From contig JACQGL010000067.1 of the NCBI GenBank assembly GCA_016199525.1, forward strand, positions 1 to 54,327: DNA of 54,327 nucleotides, in the 5' to 3' direction. The notes below the pieces were generated by a model. It was not told the DNA's origin, ran no database searches, and saw only the letters and a program-made list of their open reading frames with translations. Positions within the stretch are counted from its first letter, which is position 1. Each line of letters opens with the position of its first letter. Shown here piece after piece: positions 1 through 54,327 of this stretch. The DNA comes from Armatimonadota bacterium (lineage in GTDB: Bacteria; Armatimonadota; SYMT01; JACQGL01). The position numbers and the translations under genes are program-made.

Positions 1-1031
1 CCCTTAACCTTTGCGGCGGTGAGAAGCACGTCATCGGTAGCCGTACAGTTTGGAAACTTGGCAAGCGCGTATTCAGCCGCTTCGCGGGCGCCCGCGGCAT
101 CCTTCAGCGTGCTGCACGCGCGCACCCAGGCAGACAACGCCGCGGCCAGATTGTTGCCCTCGTCTTCACCACGCATCGATAGCGCCCATAGCCGGCACAG
201 GTCACGCGCCTTGTTCATATCTTTCAGCTGGTTTTCCGCCAGCGACTGGGCATTTTGCAGCACCGAAGGCGTGTAATAGCCCTGGGGAGACGTTTTCGCC
301 AGAGCCTCAGCTTTGGCGATAGCGGCGGCGTAGTCTTTTGCCGCAACCAGATCCTGATACTCTTTACTGGCTGCTGCGTCTGGGTCAGCGTCAGTGGGCA
401 GGCTATCCAACCGCTTGCGGACCTCTTCCCCAAGCGGCTTCAGCTCCGGCGAGCTCATAAGCTGGCCGATTACGGCTTCCACATTCCCGCGAAAGTTCGG
501 CTCCCGCCTGCACTCCCTGAACATCTCCTCAATCTGCTGCCTTATCAGGCTCTCATTCTTCTGGGATATGTAGTAGGATATCAGGCCGGCGTGCATGCCA
601 CTGCGGTTAGAGCTTCCCTTGCAGACACTCAGCATCGCCTTATAAGCGGCAAAGCTTAGCTCCGGCTTGTTCAACTGACCGGCAAGTGTGATTAACTGTG
701 TAGCGGCCGAATACGTTATAGATGGATTTTCATTCGGATACTGGGAGACTATCTCCCCGTAGGTCCCGGCAGCAGTGTAGAGGTCTTTAAGTTCCGCTGC
801 CTGAATCATCGCGATTTGCTGAACCGCGACCGCATGGTACTCGCCACTGGGGAACCTCTTGAGCACCGCCTGATACCCCTGGATGGCCTCCCGGTGATTC
901 CCCTTAGCCTCCTTAGCTCGGGCGGCATCCAGCATCGCCTGCGCGGTGAACAGTGGCTGGGCGAAGCTCACGACCTGTAGCTGGACGAGCACCACCCCTG
1001 CCGTGAGCCAAAAGAAAGCTTTGCGAATCAT
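1..1031 (-). CDS. Secreted TPR-repeat protein, 3' end truncated by the window edge (absent from the ORF track)
   Basis: Hand translation: ATG at 1031 after AAGGAGG, open to the window edge. MIRKAFFWLTAGVVLVQLQVVSFAQ looks like a signal peptide; TPR-like helices follow (GNHREAIQGYQAVLKRFPSG, KDYAAAIAKAEALAKTSPQG). Confidence 0.8.
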   Translation of the reverse strand, partial: MIRKAFFWLTAGVVLVQLQVVSFAQPLFTAQAMLDAARAKEAKGNHREAIQGYQAVLKRFPSGEYHAVAVQQIAMIQAAELKDLYTAAGTYGEIVSQYPNENPSITYSAATQLITLAGQLNKPELSFAAYKAMLSVCKGSSNRSGMHAGLISYYISQKNESLIRQQIEEMFRECRREPNFRGNVEAVIGQLMSSPELKPLGEEVRKRLDSLPTDADPDAAASKEYQDLVAAKDYAAAIAKAEALAKTSPQGYYTPSVLQNAQSLAENQLKDMNKARDLCRLWALSMRGEDEGNNLAAALSAWVRACSTLKDAAGAREAAEYALAKFPNCTATDDVLLTAAKVK

Positions 1032-1189
1032 CTTATAACCTCCTTCACATGAACGCCAAAAGAGGAAAAGGCTGCCAGAAGGTACGCATCATTCCGGGCA
1101 CTACGCTGCACAAATGCCACTGTCCCGCCTGGCAGTCAAGAAGAGGGCTTGCAGCGGATCCCTTTGGACCGCCGGTAAGCGATCCCTCG

Positions 1190-1600
1190 CTAATGAAGCG
1201 TCACGTCCACAGCGTCCTGTAGGCGGATGATAGGTGTGCGCTGAGTTCCAGCCTTCTTGAACGATGCGATGCCCGTTGCGGAGACGTACTGTCACACGGT
1301 AGGCAAGCTGTCCCCGTGGACCTTGACTCCGACGTTCCCACCGCCAGCCAAGATATTCGATCCGTCGTCAACAGAGAAGAAAGGGGCTCCGGTACTTGGG
1401 TTGACACCGCCGTTCGTCGCCTTCCTCCAGATCCTAACGAGCAGTCCACAAGTGGCTGTTGTCACAACGAGATCGGATAGATTCACCGGCACGGCGGCTG
1501 ACCGCTTCTTGAATTCGCCAAGGTTGGACCCGGGTCCTGCTATGCGATTCAGGATGAACATCACCGGCCGCTTTCCTGGGGCAGGTGATCCGTAACCCGC
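1190..1600 (-). pseudogene. Degenerate C-terminal fragment of a secreted protein (OB-fold-like tail recalled from Armatimonadota proteins); start boundary approximate
   Basis: The frame reads GLLVRIWRKAT...FFSVDDGS...GVKVHGDSLPTV*QYVSATGIASF...RTPIIRLQDAVDVTLH*. The TGA at 1292-1294 interrupts a motif that continues in frame to TAG at 1190. No convincing start codon. Confidence 0.55.
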
Positions 1601-1902
1601 TGGATCGTCCGGCGCCGGGCCGGATCGGAATTGAGGCGAACCCTTCCGGCCGGACACACATCCGAAATGAACCCTTACAAGTGTCGACGGCACTCTCGGT
1701 GTGGGTGTGCAGGCTACACCAAGTGGAAGTGCGCCGCCGCACGAGGGGAGGTTCCATCGAAAGGGGTGGAAAAGCGGTCAGGCGGCAACCCTCTCCTTGG
1801 CTCTGACCCGAACTCCGTTCTGGTAGACCACTCCCTCCGCTACCTCGGCCAGTAGTTCCGGCGCATCCCGCCGGTCGTCGTTCCCGCCCCAAGTGGGAAG
1901 CA

Positions 1903-2323
1903 CGCTATCTGGAATCACCGCGTGGCAAGCAGCTCTACGCCCGCCGTAGCGGGACGATCGAACCGTCGTTTGGCAACCTGAAAGAGCACTTCGGCATTGA
2001 CCCAGTGTGGGTGCGAGGGCTGGTCCCGATGCAATCGGGATCGGCACCTTCCTCCTGACGGCGATCTACGCGCACCAGGTCCTGATGTGGATGAACGTCG
2101 AAGAACGTCAGCCTGTGGGCCAGGTGCGCGACCGGATCAACGCACTGTAAATGGCGAGTGTCCGAAGCGCTACAGGCAGCACGATCTCGCGATGGCTCGC
2201 TTGGTCCCTGGCTCGGCGAGTCAGGGTCGGTCACCCAATCGAGGGTCAGCCACCCAGCGTAGTCCCGCTAACCCAAAACGGCAATCAGGGAGACGCTTGG
2301 TCGGGCCATTATGCACAACCCTC
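1903..2323 (+). mobile_element. IS remnant: C-terminus of a DDE transposase (IS4/IS5/IS1182-like) with a frameshift, plus a putative right end
   Basis: RYLESPRGKQLYARRSGTIEPSFGNLKEHFGIDPVWVRGL contains the Y..R...IE..F..LK signature. After a frameshift it reads IGTFLLTAIYAHQVLMWMN...AL* (stop at 2150). Candidate terminus TTATGCACAACCCTC at 2309-2323. Confidence 0.7.
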
Positions 2324-2536
2324 GATTAGGCAGATGAGAGTATTAGGATGTTAGCGCGAGTCTGACGAATACCCCTGTACAAGAGAGGGCGCCGGGATGG
2401 AACCGACATTCCGGACGTGTTCCCGATGCGGAGCTTCTCTGTCGCCAGACGTTGCCTTCTGCCCGCACTGCGGCCGCCGCAACAAGCCCACAAGGGTACC
2501 CGTCGCCCAGGGCTTGCCGTCAAGGGAGGTATCCTG

Positions 2537-3466
2537 ATGCGAGAGGACGATTACCTGCGGCCGGCGAGAATCTATGCCGATAAGGGCAACTATGCGCAGG
2601 CGCTCCACATCTGCCAGCGGGGGTTGGGGGAACACCCTGACAGCCTGCCGTTGCTGGAGCTCGCGGCTCAGGCGGCATTGCTCCTACAAGACGAGCACCA
2701 GCACGCTACTTATGCCCTCCGTGTTGCCAACCTGAACCTTGCGCAAGATGACCGAATGGCAGCCCGTGCCGTGTGCCAGTTCTGCAGGGAATCCAATCTC
2801 ACGCGCGCTAGGATGCTCCTGGAGACCGCATGGCGTCGGTTCCCGCGATCTGCATCTCTTGCCGCCGCCGATCTGGTGTACTGCTGCTATGCGCACCAGA
2901 TGCCCGAGGCACGGTACCTGCCACTCGCCTACCTGAACGCAGGGGATGTGCTGGCTCAATCTGGCCTGCCGATGGCGGTTGCCGTCTGGACCTGGGGCCT
3001 GGACCACTACCCTGAAGACCCCTCGCTCCACGAGCGTCTCGCCCACGCTTACACCCAATTGGGGGATACCAGCCGGGCGAGATTACACCTGGACTGGCTG
3101 CAGGTTCATCGCGCCCAACAGGCACATCAGGCGGCCAGAAGCGCGCAGACTGGTGCGATCCTAGGCGGCACAACAGCTGTGGCGGGCGGTGCAGTAGGGG
3201 TGGGCGGCGCGGTGGCAGGTACGGCTATCGGTGCGCTCGGCTTGTCGCTGACCGCGTCGGGAGCAGCGGTATCGGCAACGGGATGTGGATGCCTCATCGG
3301 GCTTCCGGTGATGGCGCTCGGTGTGCTGCTCTGCATCACCGGGGTTGCCTGGGGCGTTCTGTCTGCCGCCATCGGGGGCCTGCTCGGCCTGCTCGGGATC
3401 ACAACGGCAGGAATAGCACACTACCGGGCCTCAAAGGGACAGAACGGGCGATCACGGCGGCGATGA
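2537..3466 (+). CDS. TPR-repeat protein with a Gly/Ala-rich hydrophobic C-terminal (membrane) region, 309 aa
   Basis: ATG 2537 follows AGGGAGG. TPR-like segments GNYAQALHICQRGLGEHPDS and YPEDPSLHERLAHAYTQLGD. The C-terminal ~90 aa are GxxxG-rich and hydrophobic. Confidence 0.75.
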   Translation: MREDDYLRPARIYADKGNYAQALHICQRGLGEHPDSLPLLELAAQAALLLQDEHQHATYALRVANLNLAQDDRMAARAVCQFCRESNLTRARMLLETAWRRFPRSASLAAADLVYCCYAHQMPEARYLPLAYLNAGDVLAQSGLPMAVAVWTWGLDHYPEDPSLHERLAHAYTQLGDTSRARLHLDWLQVHRAQQAHQAARSAQTGAILGGTTAVAGGAVGVGGAVAGTAIGALGLSLTASGAAVSATGCGCLIGLPVMALGVLLCITGVAWGVLSAAIGGLLGLLGITTAGIAHYRASKGQNGRSRRR

Positions 3467-3483
3467 GATGCGCGGCGCGGGGC

Positions 3484-3596
3484 GCCGCCTGGCCAAAGAC
3501 TACGAGCGACTGCCTGAAACGGTTGCCGGGCTGCATTTCGTGGTGTTCGCCTGCCTGACCCGTACGGGCCGCTGCTCGCAAGTGCATAACACACTC
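3484..3596 (+). mobile_element. IS5-family transposase C-terminal remnant with right end
   Basis: RRLAKDYERLPETVAGLHFVVFACL is a typical IS5-family transposase C-terminus. It is followed by the IR-like end GTGCATAACACACTC. Confidence 0.8.
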
Positions 3597-3613
3597 CAGA
3601 AGGGATTCGCCGC

Positions 3614-4801
3614 CTACGAAGGCGGGCGTGCCGATCTCCACGCCGGGTCTTCCGAGGCGAGATTCTCGATCCGGTACGGCCGGTATTGCCCGATTCTCCG
3701 ATAGTTCTCGTGATACCGCGCGAGCTTGTCCGGATCGACCTCGATCCCCAGGCCCGGCGGGGACGGTACGCCCCAGTGCGGCTGCCGGGCAATGGGAATC
3801 GGCTCGGTCAGGATGTCGTCAGCCATCATCGTGGCTGTCTGCTGGTGCCCTTCCACGATGCGCGGCAGCGTTAGCAGCACCTGCTGTCCCGCCGCCGCTG
3901 CAATGCCCAGCTCTCCGTGGGTGTGCTTGCAGACGCGCATCCCCTGGAGCGCGGCGACGCAGGAGAGGCGGTGAAAATGGCCGATGCTGCCGACCCAGTA
4001 CGGGCTGAAGCAGAGCACGTCGCAGGCGCGCCGCGTGATAACCTCCCAGGCATCCGCCACGCGCCATAACCCCTCGTTTGCGGCAAGCAGTACGTCCGTC
4101 TTCTGCTTGAGTTCGATCATGTTCTCTACGGGATCGGCAGGAACCGGCTGCTCGGCGAAATCGACGCCGTACTGATCCAGCCGCCGCAGGTTGCGTGCCG
4201 CCTCGGCGACGCTCCAGGCTTCATTGGCGTCGATGCGGATCTTGCGATCTGGCCCGATCGCCTGCCGGATGATGCGTAGCGCCTCGACCTCCCGCTCGAT
4301 GTCGATGCCCGTCTTGATGTAGAAGATCTCGAACCCGGCTGCCACGCCGCGCCGACACTCTTCCTCCAGAACCGACAGGTCGCCGGTGGGAAGATACCAG
4401 AAGTAGCTGACGCGGGTGCGGCGCAGTCCCCCGAGCAGGTTGTAGATCGGCTGCCCTGCGGCCTTGCCACAGAGGTCCCATAGAGCCATATCCACGCCGG
4501 CCCAGGCGAAGTTGAACGTCGGCTCGCGGAAATTCCAGATGCCCCGGCGGTAGCAATCGTGCCACAGCGCTTCCCGGTTCCAGGGATTCCGCCCCAGCAG
4601 CAGCGGCTCGAACGCCCGCAGCGCCTCGTAGACCGATTCGACGTTCGCCCCGCTGCAGCTCTCACCCCAGCCGACCGAGCCGTCGTCCGTCACAATCCTC
4701 ACGACCACGTCGGTAACGCCGTCACGATTCACCTGGGAACTATTCTCGCGATGGGTATAGGGGACGCTGACTGTCGTCAGCTCGAGGGCGGCGATTCGCA
4801 T
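3614..4801 (-). CDS. Mandelate racemase/muconate lactonizing enzyme family protein (enolase superfamily)
   Basis: TDDGSVGWGE, GVDMALWDLCGK, RIDANEAW, EQP and ANE metal-ligand motifs. Start placed at ATG 4801 after AGGGAGG. Confidence 0.9.
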   Translation of the reverse strand: MRIAALELTTVSVPYTHRENSSQVNRDGVTDVVVRIVTDDGSVGWGESCSGANVESVYEALRAFEPLLLGRNPWNREALWHDCYRRGIWNFREPTFNFAWAGVDMALWDLCGKAAGQPIYNLLGGLRRTRVSYFWYLPTGDLSVLEEECRRGVAAGFEIFYIKTGIDIEREVEALRIIRQAIGPDRKIRIDANEAWSVAEAARNLRRLDQYGVDFAEQPVPADPVENMIELKQKTDVLLAANEGLWRVADAWEVITRRACDVLCFSPYWVGSIGHFHRLSCVAALQGMRVCKHTHGELGIAAAAGQQVLLTLPRIVEGHQQTATMMADDILTEPIPIARQPHWGVPSPPGLGIEVDPDKLARYHENYRRIGQYRPYRIENLASEDPAWRSARPPS

Positions 4802-5631
4802 CTTCCGTGGGCCTCCCTTTCTCTGCTTGGCCGGTTTATGCTCTCCATCACGTCGATATGAGCGCACTTGAACGCCGCATACCCGGCGTCCACCTGATGG
4901 ATGCTTCCCGTGATACCGCGCGCCTCGTCGGAGGCCAGAAAGAGCGCCAGCGGCACGACATCCTCCGGCGGCGGCACGGGTAGCAGATGGAGCGCCTGGA
5001 TCTGCTCGCGCGACACCGGGTCGTCCATAAAAACCGCCTGCGGCTCAGTCGCGACGAAGCCCGGTGAGATCGCATTCACGCGAATGTGGTAGCGCGCCAG
5101 TCCCGCGGCGAGGGACCGGGTCATCGCGAGGACACCGCCTTTGGCGGCCGTGTAGGCGTCCAGTCCCGGACAGCCGATCTGCGCATCCACCGTCCCCGTG
5201 AAGACCATGGCCCCACCGCCCCTCCGGATCATCGCCTGGCCCGCGTACTTCGCGCACAGAAACACACCGCGCAGGATCACCCGGTGAATGCGGTCGAACA
5301 CCTCCTCGTCCAGGTCGGTGGCGCAGGCATCCCGGAGGTTGATCAGGGGGACATCCGCGGCGTTCGTGAACAGGATATCCACACCACCGAACGTCTCCTC
5401 CGCGTGCGCCACCGTGTTCCGGACGCTCTCCGAATCGCCCACATCCGTTCGGACGAAGAGGCTCCGGCCACCGGCATCCCGTATTCTCGCCGCCACCCGC
5501 TCGCCGGAATCCGGGTTGATCTCTGCCACAACGACGGCGGCGCCCTCACGGGCAAAGAGCATGGCCCCGGCTCGGCCGATCCCCGATCCGGCGCCGGTGA
5601 TGAGCGCCGTTTTGCCTTTCAGTCGGTCCAT
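4777..5631 (-). CDS. SDR family NAD(P)-dependent oxidoreductase
   Basis: TGAGSGIG Rossmann motif, YTAAK catalytic motif, IRVNAISPG. Confidence 0.92.
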
Positions 5632-5696
5632 CGCGTCCCGCCTCCCTTCCGCAACTGCCTCCCATCTCCTTTTCCCGTCGCGATCCGGGGAAACCT

Positions 5697-5725
5697 TTGA
5701 CAGCGCGGTAGGATTCCTCTACACT
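5697..5725 (+). promoter_or_regulatory. Sigma70-type promoter for the GH4 gene
   Basis: TTGACA (5697-5702), 17-nt spacer, TACACT (5720-5725). Confidence 0.7.
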
Positions 5726-5782
5726 CAGTCGTATTGGTTACGAGGGGAAGCGGGTCAGGCAGTTCACAGAAAGGATGGGCTG

Positions 5783-7159
5783 ATGCGAGAGAAGATCGTC
5801 TTAATCGGCGCGGGGAGTGCCATGTTCACGCGCGGCCTGCTGGCCGACCTGATCCAGCGCGGCTGGGAGGCGGAGCTGGCGCTGGTGGACACAGATCCGT
5901 CCGCCCTGGAAGTGGCGGAAGGATTGGCGCGCAAGATGATGGCGGCGAAAGCCGCTCCCCTCCGATTGTCGGCGGCGCAGGATCGGCGCGACGTGCTGCG
6001 GGATGCCACCGCCGTTATCTGCACGGTGGGGGTCGGCGGTCGGCGCGCCTGGGAGCAGGATGTCTTCATTCCTCGCCAGTACGGCCTCTACTACCCGGTT
6101 GGCGACACCGTTGGGCCGGGGGGCGCAGCGCGCGCGCTGCGGATGATCCCGGCGATGGTGAGGATCGCCGAAGACATTCTGGATCTCGCCCCGCAGGCGC
6201 TCTTCTTTAACTATGCCAACCCGATGTCCGCCAACTGTCGGGCGATTCGCAAGGCGACGGGCGCCCCGGTCGTTGGGCTGTGTCATGGCGTCTCCGGTGT
6301 CGGCCACTACCTCGCAGAGACGTTGGGAGTCGCCCGGTCAGAGATCCGTTACGCAGCGGTAGGCATCAACCATCTCACCTGGTTTGTGGAGGTGCGGGTG
6401 GGTGGAGAAGATGCCCTGCCTCGTCTGCGAGAGATCGCGGCACGGAAGGTGGCCCAATACGCCGAGCAGCAGGCGCGGTCCACGGAGGGAACGGAGGGCG
6501 GGGTGGGCGAGTCGTATCGAGAGAACCCCTTCTGCTGGCATCTGGTGCACCTGTTCGGTGCGTTTCCCTCCGCCATGGATCCGCACGTCACAGAGTTCTT
6601 TCCCCAGTTCTTCCGCGACGGGCGGTACTACGGCAAGATCCTGGGGGTGGATGCCTTCAGCTTCGAGCGCCGCATCGCCCGCGGCGACGCGATCTACGCA
6701 GAGATGCGCGAAGATGCTCTCTCGCCGCAACCACTCGGCCCCGACTACTTGGGCCGGACCGGCGGGGAGCACGAGCAGGTGCTGGACATCATCGAGGTGA
6801 TCCGCACGGCGAGGAGCACGATCTACTCTGCCAATCTCCCGAACGCGGGCCAGGTCCCGAACCTACCTCCGGCGGCGGTGCTCGAAAGCCCGGCGGTTGC
6901 CGATGGCGGCGGGTTGCGCGCCATCCAGCAGCACCCCCTGCCGACGGCGCTCGCTGGTACACTCGCCACGCGGTTCCTCTGGGTGGAGACCGTCGTCGAT
7001 GCCGCGCTGGAGGGCAGCCGGGAGAAGTTCATCCAGGCGCTGGTTCTCGACGGGGCGGTCGACTCCCTGGAAACGGCGACCCGCCTGGCGGATGACCTGC
7101 TAACCGCCCACGCCCAGTTCCTGCCCCAGTTCGAGCGGGCCAGAGCCGGAAGAGCGTAG
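5783..7159 (+). CDS. Family 4 glycoside hydrolase (NAD+/Mn2+-dependent, alpha-galactosidase/glucosidase-like)
   Basis: [31 protein letters not shown] and GINH motifs. Start placed at ATG 5783. Confidence 0.9.
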
Positions 7160-7194
7160 CGGCGAGCTGTCCGGACCACCCCTTTGGGGCGGTG

Positions 7195-7332
7195 CCCCGT
7201 CACGATGTCCTCGATGCGATGCGTCCGCCACTGGAAGAAGGCACCATGAGCCGGGCCGGCGTCAACGCGACCTTCACCAATCCCACCCGCCTCACCTTGG
7301 TAGTGATGAACTCCTGCCCGTGTGCTCATTAG
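7195..7332 (+). pseudogene. comM: Degenerate internal fragment of ComM/YifB (Mg-chelatase-like AAA+ ATPase)
   Basis: Hand translation DVLDAMRPPLEEGTMSRAGVNATFTNPTRLTLVVMNSCPCAH* resembles the ComM consensus VLEALRQPLEDG..ISRA...FPARF.LVAAMNPCPCG. Confidence 0.65.
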
Positions 7333-7485
7333 CTCCGGTAACGCCTGCACCCTGGAGCGGAAGTACGTCAGCCTCTGCGGGAGGTGGATAGGACAGGCGG
7401 AGCGGTGGCGGGCAGTCTGACGACGGCAGGAGCGAGTACCGCCGGTCGTGCGACTCGGAACGCAGTGGGCATCCTTCCAGCCCCG

Positions 7486-9357
7486 CTATCGCGCCACCCC
7501 AACCCAGACGCCCTCGTGGCACTCGAAGTCGACGGTGAACTGCCCGATGTTCGTAATCGCGGCGTTGGGGTCATAGACGATGAAGAGGACGCAGGCCCCC
7601 TGCTGGCGGTACACGAGCACACGGCTCGTCATCTCGGTCTGGATGCCGTTCAGCCGGTCCCTACCCCGCACGTACTTGAACTCCAGGAAGAGCGGCTTCG
7701 CGCCGTCCGTGGGCAGGTCGGAGAAGTCCGCCTTCGTAGTGACCGCGCCGAAGGGTAGTTGCGGCGTCTCCCGGTACAGAGTCTCCATCGCACCCTGGAA
7801 CACGGCCTCGCCAACGTCCTGAACGTGCCGTTCGCTCCTCGCCTCCTCGGTCTGGAACGCGGACGGGAGCGCCGAGCAGAGGAGGTCTCGCAAGCGGTGC
7901 GCGCAGCGGTCACGCGGGTCCACGACGTGCTGACCGCGCCCCATCAGCCCCAGGAGCGACGTGGGCGGGAGCGTGCCCCGGCGTATCAGCGCGGCGTGGT
8001 GCCCAATCATCAAGTCGAGGACCCCATTCACGTTCTGCTGGTGGCGTTGGAACAAAGACCAGAGTTGCTCGCCGTGCCAGTCCGGGTTCCCATCCGTGGG
8101 CAGGCAGTCGTACAGCTCCGGAAACTGTTTGAAGAAAGCGTCGGCGTTCGGAAGCTCTTCCAGCAGGCGCGCAAACCGCACGTAGTTCTCGGCGTGCGTC
8201 CGCTCCACGCCCTCGCCCAGCGGGCCGATGAAGATATCCTTCTCATACCGCTTCGCCAGGTCGTACATCTGCATCTCGGCGGCAATCGAGGCGAAGCGCC
8301 GGTCGATACACTGGCTGCACACGCCGCAGTGGGGCTGCTGCTTCGTCATCGCCTCCAAGTGCGCGCAGGAGACGGTTTCCTGGAGAAGCTCCGGGTGGCC
8401 GGAGGCCCGGATATCCTCGAACACCTCCCGGCGCGTTTTGTAGATGAAGGTGTTCCTGATGGTCAGCCCGGCGCGCCCGGTCAGGATGCGTGCAAACTCT
8501 TGCAAGAGTTCCAGGTGGCGCGGGTGCGTGGAGCGCGTCAGGAAGGTGCCGACGTTCTGCCCGGACTGCGGGAGGTTGATGCTCACCACGCCGTTGTCGC
8601 ACAGCCGCACGTCGTCCAGGCCGAGCATCGCCGCCGTGACCACGCCGAGGCTGGCGAAGAGGAACGAGCGGCTGCGCTGCGACTGCTCCTTCGTCCGTGG
8701 GCCACCCTTGCGATTGACCCACATACTGATGTGCGGAAAGTCCCACGCCGGGTACCTTTTCCGGATAAGGCCGACCAGGTTTCTCTGGCGCGCATCTACC
8801 ACCGGAGCGGCGCGGTGGCTTACCAGGACCGGCCGGTGCCCCTGCTGCACAGCTTCGAGAACAGCGGCAAGCGAGTCGGCTCCCCCGGAAAAAAGAATGA
8901 CTACATCCGCTCTCGGCAGCGGGTGGATGGGTTCGTGGAAATGGAGTACCTTCTGGATCGGCTCCCCCTCGGCCCGCTGCACGAACTCGAAGGACCACTC
9001 GTCACCGGTGAGGAAGCGGAGTGTTTCATCCAGCGCCAGCTGCACCTTCGGGTCTTGCCAGAGCGCCAGGTCCCAGACCGGCACTACCATGCGGAACCCC
9101 CGACACCAGCGGTCGGCGAACACGTCCTTCGGCGTGTAGCGCAGCACCCCCCGGTCTGCCATGTAAACGAAGCTCGCCACCCAGAGCAGGTCGTCCAGGT
9201 AGCGCGGAATCTCCTGGCCGAAGCCGGTGCGGAACACGTCGATGTCCCGCCGGAGGTTCTGGTCCGGGCCATAGGTGGATAGTCAGACATCCGAGGCAGA
9301 GGGTGGAGCGTGGGCGGGGAGCGGAGCGCCGTCCGCAAGAACGAAATACTCGTTCAC
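7486..9357 (-). CDS. QueC/QatC-like PP-loop enzyme fused to a C-terminal PD-(D/E)xK (REase_DpnII-MboI-like) nuclease domain; in-frame TGA at codon 25 (the uninterrupted part is 7486-9237)
   Basis: LFSGGADS PP-loop, QRSRSFLF, DNGVVSINLP, TRSTHP, and SCAH...HCGVCSQC Zn site. C-terminal ERHVQD...KADF...LEFK...FIVYDP. GTG 9357 overlaps the upstream stop (GTGA), follows AGGAGG and is in frame; TGA at 9283-9285. Confidence 0.8.
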
Positions 9358-10133
9358 CGGCGGCCCTCCTGAAGTTCCATCGCTATCTTCTCAATGGCAT
9401 AGGCGGTGAACCCGGCGGTGTTGGCCTCCGTGATGTTGTTGTTGCTCTGCCAGTTATGCTTCGAGAACCAGCCCGACGCGAACTCCTCGACGATCTTTGC
9501 GCTCTCGAAGCAGTACCCGTCCAGGGACTTGTGGAACTCCAGGACGACACTCGGAGAGGCGAAGGAACCTTCCGGCCCCACGTGGTTGGAGAGTTCCTTG
9601 TCCACGAGGTAGCGGAGGGACCGGCTCATCAGGTCGGCAAAGAACTGGCGTGCTACCCGGCCGAAGCGGGCTTCGGTGGAGAGGGCACGCCACGCGGCCT
9701 GAATACCCACCGTCTCGGTGCCGAAGAGCGAGCGGGACTGCTCCAGGATGTTGGCGGAGACGACCTCCCGCAATCCCAACTGCGCCATGCGGGAGAAGAC
9801 GTTCGGCTCGCCTCGCAGGCGTGACTGCCGCTCCACCGCCTGCGATAGCTGGTGGACGAAGGAAAGGCCGGAGGTGAAGGAGGTAACCCGGAATCCCAGG
9901 CGCAGAAGCTCATCCGTGAAGTCGCCGCTCCGCGCGGACGTGGCGATGCGGACCAGGGTCCAGAAGCAGAAATTGATGATGGGGTCGCCCGCGAGCGCGG
10001 CGAACCGCTCCTCCGCAGCTTCTGCCGTTGCTGCGGCCAGGTCCGGCGCGTTCGGAGCGGCGCTCTCCAGGGCCGAGAAGACCGCCCTCCACTTCCGGGT
10101 TTTGGGAAGCCGCCCCAAGCGGATGTGGCCCAT
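9354..10133 (-). CDS. Hypothetical helical protein with N-terminal Gly (MGHIRLG...), putative QatB-like partner of the QueC-like enzyme
   Basis: 259-aa ORF translationally coupled to the QueC-like gene. No recognisable catalytic motif. Confidence 0.8.
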   Translation of the reverse strand: MGHIRLGRLPKTRKWRAVFSALESAAPNAPDLAAATAEAAEERFAALAGDPIINFCFWTLVRIATSARSGDFTDELLRLGFRVTSFTSGLSFVHQLSQAVERQSRLRGEPNVFSRMAQLGLREVVSANILEQSRSLFGTETVGIQAAWRALSTEARFGRVARQFFADLMSRSLRYLVDKELSNHVGPEGSFASPSVVLEFHKSLDGYCFESAKIVEEFASGWFSKHNWQSNNNITEANTAGFTAYAIEKIAMELQEGRR

Positions 10134-10208
10134 TGCAGAAAGTCCGAGGGTCGTCTAGTGGCTGCACGGTCCTCGACGCGCAGATCGCCGCGTGCGTGGT
10201 AGGAAAAG

Positions 10209-10281
10209 TGGACCTGGTCGGATTCGAACCGACGACCTCCACAATGCGAATGTGGCGCTCTCCCAGCTGAGCCACAGGCCC
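10209..10281 (-). tRNA. tRNA-Ala (anticodon CGC), CCA not encoded
   Basis: Reverse complement GGGCCTGTGGCTCAGCTGGGAGAGCGCCACATTCGCATTGTGGAGGTCGTCGGTTCGAATCCGACCAGGTCCA folds as a cloverleaf with a G3:U70 pair, a CGC anticodon and a GTTCGAAT T-loop. Confidence 0.97.
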
Positions 10282-10291
10282 GAACGGCCGT

Positions 10292-10320
10292 ATCATACCA
10301 CGACCCCCCGTTGCCGTCAA
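10292..10320 (-). promoter_or_regulatory. Sigma70-type promoter of tRNA-Ala
   Basis: On the minus strand: TTGACG, 17-nt spacer, TATGAT, ending 10 nt before the tRNA. Confidence 0.7.
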
Positions 10321-10429
10321 CCATTGCCTCCTCTCAGAAATCCCCCCTTTACGTTAAATCGTGGCTTCCACCAAAGTTCGAAAGCAGGGACACGTGCGTC
10401 GCCTTGGGCAACGTGCTGCATCAAGCAGG

Positions 10430-10447
10430 CCCCGAAAGCTTTCGGGG
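10430..10447. repeat. Short palindromic element CCCCGAAAGCTTTCGGGG (relatives at 31321, 54188, 54238)
   Basis: Perfect 18-nt palindrome flanked by GCAGG on both sides. Confidence 0.65.
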
Positions 10448-10536
10448 CAGGCCACCCGGTTGTTCGGCGTGCCCAAAGCCTGCGCCTTGGGCCCCCTGGC
10501 TATCGCATGGCCAGAGCGGGAAGATCTCTATCTTCC

Positions 10537-12543
10537 CTACCCTCGGGCGGCGCTCTTGAGCTGCTGGTAGATGGATTGGACCACCGCCGCGGGCAGCGCG
10601 TAGGTGGCTGTCCGGTCGGCACGAGCGATGTTCATCCCCACACACCGCCCGTCGGCGTTCATCACCGGACCGCCCATCTGGCTAGGCTTCAGGGCCGTGT
10701 CGTGCTGGAAGGCTTCCGCGAACGGCCCTTGCATCCGGCTCACGTCTCCCGAGAGGATGATCGCCAGGTTCCGCTTCTGGATTCCCGCCGGGCGCGCTCC
10801 CAGGATGATCGCTCGTTCCAGACGCGTCTCACCCCGAACCATCCGCAGCACCAACCGCTCGCCGGGCTTCTTGCGACTCACATAGTCGACCAGCTCGTTC
10901 GCTTCCCGCACCCGCAGCGCGTCCACCTGATAAAGGATATCCCCTGTTTGCACTCCCGCCTGCGCTGCGGGTGATTCCGGCTCGACCGCCAGCCGCACCC
11001 CGCCCGGGATTCCCGCTTGCCGCAACGCTTCCACATCTAAATCGTGCAGGAAAACCCCCATGAAGCCGCTACCCGGGGGCGGCGAACCACCCAGGCCTCG
11101 ATCGGTGATGGCCAGCTTTGCCACGCTCACCGCGCCGATCGCGGCCACAGCCCCCGCCTCGTCCGGGGTGAGGAGCCACTGGCCCACTGCCGGTTCCGGC
11201 GCCGTCGGAGCAAACCGCACGGGCTCCACCTCGCCGCCGGGCACCTTCAGCAGCGCCACATCCCATTTCTCGTCCGTTCTCTGGCGCACGGCAGGCAGCC
11301 GACGGCCGTCGGCCAGCACACAGGTAATCTCCCCTTCTGGCAGCTCGCTGGCCTTGGTCAGCACATCCCCTTCGGAGGAAACCACCAGCCCCCATGCCAC
11401 CTCTTGACTCCCGGAGAACAGCCGGACCGCCCCCGTCAGCGGTACTTCAGGCAGGCTCGCGGCTGCCTTTCTCATCTCCGCTGCGGATCTGCGGACCCCT
11501 GGGATACCCGCCCAGCGATCCATCTGTTCCAACAGGAGCCGGAAGCGCGGCTGCCGAGCCAGGCCGGCCAGATCACCGTCAGTGCGCAGCGATGGAGAAT
11601 CGTTGAAGCCCAGGCTCGCCGCTCGCTCCAGGCTGGTGAGCGCCCCCTCCGTCCGGCCCAGGCGGGCGTAGGCCCGTCCCAGCAGCAGCCAGGCCATGGC
11701 ATCGTTCGCATCTACGTTCAGCACCGCCCGCAGGTGCTCCACCGCTTCCGCGGCTCTGCCCTGCTCGAGCGCCTCTTTCCCCCGCGTAAACCGCTCCTGA
11801 ACCGCCGCCGGGGGGCCGGCTTCGGTGAGCATGCCCGGCTCCTTGAGCGCCTCCAGAACACCCCGTGCCAGGTTGATGGCGGTATGGAGGCTCACCCCCT
11901 CCGGCTGGTCCCCCAGGCTGGAGACCATCGCGTGGATGCCCACCACGCGACCGTCCAGATCGAACAGCGGCCCGCCGCTGTCCCCGCTGATGAGCGGCGC
12001 GTCGGTGATCACTCTAGCAGATGGCCTGTCCGGGGATCGTGGGCGCGGCATGGCCACCACGCGGCCCACGCGCAGCACAGGCGGCCGCTGCCCGTGAAAG
12101 CCCAGCGGATGCCCTGTCGCCACAACCCACTGCCCGCGCCGCAACGTGTTCGCATCGCCCAATGAGGCCACCGTGACCCCCGCCGGCGCGGCGAACTTCA
12201 CCAGCGCGAAGTCGGCCTGCACGTTGCAGCCGAGCGACTGCCCGGGGAACTCGCGCCCATCCGCCAGGCGTACCACGCAGTCTCGCCCTGGCCCGCTCAC
12301 CACGTGCGCAGCGGTGAGCACGTAGCCCTCGGCGGAGATGATCACCCCTGACCCGCTATTCGGCCCCGTGCGGATCCCCACCGTGCTCCCGATCAGACGC
12401 TCCTGGAGGCTGGTAACCCGCTCCTGGATCGCCAGGAAGGTCAGTCGGGTGCGGGCCTGCCCCGTGGCCGCCGCGGCCCCCACCAGAAGCAGGGCCAGAA
12501 CCAGTAAACGGCGGGCCGCCATCAGGGCCTGACGATGGCTCAT
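10537..12543 (-). CDS. Secreted trypsin-like (HtrA-type) serine protease: active protease + TPR + degenerate second protease domain with inserted PDZ
   Basis: Signal peptide. LTAAH, DFAL and GDSGGP triad. TPR segment AMAWLLLGRAYARLG...GFND...DGDL. Second domain has LTKAS / PSQMGGP in place of catalytic His/Ser. PDZ motifs GFMGV...SPAAQAGVQTGDIL. Confidence 0.88.
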   Translation of the reverse strand: MSHRQALMAARRLLVLALLLVGAAAATGQARTRLTFLAIQERVTSLQERLIGSTVGIRTGPNSGSGVIISAEGYVLTAAHVVSGPGRDCVVRLADGREFPGQSLGCNVQADFALVKFAAPAGVTVASLGDANTLRRGQWVVATGHPLGFHGQRPPVLRVGRVVAMPRPRSPDRPSARVITDAPLISGDSGGPLFDLDGRVVGIHAMVSSLGDQPEGVSLHTAINLARGVLEALKEPGMLTEAGPPAAVQERFTRGKEALEQGRAAEAVEHLRAVLNVDANDAMAWLLLGRAYARLGRTEGALTSLERAASLGFNDSPSLRTDGDLAGLARQPRFRLLLEQMDRWAGIPGVRRSAAEMRKAAASLPEVPLTGAVRLFSGSQEVAWGLVVSSEGDVLTKASELPEGEITCVLADGRRLPAVRQRTDEKWDVALLKVPGGEVEPVRFAPTAPEPAVGQWLLTPDEAGAVAAIGAVSVAKLAITDRGLGGSPPPGSGFMGVFLHDLDVEALRQAGIPGGVRLAVEPESPAAQAGVQTGDILYQVDALRVREANELVDYVSRKKPGERLVLRMVRGETRLERAIILGARPAGIQKRNLAIILSGDVSRMQGPFAEAFQHDTALKPSQMGGPVMNADGRCVGMNIARADRTATYALPAAVVQSIYQQLKSAARG

Positions 12544-12996
12544 TTTGCGTCTCCGCTTGCAGTCTAGACTACGCGCCAGGTCACTGGCCGAGGACGCACT
12601 CGGTCAGTGCGCGGGCAACACTGCTCACTCACAATTAGACGACGATCGGGCGTTTGGGTTTGCACAGCCGGCGCTCGCCCTCTCCGGCGGCGCCTCCGGT
12701 GACCACCTTCTCTGCCCTATCATTGCGCTGCGGGCAGTGACTCTCCTTGGCTGCCGGGCTCCGGGGATACGGGGAACGTTTCTGGTTCCTGGTTCCTCGC
12801 CTCTGGTTGACAGCTGGTTGCGTTGCCGCAGCCTTGAGCGGGCGCTCTGCCCGCCAGGATGCCAGAGCGCCGACCCAGAAACCGGAAACAGGATACACTC
12901 CTTAGCGGCTTAGCGAGAAGTGGAGCCAGGTGACACGACACCCGGGCCCGGGTATCGTGCAAGGGAGAAGTCGCTACGCCGGCGCAGATACCACCG

Positions 12997-14055
12997 ATGA
13001 CCATCGCTCTCTATTACGACGCGCTCTTCCTGGAACACGATACGGGTGCGCACCCTGAGAAGGCGATCCGGCTCACCGCCTGCGTGGACCGGCTGGCGGA
13101 GGTGGGGCTGTGGGACCAGGTAGAGCATCCGAACTTCGCCCCCGCGCCCTGGGAGGCGCTCACCGCCTGCCACGACGAGCACTACCTGCGCTTTCTACAG
13201 CAGACCGCCCGGCGCGGCGGCGGCTATCTCACGCCCGACACGCCGTTCGGCCGCCATTCATTCGATGCCGCCCGCCTCGCCTCGGGAGCGGCCATCCAGG
13301 CCGTAGAGGCCGTTCTGGACGGCAAGTTCCCGCAGGCGTTCATCCTCTCCCGGCCCCCGGGCCACCACGCCACCCACAACCAGGGCATGGGGTTCTGCCT
13401 TATCAACCACGCCGCCGTTGCCGTGCGCCACCTGGTGCACGGGCGAGGGCTGGAGCGGGTGTTGATCGTGGATTTCGACGTGCACCACGGCAACGGGACG
13501 CAGGATATCTTTTACGAAGATCCCGCGGTCCTCTATATCTCCACGCACCAGTACCCCGCCTATCCCGCCACTGGCTCCCTGCGCGAGGTGGGCCGCGGCG
13601 CAGGCGCGGGCTTCACCGTGAACGTGCCGCTGCCCGCAGCGGTGGGGGACGCGGGCTACGCGCGGATCTACGAACAGGTAGTGGCGCCCGCGGCGCGGCG
13701 GTTCCGGCCCCAGTTCTGCTTCATCTCCGCCGGCTATGACGCTCACTGGACCGACCACCGCTACCTTAGCAGCATCCGGATGCAGGTTTCGGTGGCCGGG
13801 TTCACGGCCATCGTACGGCAGCTGCGAGATCTGGCAGAGGAGCTGTGCGCGGGCCGGGTGGTGTTCCTGCTCGAGGGCGGCTACGATCCCACGGCGCTCA
13901 GCGGGTCGGTGCTGGCCACGCTGAACGTCCTGCTGCACCGCCCTGTGGAGGACCCGCTCGGCCCCTCGCCACACGGCTGGCCGGAGCCGGACGTTGGTCC
14001 CCTCATCGCCAACGTGCGGGAAATTCACGATCTTGGAACTCACAGCCGCAGATGA
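12997..14055 (+). CDS. Histone deacetylase family (Zn-dependent lysine/polyamine deacetylase)
   Basis: HPE, RPPGHH, GFC, DFDVHHGNGT, SAGYD and LEGGY motifs. Confidence 0.95.
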   Translation: MTIALYYDALFLEHDTGAHPEKAIRLTACVDRLAEVGLWDQVEHPNFAPAPWEALTACHDEHYLRFLQQTARRGGGYLTPDTPFGRHSFDAARLASGAAIQAVEAVLDGKFPQAFILSRPPGHHATHNQGMGFCLINHAAVAVRHLVHGRGLERVLIVDFDVHHGNGTQDIFYEDPAVLYISTHQYPAYPATGSLREVGRGAGAGFTVNVPLPAAVGDAGYARIYEQVVAPAARRFRPQFCFISAGYDAHWTDHRYLSSIRMQVSVAGFTAIVRQLRDLAEELCAGRVVFLLEGGYDPTALSGSVLATLNVLLHRPVEDPLGPSPHGWPEPDVGPLIANVREIHDLGTHSRR

Positions 14056-14213
14056 GCGCGGATGGACGTGAGTACATGAACGGACTGCCAAGCCGCCAGG
14101 AACGCCCAGAGAACGAGGATACTCTCGCTCGGGTTTGCCCTGACTCCTCGAGCTCGCAGTTACTTCCACCCTCCCCGATTCGCGTGCATTCGTGGCTTGT
14201 TCCTCGCCTGCGC

Positions 14214-15158
14214 TTACTCCAGATCGTTGCCGCTCAGGCGGCGGAAGATCTCCCGGTAGCGCTCCGCGGTGGCGCTGACGATATCAGGAGGCAGGGCAGG
14301 CGCGGGAGGCTCGTGGTTCCAGCCGATCCGGTCCAGGTGGTCGCGCACGAATTGCTTGTCGAAGCTTGGCTGCGGAGCACCGGGGGACCAGGCGGCGGCG
14401 TCCCAGAGTCGTGAGGAGTCGGGCGTGCACACCTCGTCGATGAGAATCACCTCTCCCTGGAAGACACCGAATTCGAGCTTCGTGTCGGCGAGGATGATCC
14501 CCCGTTCCAGAGCGTAGGCGGACGCAGCGTCGTAGACGGCCAGGCTATAATTCATCGCCTTGCGCAGGTGGCCCGGCTCGGCGAGGTGCATCATCTCACG
14601 TACGGTGATGTTCTCGTCGTGGCCCGTCTGGGCCTTGATGGCGGGGGTGAAGATCGGCTCCGGCAGGCGGTCTCCCTGGCCCAGCCCGCGCGGCAGCTCG
14701 ATCCCGCACACCTTCCCCTCGCGCTGGTACTCCCGCCAGGCAGAGCCATCCAGGTAGCCGCGCACCACGAACTCCACCGGCAGCGGCCGCGCCTTGTTCA
14801 CCAACATGGAGCGGCCTTCCAGTTGCCACGTGGGCAGCTCGGGGTTGAACAGCGCCACCTCCGTCATGATCTGGTCTATGTCCGTAGTAATGAAATGGCT
14901 GGGGCAGACGTTCTGCAGGTACTCGAGCCAGAATGCGGAGAGCTGGTTCAGCACCCGCCCCTTGTCGGGGATGCCCGTGGGGAGGATCGAGTCGTAGGCC
15001 GAGATACGGTCCGTGGCGACCATCAGGAGGTGAAACTCCAGGTCGTAGATGTCGCGCACCTTGCCATTGGCAAACGGAATGAGGCCCGGCAGATCGGTGT
15101 TCAGGATCACCTCCCGACCGGGCGCCGCGAGCAAGGCAGAATCTTGATCAGTCCGCAT
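14214..15158 (-). CDS. purC: Phosphoribosylaminoimidazolesuccinocarboxamide (SAICAR) synthase
   Basis: GKVRDIY, TDRISAYD, ADTKLEFG, DEVCTPDSSR, SFDKQFVRD. Start uncertain (ATG 15158 chosen). Confidence 0.95.
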   Translation of the reverse strand: MRTDQDSALLAAPGREVILNTDLPGLIPFANGKVRDIYDLEFHLLMVATDRISAYDSILPTGIPDKGRVLNQLSAFWLEYLQNVCPSHFITTDIDQIMTEVALFNPELPTWQLEGRSMLVNKARPLPVEFVVRGYLDGSAWREYQREGKVCGIELPRGLGQGDRLPEPIFTPAIKAQTGHDENITVREMMHLAEPGHLRKAMNYSLAVYDAASAYALERGIILADTKLEFGVFQGEVILIDEVCTPDSSRLWDAAAWSPGAPQPSFDKQFVRDHLDRIGWNHEPPAPALPPDIVSATAERYREIFRRLSGNDLE

Positions 15159-15328
15159 CACCGTTAACTCACCACAGACATCGAGCCACAAAGAAGGAAA
15201 GTGTGGTACGTAGGTGTCTGGGAGAGAGCGGGGGAACGGAGGAATAGGTGCATTGAAGACCGACTGTTGACTCCTACGCTCCTATTCTTCCATTCTCCCA
15301 CTTCGTATCTCCGTGGTTTGTAGCGTCT

Positions 15329-16411
15329 TCAAAATCCGATGGCGACGAGCACCGCGTCCAGCTCTGCGGGCACGGGCGCAGGCGGCTCCAGCGCGGCCAC
15401 CGCCGTCTGGGGGTCTTTCAGCCCGTGGCCCGTCAGGGTGCAGACGACGGTTGCCTCGGGCGGAGCCGTGTCGAAATAGCCCGCGCGCGCCAATTGGGCC
15501 ACACCCGCCACGCTGGCGGCACTGGCGGGCTCGCAGAAGACGCCCTCCCGCTCGGCGAGCAGCCGGTAGGCAACGAGGATCTCCTCATCCGTTACTTTCT
15601 CGATCCGGCCGCCGCTTTCGTCCCGCGCGGCAACGGCGCCCTGCCAGCTGGCGGGGTTGCCGATGCGAATGGCGGTCGCCACCGTCTCCGGCGCGGGCAC
15701 CACGTGTCCCTCCACGATGGGAGCCGCCCCTGCCGCCTGGAATCCCAGCATCCGCGGGCAGCGCGTGGTACAGCCTTCGGCGTGGTAGGTGCGGTAGCCC
15801 CGCCAGTAGGCGGTGATGTTGCCCGCGTTCCCCACTGGAATGGCGTGGTAGTGCGGGGCATCGCCCAGCGCGTCGCAAATCTCGAACGCGGCGGTCTTCT
15901 GGCCTTCGATGCGAGCGGGGTTGATCGAGTTGACGAGCGCCACCGGCCGGTCGGCCACCACCTCGCGCACCAGGCGCAGGGCCGCATCAAAATTACCCTG
16001 GATGGGGACCACCCGCGCGCCGTGGATGAGCGCCTGCCCGAGCTTTCCCAGGGCGATCATGCCGTGCGGCAGCACCACCACGCACAGCAGGCCCGCCCGC
16101 GCCGCATAGGCAGCAGCGCTCGCCGCCGTGTTGCCGGTGGAGGCGCAGATGACCGCCCGCACGCCCGCCTCCAACGCCCGCGAGATGGCCACCGTCATCC
16201 CCCGGTCCTTGAACGAACCGGTGGGATTGAGGCCCTCATGCTTGAGGAGCAGCCGCACCCGCCCGCCGGTCAGCGTGCGAGAGAGCGCGGGCGCCTCCAG
16301 GAGGGGCGTGTTGCCCTCCAGCAGGGTGACGACCGGGGTGCGATTGGTAACGGGCAGCAGCGAGCGGTAGGCTTCAATCACACCTCGCCACGGCCCGCAT
16401 GGCATCCCCAT
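15329..16411 (-). CDS. thrC: Threonine synthase
   Basis: [35 protein letters not shown]. Lies directly downstream of hom. Confidence 0.95.
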
Positions 16412-16414
16412 GCG

Positions 16415-17704
16415 CTATTCCTCCACGCGGATCCAGTTGCCGATCTCGCGCACCACCGGCAGCCGTTCTATCTTCGCCAGCGCCTGGCGCATATCCCCCT
16501 CGTGCGTGCCGTGGGTGATCCAGACGATCTCCGCCTCCGTTCCTGCACCCGCCTTCTGGACCATCGATTCGATAGAAACGCCGTGGTCGCCGAACACCCC
16601 TGCCGTGGCCGCCAGCACCCCCGGGCGGTCCGCGGTGGTCATGCGGACGTAGTACTTCGTCTGGACCTCTTCCATCGACAGGGGAGGCCTGTTCTCGAAG
16701 CAGGTGCACGAGATGCGGCCCGTGGCCCCGAAGCGGATGTTACGCGCCGTCTCCATCAGATCGGCCACCACGCTGCTCCCCGTGGGGAGCGAGCCCGCGC
16801 CTCGCCCGTAGAACATCGCGTCGCCCACGGCGTTGCCGCGCACGAAGATGGCGTTGAACACATCGCTCACGGCGGCGAGCGGATGAGACACGGGCAGCAT
16901 GGCGGGATGGACGCGTAGCTCCAGGGCCCCGTCCACCTGTTTGGCAATCGCCAGGAGCTTGATCACGTAGCCCAGCTCGCGCGCGTAGCGGATGTCTCGG
17001 TCGCTGATGCGGCGAATTCCCTCGCAATACACGCTGTCCAGATCCACGCGACTCTGGAAGCCGATGGATGCGAGGATAGCCAGCTTGTAGGCGGCGTCGC
17101 GGCCGTCCACATCGTCAGAAGGATCGGCCTCCGCATAGCCGCGCGCCTGCGCCTCGGCGAGGGCAGGCGCGAACGCGAGCCCATCGGCGGCCATCCGCGT
17201 CAGGATGTAGTTCGTCGTCCCATTGACGATGCCGATGATCTGCTCGATCCGGTTGGCAGCCAGCGATACCTTTAGGGAGCGGATGATAGGGATACCGCCC
17301 GCCACACTCCCTTCGAAACTGAAGTCCAGCCGCCGCTCGCCTGCCACCACCAGCAGTTCGTGGCCTGCCTTGGCGATCAGCTCCTTATTTGCCGTAACAA
17401 TGTGCTTGCCATTGTCCAGCGCCTGGAGGATGAAGCGACGCGCGGGCTCCACCCCGCCGATCAACTCCGCCACCAGATCAATCTCGGGGTCGTTGAGCAC
17501 CTCGTCGGGGTTCACTGTCAGCAGGCTACGATCCACCTCCGGCGGGCGGGGCTTGGCCAGGTTACGAACGCAGATGCGACAGATCTCCAGGCGCGCGCCC
17601 ACAGCCTGGGTAATCGCTCCGGCATTCGCCTGCAGGGCGGCAACGGTGCCGCTCCCGACCTGGCCGCAGCCCAGGAGACCGATTTTGATGACGTCTTTGG
17701 GCAT
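16415..17704 (-). CDS. hom: Homoserine dehydrogenase with C-terminal ACT domain
   Basis: GCGQVG, VTANK, VAGGIP, NGTTNYIL, GYAEADP, DRPGVLA. Confidence 0.96.
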   Translation of the reverse strand: MPKDVIKIGLLGCGQVGSGTVAALQANAGAITQAVGARLEICRICVRNLAKPRPPEVDRSLLTVNPDEVLNDPEIDLVAELIGGVEPARRFILQALDNGKHIVTANKELIAKAGHELLVVAGERRLDFSFEGSVAGGIPIIRSLKVSLAANRIEQIIGIVNGTTNYILTRMAADGLAFAPALAEAQARGYAEADPSDDVDGRDAAYKLAILASIGFQSRVDLDSVYCEGIRRISDRDIRYARELGYVIKLLAIAKQVDGALELRVHPAMLPVSHPLAAVSDVFNAIFVRGNAVGDAMFYGRGAGSLPTGSSVVADLMETARNIRFGATGRISCTCFENRPPLSMEEVQTKYYVRMTTADRPGVLAATAGVFGDHGVSIESMVQKAGAGTEAEIVWITHGTHEGDMRQALAKIERLPVVREIGNWIRVEE

Positions 17705-18003
17705 AGAAAGGGGTGAGCACTCAACCGTCGGCCATCAGCGGACCGGCTTCGGGACCCCAAGTCCCGCCGCCCATCCTGCTGAATGCGGACGGCTGGCGGC
17801 TGGCGATGGGCAAGCCCAGCAATTATATCGGATTCCTCTCAGCGTGGGACAAGGCCGCTACGAACGCAAGCGCAGCACAGAGAACTGCCGGCCAGAATGC
17901 CCGCATTCGCTGCCCTGGAGCGCAGATAGGCAAGCCATCCAGCCCGGCCCTACGGCCCCGTATGGGTATGAGACGCCGGCGCGCCAACCCCACCTTCCCT
18001 GCC

Positions 18004-21000
18004 CTACGGCGCCGGGTGAGTGGAAAGCGGCAGGTTCTCCAGCGTGATGGCCACAATCTTCATCGCCGGGTTGCGGGGCAGCTCGATCGCCAGCAGCGGC
18101 TTCTGCCGGTTCGCCACGATTTCGTAGTGGTAGAGGTTGCACGGCGTCCTCGGGTCATCGCCATCCCGCGTGTGGCGGTGGGATAACCGGAACGCCACGT
18201 GCTCTCCGTGCCGGGGGGTATCGACAAAGTGGGTCATGGTAACCGGCTTCACGTCCACGCTGGCATCCGCGTAAATAAGGCGGAAGTCGCCCGCAGCGTC
18301 CTCTTCCGTCGCCAGCCCCAGCAGGTGCACCGCAATGCGGGGGGCGGCCGCGAACTCCAGACGTTGCCCATTGCAGGCAACTATATTCGGCGTCCTGTCC
18401 GCCTTGCCGGGGAACATAAAGGTCACGCGGTCCCCCTGCGCGCCCACGGGCCGGACCCACAGCCCGCAGGGAACCATCGGGCTCGGCGTGCGCCCCGGTC
18501 CCACCGTCGGTCGCATAACGTAGGGAGGGAGCAGCTCTGCGGGAAGGGAGTTGAAACGCCCGTCAATGTTCCCGTCGGCGCGATCGCTGTCCTGGCTGAT
18601 CCCATCCACGCTCTGGTGGGCCCCCAGCGGGAGGGGCATCATCACCGGGCTGAACACGTTCACAGGAACCACCAGCAGATCGCCGCCCTTGCTCGCTGGT
18701 CCGATAGAGGCGGGCTCGCCTGCGTGGACGAGGTCGAACACGCAGTACATCGGCCCGAAGTAGTCGGGCACGCGCACAGGGAGGTCGCGTAGGATGGTGG
18801 GGGACACAGCGGTCTGCGTGCGCGTCTCCGGCGGCGCCGGGCGACGACCTCGGCGCCGGTGAGGGGCGGGCTTCACCGGCGTCTCCACCCCCGTGCGGGA
18901 GTAGGCGGGAATGTCCTGGGACAAAGGCACCGTCTGATCCATCCAGCTCGCCTCGGAGCCATCCAGGTAAAACCAGTGGATGGCAATGCGGTCCCGATCC
19001 GCCCGGTAACTCTCCGGCCCCGTATTGAGGAGGCCGAGGGTAACTTGCACCGTCCGCCCGGCGGCCAGTTCGGTGGGTAGGCTGGTCCCCAAGAAGCGCG
19101 GCGCCGGGTCCCGATCCACCACCGTAACTGTCTCCCGGTGGGTAGCGCCGCCTTCCTGGGAGGCCCAGCGCGCGCCATCCCACAGGTCCCATTCCAGGAC
19201 GTAGTACCACTTCTCATTGGGAGACCAGAGGGGAAGCGGCTGGCCCGCGCCGTTGGCCACGGGCAGCGAAACTGGCACGGTGATCTCCCGTCCGGGCGGC
19301 ACAACCGCCGGCAGCAGCATGCGGGGGATCTCGGCGAGGATGGTGTCCTGATCCTCCGCGTAACCGCGGAGGTAGCTGCTCACACGCCGCCAGCGCGCGC
19401 CCACGGCGAAGGTGCCCTTGGCCCAGGGACGGCTGCCGTCGTTGCGTAGCCGAATCTCCGCCTGGTAGGTGAGGCCCGACTTCACCAGCGCGGGCGCGGT
19501 GCTGCTCAGCCAGTAGGGCCGCAGCGGTGGGGCCTCGCCCACACGCACGGGCACCAGGTGGCGCCCCGCGGCCTCGGCATCCAGCCATTCCTCCCGCGCC
19601 TGGCGGAGCCCAATGCGGCGTACCAGGCCAAGTTCCAGGTCATAGTCGCCCGCCGGGAGAGGCTGTCTGCCCTTCATCGGTGCGGTCACCCCAAGGATGT
19701 AGGTGCGCACGTCACCGCGGGCCAGGGTGGCGGCAATCGCCGCGGCGGGCTGGTCACCTACCGGTTTACCACCCTTCAGCCAGCGGTAAGAGACGAATAT
19801 GCTGGACAAGGGATCCCAGTCCGCCGTGCCCGTGTTCTGTACGACCACCTCTACAGGATAGACGATACGGGGCTGCGCCACGCGGGGCACCGTGGCGCGC
19901 ACAACGCGCGCGCTGTGGGGGCCGGCGGCCTTGAACTCGCGCGCGGCGGCGCGGGTCAGGTCCTGGTACTGGAGACCGTACTCGAGGGTGGGGGCCAGCT
20001 CCGTGCCGCGCGCGTAGTCGTTCCAGGAATCCAGCAGCACCCATTCGGGGGCGGCGCGGTGGACCTGCCGCCAGTCAGCAACGTAAGTAGCGCCGTTCTG
20101 GCGCGCGCGCAACCGCCCGGGCGAGGCGAGCAGCAGGTCGTCGTAGCCGGGGCTCAGGCGTCCGGTGGAGAGCCAGGCGCCTTTTGCAGACTCTGCCCCT
20201 GTAGCGGGTGTGTCGGCCGCACAAGCGTCCAGTCGATCCGCTTTCTGCGCCAGTGCCGGGGTGCCGATCCACAGCAGCTGTGCCCCAAACTCCGCCGCGA
20301 ACCGCCGGTTACACGTGACCAGGAACGAGTTATCCGCATCGCGGACGGCGGTATCGTTAAACAGACGCACCACGCAGGCGGTTCCGGCGGGTGCGCTTGC
20401 TTCTGCCGGGGGATCCTGTGCCAGCCCCGGATGCTTTCGAGAGAGTTGCACCCAGGCGCGGAACTCCGCGGGGACGTGCAGGTAGAAATCGCGAATCAGG
20501 CCGTAAAGGGAGCGCTGCACGTCCTCATTCTTCAGGTCCACCGGCCCGCCGTACTGCCGCGCCAACGATCCCAGATCCAGCGCCAGCCCCACCTGGGGAT
20601 ACTCGTGGGGGCGGCTCAACGGCGCAACATTCTCCGCGCGCAGCTCCTTTAGGCCCTGGACCATCACGTCCAGACCTTTGATCGCGTAGGCGCCCCGCTC
20701 CTCGGCATCGCCGCGGAAGACGGCGAGAGCCACGTCGATCCCTGCGCCCGCCATGAGCTGGAGCTGGTTCCGGTGCCACTGGGAGCGGTCGGCGGAGAAC
20801 CAGGGGCCGTCGCTGTCCCACGGGTGGTGCGCGAGGCGCGTCCGTCCATCCGCCTCCCGCACAAAGCGGAATGCTGCCTTCTTGCGCCGATCCCCCTGGA
20901 AATCGTAGCGATAGAGCGCCATCACCAGGCGAGGCGTGGCTGGAGGAGGGACCTCCGTGCGCGGCGGCTCCTGCGCGAAGGCGATGGCGGTAAGTGCCAG

Positions 21001-21042
21001 GAACGGGAGCGCCAGAAGAAGCCGTTTGCGTGAGTGAATCAC
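18004..21042 (-). CDS. Large secreted protein: putative glycoside-hydrolase-like (DUF5010/GH99-like) N-terminal domain plus three Ig-like repeats
   Basis: Signal peptide. MAGAGIDV, PGYDD and SWNDY..GTELAP motifs. Repeated V.v.NtG...W.......W units. Confidence 0.7.
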   Translation of the reverse strand: MIHSRKRLLLALPFLALTAIAFAQEPPRTEVPPPATPRLVMALYRYDFQGDRRKKAAFRFVREADGRTRLAHHPWDSDGPWFSADRSQWHRNQLQLMAGAGIDVALAVFRGDAEERGAYAIKGLDVMVQGLKELRAENVAPLSRPHEYPQVGLALDLGSLARQYGGPVDLKNEDVQRSLYGLIRDFYLHVPAEFRAWVQLSRKHPGLAQDPPAEASAPAGTACVVRLFNDTAVRDADNSFLVTCNRRFAAEFGAQLLWIGTPALAQKADRLDACAADTPATGAESAKGAWLSTGRLSPGYDDLLLASPGRLRARQNGATYVADWRQVHRAAPEWVLLDSWNDYARGTELAPTLEYGLQYQDLTRAAAREFKAAGPHSARVVRATVPRVAQPRIVYPVEVVVQNTGTADWDPLSSIFVSYRWLKGGKPVGDQPAAAIAATLARGDVRTYILGVTAPMKGRQPLPAGDYDLELGLVRRIGLRQAREEWLDAEAAGRHLVPVRVGEAPPLRPYWLSSTAPALVKSGLTYQAEIRLRNDGSRPWAKGTFAVGARWRRVSSYLRGYAEDQDTILAEIPRMLLPAVVPPGREITVPVSLPVANGAGQPLPLWSPNEKWYYVLEWDLWDGARWASQEGGATHRETVTVVDRDPAPRFLGTSLPTELAAGRTVQVTLGLLNTGPESYRADRDRIAIHWFYLDGSEASWMDQTVPLSQDIPAYSRTGVETPVKPAPHRRRGRRPAPPETRTQTAVSPTILRDLPVRVPDYFGPMYCVFDLVHAGEPASIGPASKGGDLLVVPVNVFSPVMMPLPLGAHQSVDGISQDSDRADGNIDGRFNSLPAELLPPYVMRPTVGPGRTPSPMVPCGLWVRPVGAQGDRVTFMFPGKADRTPNIVACNGQRLEFAAAPRIAVHLLGLATEEDAAGDFRLIYADASVDVKPVTMTHFVDTPRHGEHVAFRLSHRHTRDGDDPRTPCNLYHYEIVANRQKPLLAIELPRNPAMKIVAITLENLPLSTHPAP

Positions 21043-21446
21043 GTGTCAGACCCTCGCACTGATGCCAGCACCAGCAGTGCTATGGCGCCGATGGCCACCT
21101 GGTTCGCGAGCGAGCGGATGCGGCAGCCGTGCGGCAATCGGCCCGTATGGGTAGGAAACCATTTCTGATCGTCGTCCATCAGGCCCAGGAGCGCCAGCCC
21201 ATGCTCCACATCGGGCGCCACACCGCCCAGGGCACCCAGGAACGCGGGCGAGTGGACGCCTTCCGAGGCAGCCAGCGCCAGCAGGGTGCCGCCAAGCAGC
21301 AACGTCTCGAGGGCCAGGTCAAAGTCCCGGTGCGGCAGCAGGTCGCCCACGAGATGCGTCACCACTCCGGCGCCAAAAGCGGCCGCGGGCCGCCCGATCA
21401 GACGCCCCACAGCCGCTCCGCAGAGAGCATGGACGGCCGCCGTCAT
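21039..21446 (-). CDS. Small membrane protein with conserved His/Asp residues (possible metal-dependent hydrolase)
   Basis: HALCGAA, THLVGDLLPH and APD motifs in hydrophobic helices. Overlaps both neighbours by 4 nt. Confidence 0.7.
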   Translation of the reverse strand: MTAAVHALCGAAVGRLIGRPAAAFGAGVVTHLVGDLLPHRDFDLALETLLLGGTLLALAASEGVHSPAFLGALGGVAPDVEHGLALLGLMDDDQKWFPTHTGRLPHGCRIRSLANQVAIGAIALLVLASVRGSDT

Positions 21447-22477
21447 TCCTCGCCACAGAAGCGGCGGTACAGCTCGGTGACCTTGCGGATGTAGTTGCGC
21501 GTCTCGCGGTAGGGCGGAATGCCTTTGTGGCGATTTACCGCCCCCGCGCCCGCGTTATAGCAGGCTAACGCCAGGCGAATTTCCCGCTCTGTCACCTCAC
21601 CGCCCCGCTTCCGGGCGAAGGTGCGAATGTGGCCGCTCAACAGTCGCGTCGCGCCTTCCAGGTTTTGCTCGGCGTTGAACGGATCAGTCACCCCCAGCCC
21701 GGCGGCGGTGCCGGGCATCAGCTGTCCCAGCCCCATCGCCCCCGCCCGGGATATGGCATGCAGGTTGAAGTTGGATTCGCAGGCAATGACCGCCATCACC
21801 AGACGCGCATCCAGGCCGTACTTGACGCTATAGTTGATGATGTTGCGCGCGATGCGATCTGCCTGGGCCTGGTTCAGCCGACGGTTGAAGAAGCGTACTG
21901 CTTTCGAGTAGGCCTGCAGGATCTGCTCGTAGCTGGGCGAGACGTCGATCGGCACCTGGGTCTGCATCGCGCCGCGGCTGGCGCGTACGGGCTGGCGCTG
22001 CCGCTGCGCCTCGGCACGGAGCCGGGCGGCTTCCCGCACCTCTTCCGCCTGCCGCGCCTTCATCTCCTCCCACGCGCCGGCGTCGTTCTCCAATACGCCC
22101 GCCGCCGCCATCAGCATCCCCGTGCCCGTTCCCTGAACGGTGCCCACGCGACAAAGGAGACGCACCGCCGTGCGTAGCTTCAACAGGTCGAGCAGCGGCA
22201 GATCGGTCGCATCCACCATCCACACGTGCTGATCTCCATTGAGGATAAAGCTTCCCCCGCCGTCTCGCAGGGCCGAGCCTACTACCTGCCCGCGCACTTC
22301 CACCAGCCGCCCGTCGAAGTCGGTGGGCTGCGTCTGGATATTCTCCGGTGTGGCATCCGATACCACCAGATGTTTTGCCCGCAGGGCGAAGTAACGCTCG
22401 GCCTGCGGATAGGGGCTGCCGAGCGCGGTTCCGGCCAGGAACAGGGTAAGGAAGGCGCACAGATAGGCCTGCTTCAT
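21443..22477 (-). CDS. Lytic transglycosylase (SLT domain) with signal peptide and N-terminal OB-like region
   Basis: AVIACESNF, AISRAGAMGLGQLMP, YNAG, PPYRETRNY. Start placed at ATG 22477 after GGAG. Confidence 0.9.
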   Translation of the reverse strand: MKQAYLCAFLTLFLAGTALGSPYPQAERYFALRAKHLVVSDATPENIQTQPTDFDGRLVEVRGQVVGSALRDGGGSFILNGDQHVWMVDATDLPLLDLLKLRTAVRLLCRVGTVQGTGTGMLMAAAGVLENDAGAWEEMKARQAEEVREAARLRAEAQRQRQPVRASRGAMQTQVPIDVSPSYEQILQAYSKAVRFFNRRLNQAQADRIARNIINYSVKYGLDARLVMAVIACESNFNLHAISRAGAMGLGQLMPGTAAGLGVTDPFNAEQNLEGATRLLSGHIRTFARKRGGEVTEREIRLALACYNAGAGAVNRHKGIPPYRETRNYIRKVTELYRRFCGEE

Positions 22478-22759
22478 CACAAAAGACTCCTGGGATGGCA
22501 TTTCCGCCCATACGGGTGGGCGTATGCCCGCACTGCCGCGGTGGGCAGCGTGGGCGCATACCTGATGAGGGCCGCCCGATGCCTGCCCGCATGTCGCGGG
22601 CCATTCTTCGCCCGCCGGCACCCGAGCGGCTGGCGCGACGGCGTACCGGCGCACAGGGCAGCGGGAGCTGCCTCGCACGCACGGTTGCTTCCCACAACTT
22701 CCCTCTGGCGGCCCGAAAGGCCACCCTATTCTAGCGGCAGAAACCTTATCGCGCAACCC

Positions 22760-22846
22760 CATCGGGCGCCTCAGCAGTCCCCACTTTGGCCTCAAACCGG
22801 CGCCGCCATTTTAGCCTGAAAGTGGGGACTGCTGAGTATCGGGCGC
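22760..22846. mobile_element. 67-bp MITE-like element with 18-bp perfect terminal inverted repeats and a ~10-bp target-site duplication
   Basis: CTCAGCAGTCCCCACTTT (22770-22787) and AAAGTGGGGACTGCTGAG (22819-22836), flanked by CATCGGGCGC and TATCGGGCGC. Confidence 0.75.
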
Positions 22847-22992
22847 GCGGTGCATCTGCTTATGCGTCAGATCAGCAGCGACAGCCGTGGGCCTGCCGCT
22901 TCCTGGCCCGTAATCACGGTGCTTGAGGAGATGAGGCAACCCATGGTCGAAGAGATGCTCCGGAGGCGCTTCCGTTATCTTCAGGATGGAAC

Positions 22993-23021
22993 CTGACGGG
23001 TCGCCGGGCGCAGCGTACAAT
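22993..23021 (+). promoter_or_regulatory. Possible sigma70 promoter for the SorC-family regulator
   Basis: CTGACG, 17-nt spacer, TACAAT. Confidence 0.45.
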
Positions 23022-23242
23022 AATCAATATGCGGGTCACAGAAAGCGTAACGCTCCTCGTTCCCGCTCCCGCCGGTAACTTCTCCACTTCAACCGACCGT
23101 AGTCCGGGGCGCCTGGCGACCCACCAGCGCGGCAGAATTCTGGCCCAACGAGCGGTGGTGCAGTATCTGATTGCGAACGCGAACCGAGCCGATGCTTGGT
23201 TTATGCTGCCTTGCTCTTGCCCTGTGAGGAGAAATCCTGGCC

Positions 23243-24283
23243 ATGCCAAAGCCACATAAGGCATCGTATCGGAGGAAGTTCAACGCGCGACCGACGGATC
23301 TGCAACTAGCTTACCAGGTAGCCCGACTGAAAGTCGAAGAGGGGTTATCACAGGAGGCCATCGCTGAAGAACTGGACCTGTCCCGGGGAACCGTACAGAA
23401 GCTCTGGGTGATCGCACAGGAGCAGAATATCTACATCGAGGGCGTGATCCCCCCTGTGGGCGTGGATTTTCTGGTCGATCTCCGCAAGAAGGTGATCCAG
23501 CGCCTGGGCCTGAAAGGCGTCCGGTTGGTGCCGGGACGGTCGGCGATGCTGGATGGCACACTTCCCGCCAACGCGCGCGAGGTGATCCTGCACTCCGCCG
23601 CCGCCGCGGCGGCGGAGTATCTGGGAAAGCATGTGATGAACGGGGACATCCTCTGTCTCGCCTGGGGACGGGTGGTGCACGCCATTATCCGTCTCCTCAA
23701 CATCAAGCACCCGCGGCCCAACCTGACGATCGTGCCGATGCTGGGCGTGATGAGTGTCCAGCCGCACTGGTTCGAGGCCAATGCCCTGGTGGAAGCGGCG
23801 GCGGCGGCCTACCAGACCAACCACTACTATTGCCTGCCCATCCCTGCCGTCGTCCGGAACGCGGCCCAGAAGCGCGTGGCAATGCAGCTGCCGCTCGTCA
23901 CTCCCGTCCTGCAGCAGGTGCGGCGTGCTTCCTTTGTGGTGACCTCTCTGGCCCCACCTGATCCGCAGGAGTCCACCCTGGTGCGGTACGGGATGCTGGA
24001 CCGGTCGGATATCCAGCGCGTTATCCAGTGCGGAGCGATCGGGGAGATCTGCGCCTGGTGGTTCGACCCGGAAGGTCATCCGGTGCCGGATCACAACATC
24101 GAGCCGATCGGCTTGGGACTGGACGGCCTTCGGCACGTCGTGGAGGGCAACGGTACCGTGATGGCCATGGTCGCTGCCGACCGCCAACGTATTGCCCCGC
24201 TCCTCGCCGCCATCAAAGGGAGGCTGGTGAACGTGGTGGTGACGGACCACGTGACCGCAGAGGAGCTGTTGCGGCGGGCGTAG
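23243..24283 (+). CDS. SorC/CggR/DeoR-family sugar-binding transcriptional regulator
   Basis: HTH LSQEAIAEELDLSRGTV; WGR, GAIGEIC.W.FD and LVNVVVTD motifs of the sugar-binding domain. Confidence 0.9.
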   Translation: MPKPHKASYRRKFNARPTDLQLAYQVARLKVEEGLSQEAIAEELDLSRGTVQKLWVIAQEQNIYIEGVIPPVGVDFLVDLRKKVIQRLGLKGVRLVPGRSAMLDGTLPANAREVILHSAAAAAAEYLGKHVMNGDILCLAWGRVVHAIIRLLNIKHPRPNLTIVPMLGVMSVQPHWFEANALVEAAAAAYQTNHYYCLPIPAVVRNAAQKRVAMQLPLVTPVLQQVRRASFVVTSLAPPDPQESTLVRYGMLDRSDIQRVIQCGAIGEICAWWFDPEGHPVPDHNIEPIGLGLDGLRHVVEGNGTVMAMVAADRQRIAPLLAAIKGRLVNVVVTDHVTAEELLRRA

Positions 24284-24347
24284 CAGCCTGCCCCCAAGTT
24301 TTCCCCAGGGCTGGTCGATTTGTTTACGAGGGAGCGTGCGGCAGGGG

Positions 24348-24478
24348 ACCGTTCTTACCACACAGTAAGAACGGTGGCGGGCGCCGCGGCTAGGACGGCG
24401 CCCGCCTTCCTGCGATGGACCTGCGGTAGGAGGGCTGGGAGGCTCACGCCGCGACGGGAACGCGGGCGTGAGCCTCCC
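24348..24478. terminator. Two strong hairpins between convergent genes (terminator or REP-like)
   Basis: ACCGTTCTTAC/GTAAGAACGGT (24348-24375) and GGGAGGCTCACGCC/GGCGTGAGCCTCCC (24437-24478). Confidence 0.55.
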
Positions 24479-24482
24479 GGCT

Positions 24483-25604
24483 TCACGCCGCTTCCTCCGA
24501 CCGTTCGATGACGAATTGGGCATCAAGCCGCTGCAGCCGTTCAACGATGCCCGTATACTCCAGCTCGCTCATGGGCAGCATGGCGCAGCCAAAAAAGCCC
24601 TGTCGGCGTATTTCCACGGCCTTCCGCGTGGCACGCCGTCGGATTTCCTCCCAGATCGGATCGGCGAATATGTCCGCCGGCTCCGTAAACCGACCTTCCC
24701 GCACGGAGAACGCCAGGCCGCTCACGATGGGCACGCAGTAGAACACTGTGGCGGCCGTATTGATCGGCACGGGGCAGAGGGGCATATTGTGGCTGCCCCG
24801 CGTATCCCCGGAGACGAAGGGGATGAGCGTATAGGGCGCGCCCACCTCCTCCGTAGCCGGAAAGATCTGCTGCACGCGTACCAGCGCCACCGGATCGTCC
24901 TTGCCCACGTAACGCCCGGCGATGTTGCGCAGGCGTGTGGTGCTTACCGAGGCCGCCTGCTCGCCCGGATGGGCGCGCGACCAGATCGACTCGATCACAT
25001 ACCGATGCGTGTCCCGTAACAGTGCGGCGATATCATAGAGGTTCTCGGGGGCGCTCAACGTAATGATCCGGTCTCCCTGCGTATGCTCTACGTCCATAAT
25101 GCGGAACGTGAAGCCCAAGCCGATCTCGTCTTTTAGTAGTAGCCCGGGCGAGTGCATCGGGTCCGCAAACGCCAGGTAGAGCGGCAGGTTATAGGCGCCA
25201 GGCTCGGTCTTATCCGCCGCGAAAAGGATGAACGACTCGTTCGGCCGCTCTTCAAAGGTTATCTCGGCAACTGCCGGCCCCAGGCCGCGCACGTTGCCGG
25301 AAAAGGCATCCTTCAGCAGGTCCTGCCCGGCCCCGTACAGACCCTGGCGTTTGGCCTCCTGGGTCCCTTTGCGAAAGGCCGTCCACGCCAGCTCGTGGAT
25401 CGCCGCGCTGTCGCTGCCGCGTGGGTGGGATAGGAGGAGACAGATATCATCTCCCGTATGCCCGATGTAGACGTCCAGGATGCCCACCGAAGACCGGTTC
25501 GCATCCACTACTTCGCGGACCGTTTTCAGTACTGCCTGCGATGGTTGCGTGTGCCCACCAACTGAACCGATGTCGGCTTTGACCACGGTAAGCGTTAGTT
25601 GCAT
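24483..25604 (-). CDS. fbp: Bifunctional fructose-1,6-bisphosphate aldolase/phosphatase (class V FBPase)
   Basis: KADIGSVGGH, GDD, YGAGQDLLKDAFSGN, DKTEPGAYN, YVGKDDP, RGSH, ELEYT. Start placed at ATG 25604. Confidence 0.95.
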   Translation of the reverse strand: MQLTLTVVKADIGSVGGHTQPSQAVLKTVREVVDANRSSVGILDVYIGHTGDDICLLLSHPRGSDSAAIHELAWTAFRKGTQEAKRQGLYGAGQDLLKDAFSGNVRGLGPAVAEITFEERPNESFILFAADKTEPGAYNLPLYLAFADPMHSPGLLLKDEIGLGFTFRIMDVEHTQGDRIITLSAPENLYDIAALLRDTHRYVIESIWSRAHPGEQAASVSTTRLRNIAGRYVGKDDPVALVRVQQIFPATEEVGAPYTLIPFVSGDTRGSHNMPLCPVPINTAATVFYCVPIVSGLAFSVREGRFTEPADIFADPIWEEIRRRATRKAVEIRRQGFFGCAMLPMSELEYTGIVERLQRLDAQFVIERSEEAA

Positions 25605-25914
25605 GAAGTGAACTCCGTCCAGGTTTGGAGAGAGTGAGCCGTTACCGGCTGCAAGTGTCAACGGGCGAGTAGATATGTACGGGAGCGCTCATTAGCAGCG
25701 GGACAGTAATCCCCTGTGCACGGCACGCCAACCACTCGCCATGATGGCGGTATTGTAGCCCAACAGATGCTGGAATACCGCTCAAATTAGGGAAGAAACT
25801 GAGCAGCCGCTCAGTCAGTTCTGTACCGCACGCAACCAATAAGAAGGGGACACAGCGGTCATCCGCCGCGTCCCCAGATTATGCAGGAAGCAGTATAGGT
25901 ACTGGCCTGGGTGA

Positions 25915-26928
25915 TTAGAACCCCTTCTCGGCCACGAACTCGCACAGGTCCGCCACGCGGTTCGAGTAGCCCCACTCGTTGTCGTACCAGGAAATCACCT
26001 TCACCAGGTTATCCCGAATGGCCATCGTGGACGGCCCGTCCACGATGGACGAGAGCGGGTCACCTTTGAAGTCGGTGGAAACCAGCTCCTCCTCCGTGTA
26101 GCCCAGGATGCCCCGCATCGGGCCCTCGCTTGCCGCCCGGAGGGCGGCATTCAGTGCCTCCACCGTGGTGTTCCGCGATGTAAGTACTACCAGGTCGATA
26201 ACCGACACCGTAGGGATAGGCACGCGGAAGGCAATGCCGTGCATCTTCCCCGCCAGAGCAGGAATGACGCGAGAAATCGCCTTCGCGGCTCCCGTGGAGG
26301 TGGGGATGATATTGCTGAGCGTTGCACGCGCGCGGCGTGGATCCTTGTGCGCCTGGTCCGCCACCCGTTGGTCGTTCGTGGCGGCATGGACGGTAGTCAT
26401 CAGCCCCTTTTCGATCCCCACGGTATCCAGGAGCACCTTTGCCACGGGCGCCAGGCAGTTGGTGGTGCAGGAGGCGTTCGAGATGATGGCATGGCGCCGG
26501 GGATCATAGGCATCCTGGTTGACCCCGAGAACAATGGTAACGTCTTCGTTGGTGGCGGGAGCGGTGATGATAACCTTCTTCGCTCCGCACGAGAGGTGCG
26601 CGCGGGCCTTGTTGCCATCCGTGAATACACCTGCGGACTCGATGACGATATCCACCCCCAGATCGCCCCAGGGGATATCCGCCGGGTTGGCCTGGCGAAA
26701 GACGCGGGCCTGTTCGTCGCCCACGATGAGCGTGTTGTCGCGCACCTCGACGGGCATACCGAACGCGCCGTAGTTGGAGTCGTGGCGCAGAAGGATCGCG
26801 TTCGTTTCCGGATCCACCAAGTCGTTAAGGGCCACCACCTGGATACGGCCCGCGTAGCGCTCACGCATAACGCGGTAGGTAATGCGGCCGATACGGCCAA
26901 ATCCGTTGATCCCAACTCGCACGGGCAT
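25915..26928 (-). CDS. gap: Type I glyceraldehyde-3-phosphate dehydrogenase
   Basis: GINGFGRIG, SNASCTTNCL, SWYDNEWGYS. Start placed at ATG 26928 after AAGGAG. Confidence 0.97.
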   Translation of the reverse strand: MPVRVGINGFGRIGRITYRVMRERYAGRIQVVALNDLVDPETNAILLRHDSNYGAFGMPVEVRDNTLIVGDEQARVFRQANPADIPWGDLGVDIVIESAGVFTDGNKARAHLSCGAKKVIITAPATNEDVTIVLGVNQDAYDPRRHAIISNASCTTNCLAPVAKVLLDTVGIEKGLMTTVHAATNDQRVADQAHKDPRRARATLSNIIPTSTGAAKAISRVIPALAGKMHGIAFRVPIPTVSVIDLVVLTSRNTTVEALNAALRAASEGPMRGILGYTEEELVSTDFKGDPLSSIVDGPSTMAIRDNLVKVISWYDNEWGYSNRVADLCEFVAEKGF

Positions 26929-27455
26929 GGTTGCCAATCTCCTTGGGGCAGCGCGGGCCCGCAGCCCTGCGGGAGTTCGAGGGGACGCGGGCAACTGCGT
27001 CGTCTACTAGACTTCGGGAGTCCTCTCCTTCGTTGTTCCCCGTAGAACGCTGTTTGCCACAGGGGGGAAAACGGAGGGCGGAGTAAATCCTGTAACGCTG
27101 GGGCACCCGCTACCGCGAGCCCCCAGCCGTGGCGCGGGGCAGGCCCCGCCTGTCAGCCAGGCGCAAGCACTCTATTATACCCCATATGGCTGCCTCCCTG
27201 GTCGACCGCACGGCCAGAGTTACGGCGCTCGATACTCAACCCCGCTACTCCATGCTGAACGAGCGCCTGGCACTCGGCACGACGCGCTCCCGCAGTAAGG
27301 TCATTGTCTCTGCGGCGGCGAACCTGTTTCACGGATTGGCACCCACGCCCGGACTGCCTAAACGCCTGGACTGCTGCGTCGTCGAGTTCGCTTGGCAAGC
27401 GCCGCAGCGCCTGACGAAGAGTGGCGTTCGGGTACGAACACCCAGGTACTCACCA

Positions 27456-30134
27456 ATGCGCACGGTATTCTTCCTGCTGGCGGCGCCGATGGCCGCCGTA
27501 TTCGCCCTCCCATCGCCCAGCCTGTCCCGAAAGCTTTCGGGACCCCTCCCGGGCTGGACAGCCCGCTGGATCTGGGTCGCGGGGGCAGAGGAGCGCCCTC
27601 GTAACTACTACGCTCTCTTCCGCAAGACGTTCAACCTTCCCGCCCTCCCCCGCGCGGCGAGCGTGCGGGTTACCGCCGATAGCCGTTACCAGCTGTTCGT
27701 CAACGGCACGCGCGTGGGCCGCGGCCCGGCCCGCTGCGACCGCCGCTGGCAATCGTACGATGAGTACGATCTCACGCCGCACCTGAAGCTTGGCGGCAAC
27801 GTGGTGGCGGCGCTGGTCCATCACTATGGCGAGTTCACTTTCCAGTACATGCTGGGTCGGGGCGGCTTTCTGCTGGATGGCGAGGTGGTGCTGCCAGGCG
27901 AGGAGCGGGTGCCGCTTCATACGGATGCCTCCTGGCGGGCACGGCCGGCCACAGCCTGGCAGCGACCTCCCGGGGGCGGGCCACGGATAAACATTATGCT
28001 GGGCTACCATGAGGTCTACGACGCGCGGCAGGAGGAGGTGGGCTGGCAATCGGCGCGGTTCGACGATTCCGGATGGCCGCGGGCGGCGGAGATCGGCCCG
28101 CCGGGAATGGAGCCCTGGCCGCGCCTTGTTCCCCGTGAGATCCCGCCGATGGCGGAGCGCCCGATGGCCGCCGTACGCGTGCTGGAGATCGCAGAGGTGG
28201 AGCCCGCCGCCGCGCCGCGCGTGAACCTCCCCTCTCCAGCGGACGGGAAAGCGGGGAGCGCTGCCTCCCTGACGCAACCGGAGTCCCAGCCCCAGGACTT
28301 GCCCTCCCAGATCATGGCGAAGGAGGCGCGCCGGCCGCTGGTACAGGGGAAGGTCTCGCGTCCGGAAGCGATCCTGCGGCGTGGGGCAGGAGCAACCGTG
28401 CACACGGCCCCGGGGGCGGATGTGTCGTTCCTTATCGACTTCGGCCGCGAGGTGACGGGCTATCCTCACTTCCGCGTGCGCGGGGCGCGCGGTGGGGAGA
28501 TCATCGATATGGGTTATGGGGAGGCGCTCGACGCGCCGGGCGGCGGCTTCCTCCCCCCGGCCAGCGGCCAGATCGGCCGCCTGGATCCCGACCACGGCGG
28601 TATGCACTACGCGGATCGCTTTATCTGTCGCCCGGGTAGCCAGGAGTTCCAGACGTTCGATAAGCGCGCCTTCCGCTATATGCAGGTGGATGTGCGCCAT
28701 GCCCCCGAGGGGATTCGGCTGGACGATGTGGGCCTTCTGTTTTCCACCTATCCGGTAGAGTACCGTGGAGAGTTCCGCTGCTCGGACGAACGCCTGAACC
28801 AGATCTGGGAGATGGGGCGGTGGACGGTGCAGCTGAACATGGAGGACGGCTATACCGATTGCCCCCATCGCGAGCGCGGCCAGTGGTGGGGCGACGTACG
28901 CGTGGAAGCACTGATCAACTACTACGCCTTCGGCGACCCCCTCCTGATGCGCAAGGCGCTCCGCCAGAAGGCGCAGTCCCAGAGCGAGGAAGGCATCACC
29001 TGGGGGGTTTACCCGACGAGCTGGGAGGGAGGGCGGCTGTCAGATTTCACCCTCATCTGGATCTATTCACTCTGGGAATACTACTGGTTCACTGGCGACC
29101 TTTCCCTGGCGCGAGAGCTCTATCCAAACGTCCGCCGTGCCCTCGATGTCTTCTTCGAGCCCCGGCGCAGCGCTGCCGGGCTCCTGGCTGACCTCCCCTA
29201 CTGGGTGCTCATCGACTGGGCGGGTGTGGACAAGCGCGGTGAGGGAGCTGCCCTGAACGCCTTCTACATCCACGCTCTGGAGGCGGCCCGCGACCTGGGC
29301 CGGCTGGTGGGTGACTCCGCCGCCGCCGATCGCTACGCCGCTCTGGCGGAGCAGGTCCGCACGGCGTTCAACCGCCGCTTCTGGGATGAAGCGCAAGGCT
29401 GTTACCGCGATTGCTTCGCCGATGGAAAGCTCAGTGATACGGTTAGTGAGCAAACAAACTCTCTGGCCGTCCTCTGGGACATCGCCGATGAAGGCCGCCG
29501 CCGCCGCGTGCTGGACCGCATCCGTCCCGACTACGCCGCGGCCCCGACGGTCCGCGCCGGCTCGCCCTATTTCTCCTTCTACGTGCTCGCGGCGCTGTAT
29601 CGCGCCGACCGGCACGAGCAGGCGCTGGCTTATATTCGGGAGCGGTGGGGGCGGATGCTCGACTGGGGAGCCACCACCTGCTGGGAGGTGTGGGAGCCCA
29701 CCAACAGCCTCTGCCACGGGTGGTCCGCGGGGCCGACGCACGACCTGCCCGCCGAATTCCTGGGGGTGAAGCCGCTGGCCGCCGGCTGGCGAGAGTTCCT
29801 GGTGCGGCCGCGAATGGCTGACCTCCGCTGGGCGCGGGGCGCGGTACCTACCCCGTGGGGAGAAATCCACACCCGCTGGCAGCGTGCACCCCATCGGATA
29901 GAGATGGCGGTCACCGTTCCACCGGGCACCACGGCGATGGTTGTCGTGCCCACCACGGGCCTGCGCACGCCGGAAGTACGGGTGAATGGGGAGGTCCGGC
30001 GCCCGCGCGGCGTGGATCTACTTCCCGCTCTGCCCGGCCTCACCTTGAGGGAGGGCGAGCGGCTGTTCCGCGTCACCCGGCCGGGGAGCTACCGGTTCGT
30101 GGCGAAGGGATCGTTCAGCAGCATCAGGGATTGA
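27456..30134 (+). CDS. Alpha-L-rhamnosidase-like glycoside hydrolase family 78, secreted
   Basis: ADSRYQLFVNG, DFGRE, DCPHRERGQWWGD, IDW, GATTCWE, SLCHGWS. Start placed at ATG 27456 with a signal peptide. Confidence 0.9.
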   Translation: MRTVFFLLAAPMAAVFALPSPSLSRKLSGPLPGWTARWIWVAGAEERPRNYYALFRKTFNLPALPRAASVRVTADSRYQLFVNGTRVGRGPARCDRRWQSYDEYDLTPHLKLGGNVVAALVHHYGEFTFQYMLGRGGFLLDGEVVLPGEERVPLHTDASWRARPATAWQRPPGGGPRINIMLGYHEVYDARQEEVGWQSARFDDSGWPRAAEIGPPGMEPWPRLVPREIPPMAERPMAAVRVLEIAEVEPAAAPRVNLPSPADGKAGSAASLTQPESQPQDLPSQIMAKEARRPLVQGKVSRPEAILRRGAGATVHTAPGADVSFLIDFGREVTGYPHFRVRGARGGEIIDMGYGEALDAPGGGFLPPASGQIGRLDPDHGGMHYADRFICRPGSQEFQTFDKRAFRYMQVDVRHAPEGIRLDDVGLLFSTYPVEYRGEFRCSDERLNQIWEMGRWTVQLNMEDGYTDCPHRERGQWWGDVRVEALINYYAFGDPLLMRKALRQKAQSQSEEGITWGVYPTSWEGGRLSDFTLIWIYSLWEYYWFTGDLSLARELYPNVRRALDVFFEPRRSAAGLLADLPYWVLIDWAGVDKRGEGAALNAFYIHALEAARDLGRLVGDSAAADRYAALAEQVRTAFNRRFWDEAQGCYRDCFADGKLSDTVSEQTNSLAVLWDIADEGRRRRVLDRIRPDYAAAPTVRAGSPYFSFYVLAALYRADRHEQALAYIRERWGRMLDWGATTCWEVWEPTNSLCHGWSAGPTHDLPAEFLGVKPLAAGWREFLVRPRMADLRWARGAVPTPWGEIHTRWQRAPHRIEMAVTVPPGTTAMVVVPTTGLRTPEVRVNGEVRRPRGVDLLPALPGLTLREGERLFRVTRPGSYRFVAKGSFSSIRD

Positions 30135-30147
30135 GGAAACTCCGACC

Positions 30148-31311
30148 GTGAACATCTCCCATCGCGCGGCATCTTTCCAGGAATCGGTCATCCGCGAGAT
30201 GACACGACTCCACGTTCTGTACGGGGGCGTGAACCTGGCGCAGGGGTTTCCGGACTTCGATCCGCCGCCAGAGATCATTGAGGCTGCCTGCCGGGCCCTG
30301 CACGAGGGCTGCAACCAGTACTCGATCACCTGGGGCACGCCCCGCCTGCGGGAGGCGGTCGCCCGCCACGCCACGGAGTTCCTGCGCATCCCCGCCGACC
30401 CGGATACCAACGTCACCATCACCTGCGGGGCGACGGAGGCGATGATCGCCGCCCTGATGGCCCTCCTCAACCCGGGTGATGAGGTGGTGATCTTCGCGCC
30501 GTTCTACGAGAATTATGGCCCTGATGCCATCCTCTCCAGCGCGCTGCCTCGCTATGTAGCCCTGCGGGAGCCGGACTGGCGCTTCGATCCCGAGGAGCTG
30601 GCCGCCGCCTTTACACCTCGCACGCGGGCAGTGATCGTCAACACGCCGCACAATCCCACGGGCCACGTGTTCACGCGCGCGGAACTGGAAACCATCGCCG
30701 AATTGTGCCTGCGCCACGACGCCTTTGCGGTGACGGATGAGATCTACGAGCGCATCCTCTATGACGACCGCGAGCACGTCGCCATCGGCAGCCTGGATGG
30801 CATGCGGGAACGAACGGTGACTATTAGCGGGGCGAGCAAGACGTTCTCGGTTACCGGCTGGCGGCTGGGATGGGCGATTGCGCCACCGGAGGCATCCATC
30901 GGCATACGCCGCGTCCACGACTTTCTCACCGTGGGCGCGCCGCACCCGCTGCAGGAAGCGGCCGTTACCGCCCTCAACCTGCCCGCTACCTACTACCGGC
31001 AGCTGGTCCGCGACTACACCGCGCGCCGCAACCGGATGGTGCAGATCATCCAGGCGGCGGGGATGCGGCCGTTCGTCCCCGAGGGGGCCTACTACGCGAT
31101 GGCGGACATCAGCCCCTTCGGCGCCCGGGACGACGTGGAGTTCACGATGTACCTGGTCAAAGAGGTGGGTGTAGCGGTGGTGCCGGGGAGCAGTTTCTAC
31201 CCGGCGGGCTGGCCGCAGGGGAAGCAGCGCATCCGGTTCGCCTTCCCCAAACGGCTGGAGACGCTGGCGGCGGCGGAAGCGCGGCTGGTACCTGCCTTAT
31301 CGGGGCGGTGA
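30148..31311 (+). CDS. PLP-dependent aminotransferase class I/II
   Basis: NLAQGFPD, NTPHNPTG, DEIY, SKTFSVTGWRLG. Confidence 0.93.
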   Translation: MNISHRAASFQESVIREMTRLHVLYGGVNLAQGFPDFDPPPEIIEAACRALHEGCNQYSITWGTPRLREAVARHATEFLRIPADPDTNVTITCGATEAMIAALMALLNPGDEVVIFAPFYENYGPDAILSSALPRYVALREPDWRFDPEELAAAFTPRTRAVIVNTPHNPTGHVFTRAELETIAELCLRHDAFAVTDEIYERILYDDREHVAIGSLDGMRERTVTISGASKTFSVTGWRLGWAIAPPEASIGIRRVHDFLTVGAPHPLQEAAVTALNLPATYYRQLVRDYTARRNRMVQIIQAAGMRPFVPEGAYYAMADISPFGARDDVEFTMYLVKEVGVAVVPGSSFYPAGWPQGKQRIRFAFPKRLETLAAAEARLVPALSGR

Positions 31312-31459
31312 GGGTAGGGGCCCGAACGCGTTTGGGGCGGCGCCGAGCGGGAAGGGCAGAGACGTCCTGGCCGTGGCGGCGGCTCGCCTCAAACGTAGCC
31401 CGACAAGCCATGCGCAATACACGGCTCTGGCACCCACCGGGAGGGCCTGGGATGGGGGA

Positions 31460-31780
31460 CTACGGTCGCAGAAGCTTTTGCATCCCGCGCAGGATGAGCC
31501 AGCCGAACGGCCCCTCACCGCGACCAACCGGAGCACCACGGCCGGGTCCCGGATCGGCCAAAACCCGGACTGCCCCCCCTTCACCTCGATGTAGCCAACC
31601 GGGGAAGCGATCACGCCGCCCCCGCCGCCCGCGCCTTCCTCACCCAACCGCTGCCGGCCGCCGCCTCCGCCAAAGCCTCACCGCGCGGTAACCACAGGGA
31701 TCATGGTCACCCCGTAGCGCCTACCGGCCCCGATTTCATCGGGCCAGTAGCTCCAGTTCGCGCTCGATGTTTGTGGTCAT
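31460..31780 (-). pseudogene. GerW/YtfJ-family pseudogene
   Basis: ATG 31780 follows GGGAGG. Fragments read GVTMIPVVTAR*GFGGGGG...GAGGGGGVIASPVGYIEVKGG...PIRDP. Stops at 31736-31738 and 31678-31680, plus frameshifts. Confidence 0.7.
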
Positions 31781-32012
31781 CAGCGTCCTCCCGTTGTTTG
31801 ATTACCCCGCCCGCCAGCGAAGTTTGCCCGCTCCAGAACCCAGGTCAGCAAGCATTCTCTTGTCAACTGAATGAGCGCTATTGCCCCACCTTCCCTCTAT
31901 CTTTGGATTAGGGGTCATAGAGAATATCAATCTGGCGGATGGATTTTAGCGAAGTATGCTGGTCTAAGGTAAAGCAGTCGCTCATTCCCCACAGAACCGA
32001 GGAGGAACTCAC

Positions 32013-33443
32013 GTGCCACGCACCGCCCTTATCGGCACCCTGGCGCTGGTGTTGCTGTCTACCACTCCCGGCTTCGGGCAGCAGCCATCGCCACCCGCGG
32101 CCCCGGTTTTGCCCGCGGAGGTTCAGGCGTTGCGGGAGGAACTGGCGCGGCTTCAGCGCGAGGCGGAGGAACGCCAGAAGCAGCAGGAAGAGCGCATCCG
32201 GGCTCTCGAGCGACAGGTGCAAGCGCTGCAGAAGCGTGCGCCCGCCCCGATTTCACCGGGGCCGTCTGAACCCGGCCCCGTCACCGTCCGGCCGGGCTTC
32301 AAGGCGCGGCTGTATGGCTTCGCGCGGGCGGACGTGGATGTGGACTCCCGCCGGATGTTCGCCGGCCCGCACCTGCCGTTCTGGGTGCTCTCCCCCCAAG
32401 ATCCGCGCGCCGCCAATCGCACCGACGGCGACTTTTCGATTCACCCTCGTCTCACCCGCCTGGGTCTGGACACGGAAGCCCCGCCAGTCGGAATTCTGGG
32501 TGATGCCAAACTCACCGGCAAGCTCGAAATTGACTTCTTTAATATCTTACCGGATCGGAACTCGGCGACTTCCAACTCCCGCGCCTTCGTTCGTATGCGG
32601 CACGGGTACGGGCGGCTCGACTGGCAGCGCGCCCACTTCCTCTTCGGCCAGACGTGGGATCTGATCTCACCCCTCTTCCCCATGGCGAACGACGACGTGG
32701 TGATGTGGACCGCCGGTAACCTGGGGGACCGGCGTCCCCAGTTGCGCTTTGTGTGGGAACCCACGGCTGGAAAGGGCAAGGCCAGCCTGGGCGTGATGGT
32801 CGGCTCTCCGGGCGCCGTGGACTCCCAGGACCTGGACGCGGACCAGGTAGTGGACGGTGAAGAGAGCCGCCGGCCCACGCTCCAGGCACGGGTGGCCCTG
32901 AATCAGCCCTCCTGGGTGGCCGGGCAGACCTGGGAGGCGGGCCTCTGGGGCCACAGCGGCCAGTTCCGTATCGATCGTAACAAGGCGGTCAGCGGCCACC
33001 GGTCCTTCAACAGCCAGGCCCTCGGGATTGACCTCCGCCTGCCGCTTACCAAGAAGCTGCTTCTCCAGGGAGAGGGGTGGTTTGGCAAGGCGCTGGCCGA
33101 CGTGCGCGGCGGCGTGGGCCAGAATATCAACACCATCACCGGCGAAGAGGTGCACTCCCACGGCGGCTGGGCGGAGCTGCTGTACCAGTTCAACGAGATC
33201 TACACCCTGGGCGGCGGCTTTACCATCGACGACCCCAAGAACGAGGACGTGACCCCCTTCACGGGCGCCAACCAGACCGCCGTGGGCCGGACCCTGAACC
33301 GCTCTTACTACGTCGTGAACCGCCTGAACCTGGGAAGCGGTTTGACGGTGGGCATCGACTGGATGCTGTTCCACACGCAGTTTCGCGGGCTGGATCCCGG
33401 TACCAACAACCGCTGGAACATCTGGCTACGACACGCCTTCTAG
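32013..33443 (+). CDS. Outer-membrane beta-barrel porin (DcaP-like) with N-terminal coiled coil
   Basis: GTG after GAGGAGG, signal peptide, coiled coil, LYGFARAD, TRLG, RMRHGY, FGQTW, RRPQLRF, terminal Phe. Confidence 0.78.
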   Translation: MPRTALIGTLALVLLSTTPGFGQQPSPPAAPVLPAEVQALREELARLQREAEERQKQQEERIRALERQVQALQKRAPAPISPGPSEPGPVTVRPGFKARLYGFARADVDVDSRRMFAGPHLPFWVLSPQDPRAANRTDGDFSIHPRLTRLGLDTEAPPVGILGDAKLTGKLEIDFFNILPDRNSATSNSRAFVRMRHGYGRLDWQRAHFLFGQTWDLISPLFPMANDDVVMWTAGNLGDRRPQLRFVWEPTAGKGKASLGVMVGSPGAVDSQDLDADQVVDGEESRRPTLQARVALNQPSWVAGQTWEAGLWGHSGQFRIDRNKAVSGHRSFNSQALGIDLRLPLTKKLLLQGEGWFGKALADVRGGVGQNINTITGEEVHSHGGWAELLYQFNEIYTLGGGFTIDDPKNEDVTPFTGANQTAVGRTLNRSYYVVNRLNLGSGLTVGIDWMLFHTQFRGLDPGTNNRWNIWLRHAF

Positions 33444-33622
33444 CCAGAGGGATGTCGCGTGGGTGCAGGGGCCTTACTCGGCCGCAGCGAGACGGGCAAG
33501 AAATAAGGGAACGCCAAAACGGGGAAACGAAGATAAAGAGAAGACGAGGAAACGGATCTGGGCGAGCCTTCATCATCCGGCCTGTTGCCTCGTTGTGTCA
33601 TCCCTTCGTCTCTCCTGAAACC

Positions 33623-34663
33623 ATGGCAACCTTGAACATCGGCATCATCGGCGCGGGAGGAATCGTCCGGCGGCGGCACCTGCCGGAGTTGAAGCTAATT
33701 CCCGCTGTGCGCGTGGTGGCGGTCTGCAACCGCACGCGAGCCACGGCGGAGGCAGTGGCGCAGGAATGGGGCATCCCCCGCGTGACCACCGATTGGCACG
33801 ACGTGCTGGCGATGGACGACGTGGACGCGGTGTTCATCGGCACGTGGCCCAATATGCACGCGGAGGTGAGCATTGCCGCCCTGAATGCGGGCAAGCACGT
33901 CTTCTGCCAGGCGCGGATGGCGCGCAACCTGGCGGAGGCACGCGCCATGCTCCGCGCCGCTCGCGAGCACCCGGATCGGGCCACTATGCTCTGCCCTGCC
34001 CCGCACGGGATGCGTGGGGACCGCGTCATCCGCCGCCTCTTATCCGAAGGCTTCCTCGGTGAGCCGCGCGAGGTCCACGCCACCGGCTTCTCCGCTGCCA
34101 ACCTGGACCCGAAGACGCCCCTCCACTGGCGGCAGAACTTCGATATCCAGGGCTATAACACGCTGACGCTGGGGATGTGGATCGAAGTGATTCACCGCTG
34201 GCTGGGCACCCACCGGCTGGTGACCGCGATCCTGAAGACTCACACCCCCCTGCGTGCCGATCCGGAGACAGGGGTGTGCGTGCCGGTGCGGATTGCGGAG
34301 AGCGTGGCTATCGCCGCCGAGATGGAGAACGGCGCTCTCGCCGGTTACCACTTTAGCGGCGTTGCCCCCAACGCTCCGCACAACCGGATCGAGATCTACG
34401 GCACGGGCGGCACGCTGATCTACGACCTGGACACCGACGAGATCTTCGGCGCGCGGTCGGACGAGCAGGGACGGCGGCCTATCCCCATCCCGCCGGGGGA
34501 AGCGCGAGAGTGGACGGTGGAGGCGGATTTCGTCCGCGCGGTGCGCGAGGGCGGCGCCACGGAGCCTTCGTTTGCAGACGGCGTGCGATATATGGAGTTC
34601 ACGGAGGCGGTATATCTTTCCGCGCAGCGACGGGAGACGATCGCGCTGCCGCTGCCAGAATGA
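33623..34663 (+). CDS. Gfo/Idh/MocA family oxidoreductase
   Basis: IGIIGAGGI, DAVFIGTWPNMH, AGKHVFCQARM. Start placed at ATG 33623. Confidence 0.92.
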   Translation: MATLNIGIIGAGGIVRRRHLPELKLIPAVRVVAVCNRTRATAEAVAQEWGIPRVTTDWHDVLAMDDVDAVFIGTWPNMHAEVSIAALNAGKHVFCQARMARNLAEARAMLRAAREHPDRATMLCPAPHGMRGDRVIRRLLSEGFLGEPREVHATGFSAANLDPKTPLHWRQNFDIQGYNTLTLGMWIEVIHRWLGTHRLVTAILKTHTPLRADPETGVCVPVRIAESVAIAAEMENGALAGYHFSGVAPNAPHNRIEIYGTGGTLIYDLDTDEIFGARSDEQGRRPIPIPPGEAREWTVEADFVRAVREGGATEPSFADGVRYMEFTEAVYLSAQRRETIALPLPE

Positions 34664-34669
34664 CACCCG

Positions 34670-35971
34670 TTAACGAACGCCTCCAGGCTCCAGATAGATG
34701 ACGCCGTGCCTGTCATCATAGGCAAGCAGCTCAGCGTAGCGACCCCAGCCCACCGCAGTTTCGATCTGGCGCTCCGCCTCTGGAGGGGGGAAATCCAGAC
34801 CGAGGGCGGTTTGCGCGACGTCCGCTTCAATCTGATGGTTGTCGGCGGCAGCGAGCATAGCGAGGAGCCACCTGAAAAGCGGCAAGCGGCGGATGCGGGT
34901 GGCAAATATTTCCTTGCGCGCCACAATGCTGGCAGCGGCAAAGGTTTCTCCCAGGGGAGTGAGGCTGATATCGCCCTGGGCGACGGTGGCGAATCCAAGC
35001 AACTCCGCCGCCTCCGTGAGGCGGAGAAGGTGATCCGAATTGATCTTGAGGTCGTCGGCCAAGCGGTAGATATCGGCGCGGTGGTGCGGGACGTCGGCCA
35101 GATGTTCCAGCACCGCCGCCAGCTCGTTCACTGTGACCAGCGGCAGCGCGCGTGTGCGGCCGGGTTCGCCAGGGGCGGTGCCCATTTCCACGTGCTCCGG
35201 CTCCGTCTGGCCCGCCAGGGTAGCGTAGACGCGATCCACCACGGCCAGAAATTCCGACCCTTTATGGTGCCGCGGGTGTGGCAGGTTCACCGGCAGGTCC
35301 GCGACCACGCGCCCCGGGTCTTTTTCCATCACCACGATGCGGTCCGCCATGAAGACGGCCTCTTCGATATTGTGCGTGACCATGAGGATGGCGCGCGTGG
35401 GGATGCCGCCGCCGAGCCACAGTTCCAGCAGCTCCCCGCGCAGCGCGTCCGCGCTCAGCACGTCCAGAGCGGAAAACGGCTCGTCCAGACAGAGCAGTTC
35501 CGGCTCCACGGCCATCGCGCGCGCGAACCCCACCTTCTGCCGCATGCCACCAGACAACTCGCGCGGGTAAGCGGTCTCGAAGCCGTCCAGGCCTACCCTG
35601 TCCAACAGGTCTATGGCACGGAGCGAACGCGGCTGCGGTGGCACCCCGCGCGCCTTGAGCGCCACTTCCACATTCTGCTGGACGGTGAGCCAGGGAAAGA
35701 GGGCGAAGCTCTGAAACACGATCGTCGCATAGGGGTTGACACCATGCAGAGGCTGACCGCGATAGAGGACCTGACCCTCGGTGGGCGCCTGCAGGCCGGT
35801 GATAATGCGCAGCAGCGTGCTTTTCCCACACCCTGAGGGCCCCAGGAGGGCGACGAACTCTCCTTCGTCTACCACCAGGTTAACATCCTGCACGGCGGGG
35901 AACTGGCGCTGGCCAGTGGTGTAGATCATGTGAATGTGCTGCAGTTCCAGCAGGTGGCTGTTCGTGGTCAT
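34670..35971 (-). CDS. NitT/TauT-family ABC transporter ATP-binding protein with C-terminal AAA-associated domain
   Basis: GPSGCGKS, LSGGMRQ, LDEPFSALD, and a C-terminal WGRYAELLAYD extension. Confidence 0.93.
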   Translation of the reverse strand: MTTNSHLLELQHIHMIYTTGQRQFPAVQDVNLVVDEGEFVALLGPSGCGKSTLLRIITGLQAPTEGQVLYRGQPLHGVNPYATIVFQSFALFPWLTVQQNVEVALKARGVPPQPRSLRAIDLLDRVGLDGFETAYPRELSGGMRQKVGFARAMAVEPELLCLDEPFSALDVLSADALRGELLELWLGGGIPTRAILMVTHNIEEAVFMADRIVVMEKDPGRVVADLPVNLPHPRHHKGSEFLAVVDRVYATLAGQTEPEHVEMGTAPGEPGRTRALPLVTVNELAAVLEHLADVPHHRADIYRLADDLKINSDHLLRLTEAAELLGFATVAQGDISLTPLGETFAAASIVARKEIFATRIRRLPLFRWLLAMLAAADNHQIEADVAQTALGLDFPPPEAERQIETAVGWGRYAELLAYDDRHGVIYLEPGGVR

Positions 35972-35974
35972 GGA

Positions 35975-37708
35975 TCACTCCATGCGAAAACGTTCCTCTG
36001 CCAGCCGGTAGAACCGGCGCCACACGAGGCGGTTAATGGCGACCACGGTGAGGATCATGGCGAGCGTGGCTGCGAGGAGGAGCGGATAATCGCCGGTAGC
36101 GGTAGCCTGGGCGATGAGAGCGCCAATCCCGATGGTTTGCCGCGTCCGGCCGCCAAAGGTCACGTACTCGGCGACAATGCTGGCATTCCAGGCGCCGCCG
36201 CCGGCAGTGATGGCCCCGGTGATGATATAGGGGAACAGCGCCGGCAGGATCAGGGTGATCCAGCGCTGCCACCGGTTCAGTTGCAAGAGAGCGGCGGTGT
36301 ACTTGAGATCCTGGGGAATAGCGCTGGCGCCCGCAATGATGTTGAACAGGAGATACCACTGCGTACCCATCAGCATCAATAAAAGGGCGGCCAGGTTCAA
36401 CCCGCCCGGCAGATGAAGGACCAGCAGCAGAAAAACGGGAAAGAGCGCGGTAGCGGGCACGGACGCGACAATCTGCACCAGCGGTTGCAGCCATATCGCC
36501 AGGCGACGGTTGGTGCCGATGGCGACGCCTATGGGAGTGGTCCAGGCAAGGGCAATCGCCAGCGCCGCCGCCACACGGAGCAGCGTCGCCACCAGCCCGA
36601 CACCGATTGCTCCCCACTCGGCCAGAGGGACCTTCAGCAACATGTCCCCCGCCAGGCCCGCGCCATAGAGAAGCCCCATGCCCCCCAGAACGGCGGCCGG
36701 ATAGACGGCCAGCGAGGTGCCCGCCTTCTCCGGCGCGGTGGCTACGGCGGCCGGAAACCGGCGCAGCAGGGCGCGATCCAGGTGTTCCGACAGGGGCGAC
36801 AGAAGGTGCCGTCCCAGCGATTCGACGACGCGGGAAGCCCGCAGCGTCTCGTAGAACCAGGACGTAGATGGGTTTTCACTTTCGACGAGTTCCAGGCTAA
36901 AGCGATCCGACCAGGCCAGCAGCGGGCGCCAGACGAGCTGATCCATAGCGATGATCAACAGAATCAGCGTGCCGATACCCAGCGCCAGGGCGTGGAGGTT
37001 CGCCTGGCGGGCAGCCTCGCTCAGGTAGGCTCCCAGGCCGGGCAGCCGGAAATCCCGCTGGCCGACGGTGAAGATCTCGGCGGCCATAAGGAAGAACCAG
37101 CCGCCCGCCCAGCTCACCATGCTGTTCCAGGTGAGGCTGATGGCGCCGAACGGCAGCTCCAGCGTCTTGAGCCGCAGCCAGCCGTTGAACCGGAAGATAG
37201 TGCTGGCCTCTCGCAGCTCTTTGGGAATGGTGGTCAACGCCTGGTACCAGGCGAAAGTAAGGTTCCACGCCTGACTGGTGAAGATGAGCGCCACGGATGC
37301 CAGTTCGGCGGCCACGTGCTGCGGCAGAATGGCCCGCAGGCTGAGCATTACCACGGGCAGAAATGACAGGATCGGTATGCTCTGGAGCACATCCAGCAAC
37401 GGCAAGAGGATCTTCTCTGCCCGGCGGTTGTAGGCCGCCAGATAGCCGTACACCAGGGAGAAAAACAGAGATAGGAGGTAAGCCACTCCCATACGGGCCA
37501 GGGAAAGCCCTGCGTATAGCGGCAACGCGCGGGGGGAGAGCGAAATGGCGGGGCCGTGGATCACCGCCGGCGTAGCCAGGGCCAGGCGCACCCCGACGTA
37601 GACCAGCACGGCAACCCCGAGCAGCACCACGGCGTCTCCCCACGCGAGGGGCCGCAGGGTGAACTGTCGGATGCTAAAGACCCGGACACGCTGTTCCATA
37701 GACGTCAT
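35975..37708 (-). CDS. NitT/TauT-family ABC transporter permease (duplicated domain)
   Basis: LDVLQSIPILSFLP, WNSMVSWAGGWFFL, GGAWNASIVAE. Confidence 0.92.
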   Translation of the reverse strand: MTSMEQRVRVFSIRQFTLRPLAWGDAVVLLGVAVLVYVGVRLALATPAVIHGPAISLSPRALPLYAGLSLARMGVAYLLSLFFSLVYGYLAAYNRRAEKILLPLLDVLQSIPILSFLPVVMLSLRAILPQHVAAELASVALIFTSQAWNLTFAWYQALTTIPKELREASTIFRFNGWLRLKTLELPFGAISLTWNSMVSWAGGWFFLMAAEIFTVGQRDFRLPGLGAYLSEAARQANLHALALGIGTLILLIIAMDQLVWRPLLAWSDRFSLELVESENPSTSWFYETLRASRVVESLGRHLLSPLSEHLDRALLRRFPAAVATAPEKAGTSLAVYPAAVLGGMGLLYGAGLAGDMLLKVPLAEWGAIGVGLVATLLRVAAALAIALAWTTPIGVAIGTNRRLAIWLQPLVQIVASVPATALFPVFLLLVLHLPGGLNLAALLLMLMGTQWYLLFNIIAGASAIPQDLKYTAALLQLNRWQRWITLILPALFPYIITGAITAGGGAWNASIVAEYVTFGGRTRQTIGIGALIAQATATGDYPLLLAATLAMILTVVAINRLVWRRFYRLAEERFRME

Positions 37709-37725
37709 GCAGGCAGGATTGGGCG

Positions 37726-37773
37726 CTACTGGCAGGAACTGACGATGGCGTGACGGCGGTGCTCACTGGTCAT
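37726..37773 (-). promoter_or_regulatory. Candidate leader uORF / cis-regulatory element (MTSEHRRHAIVSSCQ*) upstream of the ABC permease
   Basis: ATG 37773 follows GGGGT; TAG ends 17 nt before the permease ATG. Confidence 0.4.
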
Positions 37774-37822
37774 CTTACCCCAGTTCACTGCACGGGCATC
37801 CGACCGGTGCCGAACTACGGAA

Positions 37823-37935
37823 GGGGGTTGGAGGGTTGGAAAGTTTGAAGGTCGAAGATTGGCAGGTTCAACGGTCCGGACGCGCGAGCCTGCCAACCTG
37901 CAATCTGTGTACTACAACCTGTTAACCTGTAAACG
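37823..37935. repeat. Degenerate ~8-nt-period tandem repeats arranged as an inverted pair
   Basis: GGTTGGAG GGTTGGAA AGTTTGAA GGTCGAAG... facing ...CCTGCCAA CCTGCAA...AACCTGTT AACCTGTA. Confidence 0.55.
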
Positions 37936-37998
37936 CACCGATCTACGACCCGCTCATCTGCCAATGTGCCAGCCTCCCAACGGGCCGACGGTTGTGAT

Positions 37999-38361
37999 CT
38001 ACTCTCCCCACCGCGGCCCCCAGCGGTGCGCAACCCAATCGTAAAGGCGGTCGCTGATCCAGTGAAACCCGGGGAGGCGGCGGAGCGGCCGGAGCAACCA
38101 GCCGCCGGGCGCCAGGTAGAGGGTGTGCCAGATAGCATCCGCGCCCATCCAGCGGCGCCCGTCCGGAGCCAACAGCCAGGCGTGGCGCAGGCGCTCCTCG
38201 GCGGGCACGTCCTCCAGAAGGCGCGCCGCTACCTCGCTGCGCAGGGGTACGAGCCGCAGTCGGGCTTCCCCTACCAGGCACACGGCCCGGCGCGCCCAGC
38301 GGGCTCAGACACTTCACCGGCTCTCGTATAGAAGAATGTAGCGGCGGTCGGTCTGGGTCAC
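37999..38361 (-). CDS. DCC-family thiol-disulfide oxidoreductase with UxxU motif (two in-frame TGA; predicted selenoprotein), 120 aa
   Basis: GTG 38361 follows GGGAG. Reads MTQTDRRYILLYESR-TGA-SV-TGA-ARWARR..., in frame with the downstream DCC-like part (PDGRRWMGADAIW...LYDWVAHR). Confidence 0.8.
38261..38289 (-). promoter_or_regulatory. Candidate bacterial SECIS element
   Basis: CGGGC-CGTGTG-CCT-GGT-AGG-GGAA-GCCCG. The G-initiated apical loop lies 29 nt after the second UGA. Confidence 0.5.
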
Positions 38362-38649
38362 GGAACGTCTCCCAGAACAGCGGCGGAGAGGTGCGCACGC
38401 CGGTGCCGCTGCGGGCGCTCGACCATGCGGCATTAATGCGGTGCACCGGATACCTTGTCACCAGACCACTGCCGGGTGAAACCACGAAACGAGAAAACGA
38501 TGAGACGACCAGAGGCGGAAATGAAGGGCAGCGGCCCCTCGCGCCCCGTTTTCTCATTCTGTCGTCGCCTGGCTTCTTCGTGTTCCGGCTTCCTCGTCGC
38601 TTGGTTTCCTCATCTGCCAGGTACCCGCACGCTCCCGAAGGCCATCGGG

Positions 38650-39930
38650 ATGGGCCTCTCGCTCGCCGCGCTCGCGCTCGGGTGTGCTGCCAACCGGCCA
38701 TCGTTGCCCAGGCATCCGGGAGCACCGCCCGCCCTGGCTGCCCCGGCGCCCCGCCCCACGCCCCACCCCGGGAGCAACCCGGTGCTGCGTATCGGACTCC
38801 GCAAGGCGAGCGGTGGCGTGGCGGTAACGGTGGTTCCGAGCGCACGCGCCATGCTGGTGGATGCGGCCACCGGGCACCGCCTGGCCGTTCTGCCATCCGG
38901 TCAGCCGGCGCGCCTGGTCCTGGATGTGCACGCAGGGCAAATACAGATCGAGCGCCCGGGGCCGGTGATCGCCGCTCCCAGCGTGCGGATCCAGGTGCGC
39001 GGCGGCCGCCTGGCGATCCCGACTACCTCGGGACGCTATCCTTCCCCGCTCCTGGTCTACCCCGCTGCGGGAGGGCTCCAGGTGGTCAACGAGGTGCGCC
39101 TGGAGACCTATCTGGAAGGCGTTCTACCGGGCGAGCTGCCCCCTTCCTTCGCCCCAGAGGCACAGAAGGCCCTGGCGGTGGCCGCCCGCACCTACGCCCT
39201 GCGGAACCTGGACAAGCATACGGACGCGGGCTACGATCTCTGTGACGGCCCCCACTGCCAGGTCTACCTGGGCCATACGACCGCTTCCCCGCGCGGGCTG
39301 CGAGCGGTGCGCGCTACACGTGGCCTGTGCGTCTGGTTTCGCGGCCAGCTGGCCTGCACCTTCTATTCTGCCGACTGCGGCGGGCAAACAACGTTCGCCC
39401 GCGAGGTACCGCTGCCGGATATGCCCGCGCCGCCGCCGTCCTACCTCCGGCCCGTGCGGGATGCTCCTCGTCCCGCAGGCCCGGACTACTGCCGTCGGAG
39501 TTCGCACCACTGGTGGTCTGCCCGCGTGCCAGTGGCGGAGCTGGAGGCACGGCTGAACGAGGACCCCGGGACGGCGGTCGGGAAACTGCTGTCGGCGCGG
39601 TTTGGCGACCGGGATGTCACCGGCCGGGTGCAACGCGTGTTCCTTGAGGGGGAGGTTCTGGCGCCGACCGGCGCCACGCAGCGCCTGACGCGGATGCTCT
39701 CCGGCTGGGAGTTCCGGCGGCGGGTGGGGCCGCGGCAGATGCGCTCCACGCTGGCGAAGATCGAGCGGGTTTCGCCAGAGGAGTTCCGGATCACAGGAAC
39801 GGGCAACGGCCATGGGTTGGGCCTGTGCCAGATCGGTGCGGACGGAATGGCGCGCCCACCCTACTACGCCAACTTCCGTCAGATTCTGCGGCATTACTAT
39901 CCAGGGGTGCAGGTGGGGAAGGAGGGGTGA
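38650..39930 (+). CDS. SpoIID/LytB domain protein, probable lipoprotein
   Basis: VNEVRLETYLEGVLPGE, KALAVAARTYA, CDGPHCQVY, GNGHGLGLCQIGA, ILRHYYPG. Lipobox-like LALGC. Start uncertain. Confidence 0.9.
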   Translation: MGLSLAALALGCAANRPSLPRHPGAPPALAAPAPRPTPHPGSNPVLRIGLRKASGGVAVTVVPSARAMLVDAATGHRLAVLPSGQPARLVLDVHAGQIQIERPGPVIAAPSVRIQVRGGRLAIPTTSGRYPSPLLVYPAAGGLQVVNEVRLETYLEGVLPGELPPSFAPEAQKALAVAARTYALRNLDKHTDAGYDLCDGPHCQVYLGHTTASPRGLRAVRATRGLCVWFRGQLACTFYSADCGGQTTFAREVPLPDMPAPPPSYLRPVRDAPRPAGPDYCRRSSHHWWSARVPVAELEARLNEDPGTAVGKLLSARFGDRDVTGRVQRVFLEGEVLAPTGATQRLTRMLSGWEFRRRVGPRQMRSTLAKIERVSPEEFRITGTGNGHGLGLCQIGADGMARPPYYANFRQILRHYYPGVQVGKEG

Positions 39931-39964
39931 CCCGCTTGTCTCCGCCAACGTTCAGGAGCGCACG

Positions 39965-40879
39965 ATGATCCAGTCTTTCTGCCGCTGTCTCGCCCTGGCG
40001 TTGCTGCTCGCATCCTCGGCGTGTGCGGCGCCGGAGTGTCCGTATACGGAAGGGAAGGTGCTCTGCCGGCTCCAGAGTCCTCTGATCCAAGAATCGAGCG
40101 GCCTGGTGGCCAGCTCCAGGTCGGACGATTACTTCTTTACCCACAACGACAGCGGCGACGGGCCGAATCTCTACGCGGTGAACCGGAAGGGGGAGGTACT
40201 GGCCACATTGCGCGTGACGGGCGCTGCCCACCTGGACTGGGAGGATATGGCTCGCGGCCCGGACGAGAAAGGTAAGCCCGCGCTCTATCTGGGGGATATC
40301 GGGGACAATTTAGGCTTCCGCCCGGTGGTGAGCGTCTATCGCATCCCGGAACCGGTGATAGACGCCACGCGGATCGGAATCTCCGCCGCTACCGCGCCCG
40401 CCCTCCGTTTCGACCTGCAGTACGAAGACGGAGCGCACGATGCGGAGACGTTGCTGGTGCATCCGCGCACAGGGCAGGTGTTCATCGTCACTAAAGCCCG
40501 GAAAAGCAGCGCCGTCTACGTCGCGCCTACGCCATTGCGGGCTGGCAGGATCAATCGGCTCCGGAAGGTTGCCGAGGTGAACTTCGGGCCCTTTCCTCCC
40601 GTGGCGGGCTCCCAGCGCCACGCGGACGATAACTTCCTGGTTACGGGGGGAGATATCTCACCAGACGGGAAGCGGGTGGTGGTGCGCACCTATGCCAACG
40701 CCTACGAATGGAAGGTGGAGCAGGATGACATGGCGGGCGCTTTCCGACGGCAGCCGGTACGGATCCCTCTGCCCGCTGTCAGTGGCGGCGAGGCGATTGC
40801 CTATAGCCGTAACGGGCGCTCGTTGCTGACCAGTAGCGAAGGGCTGAACACACCCGTGTACGAGTTGCTACGCCGGTGA
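39965..40879 (+). CDS. Secreted beta-propeller-like hypothetical protein
   Basis: ATG after AGGAG and a signal peptide. ESSGL, THNDSGD, DWEDM, GDIGDN, DAETL, GEAI motifs. Confidence 0.8.
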   Translation: MIQSFCRCLALALLLASSACAAPECPYTEGKVLCRLQSPLIQESSGLVASSRSDDYFFTHNDSGDGPNLYAVNRKGEVLATLRVTGAAHLDWEDMARGPDEKGKPALYLGDIGDNLGFRPVVSVYRIPEPVIDATRIGISAATAPALRFDLQYEDGAHDAETLLVHPRTGQVFIVTKARKSSAVYVAPTPLRAGRINRLRKVAEVNFGPFPPVAGSQRHADDNFLVTGGDISPDGKRVVVRTYANAYEWKVEQDDMAGAFRRQPVRIPLPAVSGGEAIAYSRNGRSLLTSSEGLNTPVYELLRR

Positions 40880-41131
40880 GACGGGCGGTGCCGACCTGTT
40901 CGTAGTAGCGATAGGGCGTGTCCACGGTTGCGGAACCGCGCGTTGCTGTGAACGAACGGCAATCAACCGCCTTACCACGAGCGGTAGGAGAGTCAGGAGA
41001 CATCCCGCCTGCCGTTACCAGAAGGGATCAGCCGAACGGGCAGCGAACGCTCAGATGAGCGCCTGCACGGGTAGGTGCCGCCATCTAGCGCTCTTCTCCA
41101 GAGGGGCGGTTAACCGTGGAGCCGCCGGGCC

Positions 41132-42130
41132 ATGCAGCGGACCCTCCCCCGGAAAGCCGGCATCTTGCTGTTTCTCCTGGGCAGCGCCGTCGGCTGGCCT
41201 GCCGCGGCGGTCCCCATGCAGCCGCCACGCCACCCGCTGGCGCTCACTGATGCCCTTCGGCGCGCCCTCCCTGCCTTTACCGCCGCCGAAGTGCACCTTG
41301 CGGATGGGGAGTGGACGGACCCGGTTTGCTCCCTGGACGGTCGCCGGCTGGTGGTGGCGTACCGGGACCCGGACGGGCCTCCGGCGAGCTGGCAACTGCT
41401 GCTTCTGCAGGCCAGCGGGCAGCAGATCCGTGTCCTGGCGGGACGCACGTTCGCGGTGACCGATCTCGCCTGGGGTCGGTCGCCTACCGAAGTCGTGGTG
41501 GCGGAGGGAAACGCCATCTGGTCCGTGCCCACGCACGGCGGCACGCCGAAGTGGACCTCCCTGGGAGACGTGCCGCTCTGGAGCCCTGACGGCTCCCTGT
41601 ACGTGCTACCCGTGGAGGATGGCTTCCGGCGGTTTACGGCCACCAGGCGTGCCGTGGGAACGATCTTGCACGGTGCACGGATGCCATCCTGGTCGCCAAG
41701 CGGGCAGTGGCTTGCCTATCCGCAGGCGCGGATGAAGCCGGCGGGTCTCCCTGATGAACAGTTTTCGCCCACGTGCGAGATTCGGCTCCTGGAAGCGCGG
41801 GGGCGCACGCCGCGGATCGCTTGGAGCTGGCCGGCATGGAAGCGCGAACAGCAGCGCCGGCGATGGGCCCGGGCATCCGGCCCCCATCAGGTGTTCTGGA
41901 CGGCAGACGGCCAGAGCCTTGTCGGCCTCATCGAGGTGCGCGAACGGGGGCACCGTCTGCACTACCTGCGCCGGTGGGACCTCGGCGCGAATGCCATCCA
42001 CCTTGCGCCGGTCGATGGCGGCGCCGCGCTGCTAAGCGCCTCGCGAGATTGGCGCACGTGGCTCGTTCGCCTGGAGGGAAGGCTCTGGCTGCTCAGGTTC
42101 CTCCCTCCGCGGGGCCGTGCCCGCCGTTAA
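41132..42130 (+). CDS. Secreted TolB/PD40-like repeat protein
   Basis: Signal peptide; repeated WSPDG / WSPSG / WTADG / SLDG motifs. Confidence 0.7.
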   Translation: MQRTLPRKAGILLFLLGSAVGWPAAAVPMQPPRHPLALTDALRRALPAFTAAEVHLADGEWTDPVCSLDGRRLVVAYRDPDGPPASWQLLLLQASGQQIRVLAGRTFAVTDLAWGRSPTEVVVAEGNAIWSVPTHGGTPKWTSLGDVPLWSPDGSLYVLPVEDGFRRFTATRRAVGTILHGARMPSWSPSGQWLAYPQARMKPAGLPDEQFSPTCEIRLLEARGRTPRIAWSWPAWKREQQRRRWARASGPHQVFWTADGQSLVGLIEVRERGHRLHYLRRWDLGANAIHLAPVDGGAALLSASRDWRTWLVRLEGRLWLLRFLPPRGRARR

Positions 42131-42157
42131 GAATCTACCGTTCCCATTGTTGGCCGA

Positions 42158-42186
42158 TTGACGGATATCTTCTCGTGTGGTACACT
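42158..42186 (+). promoter_or_regulatory. Sigma70 promoter for the moxR operon
   Basis: TTGACG, 17-nt spacer, TACACT with an extended -10 TG. Confidence 0.7.
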
Positions 42187-42219
42187 GCCCCTATGCAGTG
42201 CCGTTGAGGACCAACCCGC

Positions 42220-43185
42220 GTGATGCAAGTATCGGAAGCATGCCCCCGAGTCCGCCACCTCGTAGAGGAGATCGAGCGAGTTATCGTCGGAAAACGCCCC
42301 GTGGTGGAATTGGCGCTCGTGGCGTTCTTCGCGGAAGGCCATCTCCTGATCGAGGATGTCCCCGGGGTGGGCAAGACAATGCTGGCGCGCTCCCTGGCGC
42401 GCTCCCTGGATTGCTCCTTTAAGCGCATTCAGTTCACGCCCGATCTGCTCCCTTCCGACATCACCGGTACCTCGGTATTTAACCAGAAGACGAGTGAGTT
42501 TAACTTTCACCCAGGTCCCGTATTTGCCAACATCGTGCTGGCGGACGAGATCAACCGCGCCACCCCGAAGACACAATCGAGCCTGCTGGAGGGTATGGAG
42601 GAATTCCAGGTATCCGTGGACGGGGTGACACACATACTGCCGCGCCCATTTTTCGTCATCGCCACCCAGAACAACATCGAATATCAGGGAACGTTTCCCC
42701 TCCCAGAGGCGCAGCTGGACCGCTTCGTCATGCGGCTGTCGCTCGGTTACCCGAGCGCCGATGATGAAGCCACCATCCTCTCGCGGCAAGAGCGCTACCA
42801 CCCGATTCAAGACGTTCGACCCGTGCTCGCCGGCGCGGAGGTGAAGGAGATTTGCGCCGCCCTCCGGGAGGTCCACATCAGTCCGGCAATCAAGGATTAC
42901 ATCGTCGCGCTGGTGCAGGCGACGCGTGCTCATCCGTCCCTGGCGTTGGGAGCGAGTCCGCGAGGTTCGCTGGATCTACTTCATTGCTCGCAGGTGCTGG
43001 CCGGACTGCGCGGCCGCAGCTATGTCTTGCCGGACGATATCAAGCTATTGGCTCCTTACGTGCTGCCACACCGGCTGGTGCTTCAACCGGAGGCTCGCCT
43101 GCGTCGGATTAGCGGCGAGCAGACGATTCGCGACGTGATGCGGCAGGTGCCGGTGCCTGTGGACGCCGCGCCCAGCCGCGCCTAA
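42220..43185 (+). CDS. moxR: MoxR-family AAA+ ATPase
   Basis: EDVPGVGKT, RIQFTPDLLPSD, LADEINRATPKTQS, FPLPEAQLDRF, GASPR. Confidence 0.95.
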   Translation: MMQVSEACPRVRHLVEEIERVIVGKRPVVELALVAFFAEGHLLIEDVPGVGKTMLARSLARSLDCSFKRIQFTPDLLPSDITGTSVFNQKTSEFNFHPGPVFANIVLADEINRATPKTQSSLLEGMEEFQVSVDGVTHILPRPFFVIATQNNIEYQGTFPLPEAQLDRFVMRLSLGYPSADDEATILSRQERYHPIQDVRPVLAGAEVKEICAALREVHISPAIKDYIVALVQATRAHPSLALGASPRGSLDLLHCSQVLAGLRGRSYVLPDDIKLLAPYVLPHRLVLQPEARLRRISGEQTIRDVMRQVPVPVDAAPSRA

Positions 43186-43232
43186 TCCCCGACTGCGGGC
43201 ACACGCCTCCCCGTGTGGACGGCGGAACCGCG

Positions 43233-44462
43233 ATGAGGGCTACAAAACTCATCACTGTACTGGCGGCGGCGTTCTGCATCCTCACCGTGGGCGTGATCCT
43301 GAACCTGCCCACGATGTACTGGATGTGCGGCATCCTCCTGTCGCTTCCCGTATCGGGCTACCTCTACGCCATTACCCAGCCCCGCAGACTGTCCGTGGAC
43401 CGAAGGGTCCCGGCCACGGGCTCGGTGGCCGAGCACCTCTCCGTGGAACTCACGGTGCACAATGGCCATCCGTGGCCCAAGCTGCACCTCACGGTGGCGG
43501 ATGAGCTTCCCGTGGGCCTAGTGGCCGTGGGCCGTGCCGAGCTGCCCATCCACCTGCCGCCGCGCGGCAGCGACCGCGTGGGCTACGTCGTCCGGCCGGA
43601 GGTGCGGGGTTTGCACCGCCTGGGTGCAACGCGGATTGAGAGCGCGGATCCGCTGGGCATGTCGAAGAGGACAACCATCCTGCCGGTACGTTCAGAGGTG
43701 CTGGTATATCCCCGCGTGATCCCGCTGCCGCCGCACCTGCTGCCGGTGGGCCTGACGAGCAGTGTTTCGCCTATGGATTCGACCGGGCAGCGCGGGGAAG
43801 GGAATCTATTTTTTGGCATCCGGGAGTACCGGCCGGGAGATCCTTTACGGCGCATTCACTGGCGCTCGTCCGCACGCATCGGCCACCTAGCCGTCCGTGA
43901 AATGGAACAGGAGCGGACGTCGGAGGTCATCCTGGCGTTAGAGACGATCCGGGGCTCAGAGCTGGGGGCGCCGCCGCACACCTCGCTGGAATATGGCGTC
44001 ACACTGGCCGCCAGCCTGGCGACGGTGGCGGCGCGGCGGGGCGACTCCATCCGGCTGGTGGCCCCGGGGTGGTCCGTGTGGCGACCCTCCTCCGAGCCGG
44101 GGCAGCGCGCGTTGGCGGGGATTATGGAAACGCTGGCCCGCCTTCGGGCATCAGCCCCGCAGGGCGTGGAGCACGAGCTTCTCCAGCACCTGGGGCAGAT
44201 CACCGCCGGCGCCAGCGTTCTCTGGATCACCCCGCGTCTCGGTCCGCCACTGCTGCAGACGGTCGGGGTGCTGCAGAGCGCGCACGTGGACGTGACCGTG
44301 CTGGCACTGGACCCAACGAGCTACGATCCGAACGCGCCGGCGCTGGATGCGCGCCACTTCGGGGCGCAGGTGACGGCGATGGGCGCGGCCTTCCTTCTCT
44401 TCCGGCGCGGTGACGACCTGGGGGAGGTGCTGGCCGCGGTAGTTCAGGGAGGTGGACGATGA
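43233..44462 (+). CDS. DUF58 domain membrane protein
   Basis: N-terminal TM helices, VLVYP, REYRPGDPLRRIHWRSSAR. Lies in the moxR operon. Confidence 0.9.
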   Translation: MRATKLITVLAAAFCILTVGVILNLPTMYWMCGILLSLPVSGYLYAITQPRRLSVDRRVPATGSVAEHLSVELTVHNGHPWPKLHLTVADELPVGLVAVGRAELPIHLPPRGSDRVGYVVRPEVRGLHRLGATRIESADPLGMSKRTTILPVRSEVLVYPRVIPLPPHLLPVGLTSSVSPMDSTGQRGEGNLFFGIREYRPGDPLRRIHWRSSARIGHLAVREMEQERTSEVILALETIRGSELGAPPHTSLEYGVTLAASLATVAARRGDSIRLVAPGWSVWRPSSEPGQRALAGIMETLARLRASAPQGVEHELLQHLGQITAGASVLWITPRLGPPLLQTVGVLQSAHVDVTVLALDPTSYDPNAPALDARHFGAQVTAMGAAFLLFRRGDDLGEVLAAVVQGGGR

Positions 44463-46639
44463 TCGGAAGCGCCGCCACTGCCCGCCCATCCCCGCGCGAC
44501 CAGACGGTAGAGACGCTGCTTCCCCTCTACGCCGCCAGCGCCCTGGTGACTCTCTGTGGCGTGGGGGCCGTATCCGTAACCCTAACTCGACTCCCGTATT
44601 CGCAGCTGTGGATTGCCCTGGTTCTCACGGGACACGCCGTTAGCCTTGTCCTCCGGCGCATACGCGTTGACCCCAGAATAGTGTTGCTCGCGGTGCTCAC
44701 GCTGGCGGGAGTGTGGATCATGGAGGGTCTGCCTTACTACCGGGGGCAGACCCGAATGGCACGGCTGCCGACAGACCTGCAGGCGGCCACCATCCTTGCC
44801 TGGCTCGCGGTATTTCTCAGCTTTGCCGCCATCCGCAATGCCTCGCTCCTGTTCAGCGCCGTACCCAGCCTGGCAATGCTGGGATTGATGAGCAGCAACA
44901 ACCCGAACCTCGAGATGCCCGTATTCTTCAGCCTGTTTGTTTTCGGCGTCATCTTTATGACGATCTACGAGCAGCACCTGCAACGGGTTGAAGATGTGCA
45001 CGGGGTGCCACGTCCGGTGAGTTGGCACCTGCTGACCGCCGCAGGGATCTTCGGCCTCTGTCTTGTGGGCGGCGCCCTGTTTACCGCGGTAGGGCAGCCC
45101 GTACTGGCAAGCCTGACGTCCTCCGCGCTGCCGACGTTGGGCCGCACCCAGCTCCCGCGCACGTTCAACATGGCAACCCAGTTTCTCGTGGGTACGGTTC
45201 CCGTCGGCGCAGGGCCGATTACACTCGCATCCGACCCGGTGCTCAATGTCTACACCAAAGCATCGGCCCCGCTGCTGCTCCAGACTTCCATTCTGGACGA
45301 ATACGTGTGGAACGGTTGGGCGGTGCTGGGCCGCGGCACCCGCCAGCCGCAATACGCCTTTGAGGCGGTGCCGCCCGAACTCCCGCCTGGGGCGGAGGAG
45401 GCCACGACGCGCCAGTGGTATATCCACCACCTGGCCCCTGACCCTGACCGACGGCAGACACAGGGAGTGCACACGACGGTTGTTGACCAGCTGGTGCTGC
45501 TACGCAGCACCTTGAGTCCGGTCCTGCCCGTTCTGGTCCGACCAGTTGAGATACGCCATCCGAACCCGGCGCTGAATGTTGAGCCAGCGGGGACGGTAAC
45601 CAGCTCGTCCTACCTGTATCCGGGGACGGTTTATAAAGTTAAATCTGAAGTAGTTACGATTGAACCAGAGGCGCTGCGCCGTGCGCCACCGGCCAATCTG
45701 GCGACGTTCGAGCCCCGCTCCTACCTGTCCGTACCGATTCAGTCCGTCCGCCTCCGCGAGCTGGCGACGCGGGTGACACGCGGCCTGACGAATAGCTATG
45801 ATAAAGCGCAGGCTATCATTCAGCACATCGAGAAGACCTGCTCCTATACCCTGGCGGAAGAACCAACACCCCGGGGGGAGGACGCGGTTGAATTCTACCT
45901 TTTCCATTCCCGGCGCGGGGCGTGTGACCTGGCGGCATCCGCCGCGGTGCTAATGTGCCGCGCCGCCGGCGTGCCCGCCCGCGCTGCCATCGGCTACCTG
46001 ACGGAAGAACCGCTCCGGAATGGCAATGGTTACGTGGTTCGCCAGAGCGACGCCCACATGTGGTTCGAGGTCTACTTCCCGAGCTACGGCTGGGTGGCTT
46101 TCAATCCTGCTCCTCCGGCAGCGGAGCTGGTAGAGAGTCCGGTCGTCTCGATGGTAAGCGGCGTGGGGCGCTTTCTGCGCCAGCTGTTCCAGGGCGGGCT
46201 GGATAGGTACTTGCTGTTGGCGGTCCTGCTCGCGGTACTGCTGTCCGCCTTGCACGTGGCGAGTCGCCCGCTCTGGCAAGGCCTCCTTCGCTGGCGGAAG
46301 AGTTACCGCCGGCGTGAGCCCGTCTCGGACGTGTGGCTTACCTACCGCCGGATGCTTCGCCTCCTGGCGCGCCGCGGCTGGTCACGTCAGCCCTGCATGA
46401 CACCGCTGGAGTACCGCCGGTGGCTGGCGCGGCAATGGGGAGAGGACGCCCCGGCACTGGCGGTGGTGGAACGGGTAACGCAGGCGTTCCAGGAGGTCTT
46501 CTACGGCCGCGACAGCCTCCTTACCACTGACGAGGCCGCCTGGCGGGCGGACCTGCGTCACCTCCGCAATACCGTGCCGCGGGCCCCTCGCCAGGCGAAG
46601 TGGCGGCGGGATTCAGCGTTTCCGGGCTCCATCGGCTAA
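44459..46639 (+). CDS. Transglutaminase-like membrane protein (TgpA-type) with C-terminal DUF4129-like domain
   Basis: Multiple TM helices, GACDLAAS, GVPAR, AHMWFEVYFPSYGWV, TPLEY. Confidence 0.9.
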   Translation: MIGSAATARPSPRDQTVETLLPLYAASALVTLCGVGAVSVTLTRLPYSQLWIALVLTGHAVSLVLRRIRVDPRIVLLAVLTLAGVWIMEGLPYYRGQTRMARLPTDLQAATILAWLAVFLSFAAIRNASLLFSAVPSLAMLGLMSSNNPNLEMPVFFSLFVFGVIFMTIYEQHLQRVEDVHGVPRPVSWHLLTAAGIFGLCLVGGALFTAVGQPVLASLTSSALPTLGRTQLPRTFNMATQFLVGTVPVGAGPITLASDPVLNVYTKASAPLLLQTSILDEYVWNGWAVLGRGTRQPQYAFEAVPPELPPGAEEATTRQWYIHHLAPDPDRRQTQGVHTTVVDQLVLLRSTLSPVLPVLVRPVEIRHPNPALNVEPAGTVTSSSYLYPGTVYKVKSEVVTIEPEALRRAPPANLATFEPRSYLSVPIQSVRLRELATRVTRGLTNSYDKAQAIIQHIEKTCSYTLAEEPTPRGEDAVEFYLFHSRRGACDLAASAAVLMCRAAGVPARAAIGYLTEEPLRNGNGYVVRQSDAHMWFEVYFPSYGWVAFNPAPPAAELVESPVVSMVSGVGRFLRQLFQGGLDRYLLLAVLLAVLLSALHVASRPLWQGLLRWRKSYRRREPVSDVWLTYRRMLRLLARRGWSRQPCMTPLEYRRWLARQWGEDAPALAVVERVTQAFQEVFYGRDSLLTTDEAAWRADLRHLRNTVPRAPRQAKWRRDSAFPGSIG

Positions 46640-46674
46640 AATCTGCTGACGCTTCGTCTGAAGGGAGGTCGAGG

Positions 46675-47796
46675 GTGGCCGTTCGAGCCGCGAATGCGGG
46701 GAGCTCCGGTGACGCCGGTGGGCCGCGCGCCGTGCTTCTCTGGGGCGCGGAAGAGGAAGAGAAGCGCTGCATCCTGGCGCGGCTGATTGAGGAACGCGTT
46801 GCCCCCGAGAACCGGGATCTGGACGTGGAATACCTCGACGCTACCTCGCCCGGCTTTACCGCGGACACGGTGATCCAGGCGGCTCGTGACCGCGCCATGT
46901 TCTCCGAGCGCCGCGTGGTCGTCGTCTACAACGCGCAGCGGTTCCGGGACCGGCGGACGCAAGGAGTCCAGGATGCGCTGGCAACGGCGCTGCCGCGCCT
47001 CCCCGACTACGCCACGGTCATTTTCGTGGCGCGGCACGTTGAGGAACGGGACTCCCGGCCCCGCGCGCCCGTATCCCCCTCCTTGATAAAGGCGATCCGC
47101 CACTGCGGCCAGGAGGTGCTCTGCGGTCCGGCGAGGCCGCCGGACCTCGCTCAGCGAGCGCAGGCTGAGGCGAGAGCGCTGGGAAAGCGGTTCCTCCCCG
47201 CCGCTCTCACGGAGCTGATCCAGCGGGCAGGCCCGGGCGCCGCCGGCGTGATCCAGGAGGTCCACAAGCTGGTCGCCTACGCGGGAGAGCGCGTGGAGAT
47301 CACCGCGGACGATGTGCGCCAGCTCCTTCCCCCGCGCCCGGACGACAACATCTTCCACCTGCTGGATGCGGCTGCCGCGGGCAAGCGAGTGGAGGCGCTG
47401 GCCCTGCTTCGCCAGTTGCTGGCAGCGGGCGAGCCACCCTCTCGTATTCTGTTCTGGCTGCGCCGCACCCTCCGCGAACTGCTCCAGGCGAAGTTCGTCC
47501 AGGAGCATGGCATCTCGCACGTTCACGAGGCGGACCAGCTGCCCGCCGGGGTGGCGGCGGCGCTTCCCCGGGAGGGCAACCTGTACGTGAGCGCGCGCCA
47601 GGTATGGAAGCGAAAGAACCTGTGGCTGCAGGCGGGGCGATTCAGCTGGGAGCAGCTAAGGGCGGCGTTCGACCGACTCTGCCTGGCGGAGGCAGGGCTA
47701 AAAGGTTGGGAAAGGGGCGTGGAGAACCCCGAACTGGCGCTGGAGGTGCTGGTGATCCGACTTTGCTCCGGCGAGCCGGCGGCGGGGGAAAGATGA
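46675..47796 (+). CDS. holA: DNA polymerase III subunit delta
   Basis: LLWGAEE, MFSERRVVVV, EVHKLVAY...IT.DDV, NIFHLLDA, LALE. GTG 46675 follows AAGGGAGG. Confidence 0.85.
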   Translation: MAVRAANAGSSGDAGGPRAVLLWGAEEEEKRCILARLIEERVAPENRDLDVEYLDATSPGFTADTVIQAARDRAMFSERRVVVVYNAQRFRDRRTQGVQDALATALPRLPDYATVIFVARHVEERDSRPRAPVSPSLIKAIRHCGQEVLCGPARPPDLAQRAQAEARALGKRFLPAALTELIQRAGPGAAGVIQEVHKLVAYAGERVEITADDVRQLLPPRPDDNIFHLLDAAAAGKRVEALALLRQLLAAGEPPSRILFWLRRTLRELLQAKFVQEHGISHVHEADQLPAGVAAALPREGNLYVSARQVWKRKNLWLQAGRFSWEQLRAAFDRLCLAEAGLKGWERGVENPELALEVLVIRLCSGEPAAGER

Positions 47797-47803
47797 GCGA
47801 CTC

Positions 47804-47830
47804 GGGATGGCGTCGGATCTACCCCATCCC
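47804..47830. terminator. Hairpin between convergent holA and STAS genes
   Basis: GGGATGG...CCATCCC inverted repeat. Confidence 0.4.
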
Positions 47831-47833
47831 GCC

Positions 47834-48622
47834 CTACAGCTTCGTCCGCCCAGCGGCCTGTCCCGCAGTTGAAGGGCGAGGGGCAGGCCGGGCAGGGCCC
47901 TCTTCCGGCAGGGGCATCTCCTCGATGGCGCCGATCAGGTCCGCCACCCGGGCCTGTGCCGAGGCCAGGTTCCCCACGCGCACTGCTTCAATCACCGGGT
48001 CCAGCGCACTCCGGCAACCGATATCCGCTGACCGTCCCCCCAGGGCATAGAAGAGGGGGCAGAACTGGCAGCGGTAGGCGGTGGGTGTGGGACGCTCCTG
48101 GAAGATCTCCTCGGCGCGCTCGCAGAGCGTGAACATCGAGGTGATCTGGCGGAGCACTTCCGCCGGTGGCCCCTCTTCGATCGCTTCCTGGATGGCGCAC
48201 CAGCGGGCCAACGTTTCCATCCGCGCCACCGCCCAGCTCTTCGGCGCGGACGGGGACGGTCTTCCGCACCGCAGCGCCGCGGCGGCGGCCTCCTCCGTGG
48301 GGAACACGGGAAGGATCTGGGTGAGGCCCACCACCTGCAGCAGACGCGCCGTTCGTTCGGTTCCCGCTACCACAACCAGGCGGCGCCCATCCTGCCGCAA
48401 TCGCTTGAAGGTATGGAGAATGGTCAGAATCCCCTCCATATCCAGAAAGCAGCAACCGGAGAGGTTCAGGGTGAGCGCGGGATGGCCGAGTATCACCAGG
48501 AGGTTCAGCTCCCGCCGCAGGGCTTCGGATGAGGCCACGCTCAGCTCGCCTGCACAGCGCAGAATCGGGCCAAACTCGCCAGGCAAGCGCACTAGGCGCA
48601 GCGCCCGTGGAGAACTGGCCAT
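47834..48622 (-). CDS. STAS (anti-sigma antagonist-like) domain fused to a Cys-rich C-terminal domain
   Basis: GELSV, LNLSGCCFLDMEG, RLLQVVGL. C-terminal C...CQFCP...C. Confidence 0.8.
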   Translation of the reverse strand: MASSPRALRLVRLPGEFGPILRCAGELSVASSEALRRELNLLVILGHPALTLNLSGCCFLDMEGILTILHTFKRLRQDGRRLVVVAGTERTARLLQVVGLTQILPVFPTEEAAAAALRCGRPSPSAPKSWAVARMETLARWCAIQEAIEEGPPAEVLRQITSMFTLCERAEEIFQERPTPTAYRCQFCPLFYALGGRSADIGCRSALDPVIEAVRVGNLASAQARVADLIGAIEEMPLPEEGPARPAPRPSTAGQAAGRTKL

Positions 48623-48721
48623 CTTCCCTCTTCCTTCTTTGCCACGGTGGAGCCGGTGGGGCGTCCGCCCGTAGAAAGGATTCGCTCTGGCGCCGCGCCG
48701 TGCCTCCCTGCGGGGAGAGGT

Positions 48722-49474
48722 TTATGCAACCATCACCTGGCAGCGCAGCCGGTCGAGCGCGCGCCGCTCCAGGCGGGAAACGTGCATCTGCGATACGCCC
48801 AGCCGCCGTGCTGCCTCCCTCTGGGTCAGGTTCCTGTAATAGCGCAGCTCAATGATCTCCTTGAGCGGTGGATCCAGCTCATTCACCGCCTGGCTCCAGG
48901 CAACTTGGGCCTCTATCTGCGCCAGCCCCGGGTCTTCCACCCCCAGGCACTCCTCGAGCACGACTGGCTGGTCGCGTTCCAGCGATTCCATTAGCCCGTC
49001 CAGCGAGTAGGGATGGCAGGCTTCCTCAATGGCGAGGGCTTCCGTTACCTGATCCGGCTCCACGCTGAGGGCGCTGGCCAGCTCAGGGATGGCGGGCGTG
49101 CGCCGAATGCGGACGGTCAGTTCGCGGTCCTTGGCGACCACCGCGGCGTGCAGGTCGAGCAACGAGCGGGGGGGACGCACTGGACGGGAGTGGTCGCGCA
49201 GGTAGCGCTTCAGCTCGCCTAAAATGGTGGGCACGGCGAAGGAGGAGAAACGATTGCCCAGAGCGGGATTGAAATGATCCACCGCCTTCACGAGGCCGAG
49301 CAGAGCCACCTGTTCCAGGTCCTCGTCGCCACGGCGACGGATGCGCCTGAGGACCGAATAGGCCAGTGGGCGGTACTGCTCAATGAGCCGCTCGCGTAGA
49401 CGGCGGGTCGGATGGGAGGCGTAAGCCGACCAGAGGTGATCGGCGGTCTCCGCGCTCGCTTGCTGGGTTACCAT
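48722..49474 (-). CDS. SigB/SigF/SigG-family sigma factor
   Basis: EDLEQVALLGLVKAVDHF, FSSFAVPTILGELKRYLRD, LTQREAARRLGVSQMHVSRL. ATG 49474 follows GAGGT. Confidence 0.93.
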   Translation of the reverse strand: MVTQQASAETADHLWSAYASHPTRRLRERLIEQYRPLAYSVLRRIRRRGDEDLEQVALLGLVKAVDHFNPALGNRFSSFAVPTILGELKRYLRDHSRPVRPPRSLLDLHAAVVAKDRELTVRIRRTPAIPELASALSVEPDQVTEALAIEEACHPYSLDGLMESLERDQPVVLEECLGVEDPGLAQIEAQVAWSQAVNELDPPLKEIIELRYYRNLTQREAARRLGVSQMHVSRLERRALDRLRCQVMVA

Positions 49475-49489
49475 TGCCCACCTCGCAAT

Positions 49490-49592
49490 AAAAAAAGCCC
49501 TACTCCCGAAGATCCGGTGCAGAGCACCAGCGTCCACGAGAGAGGGCATGCCTGGCCCTCGGAGACCGCACGGTCAGGGTCACGGCCTCCGA
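49490..49592 (-). promoter_or_regulatory. Attenuator-like leader: twin hairpins plus an intrinsic terminator upstream of the SigB-like gene
   Basis: Loops CCTGACC (49578-49572) and CAGGCAT (49554-49548). Hairpin 2 overlaps the stem GCCCT...AGGGC, which is followed by T7. Confidence 0.6.
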
Positions 49593-49630
49593 TTGTCAAC
49601 AATGAAGACGCATCAGCGTCGCGTTCTGTC

Positions 49631-50227
49631 TCACCGATTTGCAACAGAAAAAGAGGAGAGCGTCCGCCGGAGGCGACTGAGGCCGCGCTCGATTTGAGTG
49701 GCGACGGTACTGCGTGGGCGTCCGAGGCGACGGCCGACCTCGTCCTGCGGTATCCCCTCGAGCAGGTGGAGCTGGATCGGCTCCCGGTAGAGGGCGGGCA
49801 GGCGGGCCAGGGCACGGCCCAAATCCGCCCGCAGCAGGGCCAGGTCATACGGGTCGCTGACCTCCCGTGCGCCGACGATTTGTGCCTCGGGCGCGGGCAG
49901 GGCATCCAGCGACAATCCCGAACGCTTGCGGGACCGCAGGGCATCCAGGGCGGCGTGATGCACCAGGCGTCGCGCCCAGAGGGGAAACGCGCGCGGACGG
50001 CGCAGCTGGGGAAGGCGCTCCAGTACCCGCAGCTGAGCCAGCTGGGCAACGTCCTCGGCGTCCTCCGGCCCCAGGTGGTAGGTCCCGCGCGCCAGGTCTA
50101 TTGCCAGCTCGCGGACCGCCTCCAGCAGGGGGCGCCAGGCGATGGGATCCCCGCTGGCGCAGCCGGTTACCAGCCGCTCCAGGTCCTCTCCGAGCTGGCT
50201 CCGCAGTCGTTCCGTCCTTCCGACCAT
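49631..50227 (-). CDS. ECF sigma-70 family sigma factor
   Basis: DAEDVAQ, LRRPRAFPLW, LPALYREPI, EVGRRLGRPRSTV. ATG 50227 follows GGGAG. Confidence 0.9.
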   Translation of the reverse strand: MVGRTERLRSQLGEDLERLVTGCASGDPIAWRPLLEAVRELAIDLARGTYHLGPEDAEDVAQLAQLRVLERLPQLRRPRAFPLWARRLVHHAALDALRSRKRSGLSLDALPAPEAQIVGAREVSDPYDLALLRADLGRALARLPALYREPIQLHLLEGIPQDEVGRRLGRPRSTVATQIERGLSRLRRTLSSFSVANR

Positions 50228-50239
50228 CTTTTTTCTCCC

Positions 50240-50336
50240 AACCAACAAACACGCCCGGGCTGGATCCCAAAGGCGGTTAGGATCCGTGCCCGGGCGATCA
50301 TGGCCCGGCCCCCGGCGGCGACGACCGTGGTCGCCG
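50240..50336 (-). promoter_or_regulatory. Attenuator-like leader: twin hairpins plus a terminator-like stem upstream of the ECF gene
   Basis: CGGCGAC-CACGGTC-GTCGCCG, a 7-nt linker, then CCGGGC-CATGATC-GCCCGG overlapping GCCCGGGC...GCCCGGGC-GTGTTTGTT. Confidence 0.55.
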
Positions 50337-50422
50337 ATGAGGCTCACATCTTCAGTTGTGCCCGCGCTGTACCGTTAGGCTTTCGCAACCCCGACCGTTG
50401 TCGGGACGGAACACCGGTGCGA

Positions 50423-51004
50423 CTATCCCAGCAGTTCGGCAGCGACCAGCACCTGCTCTGCCGTCTGCTTCAGGGTCTGGCGCCGATCCCGGCTAAGCTT
50501 CTGCAGCCGCCGGTACGCTTCATCCTCGGCTAGTTTGTAGTGGCGCATGAGGACTCCCTTGGCACGCTCTACCACTTTACGCGTCTCCAGGGCTTCTTTC
50601 AGGTCGGACACCTCATTGCGCAGTTCCCGCAGCTCGGCGAAGCGGTTTAATGCTACGGCGAGGGCAGGTTCGATCTGCTCCTCGCTGACCGGTTTGACGA
50701 GATAACCTGAGGCGCCCGCGTGCAGGGCGGCATCCACCAGTTCTCGCTCGCTATAGGCAGTAATCATCACGATGGCGGTGGGCTGCGTTTGCATGATCTG
50801 CTCGGTGGCCGCGATGCCGTCCAGCTTCGGCATTCGGATGTCCATCAGGATGGCATCCGGTTGCAGTCGTACGGCGGCGGCGACTGCTTCCTCTCCATCC
50901 CTGGCCTCGCCCACCACCTCGTAACCCAGATTGGCCAGGCTAGTCCGCAGCCGTAGCGTCGTCAGGCCTTCGTCTTCGCAGATCACTACTCTTGCGCGCG
51001 CCAT
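50423..51004 (-). CDS. ANTAR-domain response regulator (PdtaR/EutV-like)
   Basis: REC domain (CEDE, MDIRMP, YLVKP) plus ANTAR (RKVVERAKGVLM...AYRRLQKLS). Confidence 0.95.
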   Translation of the reverse strand: MARARVVICEDEGLTTLRLRTSLANLGYEVVGEARDGEEAVAAAVRLQPDAILMDIRMPKLDGIAATEQIMQTQPTAIVMITAYSERELVDAALHAGASGYLVKPVSEEQIEPALAVALNRFAELRELRNEVSDLKEALETRKVVERAKGVLMRHYKLAEDEAYRRLQKLSRDRRQTLKQTAEQVLVAAELLG

Positions 51005-51013
51005 GTATTCTCT

Positions 51014-53986
51014 CTACCAGGGAAACCAAATCTGCGCCACCAGACCGGGGCCACCCCCCAAGGTTAGCTTACCATTCAGATCCCGCTCGGCCAGGGTCTG
51101 CACCACGATCAGACCCACATTGGCGTGGGTGTGCAGATCAAAGTCGGGCAGCAGCCCAGGGCCGTCATCCTGGACACGCAGGAGCAGGCCATCGTCCGTC
51201 TGTTCGAGGCGCACCTGGAGCCGCCCGCCCTGGCGTCCGGCGAAGGCGTGCTTGGCGGCGTTACTTACCAGCTCGTTCACGATTAACGCCAGCGCGGTGG
51301 CTTTCTTGGAGGAAAGCGGGACGGAGGGAACCTGAACGTTCAGCGCCACGGTTGCGGGAGAGAGGCCACTGCTACGCAACACCATCGGCACCAGGCGTTC
51401 CACCACGGCGCGCGCGTCTACCACGCGGACGTCCTCTTCCTGGGACAGGAGATCGTGGACCAGGGCGATGGCCTGGATACGTTCCATGCTCTCCCGCAGG
51501 GCGTCGCTGGCGGAAGCACCACTCTTGGAGGAGAGTTCCAGGTAGAGCAGATCGGAAATGGCCTGGAGGTTATTCTTGATCCGGTGGTGCGCCTCCCGCA
51601 CCGATAGTTTCAACTGCTCGCTCTTTTCCCTTTCGCTGGCCAGGAGATGAGCGCGTTCTTCCTCCGCCCGTTTACGTTCGGTGATGTCGGTGGAGATCCC
51701 GCAGACCGCGTAAGGCACGCCGGTGGAATCGTAAAGCGGGAACTTGATCGAGATATAGGTGTGGATTCCATCCTGGTGCGGGGCAGCTTCCTCTATCTCC
51801 AGGGGCGCTCCGGCTTCGAGCACGTTCTGATCGTTGGCGCGAAATGCGTCAGCCATTTCCTTGGGGAAGAGATCGTAGTCGGTCTGGCCGGCGACCTGCT
51901 CCCTGGAGGTATTGAACACGGTTTCAAACCAGCGATTGATGAATATGTATCTACCCTGGGTGTCCTTCAGGTAGATGACCGCAGTGGAGTTATCCAGAAT
52001 GGCCTGCAGCCGCTTCTCACTCTCCCGTAATGCCTCTCCTGCTCGCTTCCGCTCCATGAATTGGCCGATCTGGGAGCCAATATCAGCCATCATTCGCAGG
52101 AGGTTGTCATCGGGCTGGCGGGTGCCGCGGCTGAAGAACACCATAATGCCGGTAACTTTACCACCGCTCTGGATGGGGAAGGCGAAGGCGCCGTGCAGTC
52201 CCTCTCTGGATGCGGTATCAGAACGGAGAAAATCTCCTTCGGTGGCAACGTCGATAATCCATTCGGGCTGGCCAGTGGCCCAGACGCGACCTGGCAGGCC
52301 GACTCCCGACGGGAAGGTAATCTCGCGACTGATCGCCTCGAGCTCCCTGACTTGGAGCGAGGACGCGTGCCAGGTTGCCTCCCAGCGTAATCGGTTGGCG
52401 AGCGGATCCCCTCGCCAAAGCTCGCCTACCTCCCATCCTGTACCTTCACAGAGGGCTTGCAGGAGCCGGGGGATGGCGTCGCCGATGGTGGCCGCCTCGG
52501 CCAGGATGCGAGACACGGCGAACTGTGTGGTCTGACGCTCCTCGGCTCGCTTACGCTCGGTAATGTCGCGGACGACACTGATGACCACGGCGCCGTTCTC
52601 GGTGGACGTGGGGCTCAGGCTGATCTCCACGGGAAACTCGCTGCCATCCTTGCGCCTGGCAAGGAGATCGAGACCAACTCCCATCGGCCGGGTGCGAGGA
52701 TGGGAGTGATAGTGGGCGCGGTGCGTAATGTGCACCTTCCGGTACCGCTCGGGCATCAGCGTCTCAATCGATTGGCCCAGCAATTCTTCCTGACGGTAGC
52801 CGAAGACCTTCTCCGCCTGCGTGTTGACGAGTAAGATGCGCCCATCACTGTTAAGAATCACGATCGCATCTGGTGCAGATTCGAGTAGGACACGAAATCT
52901 TGCCTGCGCGGCTTCGGCCTCGGCACGCGCCGCCTGCTCAGCGAGGAAGAGACGGGCATTGGCAATCCAGACGGAGGCCTGGTTGGCGAAGATCATCGCC
53001 AGCTCTATCTCATCCGGGGAAAGGCGAAGTGGCTGCTCGCAGCGATCTCCCAGCAGCAGGCCGATCACCTGGTCGTGCGCCACCAGCGGTACGGCGAGGG
53101 CAGCACACATCCGTGTCCGGTAGACAAAATCGGCAGGGAGGAGGCCTTCGGCGGCGGGATCCTCGCTTACTACGGGCTGTCGCCCTTGCAGCACAGAGGC
53201 TGCCAGCGGCAATGCCTCCAGGCAAGCCCGCAGCTGGCGGACCTCCTCTTCGCTGAAGCCGGAGCTGGCGGTCCCCACCAGTTCTCCCGATTCGGGCAGC
53301 CAGTAGACCACGAGGGTGCGCTCCAGGCGTACCAGCTGCGCCATCCGCTCGGTAGTCAACTGCAGCGCCCGATCCAGGTCCGGGGCCGGGCCCACGTCCT
53401 GGCTGCACTGGTGGAGGGCGGCCAGGTACTCGATTTTGCGCTGCGCCGCCGCGTAGAGCTCTGCGTTACCCAGCGCCATGCCCACCTGGTTTGCCAGCGC
53501 GGTGAGCAATTCCCGGTCGGCCGCTTCGAAGGGGCGGACGCGGGTATCCGCCATACTGAGACAGCCGAGCAGCATCACCTTGCACTGGAGCGGCACGGAG
53601 ACGAACGTGTGGTAGCCGTGCCGCACCCAGGGGGAATGGACGTAGGGGCTGCGCGCCAGGTCATCCACCACCAGCAGCTCGCGCCGCTGGGCCGCGAGTC
53701 CCCCCGGTGCATCGCCTACACGGATCTTACAACGGGTGGTTACTACCTCCTCCGGCAAACCCTGGTGGGCAGTGAGGACCAGCTCGCCAGTGAGCGGGTC
53801 GAGCAGGCGGATCACCCCGCTGGGGAAGTCGAACACCTCCAGGACCTTCTCCAACGCGTGGGGGAGCAGGACGTTCAGGTCCAGCGAGGCGTTGACGGCG
53901 TTGGAGATGGAATAGAGCGCTTCCAGGGATACGCGGGTGTGTGTGCCGGCATCCATCGAGGTAATCCTATCCACGATCCGGGCCAT
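51014..53986 (-). CDS. Cytoplasmic sensor histidine kinase GAF-GAF-PAS-GAF-PAS-HisKA_2-HATPase (PdtaS/EutW-like)
   Basis: EAHHRIKNNLQ, NELVSNAAKHA, VQDDGPGL; PAS motifs LESAPDAIV and LDNSTAVIY. Start is ATG 53986 or 53956. Confidence 0.92.
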   Translation of the reverse strand: MARIVDRITSMDAGTHTRVSLEALYSISNAVNASLDLNVLLPHALEKVLEVFDFPSGVIRLLDPLTGELVLTAHQGLPEEVVTTRCKIRVGDAPGGLAAQRRELLVVDDLARSPYVHSPWVRHGYHTFVSVPLQCKVMLLGCLSMADTRVRPFEAADRELLTALANQVGMALGNAELYAAAQRKIEYLAALHQCSQDVGPAPDLDRALQLTTERMAQLVRLERTLVVYWLPESGELVGTASSGFSEEEVRQLRACLEALPLAASVLQGRQPVVSEDPAAEGLLPADFVYRTRMCAALAVPLVAHDQVIGLLLGDRCEQPLRLSPDEIELAMIFANQASVWIANARLFLAEQAARAEAEAAQARFRVLLESAPDAIVILNSDGRILLVNTQAEKVFGYRQEELLGQSIETLMPERYRKVHITHRAHYHSHPRTRPMGVGLDLLARRKDGSEFPVEISLSPTSTENGAVVISVVRDITERKRAEERQTTQFAVSRILAEAATIGDAIPRLLQALCEGTGWEVGELWRGDPLANRLRWEATWHASSLQVRELEAISREITFPSGVGLPGRVWATGQPEWIIDVATEGDFLRSDTASREGLHGAFAFPIQSGGKVTGIMVFFSRGTRQPDDNLLRMMADIGSQIGQFMERKRAGEALRESEKRLQAILDNSTAVIYLKDTQGRYIFINRWFETVFNTSREQVAGQTDYDLFPKEMADAFRANDQNVLEAGAPLEIEEAAPHQDGIHTYISIKFPLYDSTGVPYAVCGISTDITERKRAEEERAHLLASEREKSEQLKLSVREAHHRIKNNLQAISDLLYLELSSKSGASASDALRESMERIQAIALVHDLLSQEEDVRVVDARAVVERLVPMVLRSSGLSPATVALNVQVPSVPLSSKKATALALIVNELVSNAAKHAFAGRQGGRLQVRLEQTDDGLLLRVQDDGPGLLPDFDLHTHANVGLIVVQTLAERDLNGKLTLGGGPGLVAQIWFPW

Positions 53987-54098
53987 TTGTAACGAAGAGC
54001 GCCGCCGACGGCCTATCCGTCGGTATCGGCGCTCCTGGCCTGCAAGCCCCCGGCAATCCTGGACGGCGAGCTGTGCGCTTGGGAATCTAACTACATTC

Positions 54099-54127
54099 CT
54101 TATAATCCGATTGCTGCCGCAAGTCAA
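54099..54127 (-). promoter_or_regulatory. Sigma70-type promoter for the kinase operon
   Basis: On the minus strand: TTGACT, 17-nt spacer, TATAAG. Confidence 0.6.
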
Positions 54128-54181
54128 CCGCTATTTTTGGGTGCGTTCGAGGTGAGTAGGTAAGGAATTCGTGCCCGAGGC

Positions 54182-54303
54182 GTAGCGCCCCGAACGCTTT
54201 CGGGGCATGCCCCCGCACGGAGGCCGCTGCGTGCAGGCCCCGAACGCCCCGAGCCTGACGGCCCGAGGGCAGGCTTTCGGGGCAGGCAGGATGCCTGCGC
54301 TAC
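54182..54303. repeat. REP-like element with nested palindromic insertions
   Basis: GTAGCGC...GCAGGCAGGATGCCTGCGCTAC framing CCCCGAACGCTTTCGGGG (54188-54205) and a second copy split by a 27-nt insert (54238-54282). Confidence 0.6.
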
Positions 54304-54327
54304 CCACTGAACCGGCCACAAGAAGGG

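Follow-up and report, generated by a model that had tools for sequence, protein, structure and literature searches.

A two-gene unit in the window (the whole 54,327-nucleotide stretch of Armatimonadota DNA that was analysed) is, by sequence comparison and structural modelling, a divergent and uncatalogued QatBC lineage, in which a 259-aa protein with an almost invariant N-terminus is encoded next to a QatC-like PP-loop enzyme that carries an additional nuclease-type domain at its C-terminus (Table 1). The pair probably constitutes a self-contained conflict module of the QatBC type, most likely directed against phages, with the 259-aa protein, hereafter the partner, as a presumed divergent protein of the QatB type. 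What the analysis itself yielded is the homology, the conserved residues, the pairing of the genes and a predicted complex that stood up to its controls; the modification, the nuclease activity, their coupling and the role in defence are what we infer.

Table 1. Coordinates of the features of the gene pair and of the adjoining tRNA gene
Feature	Position	Strand	Basis
tRNA-Ala (anticodon CGC)	10208..10281	-	ARAGORN
Partner gene, 259 aa, QatB-like all-helical, short N-terminal tail	9354..10133	-	ORF
N-terminal motif MGHIRLGRLPKTRKW; Gly2, proposed acceptor amine once Met is removed	10089..10133	-	conservation, predicted interface
Ancestral first 40 enzyme codons; GTG start overlaps partner stop (GTGA 9354-9357)	9238..9357	-	read-through translation
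In-frame TGA, enzyme codon 25, premature stop	9283..9285	-	read-through translation
Longest uninterrupted enzyme ORF, 583 aa from GTG, stop included	7486..9237	-	ORF
PP-loop SGGADS, ATP pyrophosphatase motif	8872..8889	-	sequence; S117, G119, D121, S122 invariant (74 sequences)
SQRSRSFLF	8656-8682	-	sequence
DNGVVSINLP	8569-8598	-	sequence
TRSTHP, QatC-type substrate-pocket motif	8521..8538	-	sequence; T237, H238, P239 invariant (74 sequences)
Zn-binding Cys cluster C291...C304-G-x-C307-x-x-C310-x-x-R-R (C..CGVCSQCIDRR)	8293..8367	-	invariant, 74 sequences
Helical extension past QueC core, residues 342-390, main predicted partner-binding surface	8068..8214	-	complex model
C-terminal REase_DpnII-MboI-like PD-(D/E)xK domain, residues 467-574	7516..7839	-	Pfam PF18742, conservation
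Putative catalytic residues D504, E519, K521	7726-7728, 7681-7683, 7675-7677	-	conservation

By sequence, the enzyme is a clear homologue of QatC that stands outside NCBIfam's curated equivalog, matching the PADLOC QatC model at 6.1e-58, scoring 205.9 bits against NCBIfam QatC NF041925, under the equivalog cut-off of 280, and reaching PDB QatC through its homologue P0123 at 1.6e-27 (9vlk_A) and 2.5e-25. The first-pass annotation had taken the second gene for a defence-type relative of QueC, and PADLOC, NCBIfam and the PDB agree with it and specify the QatC kind; the motifs that it named (PP-loop, Zn-Cys cluster, RSRSFLF, NG.VS.NLP and TRSTHP) are all present in the sequence. PADLOC reported QatC and a weak QueC match for the enzyme and nothing else, Pfam QueC aligned over the Zn-ribbon in the last third of the profile only, at 23 bits, and the score against TIGR00364 was 14, with a cut-off of 150. 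The motif list given for QatC in the accessible text of PMC13329287 comprises SGGxDS, D(x)4R..WxR, DxWxxxF, RxRxxxF, ExG, HP, P(x)4TK and CGxCxxRR, and the enzyme carries SGGADS, D28..R33..W44xR46, DEWSFEF, RSRSFLF, THP and CGVCSQCIDRR, with DNG replacing ExG and TFIYKTR replacing P(x)4TK. The PP-loop, RxRxxxF, [ST]RSTHP and Zn-Cys motifs do not vary across 74 enzyme sequences. TRSTHP aligns with TRTTHP of E. coli QatC, a type of motif to which the accessible part of PMC13279940 assigns a role in the QatC pocket, the Tyr/Asp of QueC and Cap9 being replaced in it by hydroxyl residues. The enzyme family is large, its profile being matched by thousands of 50%-identity clusters.

The C-terminal domain of the enzyme combines a match to the REase_DpnII-MboI family with the D...(D/E)xK residues, which points to membership of PF18742. 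In the window copy the match (E 5.8e-4, 19.9 bits) lies under Pfam's 27-bit cut-off; 66 of the 74 enzyme homologues match at E<=1e-3, the best at 1.9e-10, and E469, D504 and K521 are invariant, E519 nearly so, in the 74 sequences. For this domain 20 of 30 feature hits in the ESM Atlas were PF18742 clusters, to which its structure compares at TM 0.81-0.86, and a Foldseek search against the PDB gave no significant match (best E 0.037, TM 0.26). The restriction enzyme EcoO109I appeared in the latter search at rank 40, with TM 0.27. The whole domain had been overlooked in the first-pass annotation. PF18742 domains in other bacterial proteins share with it the family match and the D...ExK residues, and the present one differs in being fused to a QatC-like ligase. 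Since no cognate methylase is paired with the nuclease domain, the pair does not make a type II restriction-modification unit of the classical kind. In a Pfam scan of ten enzymes whose C-terminal tails differ, QueC was the only match.

The partner begins MGHIRLG, confirming that the 259-aa protein starts with Met-Gly, and belongs to a family of 274 proteins (E<=1e-3) whose N-terminus, MGHIRLGRLPKTxxW, is almost invariant. None of G2, G7, P10 and W15 varies among 68 sequences, and the conservation of Gly2, on which the earlier reading was to stand or fall, held, with Gly as the second residue of the motif in 114 of 120 homologues and at 70 of 70 genome loci. When the AF2 model of the partner (pLDDT 88) was compared with the PDB by Foldseek, the top match was QatB 9y01_A (prob 1.00, 258 columns, E 0.035) with TM 0.51/0.59, which is at the border of "same fold"; a second QatB entry, 9y02_A, gave TM 0.39/0.46, and the remaining matches listed were at TM <=0.29. 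The helical fold of QatB is thus recognisable in the partner at a borderline TM. In an hhalign comparison, the partner family aligned with the MGTS..RSPxTPEW partners of other QatC-like genes (99.2%, E 1e-19, 213 columns), with G2, P10, T12 and W15 in register. The Met-Gly tail with downstream Pro and Trp that marks QatB is found here as well, with the motif GHIRLG instead of GTS, and the bridging MGTS-type family in turn matches canonical QatB weakly (19.9%). Membership of QatB by sequence was considered and rejected: PF28083 is listed for 0 of 120 partner family members versus 120 of 120 QatB homologues, none of six members was matched by the PADLOC QatB models (QatB control 1.3e-119), and hhalign against canonical QatB, as one sequence or as 47, gave 0.2%. 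A profile search of the PDB with the partner returned 0 matches, and GenBank phages contained no match to it.

Modelled together, partner and enzyme reach an ipSAE of 0.92 (0.93, 0.92 and 0.92 in three runs) against 0.25 for the best control; in the calibration of the tool, 58 of 80 solved complexes and 2 of 110 mismatched pairs attained the mark that the pair attains. At least 88% of contacts are common to the runs, 150-156 contacts are confident, and the partner has a pLDDT of at least 89. A stable 1:1 complex of the QatBC kind is predicted in silico, and its score may be due in part to likeness to the solved QatBC structures. The confident interface includes partner residues 2-10 and 15 and, on the enzyme side, the 224-234 loop and the 342-390 helices, as in QatBC, the 342-390 helices making the contacts of lowest error. 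As to whether Gly2 enters the QueC active site, a check proposed earlier, binding is predicted and the N-terminal tail lies at the interface; the PP-loop is absent from the named contacts, and the enzyme residues that touch Gly2 are not given.

The pairing of the two genes is real and conserved far beyond chance. At 64 of 71 loci, spread over many phyla, the enzyme gene lies downstream of the partner gene on the same strand, and an in-frame enzyme start overlaps the partner stop by 4-14 nt at 49 of these 64; no third gene is conserved across the 71 loci. After the pair itself, serine recombinases are the commonest neighbours, at 18 loci, and tyrosine integrases stand beside it at 5. The 120 nearest neighbour ORFs include recombinases, integrases, RM methylases, ResIII, BrxL, Cas3-HD, DRT reverse transcriptases and HEPN proteins, a survey of presence counts without a control set that does not measure defence-gene enrichment. 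Distribution is patchy, with the pair in 6 of 401 genomes of the phylum; it also occurs on four predicted viral contigs and on a Leptospira plasmid, where it adjoins IS982 and IS3 transposases, and in some loci it lies between a tRNA and a recombinase. The enzyme gene is disrupted beside an intact partner gene at 9 of the 64 loci, as well as at locus L046 and in the window. PADLOC-DB v2, NCBIfam and the PGAP annotation of the one RefSeq record examined leave the pair unnamed, and the surmise that it was not yet catalogued holds for these three. Full-text literature searches turned up nothing on a QueC/QatC-REase fusion or the partner family; Supplementary Table S2 of PMC13329287, on QatC-cluster neighbourhoods, could hold the subgroup.

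Like QatC (PDB 9vlk), the enzyme possesses an N-terminal domain, a PP-loop, RxRxxxF, T-R-x-T-H-P, a Zn cluster and a helical C-terminal extension, and its residues 342-390 parallel the C-terminal helices by which QatC binds QatB (PMC13279940, accessible text); it differs from QatC in being ~160 aa longer, with the fused REase domain, and in scoring 206 bits, under the NCBIfam QatC cut-off of 280. Like QatB, the partner starts with Met-Gly, has ~260 aa, is all-helical, is encoded just upstream and is predicted to use the same enzyme surfaces, whereas the QatB tail spans 30-90 residues from MGTS (PMC13279940, in part) and that of the partner 12 residues, the nearly invariant MGHIRLGRLPKT. Structures of the QatB-QatC core for comparison are PDB 9y01/9y02, 9vlk and 9zee. 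Membership of a QatABCD operon was rejected, as neither QatA nor QatD is adjacent and no third gene recurs. By sequence, the partner family stands nearest to the MGTS..RSPxTPEW partner of short QatC-like enzymes (~450 aa) in the same phylum, a combination of which no description was found in the literature. These short pairs are likewise sub-threshold for NCBIfam QatC and have the same gene order; what sets them apart is an enzyme that ends without an extra domain and a partner that still begins with MGTS, like QatB. A QatD-like ORF adjoins 4 of 5 canonical QatC loci versus 0 of 25 sub-threshold loci, a set formed by types other than the long one of the window.

In type IV CBASS, Cap9 is a PP-loop enzyme with the QueC fold, and its target is the Gly2 amine of the partner protein CdnD (10.1101/2025.04.06.647259; PMC13376578, accessible text). 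Assignment of the pair to that system was rejected, since it has no CD-NTase, Cap10/TGT or Cap11 for neighbours, a pocket of the QatC type and PADLOC matches to QatC and, weakly, QueC. Cap9 (~185 aa) retains the Tyr/Asp residues with which QueC binds 7-carboxy-7-deazaguanine (CDG), whereas the enzyme has the Ser/Thr pocket of QatC (PMC13329287 and PMC13279940, in part), and the group that it would attach therefore cannot be read from Cap9. With QueC it shares the Rossmann-like PP-loop fold and the Zn-binding Cys cluster, at a weak Pfam match, and it differs in its N- and C-terminal extensions and its protein partner. Deazaguanylation by QatC, which the first-pass annotation had given as established but to be verified, is not supported: in the accessible text of PMC13279940, PMC13376578 and PMC13639016 it is shown for Cap9 only, the first substrate of QatC is reported as not yet identified, and CDG neither reacts with nor binds QatC and triggers no ATP turnover by it in vitro. 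QatBC alone defends, QatB G2D abolishes defence, and anti-phage dependence on Gly2 and the PP-loop is published for QatABCD only (PMC13279940, in part). The idea of a system distinct from Qat and type IV CBASS is thus right about the missing QatA, QatD and CBASS genes and wrong about kinship, as QatC homology, a QatB-like fold and the profile link to MGTS-type partners mark a divergent QatBC lineage.

In the mechanism that we favour, Met1 would be removed and the Gly2 amine, on its short invariant tail, would be held in the active site of the PP-loop enzyme, which, by analogy with other PP-loop ligases, would activate its first substrate, a carboxylate, as the adenylate and then attach it to the partner N-terminus; 7-deazaguanine carboxylate would be merely one candidate for this substrate. 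The output would be the enzyme's own DpnII/MboI-type nuclease, in place of QatD, the separate TatD nuclease of QatABCD, and in sister lineages the nuclease domain would have been swapped for other domains. A rather unlikely alternative would dispense with covalent modification and make the pair a nuclease and its inhibitor, similar to a toxin and antitoxin, with the tail plugging the PP-loop site and the partner restraining the nuclease until displaced or degraded. The tight predicted complex with its large interface would suit this, the frequent disruption of the enzyme beside an intact partner fits a costly nuclease, and in vitro turnover by QatC was detected by no group in the accessible text of PMC13279940, PMC13376578 and PMC13639016; however, the invariance of ATP-binding and pocket residues in 74 sequences favours catalysis, a Gly fixed at position 2 is what an N-terminal amine acceptor requires, and a PP-loop mutant of QatABCD loses defence (PMC13279940, in part). 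It is quite improbable that the pair serves the maintenance or competition of mobile elements, through addiction or exclusion of rivals, rather than phage defence: large serine recombinases, tyrosine integrases, the plasmid copy by its transposases, the viral contigs and the placement between tRNA and recombinase would agree with such a role, yet defence systems ride such elements too, RM, BREX, CRISPR and DRT genes are also among the neighbours, and of the characterised systems the most closely related one acts against phages. Very improbable is a modification-dependent restriction unit in which the QueC-like domain would make a deazapurine or attach it to nucleic acid, the REase would cut DNA with or without the modification, and the 259-aa protein would serve for specificity or as a scaffold. 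A QueC fold and an REase fold do occur in a single polypeptide, and 7-deazaguanine DNA modification systems exist (PMC10164549, in part), but no TGT/DpdA is adjacent in the window or recurrent among the neighbours, Pfam QueC covers the Zn-ribbon third alone, the pocket motif is that of QatC and not the Tyr/Asp of QueC and Cap9 (PMC13279940), and QatC fails to rescue a queC deletion (PMC13329287), as far as the accessible text of these two papers goes.

Because enzyme codon 25 is a nonsense codon, the copy in the window is most likely inactive or decaying, probably a pseudogene. The GTG at 9357 overlaps the TGA of the partner gene, as in homologues, and the read-through enzyme shares with full-length homologues the beginning M.E..V..DGA; at codon 25, where P0123, the closest homologue (77% identical), has Arg, the frame stops. 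The uninterrupted ORF starts at GTG 9237, 116 nt past the stop of the partner gene, without the 40 N-terminal residues present in the listed full-length homologues (mostly 610-630 aa). The translational coupling proposed earlier, when the in-frame TGA was overlooked, consequently describes the ancestral GTGA overlap and not the interrupted frame. Three DNA runs of one study carry small shares of the stretch (0.20, 0.07 and 0.00), leaving most of it without cover, and the TGA is bridged by one short contig alone, of 285 nt, which spans 9142-9426 and matches the assembly throughout, at depth 2.5; no RNA run was found among the listed runs holding the stretch. There is a small chance that the window copy is functional, the TGA being a sequencing error, a minority allele or a leaky stop, or GTG 9237 serving as a restart for a working enzyme of 583 aa. 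The single contig is thin support for the TGA and possibly comes from the same sample as the assembly, the remaining ORF is intact with every conserved motif, and the base after the stop is C, TGAC being a weak stop context in E. coli. Against this, the TGA is seen in assembly and contig alike, the neighbouring gene uses TGA as its stop, disrupted enzyme copies are common in the family, and the 40 lost residues begin an N-terminal domain that full-length homologues retain; QatC deprived of its N-terminal extension no longer defends (PMC13279940, in part).

Tentatively, the tagging of QatB-type proteins at the N-terminus by QatC-type ligases may be a general switch wired to interchangeable outputs. 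If so, the output would be fused in cis, as a DpnII/MboI-type nuclease here and as at least 12 other C-terminal domains in sister proteins, and the pair would be a complete sensor-switch-effector unit in which the first substrate of the ligase is the infection signal. Three 2026 papers on QatABCD structures pose two questions, namely which group QatC attaches to QatB and by what means the QatBC core stops phage unaided; with the nuclease fused to the ligase, the link from modification to output could be tested in one polypeptide, and the nearly invariant 12-residue tail suits peptide-level biochemistry and mass spectrometry. For such work an intact homologue is a better object than the probable pseudogene of the source genome. 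In the phylum sample, 64 genomes have a QatC-like gene, and in 59 of them one lies under the curated QatC cut-off, so that current annotation misses most QatBC-like systems there.

The tRNA-Ala gene does adjoin the first gene, as described in the first-pass annotation, its 3' end lying 74 nt (computed from coordinates) from the partner start with both on the minus strand, but this linkage is no trait of the family, a tRNA standing directly upstream of the pair at only 1 of 60 scanned loci. The two nearest genes on each side encode an SDR, a GH4 glycosidase, a DegP-like protease and an HDAC-like deacetylase, a housekeeping neighbourhood without defence genes; among these, as stated earlier, are no KAP ATPase, TatD, CD-NTase, TGT or QueDEF. 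The attachment-site search found no direct repeat of the tRNA 3' part around the islet, only short repeats at chance level. In the empty-site test, the flanking 668-aa protease had no orthologue in 7 genomes of the same order, where protease-domain matches reached at most 45% identity, and insertion is therefore neither dated nor shown. In the source genome, an 88%-complete assembly, canonical QueC was not found, two weak PP-loop matches being the only ones, and one QueD/PTPS-like gene is present, which gives no firm indication as to the supply of deazapurines. The base composition of the islet (62-67% GC) is the same as that of its surroundings.

Two genes on the minus strand follow the tRNA-Ala gene of the window. 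The partner gene starts 74 nt past the 3' end of the tRNA, and its stop codon is overlapped by the start of the QueC/QatC-like enzyme gene; because codon 25 of the enzyme frame is a TGA, the longest uninterrupted enzyme ORF begins only at GTG 9237 (see the table). At 10292-10320 on the minus strand, just ahead of the tRNA-Ala gene, is a sigma-70-like promoter (TTGACG, 17 nt, TG-TATGAT; 10 of 12 matches). The enzyme motifs listed in the first-pass annotation (SGGADS, SQRSRSFLF, DNGVVSINLP, TRSTHP and the Cys cluster) were all recovered. Its statement that no Qat, CBASS or queuosine gene adjoins the pair also held for the nearest two genes on each side, which encode a short-chain dehydrogenase, a family-4 glycosidase, a DegP-like protease with TPR repeats and an HDAC-like deacetylase. 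The pair is embedded among housekeeping genes; in base composition the islet does not differ from its surroundings in the window, and a search for a tRNA-derived direct repeat flanking it found none. Since the scan revealed no terminator-like site between tRNA-Ala and the partner gene, one transcript might carry the tRNA and the pair together.

Features of the partner-enzyme pair and its homologue loci
Feature	Position	Strand	Remark
tRNA-Ala(CGC)	10208-10281	minus	ARAGORN; sole tRNA found in the window
Partner ORF, 259 codons	9354-10133	minus	starts ATG-GGC; reads MGHIRLGRLPKTRKW...
GTG overlapping the partner's TGA stop (GTGA)	9354-9357	minus	opens the frame of the QueC-like gene ending at 7486
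In-frame TGA, enzyme codon 25	9283-9285	minus	
Longest uninterrupted enzyme ORF, 583 codons	from GTG 9237 to 7486	minus	
REase_DpnII-MboI (Pfam)	enzyme residues 467-574		E 5.8e-4, 19.9 bits against a 27-bit cut-off: weak in the window copy
Disrupted enzyme gene	homologue loci L009, L020, L031, L037, L047, L054, L063, L065, L069		frameshifted, split or truncated; partner mostly intact

The pairing of the two genes is obligate. At 64 of 71 homologue loci, the two genes share a strand and run partner first, enzyme second, in genomes spanning Chloroflexota, Planctomycetota, Acidobacteriota, Myxococcota, Desulfobacterota, Nitrospirota, Gemmatimonadota, Pseudomonadota, a Parcubacteria MAG and others; among the other seven, three lie at a contig edge, three carry degenerate partner fragments and one (L046) keeps an enzyme remnant. 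An in-frame enzyme start overlaps the partner stop by 4, 8, 11 or 14 nt in 49 of the 64, a count that leans towards overlap because the start nearest the partner stop was chosen. All-against-all comparison of neighbour ORFs yielded no third conserved gene, and the commonest neighbour after the pair is a large serine recombinase (18 loci).

The enzyme is homologous to QatC, with the ATP site and pocket conserved. The window enzyme matches the PADLOC QatC model at 6.1e-58 and scores 205.9 bits against the NCBIfam QatC equivalog, below its cut-off of 280, while canonical QueC models match weakly and in the Zn-ribbon part only. P0123, its closest homologue among the matches listed, gives E-values of 1.6e-27 and 2.5e-25 against the E. 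coli QatC chains of known structure. Invariant in a 74-member alignment are the PP-loop, R188 and R190 of RxRxxxF, N215, G216, T237, H238, P239, four cysteines and the RR after them. With the enzyme profile, 6326 representative proteins are retrieved at E<=1e-3, of which 2654 remain at E<=1e-30, canonical QatC counted in.

Sampling of the window's phylum for QatC-like genes uncovered a third QatBC-like lineage, commoner in this sample than canonical Qat. A QatC-like gene occurs in 64 of 401 phylum genomes, and the curated cut-off is passed by only five. A QatD-like gene stands alongside four of these five and at none of the 25 sub-threshold loci examined, counts in line with the remark in PMC13329287 that qatA and qatD accompany only about one third of the genes in the QatC cluster. 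Third-lineage enzymes are about 450 aa long and fall below the NCBIfam QatC cut-off; immediately upstream, 23 of 25 loci (L099-L123) encode a 215-262-aa protein starting MGTS..RSPxTPEW.

The partner carries an invariant Met-Gly tail. Its 274 relatives at E<=1e-3, mostly 256-263 aa, are all unnamed, and identity drops to 36% overall, yet the N-terminus is nearly fixed. The glycine that the first-pass annotation had singled out as the candidate site of modification proved conserved: G2, G7, P10 and W15 are invariant in 68 partner sequences, and Gly directly follows the start codon at all 70 genome loci with an alignment from residue 1. The motif G[HS]x[RS]xG begins at residue 2 in 114 of 120 relatives; in three of the remaining six it lies behind an apparently mis-called upstream start, and three are called too short to contain it. 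As a rule, Met1 is removed before Gly. For QatB, Edman data on Met1 removal are given in PMC13376578.

No match to the partner was found in Pfam, PADLOC or NCBIfam, and its comparison with canonical QatB by PDB profile search, hhalign and the PADLOC QatB models was negative throughout. In the precomputed Pfam column, PF28083 is assigned to 0 of 120 partner relatives, whereas all 120 QatB homologues carry it. The structural model of the partner (pLDDT 88; twelve helices and a 12-residue tail) has as its top PDB match QatB 9y01_A, from the P. aeruginosa QatBC crystal (prob 1.00, TM 0.51/0.59); a second QatB entry, 9y02_A, reaches 0.39/0.46, and all other listed matches have TM <=0.29. By profile comparison, third-lineage partners align to the 259-aa family from residue 1 over 213 columns (99.2%, E 1e-19), with G2, P10, T12 and W15 in register, and this bridge family aligns weakly to canonical QatB, at the N-terminus only (19.9%). 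From the fold match and the profile bridge, we place the partner at a remote position within a broad QatB-like superfamily, outside QatB as currently defined.

A complex was predicted from the window partner and residues 1-430 of the window enzyme, each with its own alignment. It reached an ipSAE of 0.92 (0.93, 0.92, 0.92) against 0.25 for the best control, a score of which part may reflect likeness, since a solved complex of this kind exists; when the tool was calibrated, 58 of 80 solved complexes attained that mark, as did 2 of 110 mismatched pairs. Agreement between runs covers at least 88% of contacts, with partner pLDDT of at least 89. The predicted complex engages the partner's tail, residues 2-10 and 15 lying in the confident interface; the contacts listed do not specify the counterparts of Gly2. 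On the enzyme side, the interface comprises residues 34-45 (within the conserved D..R..WxR), the 218-234 loop into TRSTHP and the 342-390 helices; the loop and the C-terminal helices are surfaces also reported for QatBC (PMC13279940).

Fused to the enzyme is a domain with a conserved PD-(D/E)xK triad. REase_DpnII-MboI was detected in 66 of 74 enzyme family members at E<=1e-3 (best 1.9e-10), and their alignment shows no variation at E469, D504 or K521 and almost none at E519, which together form the E...D...ExK pattern typical of PD-(D/E)xK nucleases. No significant PDB fold match was obtained for the C-terminal 184 residues, modelled at pLDDT 85; in the ESM Atlas, the C-terminal stretch matched PF18742 clusters by features (20 of 30 matches, score 0.92) and by structure (TM 0.81-0.86). 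This REase-type domain is variable, not fixed, in the wider family. Among enzyme tails at 71 genome loci, 14 are of the REase type, 33 (of 58 tails) belong to a second type without a Pfam match, and the remainder are others; the REase type occurs in 76 of the best 150 enzyme representatives at 50% identity, of which 132 tails form 19 BLAST clusters. The second type, seen in L011, L013, L018-L027 and other loci, spans 220-250 aa (about residues 470-720) and shows a conserved ..kG..yl..LL..pg...s..eL.., followed by a coiled-coil-like part and, C-terminally, ..HL....Y.P...W. It may resemble a winged-helix domain.

In the proposed mechanism, the enzyme would ligate an adenylated carboxylate to Gly2 of the partner, this ligation would control the fused nuclease, and the module would defend against phage. 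For Qat itself, PMC13279940, PMC13376578 and PMC13639016 report that the QatB tail enters the QatC active site, that G2D and PP-loop mutants lose defence, and that QatBC alone defends against some phages. Deazaguanylation of the partner, suggested in the first-pass annotation, is one possibility for the chemistry. The pocket of QatC reads T-R-T-T-H-P and its counterpart in the window enzyme family [ST]-R-S-T-H-P; in QueC and in Cap9, the QueC-like enzyme of type IV CBASS, 7-carboxy-7-deazaguanine (CDG) is bound by Tyr/Asp, whose place is taken in QatC by a pair of invariant threonines (PMC13279940). As judged from sequence, such a QatC-type motif leads us to expect the chemistry of QatC, and the pocket residues argue against a simple copy of Cap9. 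CDG neither bound QatC nor supported ATP turnover, according to PMC13279940, PMC13376578 and PMC13639016. In the window's own assembly, which is 88% complete, canonical QueC was not found. PP-loop matches there are weak and confined to two ORFs, 398 and 548 aa long, and a QueD/PTPS-like gene lies on contig C174 (contigs C177, C108 and C174).

The principle of the QatBC core has already been published; what is new is that the output domain is fused and swappable, that the partner has a motif of its own and that the family missed by annotation is so large. Neither the QatC-REase fusion nor the 259-aa partner family was found described in full-text searches covering main texts, though a supplementary neighbourhood table may already list them, and both are absent from the available portions of the Qat/QueC papers and of a CBASS preprint. 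A survey of QatD (PMC13434339) gives, in its available part, seven operon forms, none of which is this pair. The pair family could directly address the chemistry of QatC; the window's own gene is broken.

Enzyme homologues are mostly 610-630 aa long (among the 120 matches listed), and full-length ones open with M.E..V..DGA, as do the window's 24 codons before the TGA. Where the window has this TGA, P0123 (622 aa, 77% identical) carries Arg, and a CGA-to-TGA change would be the simplest origin of the stop. A 285-nt contig of a public run, which may stem from the same sample as the assembly and has a depth of only 2.5, spans 9142-9426 with zero differences, TGA included. TGA is an ordinary stop in the window and terminates the gene directly upstream of the enzyme. 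A product restarted at GTG 9237 would lose 40 residues from the front of the N-terminal domain, and deletion of the N-terminal extension of QatC abolished defence (PMC13279940). The window copy of the enzyme is therefore taken as probably inactive.

Disruption of the enzyme seems common in the family: its ORF is shortened, split or supplied with a far-downstream start at 9 of 64 loci, though the contig continues, and at L046 an intact partner gene is followed by merely a 91-aa remnant. This could represent decay of a costly nuclease; the disrupted loci are MAGs, and so some cases may instead be assembly errors.

The tRNA linkage put forward for the pair turned out to be local to the window and no trait of the family: of 60 loci scanned, 8 contain a tRNA or tmRNA gene, and L059 alone has one directly upstream of the partner. 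At L025, L030 and L009, the pair lies in a small islet between a tRNA (Asn, Asn and Pro, respectively) and a large serine recombinase gene. Such tRNA- and recombinase-bounded pairs suggest integrative islets. The pair is sporadically distributed. Of 401 phylum genomes, 6 (the window's own among them) yielded a full-length partner match (E<=1e-28), and none of seven same-order genomes did.

The nearest two neighbours on each side of the pair were scanned at 45 loci (120 of 140 ORFs). Domains found in the 120 ORFs include recombinase (6), resolvase (5), phage integrase (4), ResIII helicase (3) and DNA methylases, with single cases of BrxL, Cas3-HD, HEPN and PLD nuclease; PADLOC assigned two ORFs each to type I, II and III methylases, type III REase, DRT reverse transcriptases and Cas1. 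On these raw counts, taken from the pair's neighbours alone and without a control set, the surroundings look like mobile and defence islands. In the Parcubacteria MAG, a gene for a RiboL-PSP-type HEPN protein (Pfam 2.3e-14; L001:3689-4291, minus strand) lies some 1.3 kb upstream of the pair.

The pair was not found in GenBank phages; it occurs on four predicted viral contigs and on one plasmid, of Leptospira noguchii (L077; NZ_CP091938.1, 62720-65364), with a 4-nt overlap. On this plasmid, the pair directly follows an IS982 transposase gene, and PGAP calls both genes 'hypothetical protein'. The C-terminus of the plasmid enzyme weakly matches the PADLOC Argonaute-associated Helical-REase models (2.1e-5).

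What the first reader, a model, noticed from the sequence alone, without database searches (positions are those of the whole stretch)
37999..38361. Hidden DCC-family oxidoreductase with both active-site Cys codons replaced by TGA: candidate UxxU di-selenoprotein
Seen: the 94-aa ORF in the track extends upstream in frame to a GTG at 38361 with a GGGAG RBS. It reads YILLYESR-TGA-SV-TGA-ARW, with TGAs at 38314-38316 and 38305-38307. A hairpin with a GGU apical loop lies 29 nt after the second UGA. Established: DCC proteins carry an N-terminal YDxxCxxC redox motif; bacterial Sec is encoded by UGA plus a downstream SECIS; UxxU is rare (SelL is the classic case). Inference: two independent nonsense mutations at exactly the two Cys positions of an otherwise intact frame are unlikely, so this is probably a two-selenocysteine redox protein that standard gene callers truncate. 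One SECIS would have to serve two UGAs three codons apart.
Basis: partly seen in the sequence, partly recalled or inferred. Interest (0 to 1): 0.92.

Follow-up and report, generated by a model that had tools for sequence, protein, structure and literature searches.

The report
DCC oxidoreductase with two selenocysteine codons
A small redox-enzyme gene in an uncultured Armatimonadota bacterium has TGA, normally a stop codon, in place of both active-site cysteine codons, and relatives, the genome's selenium machinery and the mRNA fold all suggest these are read as selenocysteine rather than marking a dead gene.

Summary
Window 38361-37999 (- strand) is one 120-codon frame: GTG start, GGGAG 7 nt upstream, TGA at 38316-38314 and 38307-38305. 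It matches Pfam DCC1-like (PF04134, 55.6 bits against a cut-off of 27.8). In a 98-sequence family alignment the two TGAs fall on the only two invariant Cys columns.

The TGAs are not random damage.
- Each position is TGA in other relatives: five metagenome contigs and one Armatimonadota MAG read CxxU. The closest relative (73-74% identical) and a frameshifted copy in another MAG read UxxC. Others read CxxC.
- dN/dS against the closest relative is 0.24.
- The genome holds selA, an N-terminal selB piece, two Sec-type selD pieces and at least six other thioredoxin-fold genes with an in-frame TGA.
- tRNA-Sec is not in the 88%-complete assembly. By synteny in relatives it should lie just past a contig end.
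- A 7-bp hairpin with a CGUGU loop lies 29 and 20 nt after the two UGAs, within the published bacterial SECIS range for both.

Verdict: a genuine recoded DCC gene, about 0.9. That both UGAs give Sec (UxxU), about 0.6. A recent null allele or Cys insertion by a tRNA-ReC-like tRNA is not excluded. DCC does not appear in two selenoproteome reviews. I rate it a new member of a known kind.

The parts
37999..38361 (-). Full DCC1-like gene: 120 codons plus stop, GTG start, two in-frame TGA codons
   Evidence: PF04134, E 1.5e-14, residues 10-112 on profile 1-105/113. AF2 model pLDDT 90.3 with beta1 (residues 8-12), the motif at 16-19, then helix 17-30. Thioredoxin-fold matches at Z 5-8.2.
38369..38373 (-). 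GGGAG ribosome-binding site, 7 nt before the GTG start
   Evidence: Read directly.
38314..38316 (-). First in-frame TGA (codon 16), on the first Cys of the family's CxxC motif
   Evidence: The same codon is TGA in L027 and in G003.
38305..38307 (-). Second in-frame TGA (codon 19), on the second Cys of the CxxC motif
   Evidence: The same codon is TGA in L028, L029, L030, L031, L033 and L035/G004.
38273..38291 (-). Candidate SECIS core, hairpin B: GCCGGGC-CGUGU-GCCUGGU. 7 bp, 5-nt loop with G at position 2, loop 29 nt after UGA-1 and 20 nt after UGA-2, -10.6 kcal/mol
   Evidence: The same hairpin in register occurs in L028, L029, L031 and L033. The CGUGY loop also occurs in the SECIS-like hairpins of this genome's selD pieces. 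No covariation.
38273..38300 (-). Alternative, mutually exclusive hairpin A: 11 bp (four G-U) with loop CGGGCC, 24 nt after UGA-1 and 15 nt after UGA-2, -16.1 kcal/mol
   Evidence: Positionally equivalent to the GGUU-loop hairpin of G004.
37999..38283 (-). 94-aa ORF that gene callers report (GTG at 38283), the truncated remnant after the second TGA
   Evidence: The same truncated protein is the one stored in the protein database (P0003).

Best explanation
The locus is an intact gene for a 120-residue DCC1-like (PF04134) thioredoxin-fold thiol-disulfide oxidoreductase. Both redox-motif cysteine codons have been replaced by UGA. Translation starts at GTG 38361.

Proposed mechanism: at each UGA, SelB carrying Sec-tRNA(Sec) is recruited by a stem-loop inside the coding sequence. 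The best candidate is the 7-bp CGUGU-loop hairpin, 29 nt after the first UGA and 20 nt after the second. Both UGAs would then be read as selenocysteine, giving an N-terminal Y-E-S-R-U-S-V-U motif at the beta1/alpha1 junction that can cycle between diselenol and diselenide. One SECIS would serve both UGAs, which lie 9 nt apart.

Shown here: the frame, the family match, the placement of the TGAs on the invariant Cys columns, TGA/Cys alternation in relatives, purifying selection, Sec use by this organism, and a hairpin that meets the published bacterial SECIS constraints for both codons.

Inferred: that both UGAs are actually decoded, that the inserted residue is Sec at both, that this hairpin is the SECIS, and that the protein is a redox enzyme. 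The DCC family's substrate is unknown.
For: (1) Family and position.
- PF04134 scores 55.6 bits against a cut-off of 27.8.
- In the 98-sequence alignment A4 the only invariant columns are C16, C19 and Y107, and the two Cys columns are the two TGA codons.

(2) Relatives.
- All 7 non-self hits in the 5.8-billion-protein search are cut by gene callers to start at the same place just after the motif.
- DNA was recovered for 9 relatives whose motif region is present; L032 and L034 are cut before the motif. Six read C-x-x-TGA (L028, L029, L030, L031, L033, L035 = G004), two read TGA-x-x-TGC (L027, the closest at 73-74% identity, and G003), and one reads CxxC (G001).
- Close Cys forms P0012, P0013 and P0014 read YDxDCxxC.

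(3) Tree.
- The window and L027 pair at 100/99 support and are sister (91/80) to the five CxxU sequences.
- G004 (CxxU) sits beside a CxxC form, which suggests that Sec was gained or lost more than once.

(4) Selection.
- dN/dS of window against L027 is 0.24 at dS 0.85. It is 0.41 for the 25 alignment columns up to the second TGA and 0.21 for the rest.

(5) The organism uses Sec.
- selA is complete.
- A selB-like N-terminus (192.9 bits) is cut by a contig end.
- Two selD N-terminal pieces read CGG-TGA-ASK.
- 6 of the 10 listed AhpC-TSA matches in G000 carry one TGA, at W/F/Y-U-x-x-C or FTGGU. 5 of those 6 have a SECIS fit at spacing 16-21.
- 5 of 5 same-order relatives tested have selA and a 64-71-bit tRNA-Sec.

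(6) SECIS. I implemented the constraints quoted from the Fig. 2 legend of PMC13188914.
- The window's hairpin B fits both UGAs, and 7 of 9 TGA-bearing relatives have a fit. L030 and G003 do not.
- Background rates: 10.5% of 6000 random genome positions, 5 of 27 and 4 of 27 Cys-type Armatimonadota DCC control rows, and 0 of 1 for the close CxxC form.
- The CGUGY loop recurs in this genome's selD hairpins.

(7) Read-level support.
- A 151-nt Logan contig spans both TGAs with 0 differences.

(8) Precedent.
- PMC13582414 (passages read) reports 16 UXXU-type hydrogenase sequences, some from Armatimonadota. It raises the possibility that both UGAs are decoded under a single downstream SECIS.
Against: - UxxU was seen in this one sequence only. 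Every relative whose DNA I could read has at most one Sec codon in the motif.
- None of the 150 listed AhpC-TSA matches in the 8 genomes of the order has two TGAs (66 more matches were not listed).
- tRNA-Sec was not found in the assembly by Rfam RF01852 (best 46.4 bits, which ARAGORN calls tRNA-Ser), by ARAGORN (41 tRNAs, none with a tca anticodon), or by blastn with five relatives' tRNA-Sec.
- selB and selD are only fragments, and PF09107 was not found.
- The 92 nt after the first UGA fold no better than shuffles (z = +0.49).
- Hairpin B shows no compensatory change: 0 pairs changed on both sides, and shuffles reach the observed values.
- Two mutually exclusive hairpins compete, and no Rfam family matches.
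- Parsimony on the tree does not decide whether UxxU is old or a recent single change in this lineage. Both scenarios need 3 steps.
- The nearly invariant Asp before the motif is Glu here.
- The C-terminal Cys (CRL) kept by the CxxU and CxxC forms is missing here and in L027.
- There are no expression data.
Confidence: 0.6

Rival explanations
1. Recent null allele. The lineage carried a single-Sec form (UxxC as in L027, or CxxU as in the sister clade). In this genome the remaining Cys codon mutated TGC to TGA, a single base change. That UGA is not efficiently recoded, so the gene is a young pseudogene or a low-yield allele.
For: - UxxU is a singleton among all sequences recovered.
- L027 differs at the second codon by one base, TGC against TGA (codon table).
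- Parsimony is tied between an old and a recent origin of the second TGA (tree).
- G003 shows that a TGA at the first Cys codon can sit in a copy that also carries a frameshift and has no SECIS fit.
- A pairwise dN/dS cannot detect recent loss of constraint.
Against: - The extra stop lies exactly on the other invariant Cys, although 28 codons of the gene are one step from a stop.
- There is no other damage: no frameshift or other stop in 120 codons.
- The hairpin fits the second UGA at a spacing of 20 nt, the same as in the CxxU clade and within this genome's usual 16-21 nt. A UGA placed there would be expected to be recoded.
- The window keeps the CxxU clade's hairpin in register while L027 has lost it. 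This favours an old second-position Sec.
Confidence: 0.17
2. SECIS-dependent recoding, but with cysteine. One or both UGAs are read by a tRNA-ReC (selC*)-like tRNA carried by SelB. The product would then be CxxC, CxxU or UxxC at the protein level.
For: PMC13582414 (passages read) reports tRNA-ReC-like tRNAs in 5 of 5 Armatimonadota genomes that encode UXXU-type hydrogenases. It warns that either or both UGAs may then be translated as Cys. This assembly lacks its Sec-type tRNA genes altogether, so such a tRNA could also be missing from it.
Against: - ARAGORN finds only one ordinary 71-nt tRNA-Cys(gca) and no tca anticodon in G000.
- In the five same-order relatives RF01852 gives a single hit above 60 bits per genome. 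The next-best hit examined (L071) is tRNA-Ser(tga).
- No dedicated search with a tRNA-ReC model was possible, because I held no reference sequence.
Confidence: 0.12
3. The real product is the 94-aa protein from GTG 38283, as annotated by gene callers. The upstream TGAs would be ordinary stops of a decayed N-terminus.
For: This is what automatic annotation gives.
Against: - The product would lack strand beta1 and most of helix alpha1 of the thioredoxin fold, and the whole redox motif.
- The 15 codons upstream of the first TGA are conserved in frame with L027 (DRRYILLYE).
- A GGGAG site precedes GTG 38361.
Confidence: 0.04
4. Assembly or sequencing artefact: a consensus that mixes a UxxC strain with a CxxU strain, or base-call errors.
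For: - The genome is a 266-contig MAG with 3% contamination.
- It holds two 93%-identical selD fragments, so more than one strain may be present.
Against: - The two TGAs are 9 nt apart, closer than any read or k-mer length.
- An independently built 151-nt Logan contig (depth 2) carries both with 0 differences.
Confidence: 0.03

Closest known systems
Cys-type DCC1-like / DUF393 / YuxK thiol-disulfide oxidoreductases (Pfam PF04134)
   Same: - Full-length HMM match.
- Same length and same predicted thioredoxin-like fold, with the motif at the beta1/alpha1 junction.
- Close Cys-type homologues with YDxDCxxC (P0011-P0014).
   Different: - Both motif cysteines are UGA codons.
- The Asp before the motif is Glu.
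- The C-terminal Cys that most members keep is lost.
- The family has no solved structure by sequence search, and I found no known substrate.
Prx-like thiol:disulfide oxidoreductase selenoproteins (PF00578; UxxC and UxxU forms) listed in PMC13188914 and PMC9312934
   Same: - A thioredoxin-fold redox protein in which Sec replaces Cys of a CxxC-type motif. UxxU variants are on record.
- This genome itself has six UxxC/TxxU members of that family.
   Different: - A different Pfam family: only PF04134 matches, at max E-value 1.
- In the DCC clade the Sec sits at the second, the first or both positions. The genome's Prx-like genes have it at one position only.
[quoted passage not shown]
   Same: - CXXC, CXXU, UXXC and UXXU states occur within one protein family, including in Armatimonadota.
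- UGAs three codons apart. The authors raise the possibility of a single downstream SECIS for both.
   Different: - There the motif binds Ni-Fe in a large enzyme complex. Here it is the redox motif of a 120-aa stand-alone protein.
- The two hydrogenase-like (Complex1_49kDa, PF00346) genes of this genome have no in-frame stop in their three matched stretches.
SelL (UxxU selenoprotein of aquatic eukaryotes; recalled from memory, no call)
   Same: Thioredoxin-fold protein with a UxxU motif proposed to form a diselenide.
   Different: - A eukaryotic Prx-like family with a 3'-UTR SECIS.
- Not related to DCC by any search made here.

Membership tests
DCC1-like thiol-disulfide oxidoreductase (PF04134) | Whole-protein match to the family HMM above the gathering score | tested here: met
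   55.6 bits against a cut-off of 27.8, E 1.5e-14, profile positions 1-105 of 113. Sec was read as Cys for the search.
DCC1-like thiol-disulfide oxidoreductase (PF04134) | N-terminal [YF]-D-x-x-C-x-x-C redox motif | tested here: inconclusive
   The motif is in place and in register, but both Cys codons are TGA and Asp is Glu (Y-E-S-R-TGA-S-V-TGA). Which residues are inserted cannot be read from DNA.
DCC1-like thiol-disulfide oxidoreductase (PF04134) | Thioredoxin-like fold with the motif at the N-terminus of helix 1 | tested here: met
   AF2 pLDDT 90.3, pTM 0.81, strand 8-12 followed by helix 17-30. VIA-align top rows are GST-N, NrdH, glutaredoxin and thioredoxin domains at Z 5.0-8.2. Foldseek found no match at E <= 0.001.
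DCC1-like thiol-disulfide oxidoreductase (PF04134) | Conserved C-terminal Cys. This is a majority feature of alignment A4, not a Pfam-defined requirement. | tested here: not met
   The window ends ...HRWGPRWGE and L027 ends ...RHWGPLGR..., while the CxxU and CxxC relatives keep C-R-L.
Bacterial selenoprotein (SelB/SECIS-dependent UGA recoding) | In-frame UGA at a position where homologues have Cys | tested here: met
   Both UGAs lie on invariant Cys columns. TGA alternates with TGC/TGT at both codons among relatives.
Bacterial selenoprotein (SelB/SECIS-dependent UGA recoding) | Stem-loop 16-37 nt after the UGA, 3-9 nt loop with G in its first two positions, 4-16 bp upper stem, MFE <= -7.5 kcal/mol (as quoted from PMC13188914) | tested here: met
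   Hairpin B has spacing 29 and 20, 7 bp, loop CGUGU, -10.6 kcal/mol (my own script with ungapped stems, not bSECISearch). Specificity is modest: 10.5% of random genome positions fit and 6.6% fit both spacings. There is no covariation.
Bacterial selenoprotein (SelB/SECIS-dependent UGA recoding) | selA, selB, selC and selD in the genome | tested here: inconclusive
   selA is complete. A selB N-terminal 397-aa open frame is cut by the end of 2900-bp contig C76. Two Sec-type selD N-terminal pieces lie at contig ends. selC was not found. In relatives selC follows selD directly, and contig C219 ends inside selD. The genome is 88% complete.
Bacterial selenoprotein (SelB/SECIS-dependent UGA recoding) | Selenium demonstrably present in the protein | not testable with these tools
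   Needs 75Se labelling or mass spectrometry.
UxxU diselenide proteins (SelL / Prx-like UxxU) | Membership of the Prx-like (PF00578) family | tested here: not met
   Only PF04134 matches at E <= 1. The likeness is in the motif and the fold class, not in family.

The most novel reading that the evidence does not exclude
DCC1-like proteins would be a so far uncatalogued bacterial selenoprotein family. One small clade shows all four states of the redox motif: CxxC, CxxU, UxxU and UxxC. The window's gene would be the UxxU state, in which a single intragenic SECIS hairpin directs SelB to insert selenocysteine at two UGA codons 9 nt apart, giving a diselenide-forming active site. The tie between gaining the first Sec and losing both the conserved Asp and the C-terminal Cys would mark a changed catalytic mechanism.
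Probability: 0.5. Interest if true: 0.7.

Novelty: new member of a known kind. Interest (0 to 1): 0.58.

Why it matters
Gene callers cut this gene, and all 7 of its closest database relatives, down to a motif-less stub. A whole Sec-using branch of a widespread family of unknown function is therefore invisible in annotation.

If both UGAs are read as Sec, the locus is a compact natural test case for two open questions.
- How far can one bacterial SECIS reach? Here one hairpin would have to serve two UGAs, at 29 and 20 nt.
- What does a diselenide buy over a selenenylsulfide or a disulfide? Natural UxxC, CxxU and CxxC versions at 40-74% identity are available for comparison.

It also adds to the evidence that this Armatimonadota order is rich in redox selenoproteins.

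Tried and rejected
- NCBIfam gave no family for the readthrough protein at E <= 1.
- Rfam gave no SECIS or other credible match in 37900-38450 at E <= 10. Over the whole window it found only a tRNA.
- Folding energy against shuffles was uninformative (z = +0.49). For G004 it was z = -1.28.
- Pair counts for hairpin B showed conservation only, no covariation.
- No sigma-70-like promoter or intrinsic terminator pattern was found in 37600-38700.
- Gene neighbourhood is not conserved. The window has a SpoIID-domain gene upstream on the other strand and ABC transporter genes downstream. L027 has a FAD-binding flavoprotein gene upstream. I therefore rejected an operon-based functional inference.
- Sequencing runs: no RNA holder is listed. 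Apart from two exact pieces in run X1, the pieces laid were ~35-nt fragments with several differences, which I take for chance matches. No habitat is claimed from them.
- In G000 the two Complex1_49kDa genes (three matched stretches) and the six molybdopterin-enzyme matches have no in-frame stop in the matched parts. They give no second UxxU case and no Sec-type formate dehydrogenase.
- PF09107 (SelB wing 3) was not found. The likely reason is that the selB frame is cut by a contig end.
- Literature. Searches (DUF393 + selenoprotein; DCC family + selenocysteine; PF04134) returned 0 papers. One search (YuxK / DCC1-like / DUF393 / thiol-disulfide oxidoreductase DCC) returned 29 papers, of which 25 were listed. 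None concerns selenium, judging by title and abstract start.
- The terms DCC, PF04134/pfam04134, DUF393, YuxK, DCC1 and COG3011 do not occur in the main text of PMC13188914 or PMC9312934. Supplementary tables of these reviews and of the surveys they cite are closed and could list the family.
- translated L020 one base out of frame. One search corrected it.
Full report
**1. What is in the sequence.**
On the - strand, window 38361-37999 is a single frame of 120 codons plus a TAG stop. It starts with GTG at 38361, and GGGAG lies 7 nt upstream. It reads VTQTDRRYILLYESR-TGA-SV-TGA-ARWARRAVCLVGE..., with the TGAs at 38316-38314 and 38307-38305. The mechanical ORF list shows only the 94-aa piece after the second TGA. 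That piece is also what the public protein collection stores (P0003).

With C in place of U, the 120-aa product matches Pfam PF04134 (DCC1-like thiol-disulfide oxidoreductase). The score is E 1.5e-14, 55.6 bits against a cut-off of 27.8, from profile position 1. NCBIfam has no model for it.

**2. The TGAs sit on the catalytic cysteines.**
I aligned the window protein with 97 relatives: eight read from DNA and the rest from a full HMMER search of 1.84 billion representatives (4082 hits at E <= 0.001). The only invariant columns are C16, C19 and Y107, and C16 and C19 are the two TGA codons.

An AlphaFold2 model on that alignment has pLDDT 90.3. It places the motif between strand 8-12 and helix 17-30, the classic thioredoxin-fold position. 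VIA-align returns GST-N, NrdH, glutaredoxin and thioredoxin domains at Z 5.0-8.2. Foldseek has nothing at E <= 0.001, and no solved structure matches the family profile by sequence.

**3. Relatives alternate TGA and Cys at both codons.**
The word-index search returned 7 non-self proteins at 61-77% identity. All of them begin at the same V/M-R-L-A-G just after the motif, which is what a gene caller does when it meets a stop there.

Scanning metagenome contigs with their alignment gave eight loci. Genome searches in the window's phylum gave more. Read in frame, they fall as follows:
- CxxU: L028, L029, L030, L031 and L033 (55-59% identical) have Y-D-D-D-TGC-G-[FY]-TGA. G004 (= L035, a MAG titled Armatimonadota) has TGT-G-M-TGA.
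- UxxC: L027, the closest relative (73-74%), has Y-E-A-G-TGA-A-F-TGC. G003 has Y-D-E-D-TGA-G-F-TGC, but also a frameshift further on.
- CxxC: G001 and the close representatives P0012-P0014.
- L032 and L034 are cut before the motif.

In the sample of 401 Armatimonadota genomes, 68 have a DCC match at E <= 1e-5. Only G000, G003 and G004 have TGA in it, and one further row has a TAA.

**4. Evolution.**
A maximum-likelihood tree of 30 rows was built from the first 30 rows of A4. It puts the window with L027 (100/99). This pair is sister to the five CxxU sequences (91/80), inside a 12-row clade (97/96) whose other half holds G004 (CxxU) next to CxxC forms.

Parsimony is tied at three steps each between two histories:
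- a CxxU ancestor, gain of the first Sec before the window/L027 split, and reversion of the second Sec in L027;
- a CxxC ancestor with separate gains.

The window shares the CxxU clade's downstream hairpin in register, whereas L027 has lost it (section 6). I read this as favouring the first history, in which UxxU is old. That is inference.

dN/dS between window and L027 is 0.24 at dS 0.85. It is 0.41 over the few columns up to the second TGA and 0.21 after it. The window and L027 also share Glu for the nearly invariant Asp before the motif, and both have lost the C-terminal C-R-L cysteine that the other forms keep.

**5. The organism uses selenocysteine.**
The genome (266 contigs, 88% complete) holds the following:
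- a complete selA on the 2762-bp contig C219;
- a selB-like N-terminus on the 2900-bp contig C76, cut by the contig end, which also explains why PF09107 is not found;
- two 93%-identical selD N-terminal pieces at contig ends, both reading C-G-G-TGA-A-S-K.

tRNA-Sec was not found by Rfam, by ARAGORN, or by blastn with five relatives' genes. All five same-order relatives tested have selA and a 64-71-bit tRNA-Sec. ARAGORN called tRNA-SeC(tca) in the two of these I checked, L066 and L068. Where both lie on one contig (G001, G002, G004), the tRNA lies 1.1-1.5 kb downstream of selA. In the four relatives where the selD motif was found (L067-L070), it lies upstream of the tRNA on the same strand. Contig C219 breaks off inside selD, so selC is most simply missing at an assembly gap.

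Independently, 6 of the 10 listed AhpC-TSA matches in this genome have one in-frame TGA, at W/F/Y-U-x-x-C or F-T-G-G-U. 5 of the 6 have a SECIS-like hairpin 16-21 nt downstream. All eight genomes of the order have AhpC-TSA matches. In seven of them (all but G003) at least four of the listed matches carry an in-frame TGA; G003 has one.

**6. SECIS.**
The 2026 review PMC13188914 gives the bacterial model in its Fig. 2 legend. It requires a 3-9 nt apical loop, a 4-16 bp upper stem, G in the first two loop positions, 16-37 nt between the UGA and the loop, and MFE <= -7.5 kcal/mol. I coded these constraints with ungapped stems.

The window has two mutually exclusive candidates:
- Hairpin B, GCCGGGC-CGUGU-GCCUGGU (-10.6 kcal/mol), lies 29 nt after the first UGA and 20 nt after the second, so it fits both.
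- Hairpin A has 11 bp and loop CGGGCC (-16.1 kcal/mol). It lies 24 nt after the first UGA but only 15 nt after the second.

In the relatives:
- Hairpin B recurs in register in L028, L029, L031 and L033.
- G004 has a GGUU-loop hairpin at 16 nt.
- L027 has a GGGC-loop hairpin 25 nt after its single UGA.
- L030 and G003 have no fit, and the CxxC form G001 has none.

Background rates are as follows:
- 10.5% of 6000 random genome positions fit. 3.6% fit at <= -10.6 kcal/mol, and 6.6% have a hairpin fitting both spacings.
- Among Cys-type Armatimonadota DCC genes, 5 of 27 rows fit after the first Cys codon and 4 of 27 after the second. One of the 27 rows is a spurious motif hit on the wrong strand of L062.

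The CGUGY loop is also the loop of the SECIS-like hairpins after the UGA of this genome's two selD pieces, 32 nt downstream. The relatives' selD hairpins have GUG loops.

Against this, the region folds no better than shuffles, there is no compensatory change, and coding constraint (W-A-V-R-L-A-G) could explain the conservation.

**7. Is the sequence real?**
A 151-nt Logan contig (depth 2) from a groundwater-metagenome run matches 38241-38391 without a difference. The two TGAs therefore occur together on real molecules. The run may be the source sample, so this rules out a consensus chimera but is not independent replication.

**8. What it most likely is.**
I rate it a genuine recoded member of a Sec-using DCC clade at about 0.9. 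I rate both UGAs being read as Sec, which gives a UxxU active site served by one hairpin, at about 0.6. The rivals are:
- a young null allele in which the second TGA is a fresh nonsense change (0.17);
- Cys insertion by a tRNA-ReC-like tRNA (0.12). PMC13582414 reports such tRNAs in 5 of 5 Armatimonadota genomes with UXXU hydrogenases;
- the truncated 94-aa product (0.04);
- an artefact (0.03).

**9. Comparison with what is known.**
Sec in place of Cys in thioredoxin-fold CxxC-type motifs is the commonest kind of bacterial selenoprotein. UxxU is on record for Prx-like proteins, a metal-binding protein and an FmdB-family protein, and for Group 4 hydrogenases.

DCC/DUF393/PF04134/YuxK/COG3011 does not occur in the main text or tables of the 2022 and 2026 reviews, nor in any paper found by searches. 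Supplements could not be seen. I therefore call it a new member of a known kind.

The interest lies in three things: the hidden family branch, the rare double-Sec motif, and the natural CxxC/CxxU/UxxU/UxxC series.

Noticed in passing
G000 contigs C149:2483-2848(-), C265:9913-10275(+), C132:1674-2024(+), C132:5829-6212(+), C127:7408-7773(-), C242:1078-1422(-): Six AhpC-TSA/TlpA-like genes of the window's genome carry one in-frame TGA. Five are at W/F/Y-U-x-x-C and one is at F-T-G-G-U. Five of the six have a 7-8 bp SECIS-like hairpin 16-21 nt downstream. In seven of the eight genomes of the order at least four of the listed AhpC-TSA matches carry an in-frame TGA; G003 has one. This points to a selenoprotein-rich Armatimonadota order.
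   Followed up: partly
G000 C219:1-261(-) and C159:3-272(-): Two 93%-identical N-terminal fragments of a Sec-type selD (C-G-G-TGA-A-S-K) both stop at contig ends. This suggests two strains or copies, and it explains why selD, selC and selB are broken in the assembly.
   Followed up: partly
L041 (G003:C219) about 1380-1680: The DCC homologue of G003 has TGA at the first Cys codon (UxxC), a frameshift about 50 codons later, and no SECIS fit. It is either a decaying copy or an assembly error.
   Followed up: partly
window 38002-38040(-) and L027 3330-3369: The window and L027, the two sequences examined for this feature that have Sec at the first motif position (G003 is frameshifted and was left out of the alignment), have both lost the C-terminal C-R-L cysteine kept by the CxxU and CxxC relatives. 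Both also have Glu instead of the nearly invariant Asp before the motif.
   Followed up: no
G000 C29:3534-3619(+) and C132:21888-21979(-): ARAGORN calls an 86-nt tRNA-Pro(tgg) with a paired extra arm, alongside a normal 75-nt tRNA-Pro(tgg) on C165. It also calls a 92-nt 'tRNA-Arg(gcg)' whose arms pair poorly and which is probably a false call.
   Followed up: partly
window 34670-37708(-) and 38455-39930(+): Neighbours of the DCC gene are an ABC transporter pair (ATPase with AAA_assoc_C domain, 577-aa double permease) downstream on the same strand, after a 290-nt gap, and a SpoIID-domain protein on the other strand. This context is not shared with L027.
   Followed up: partly
window 10209-10281(-): tRNA-Ala(cgc), the only Rfam match above gathering score in the window.
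   Followed up: no

Follow-up and report, generated by a model that had tools for sequence, protein, structure and literature searches.

Tandem C1/G4 heptaloop hairpins in the leaders of two sigma factor genes: a candidate variant of the ANTAR antitermination code in Armatimonadota

Two sigma factor genes on the minus strand of an Armatimonadota contig (the window, the whole 54,327-nt stretch of DNA that was analysed) are each preceded by a leader in which a pair of small hairpins with seven-nucleotide loops adjoins a predicted intrinsic terminator, and both leaders are probably ANTAR-type transcription attenuators with an altered RNA code. The probability attached to this reading, which is drawn from sequence comparison, is a little under four in five. 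The published ANTAR target, as described in the available text of three primary papers (PMC3369931, PMC8934654, PMC8164766) and a review (PMC12591593), consists of two hexaloops in which the first base is A and the fourth is G (A1 and G4), whereas the loops here have C1 and G4. Related leaders were gathered from across the phylum, to a total of 21 in 14 genomes of three or four families, and their comparison indicates that they are a real, conserved regulatory RNA; most likely they represent a variant form of the ANTAR antitermination code that serves sigma genes specifically.

Every relevant gene is carried on the minus strand, in the order kinase, REC-ANTAR regulator, leader 1, ECF sigma factor, leader 2, SigB-like sigma factor and STAS protein. 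The first encodes a sensor histidine kinase (51014-54127) with three GAF and two PAS matches, HisKA_2 and HATPase domains in Pfam, an architecture that is PdtaS-like, and this kinase is presumed to be the partner of the regulator. The 193-aa REC-ANTAR response regulator (50423-51004), identified from Pfam, PDB matches and an orthologue alignment, lies above the curated Pfam cut-offs with 92.2 bits for Response_reg and 76.2 bits for ANTAR (PF03861). A preliminary description of this DNA had placed an ANTAR regulator immediately upstream of the leaders, and the Pfam assignments of this gene and of its neighbours (kinase, ECF sigma, SigB-like sigma and STAS) confirm it. Leader 1 covers the 195 nt from the ANTAR stop to the ECF-sigma start (50228-50422) and leads into the gene of a 198-aa ECF-type sigma factor (49631-50227; Pfam, orthologues), the ATG of which is at 50227 with GGGAG ahead of it. 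Leader 2, of 156 nt, separates this gene from that of a 250-aa group-3 (SigB/SigF-like) sigma factor (48722-49474), recognised from orthologues and from Pfam regions 2, 3 (weak) and 4. The final gene encodes an anti-sigma-antagonist-like STAS-domain protein (47834-48622; Pfam) and converges with a plus-strand DNA polymerase III delta-like gene, which is where the cluster ends. The genome also encodes a second REC-ANTAR protein, on contig C56, adjoining a GAF/HisKA_2 kinase of its own.

The two leaders, with all their elements on the minus strand, share one design. In leader 1 the first hairpin (H1, 50316-50336) has a 7-bp stem and the loop CACGGUC (50323-50329), and is found in both the minimum-energy and the centroid folds as well as in the alignment with orthologues. 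The second (H2, 50290-50308), a putative antiterminator read from the sequence and the model alignment, pairs CCGGGC with GCCCGG around the loop CAUGAUC (50296-50302). The terminator (50244-50295; fold, terminator scan) has its stem at 50253-50295 and a tail weak in U, GUGUUUGUU, at 50244-50252. In leader 2 the H1 (49559-49592; minimum-energy and centroid folds, model alignment) has a long stem, interrupted by a single bulged G, and the loop CCUGACC (49572-49578), and the core of H2, again a putative antiterminator (49544-49558; sequence, model alignment), pairs GGGC with GCCC around CAGGCAU (49548-49554), in a stem that can be extended to GAGGGC/GCCCUC (49542-49560). The terminator of leader 2 (49490-49547; folds) joins a stem at 49497-49547 to a U7 tail at 49490-49496. 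The earlier description of these elements proves accurate base for base with regard to the tandem C-G-closed hairpins and their 7-nt loops with C1 and G4, and from the coordinates with regard to the inter-loop gaps of 20 and 17 nt; the U7 tail that it gave to one leader belongs to leader 2 and the weaker tail to leader 1.

Central to the design is the 3' arm of H2, which, as had been claimed, doubles as the 5' arm of the terminator in the sequence and folds of both leaders, H2 and the terminator being mutually exclusive. The terminator hairpins are 43 nt in leader 1 and 51 nt in leader 2, and both leaders have the GC-rich hairpin and U tract of a predicted intrinsic terminator, with a weaker tail in leader 1. 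When the alternatives were folded with RNAfold, a check that the preliminary description had proposed, the minimum-energy structures of both leaders contained H1 and the terminator, with H2 as the alternative. The fold z-scores against shuffles are modest (-1.53 for leader 1 and -2.50 for leader 2), and a simple scan for terminators picks up the site in leader 1 and misses the long hairpin of leader 2.

Within this single GC-rich genome the bare pattern is not beyond chance. A loose descriptor applied to the whole genome found 1013 C1/G4 dual hairpins (7+7/8-nt loops) against 1343 and 1258 for the G1/G4 and C1/C4 controls, and when an overlapping terminator was also required 47 C1/G4 cases were found against 48-68 for control letter pairs, so that this whole-genome scan gives no enrichment of C1/G4 over control letter pairs with or without the terminator. 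Leader 2 was missed by the descriptor because of the bulge in its H1. Dual A1/G4 hexaloops with a terminator gave only two matches genome-wide in the descriptor scan, both of them chance-like, and the scan accordingly yielded no target for the Met-type ANTAR of contig C56. An Rfam scan of 47000-54327 at E <= 10 returned five weak, unrelated matches and nothing ANTAR-like, although Rfam may hold no ANTAR-target family. The case for the leaders thus rests on cross-genome comparison, and it is there that a prosaic account has to be answered, in which these would be ordinary intrinsic terminators that punctuate an operon, with incidental hairpins whose loop letters are shared by descent. The frequency of the pattern by chance in a GC-rich genome is in keeping with that account, as is the position of leader 1 after a gene end.

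The comparison began from the order, represented by the genome of the window and seven others. An orthologue of the ECF sigma factor, with 41-58% identity, is present in six of the seven (the best match in the remaining one, G003, reaches merely 35%), and in all six it stands directly after a REC-ANTAR gene whose product is 63-80% identical. All six ECF intergenic leaders contain an H1 of variable stem, an H2 of the GGGC/GCCC type and a terminator that uses the H2 3' arm. The covariance-model scan of relatives that had been called for was carried out with a model (R1) seeded on six of the ECF leaders, and it finds held-out leaders of both ECF and SigB-like genes. For instance, the held-out ECF leader of G001 is found at 26.5 bits (E 0.0016), and over the eight genomes of the order a match appears immediately before the SigB-like gene of G007. 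Leader 2 of the window receives 12.5 bits (E 1.1) and ranks eighth among the matches, which is not significant alone. SigB-like orthologues, 46-48% identical, are found in six genomes, and upstream of them R1 gives 28.6, 26.0, 24.8 and 15.8 bits in four cases and 12.5-12.7 in two, with the full leader design readable in the sequence before all six. The placement of the SigB-like gene varies, since it may lie 7 kb away (G002), on another contig (G005) or divergent from the ANTAR gene (G007), and as the design is kept in the six despite this relocation, leader 2 of the window falls into a separate, conserved class of leaders.

A mixed model (R2) with 11 seeds behaves similarly in hold-outs, with 23.2 bits for the ECF leader of G001, 19.3 for its SigB-like leader and 17.2 (E 0.35) for leader 2 of the window, which is the best non-seed match in the 54-kb window, weak as it is. 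Throughout the order the seven ECF-sigma and seven SigB-like leaders have loops that retain C1 and G4 and are closed by C-G, and in each of them H2 overlaps a terminator. In the other direction G003, which is 94% complete, has neither the motif nor an ECF orthologue nor an ANTAR of the Arg type, and its only ANTAR proteins are one of the Met type and one that is divergent.

Conservation extends through the entire set of 21 leaders. Every one of the 42 loops has C1 and G4 and is closed by a C-G pair, with the remaining loop positions variable; 36 are of 7 nt, six of 8 nt and none of 6 nt, and the loop starts are spaced by 23-29 nt (16 leaders measured). H2 and the terminator are mutually exclusive in 16 of 16 leaders folded, and by eye in the five later ones. 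In 15 of those 16 the 3' arm of H2 and the 5' arm of the terminator start with one and the same base, while the predicted terminator of G018 spans the entire H2. Weak U tracts are confined to two of the 16, namely leader 1 of the window and the SigB-like leader of G006. The specificity of the models is indicated by a search of 53.5 kb from 15 loci, where all 19 model matches at E <= 0.5 were predicted leaders (16 distinct). Among the 16 distinct leaders, standard pairs fill 94.8% of the paired cells against 81.2 +/- 1.7% in shuffles, and two-sided changes occur in 27 cells, in six of the seven H1 pairs; none of 500 shuffles reaches any of the observed measures and slid controls are 30-48% paired, all figures from an alignment that was fitted to the model and so favours the structure.

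These results bear directly on the operon-punctuation account. It retains one further point in its favour in that the H2 stem, GGGC/GCCC, barely varies and therefore yields no covariation signal. Against it, however, the H1 stem and the linker differ between the two classes of leader and among three or four families while the closing pair, C1 and G4 persist in every loop, the H1 pairs show the two-sided changes already described, and a sigma factor is encoded downstream of all 20 leaders checked, out of 21. Moreover, the terminators are preceded by a conserved promoter-like element and followed by the sigma gene, even where the SigB-like gene stands alone, and the account is very unlikely. The preliminary description had read the hairpins as a heptaloop variant of the ANTAR target, a reading for which it made loop conservation and covariation in orthologous leaders a test; the loops are conserved and H1 covaries, and the attenuator reading is thereby strengthened.

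Leaders of this kind also occur beyond the order. The regulator has a homologue (E <= 1e-35) in 286 of the 401 genomes sampled from the phylum, and just two of 23 loci from outside the order, all with an Arg-type ANTAR, have the R2 motif within about 1.5 kb. In G162 (39.8 bits) the motif stands before a gene for an ECF-type sigma factor 1.1 kb upstream of the ANTAR gene, and in G018 (28.9 bits) it has the ANTAR gene on one side and a gene for an ECF-type sigma factor on the other. A third model (R3), built from all 16 leaders, was run on two families, f27 and f13, and gave matches in five of 24 genomes of the former (six matches, four with terminators) and four of 32 of the latter (four matches, three with terminators), adding the leaders of G052, G293, G378, G031 and G400. 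There are consequently seven leaders outside the order, in f27 (G162, G052, G293 and G378) and f13 (G018, G031 and G400). Six of the seven are followed by an ECF-type sigma gene according to Pfam (loci L165, L179, L281 and L278) or tblastn (L276 and L277), with L282 outside this check. The three f13 leaders directly follow an Arg-type ANTAR gene.

Wider searches added little to this set. R2 run phylum-wide at E <= 0.05 with strict filters matched in 6 of 151 genomes, all from the order and including that of the window, filters of such strictness that the result does not demonstrate absence elsewhere. Nor was the motif found in the flanks of L192, L202 and L220, three loci that encode an Arg-type ANTAR and bear names from other lineages. 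The sequencing runs listed for this sequence include no RNA run, and three DNA runs, all of one study, contain a minor share of its words. Whole-genome model searches scored 40-150 first-look candidates per genome, and among the candidates inspected there were no convincing further regulon members beyond the leaders. One match, G001:C8:13998-14045 (27-30 bits), was rejected as it is antisense within an open frame and without a terminator, and those at G162:C9, G018:C11, G018:C129, G077:C522, G171, G052:C8 and G406 were rejected for want of a terminator.

The proposed mechanism is one of regulated readthrough. When the regulator is absent, the leader would fold into H1 and the strong intrinsic terminator, and transcription would halt before the sigma gene. 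The GAF/PAS/HisKA_2 kinase may phosphorylate the adjacent REC-ANTAR regulator, a dimer of which, once phosphorylated, would bind both loops through their C1, G4, 7-8-nt length and starts 23-29 nt apart. The bound dimer would stabilise H2, which takes the 5' arm of the terminator, and RNA polymerase could then read through into the genes for the ECF and SigB-like sigma factors. A related idea keeps the ANTAR protein as the ligand of the dual hairpin and has it act on translation or RNA stability in place of termination. PdtaR is the closest solved relative of the regulator and many actinobacterial ANTAR targets, in the available text of PMC8164766, overlap the ribosome-binding site while few have terminators. 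In the present leaders, by contrast, the hairpins are clear of both the ribosome-binding site and the start codon, and H2 always competes with a hairpin that is followed by a U-rich tail, so that an effect on translation or stability seems highly improbable.

Attenuation appears to be combined with a promoter layer. Alignment of the upstream regions with MAFFT brings out a TGC(A/G)NC-N16-17-(G/C)(C/U)GTC pattern upstream of H1 in all seven SigB-like leaders, and the candidate in leader 2 of the window (49606-49633, minus strand) consists of TGAGAC (49628-49633), 16 nt and GCGTCT (49606-49611), overlapping the ECF stop codon. We take this element to resemble ECF-type promoters. The ECF sigma factor may thus read the SigB-like promoter, which would create a feed-forward cascade of both sigma genes gated twice by one regulator, although such a cascade is a possible and rather doubtful extension of the attenuator model.

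How might an ANTAR protein come to read a loop that starts with C? The closest solved relatives of the window regulator are Rv1626/PdtaR (1s8n, E 3.3e-46) and EutV (6wsh, E 3e-41). In the structure of EutV with RNA, as far as the available text of PMC8934654 describes it, G4 stacks on Tyr164 and A1 makes no specific contact, while Met172 plugs the hexaloop, is essential for binding and has been proposed as the determinant of loop size. Mutation of A1 reduces both binding and induction in the EutV system, according to the part of PMC3369931 seen, and a canonical ANTAR protein is therefore not expected to accept C1 loops; by this analogy the reading of C1 loops would need an altered ANTAR specificity. 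A candidate for that alteration is seen at position 172, where an Arg of the window regulator aligns with the plug Met of EutV. Other EutV contacts are kept (R142, K143, K149, E160, the G4-stacking aromatic Y164 and R175), with M172 changed to R and R177 to T, and in place of R168 there is the Q that most PdtaR-like homologues have.

Arg is found at position 172 in all seven orthologues and in 30 of the 30 best in-phylum homologues. Among the matches listed in a wider set of homologues, mostly under Actinomycetota and Chloroflexota names, Met is found in 77 of 80 and Arg in three, and the second REC-ANTAR of this genome, on contig C56, has Met. We infer that Arg172 is the protein side of the change from an A1 hexaloop to a C1 hepta- or octaloop, a correlation across sequences of relatives that are not independent of one another. 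A broader proposal is that the Arg-type ANTAR class has co-evolved with a C1/G4 hepta-/octaloop code, could work in one cell beside the canonical Met type with no cross-talk and is dedicated to sigma genes in a coherent feed-forward cascade; this is put forward tentatively, with the balance tipped slightly against it.

The pairing of regulator and motif is also what has to be weighed against the idea that control of the attenuators lies elsewhere than with the adjacent Arg-type ANTAR, whether with another RNA-binding protein, with the Met-type paralogue or with kinetic or translational coupling. The genome does contain the other REC-ANTAR gene, accompanied by a separate GAF/HisKA_2 kinase, and in f27 the regulator is not always near, some copies of the motif being on contigs without any ANTAR gene. 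Yet the regulator gene is directly upstream of the motif in 7/7 genomes of the order and 3/3 in f13, regulator and motif are missing together from G003, and the architecture mirrors the ANTAR design throughout, including G4 and the 23-29 nt between loop starts, for which the eutP leader has 24 nt (A29 and A53; PMC3369931, from the text available). Control by another factor is consequently improbable, and the adjacent Arg-type regulator is the favoured ligand of the leaders.

A full-text literature search found no heptaloop variant and no ANTAR control of sigma genes in the text that was accessible, and the supplementary tables of PMC3369931 and PMC8164766 might include such cases. One published ANTAR screen, in the portion of PMC8164766 available, considered hexanucleotide loops only and allowed a single point variation. 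A C1/G4 hepta/octaloop version would be invisible to screens for A1/G4 hexaloops, and ANTAR regulons may therefore be undercounted in some phyla. The RNA change, paired with the replacement of Met by Arg, also offers a direct experiment on how ANTAR proteins read their loops. If ANTAR control of sigma genes is true, it would subject an entire cascade of transcription to a switch that acts after initiation.

Of the known systems, compared here on the basis of the sections available in the papers cited, the nearest is EutV/EutW of Enterococcus faecalis, which likewise combines a REC-ANTAR protein with a HisKA_2-type kinase (PMC3369931, PMC8934654). As in the eut leaders, two small hairpins lie near each other, the second shares its 3' arm with an intrinsic terminator and the loops have G4; the window regulator conserves the aromatic residue that stacks on G4 and most of the basic contact residues of EutV. 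The systems differ in that the loops here are of 7-8 nt rather than 6 and begin with C rather than A, that Arg replaces Met172, and that the targets are sigma-factor genes where the eut target is a catabolic operon. PdtaS/PdtaR (Rv1626) of Mycobacterium tuberculosis resembles the present pair in its cytoplasmic GAF-PAS kinase and dual stem-loop target (PMC8131098, PMC8164766), but in the alignment PdtaR still has the Met of the plug, and the RNAs targeted in actinobacteria, which were defined with A1/G4 hexaloops, in most cases overlap the ribosome-binding site and not a terminator (PMC8164766). NasR/nasF of Klebsiella oxytoca and AmiR/amiE of Pseudomonas aeruginosa share antitermination by an ANTAR protein at a leader terminator through two G4 hairpins, and differ in their sensor domains, their A1 hexaloops and their targets in nitrogen and amide metabolism. 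Thus the 21 leaders have the tandem stem-loops with a short linker, the G4 and the exclusivity of H2 and terminator that mark an ANTAR target, while hexanucleotide loops and A1 occur in 0 of 42, and the design is best described as apparently ANTAR-like, a non-canonical member of the class.

The seven SigB-like sigma leaders of the window and of loci L131-L136 all conserve a candidate ECF-like promoter element, TGC(A/G)NC-N16-17-(G/C)(C/U)GTC, which is situated 35-50 nt upstream of H1, the first of the two tandem hairpins. In the window this pattern occupies 49606-49633 on the minus strand, where the -35 part of the candidate promoter overlaps the stop codon of the ECF gene. Directly 3' of this stop codon there is also a small terminator-like hairpin, GACGC-UGAU-GCGUC followed by UUCAUUGUU (49607-49620, minus strand), which was flagged by the terminator scan and which overlaps the candidate -10 of the same promoter.

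Common to seven ECF leaders is a conserved A/T-rich block resembling GAAYTGAATAY, which is found immediately 5' of H1 at about 50339-50358 on the minus strand of the window and at the equivalent position in loci L002-L007. This block may represent a -10 promoter element, in which case the start of transcription would fall at the foot of H1. A match in genome G001 (C8:13998-14045; positions 1501-1548 of locus L128), which scores 27-30 bits with both the covariance model built from six ECF leaders and the mixed model of 11 ECF and SigB-like seeds, was rejected as a further leader, since it lacks a terminator and runs antisense within an open reading frame; the sequence there is 83% GC, and the resemblance probably arose by chance.

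The cluster also encodes, 3' of the SigB-like sigma gene, a 262-aa STAS protein (47834-48622, minus strand), in which the STAS match is confined to residues 20-113 and the C-terminal ~150 residues have no Pfam match. No gene for an RsbW-like anti-sigma kinase is visible within the sigma/STAS cluster of the window.

Among other ANTAR proteins of the phylum, one clade (L172 and L174, from genomes G349 and G399) has the unusual helix IHF(M/Q)ARNQNK in place of LQKLSRDRRQ, a signature also present in L220, a record bearing the name Chthonomonadia. The window's own genome encodes a second REC-ANTAR protein on contig C56, its gene being followed by that of a GAF/HisKA_2 kinase (locus L121, 3-2055, minus strand). 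No RNA target for this regulator was found nearby or by descriptor scan; its plug position, the residue aligned with Met172 of EutV, is likewise Met.
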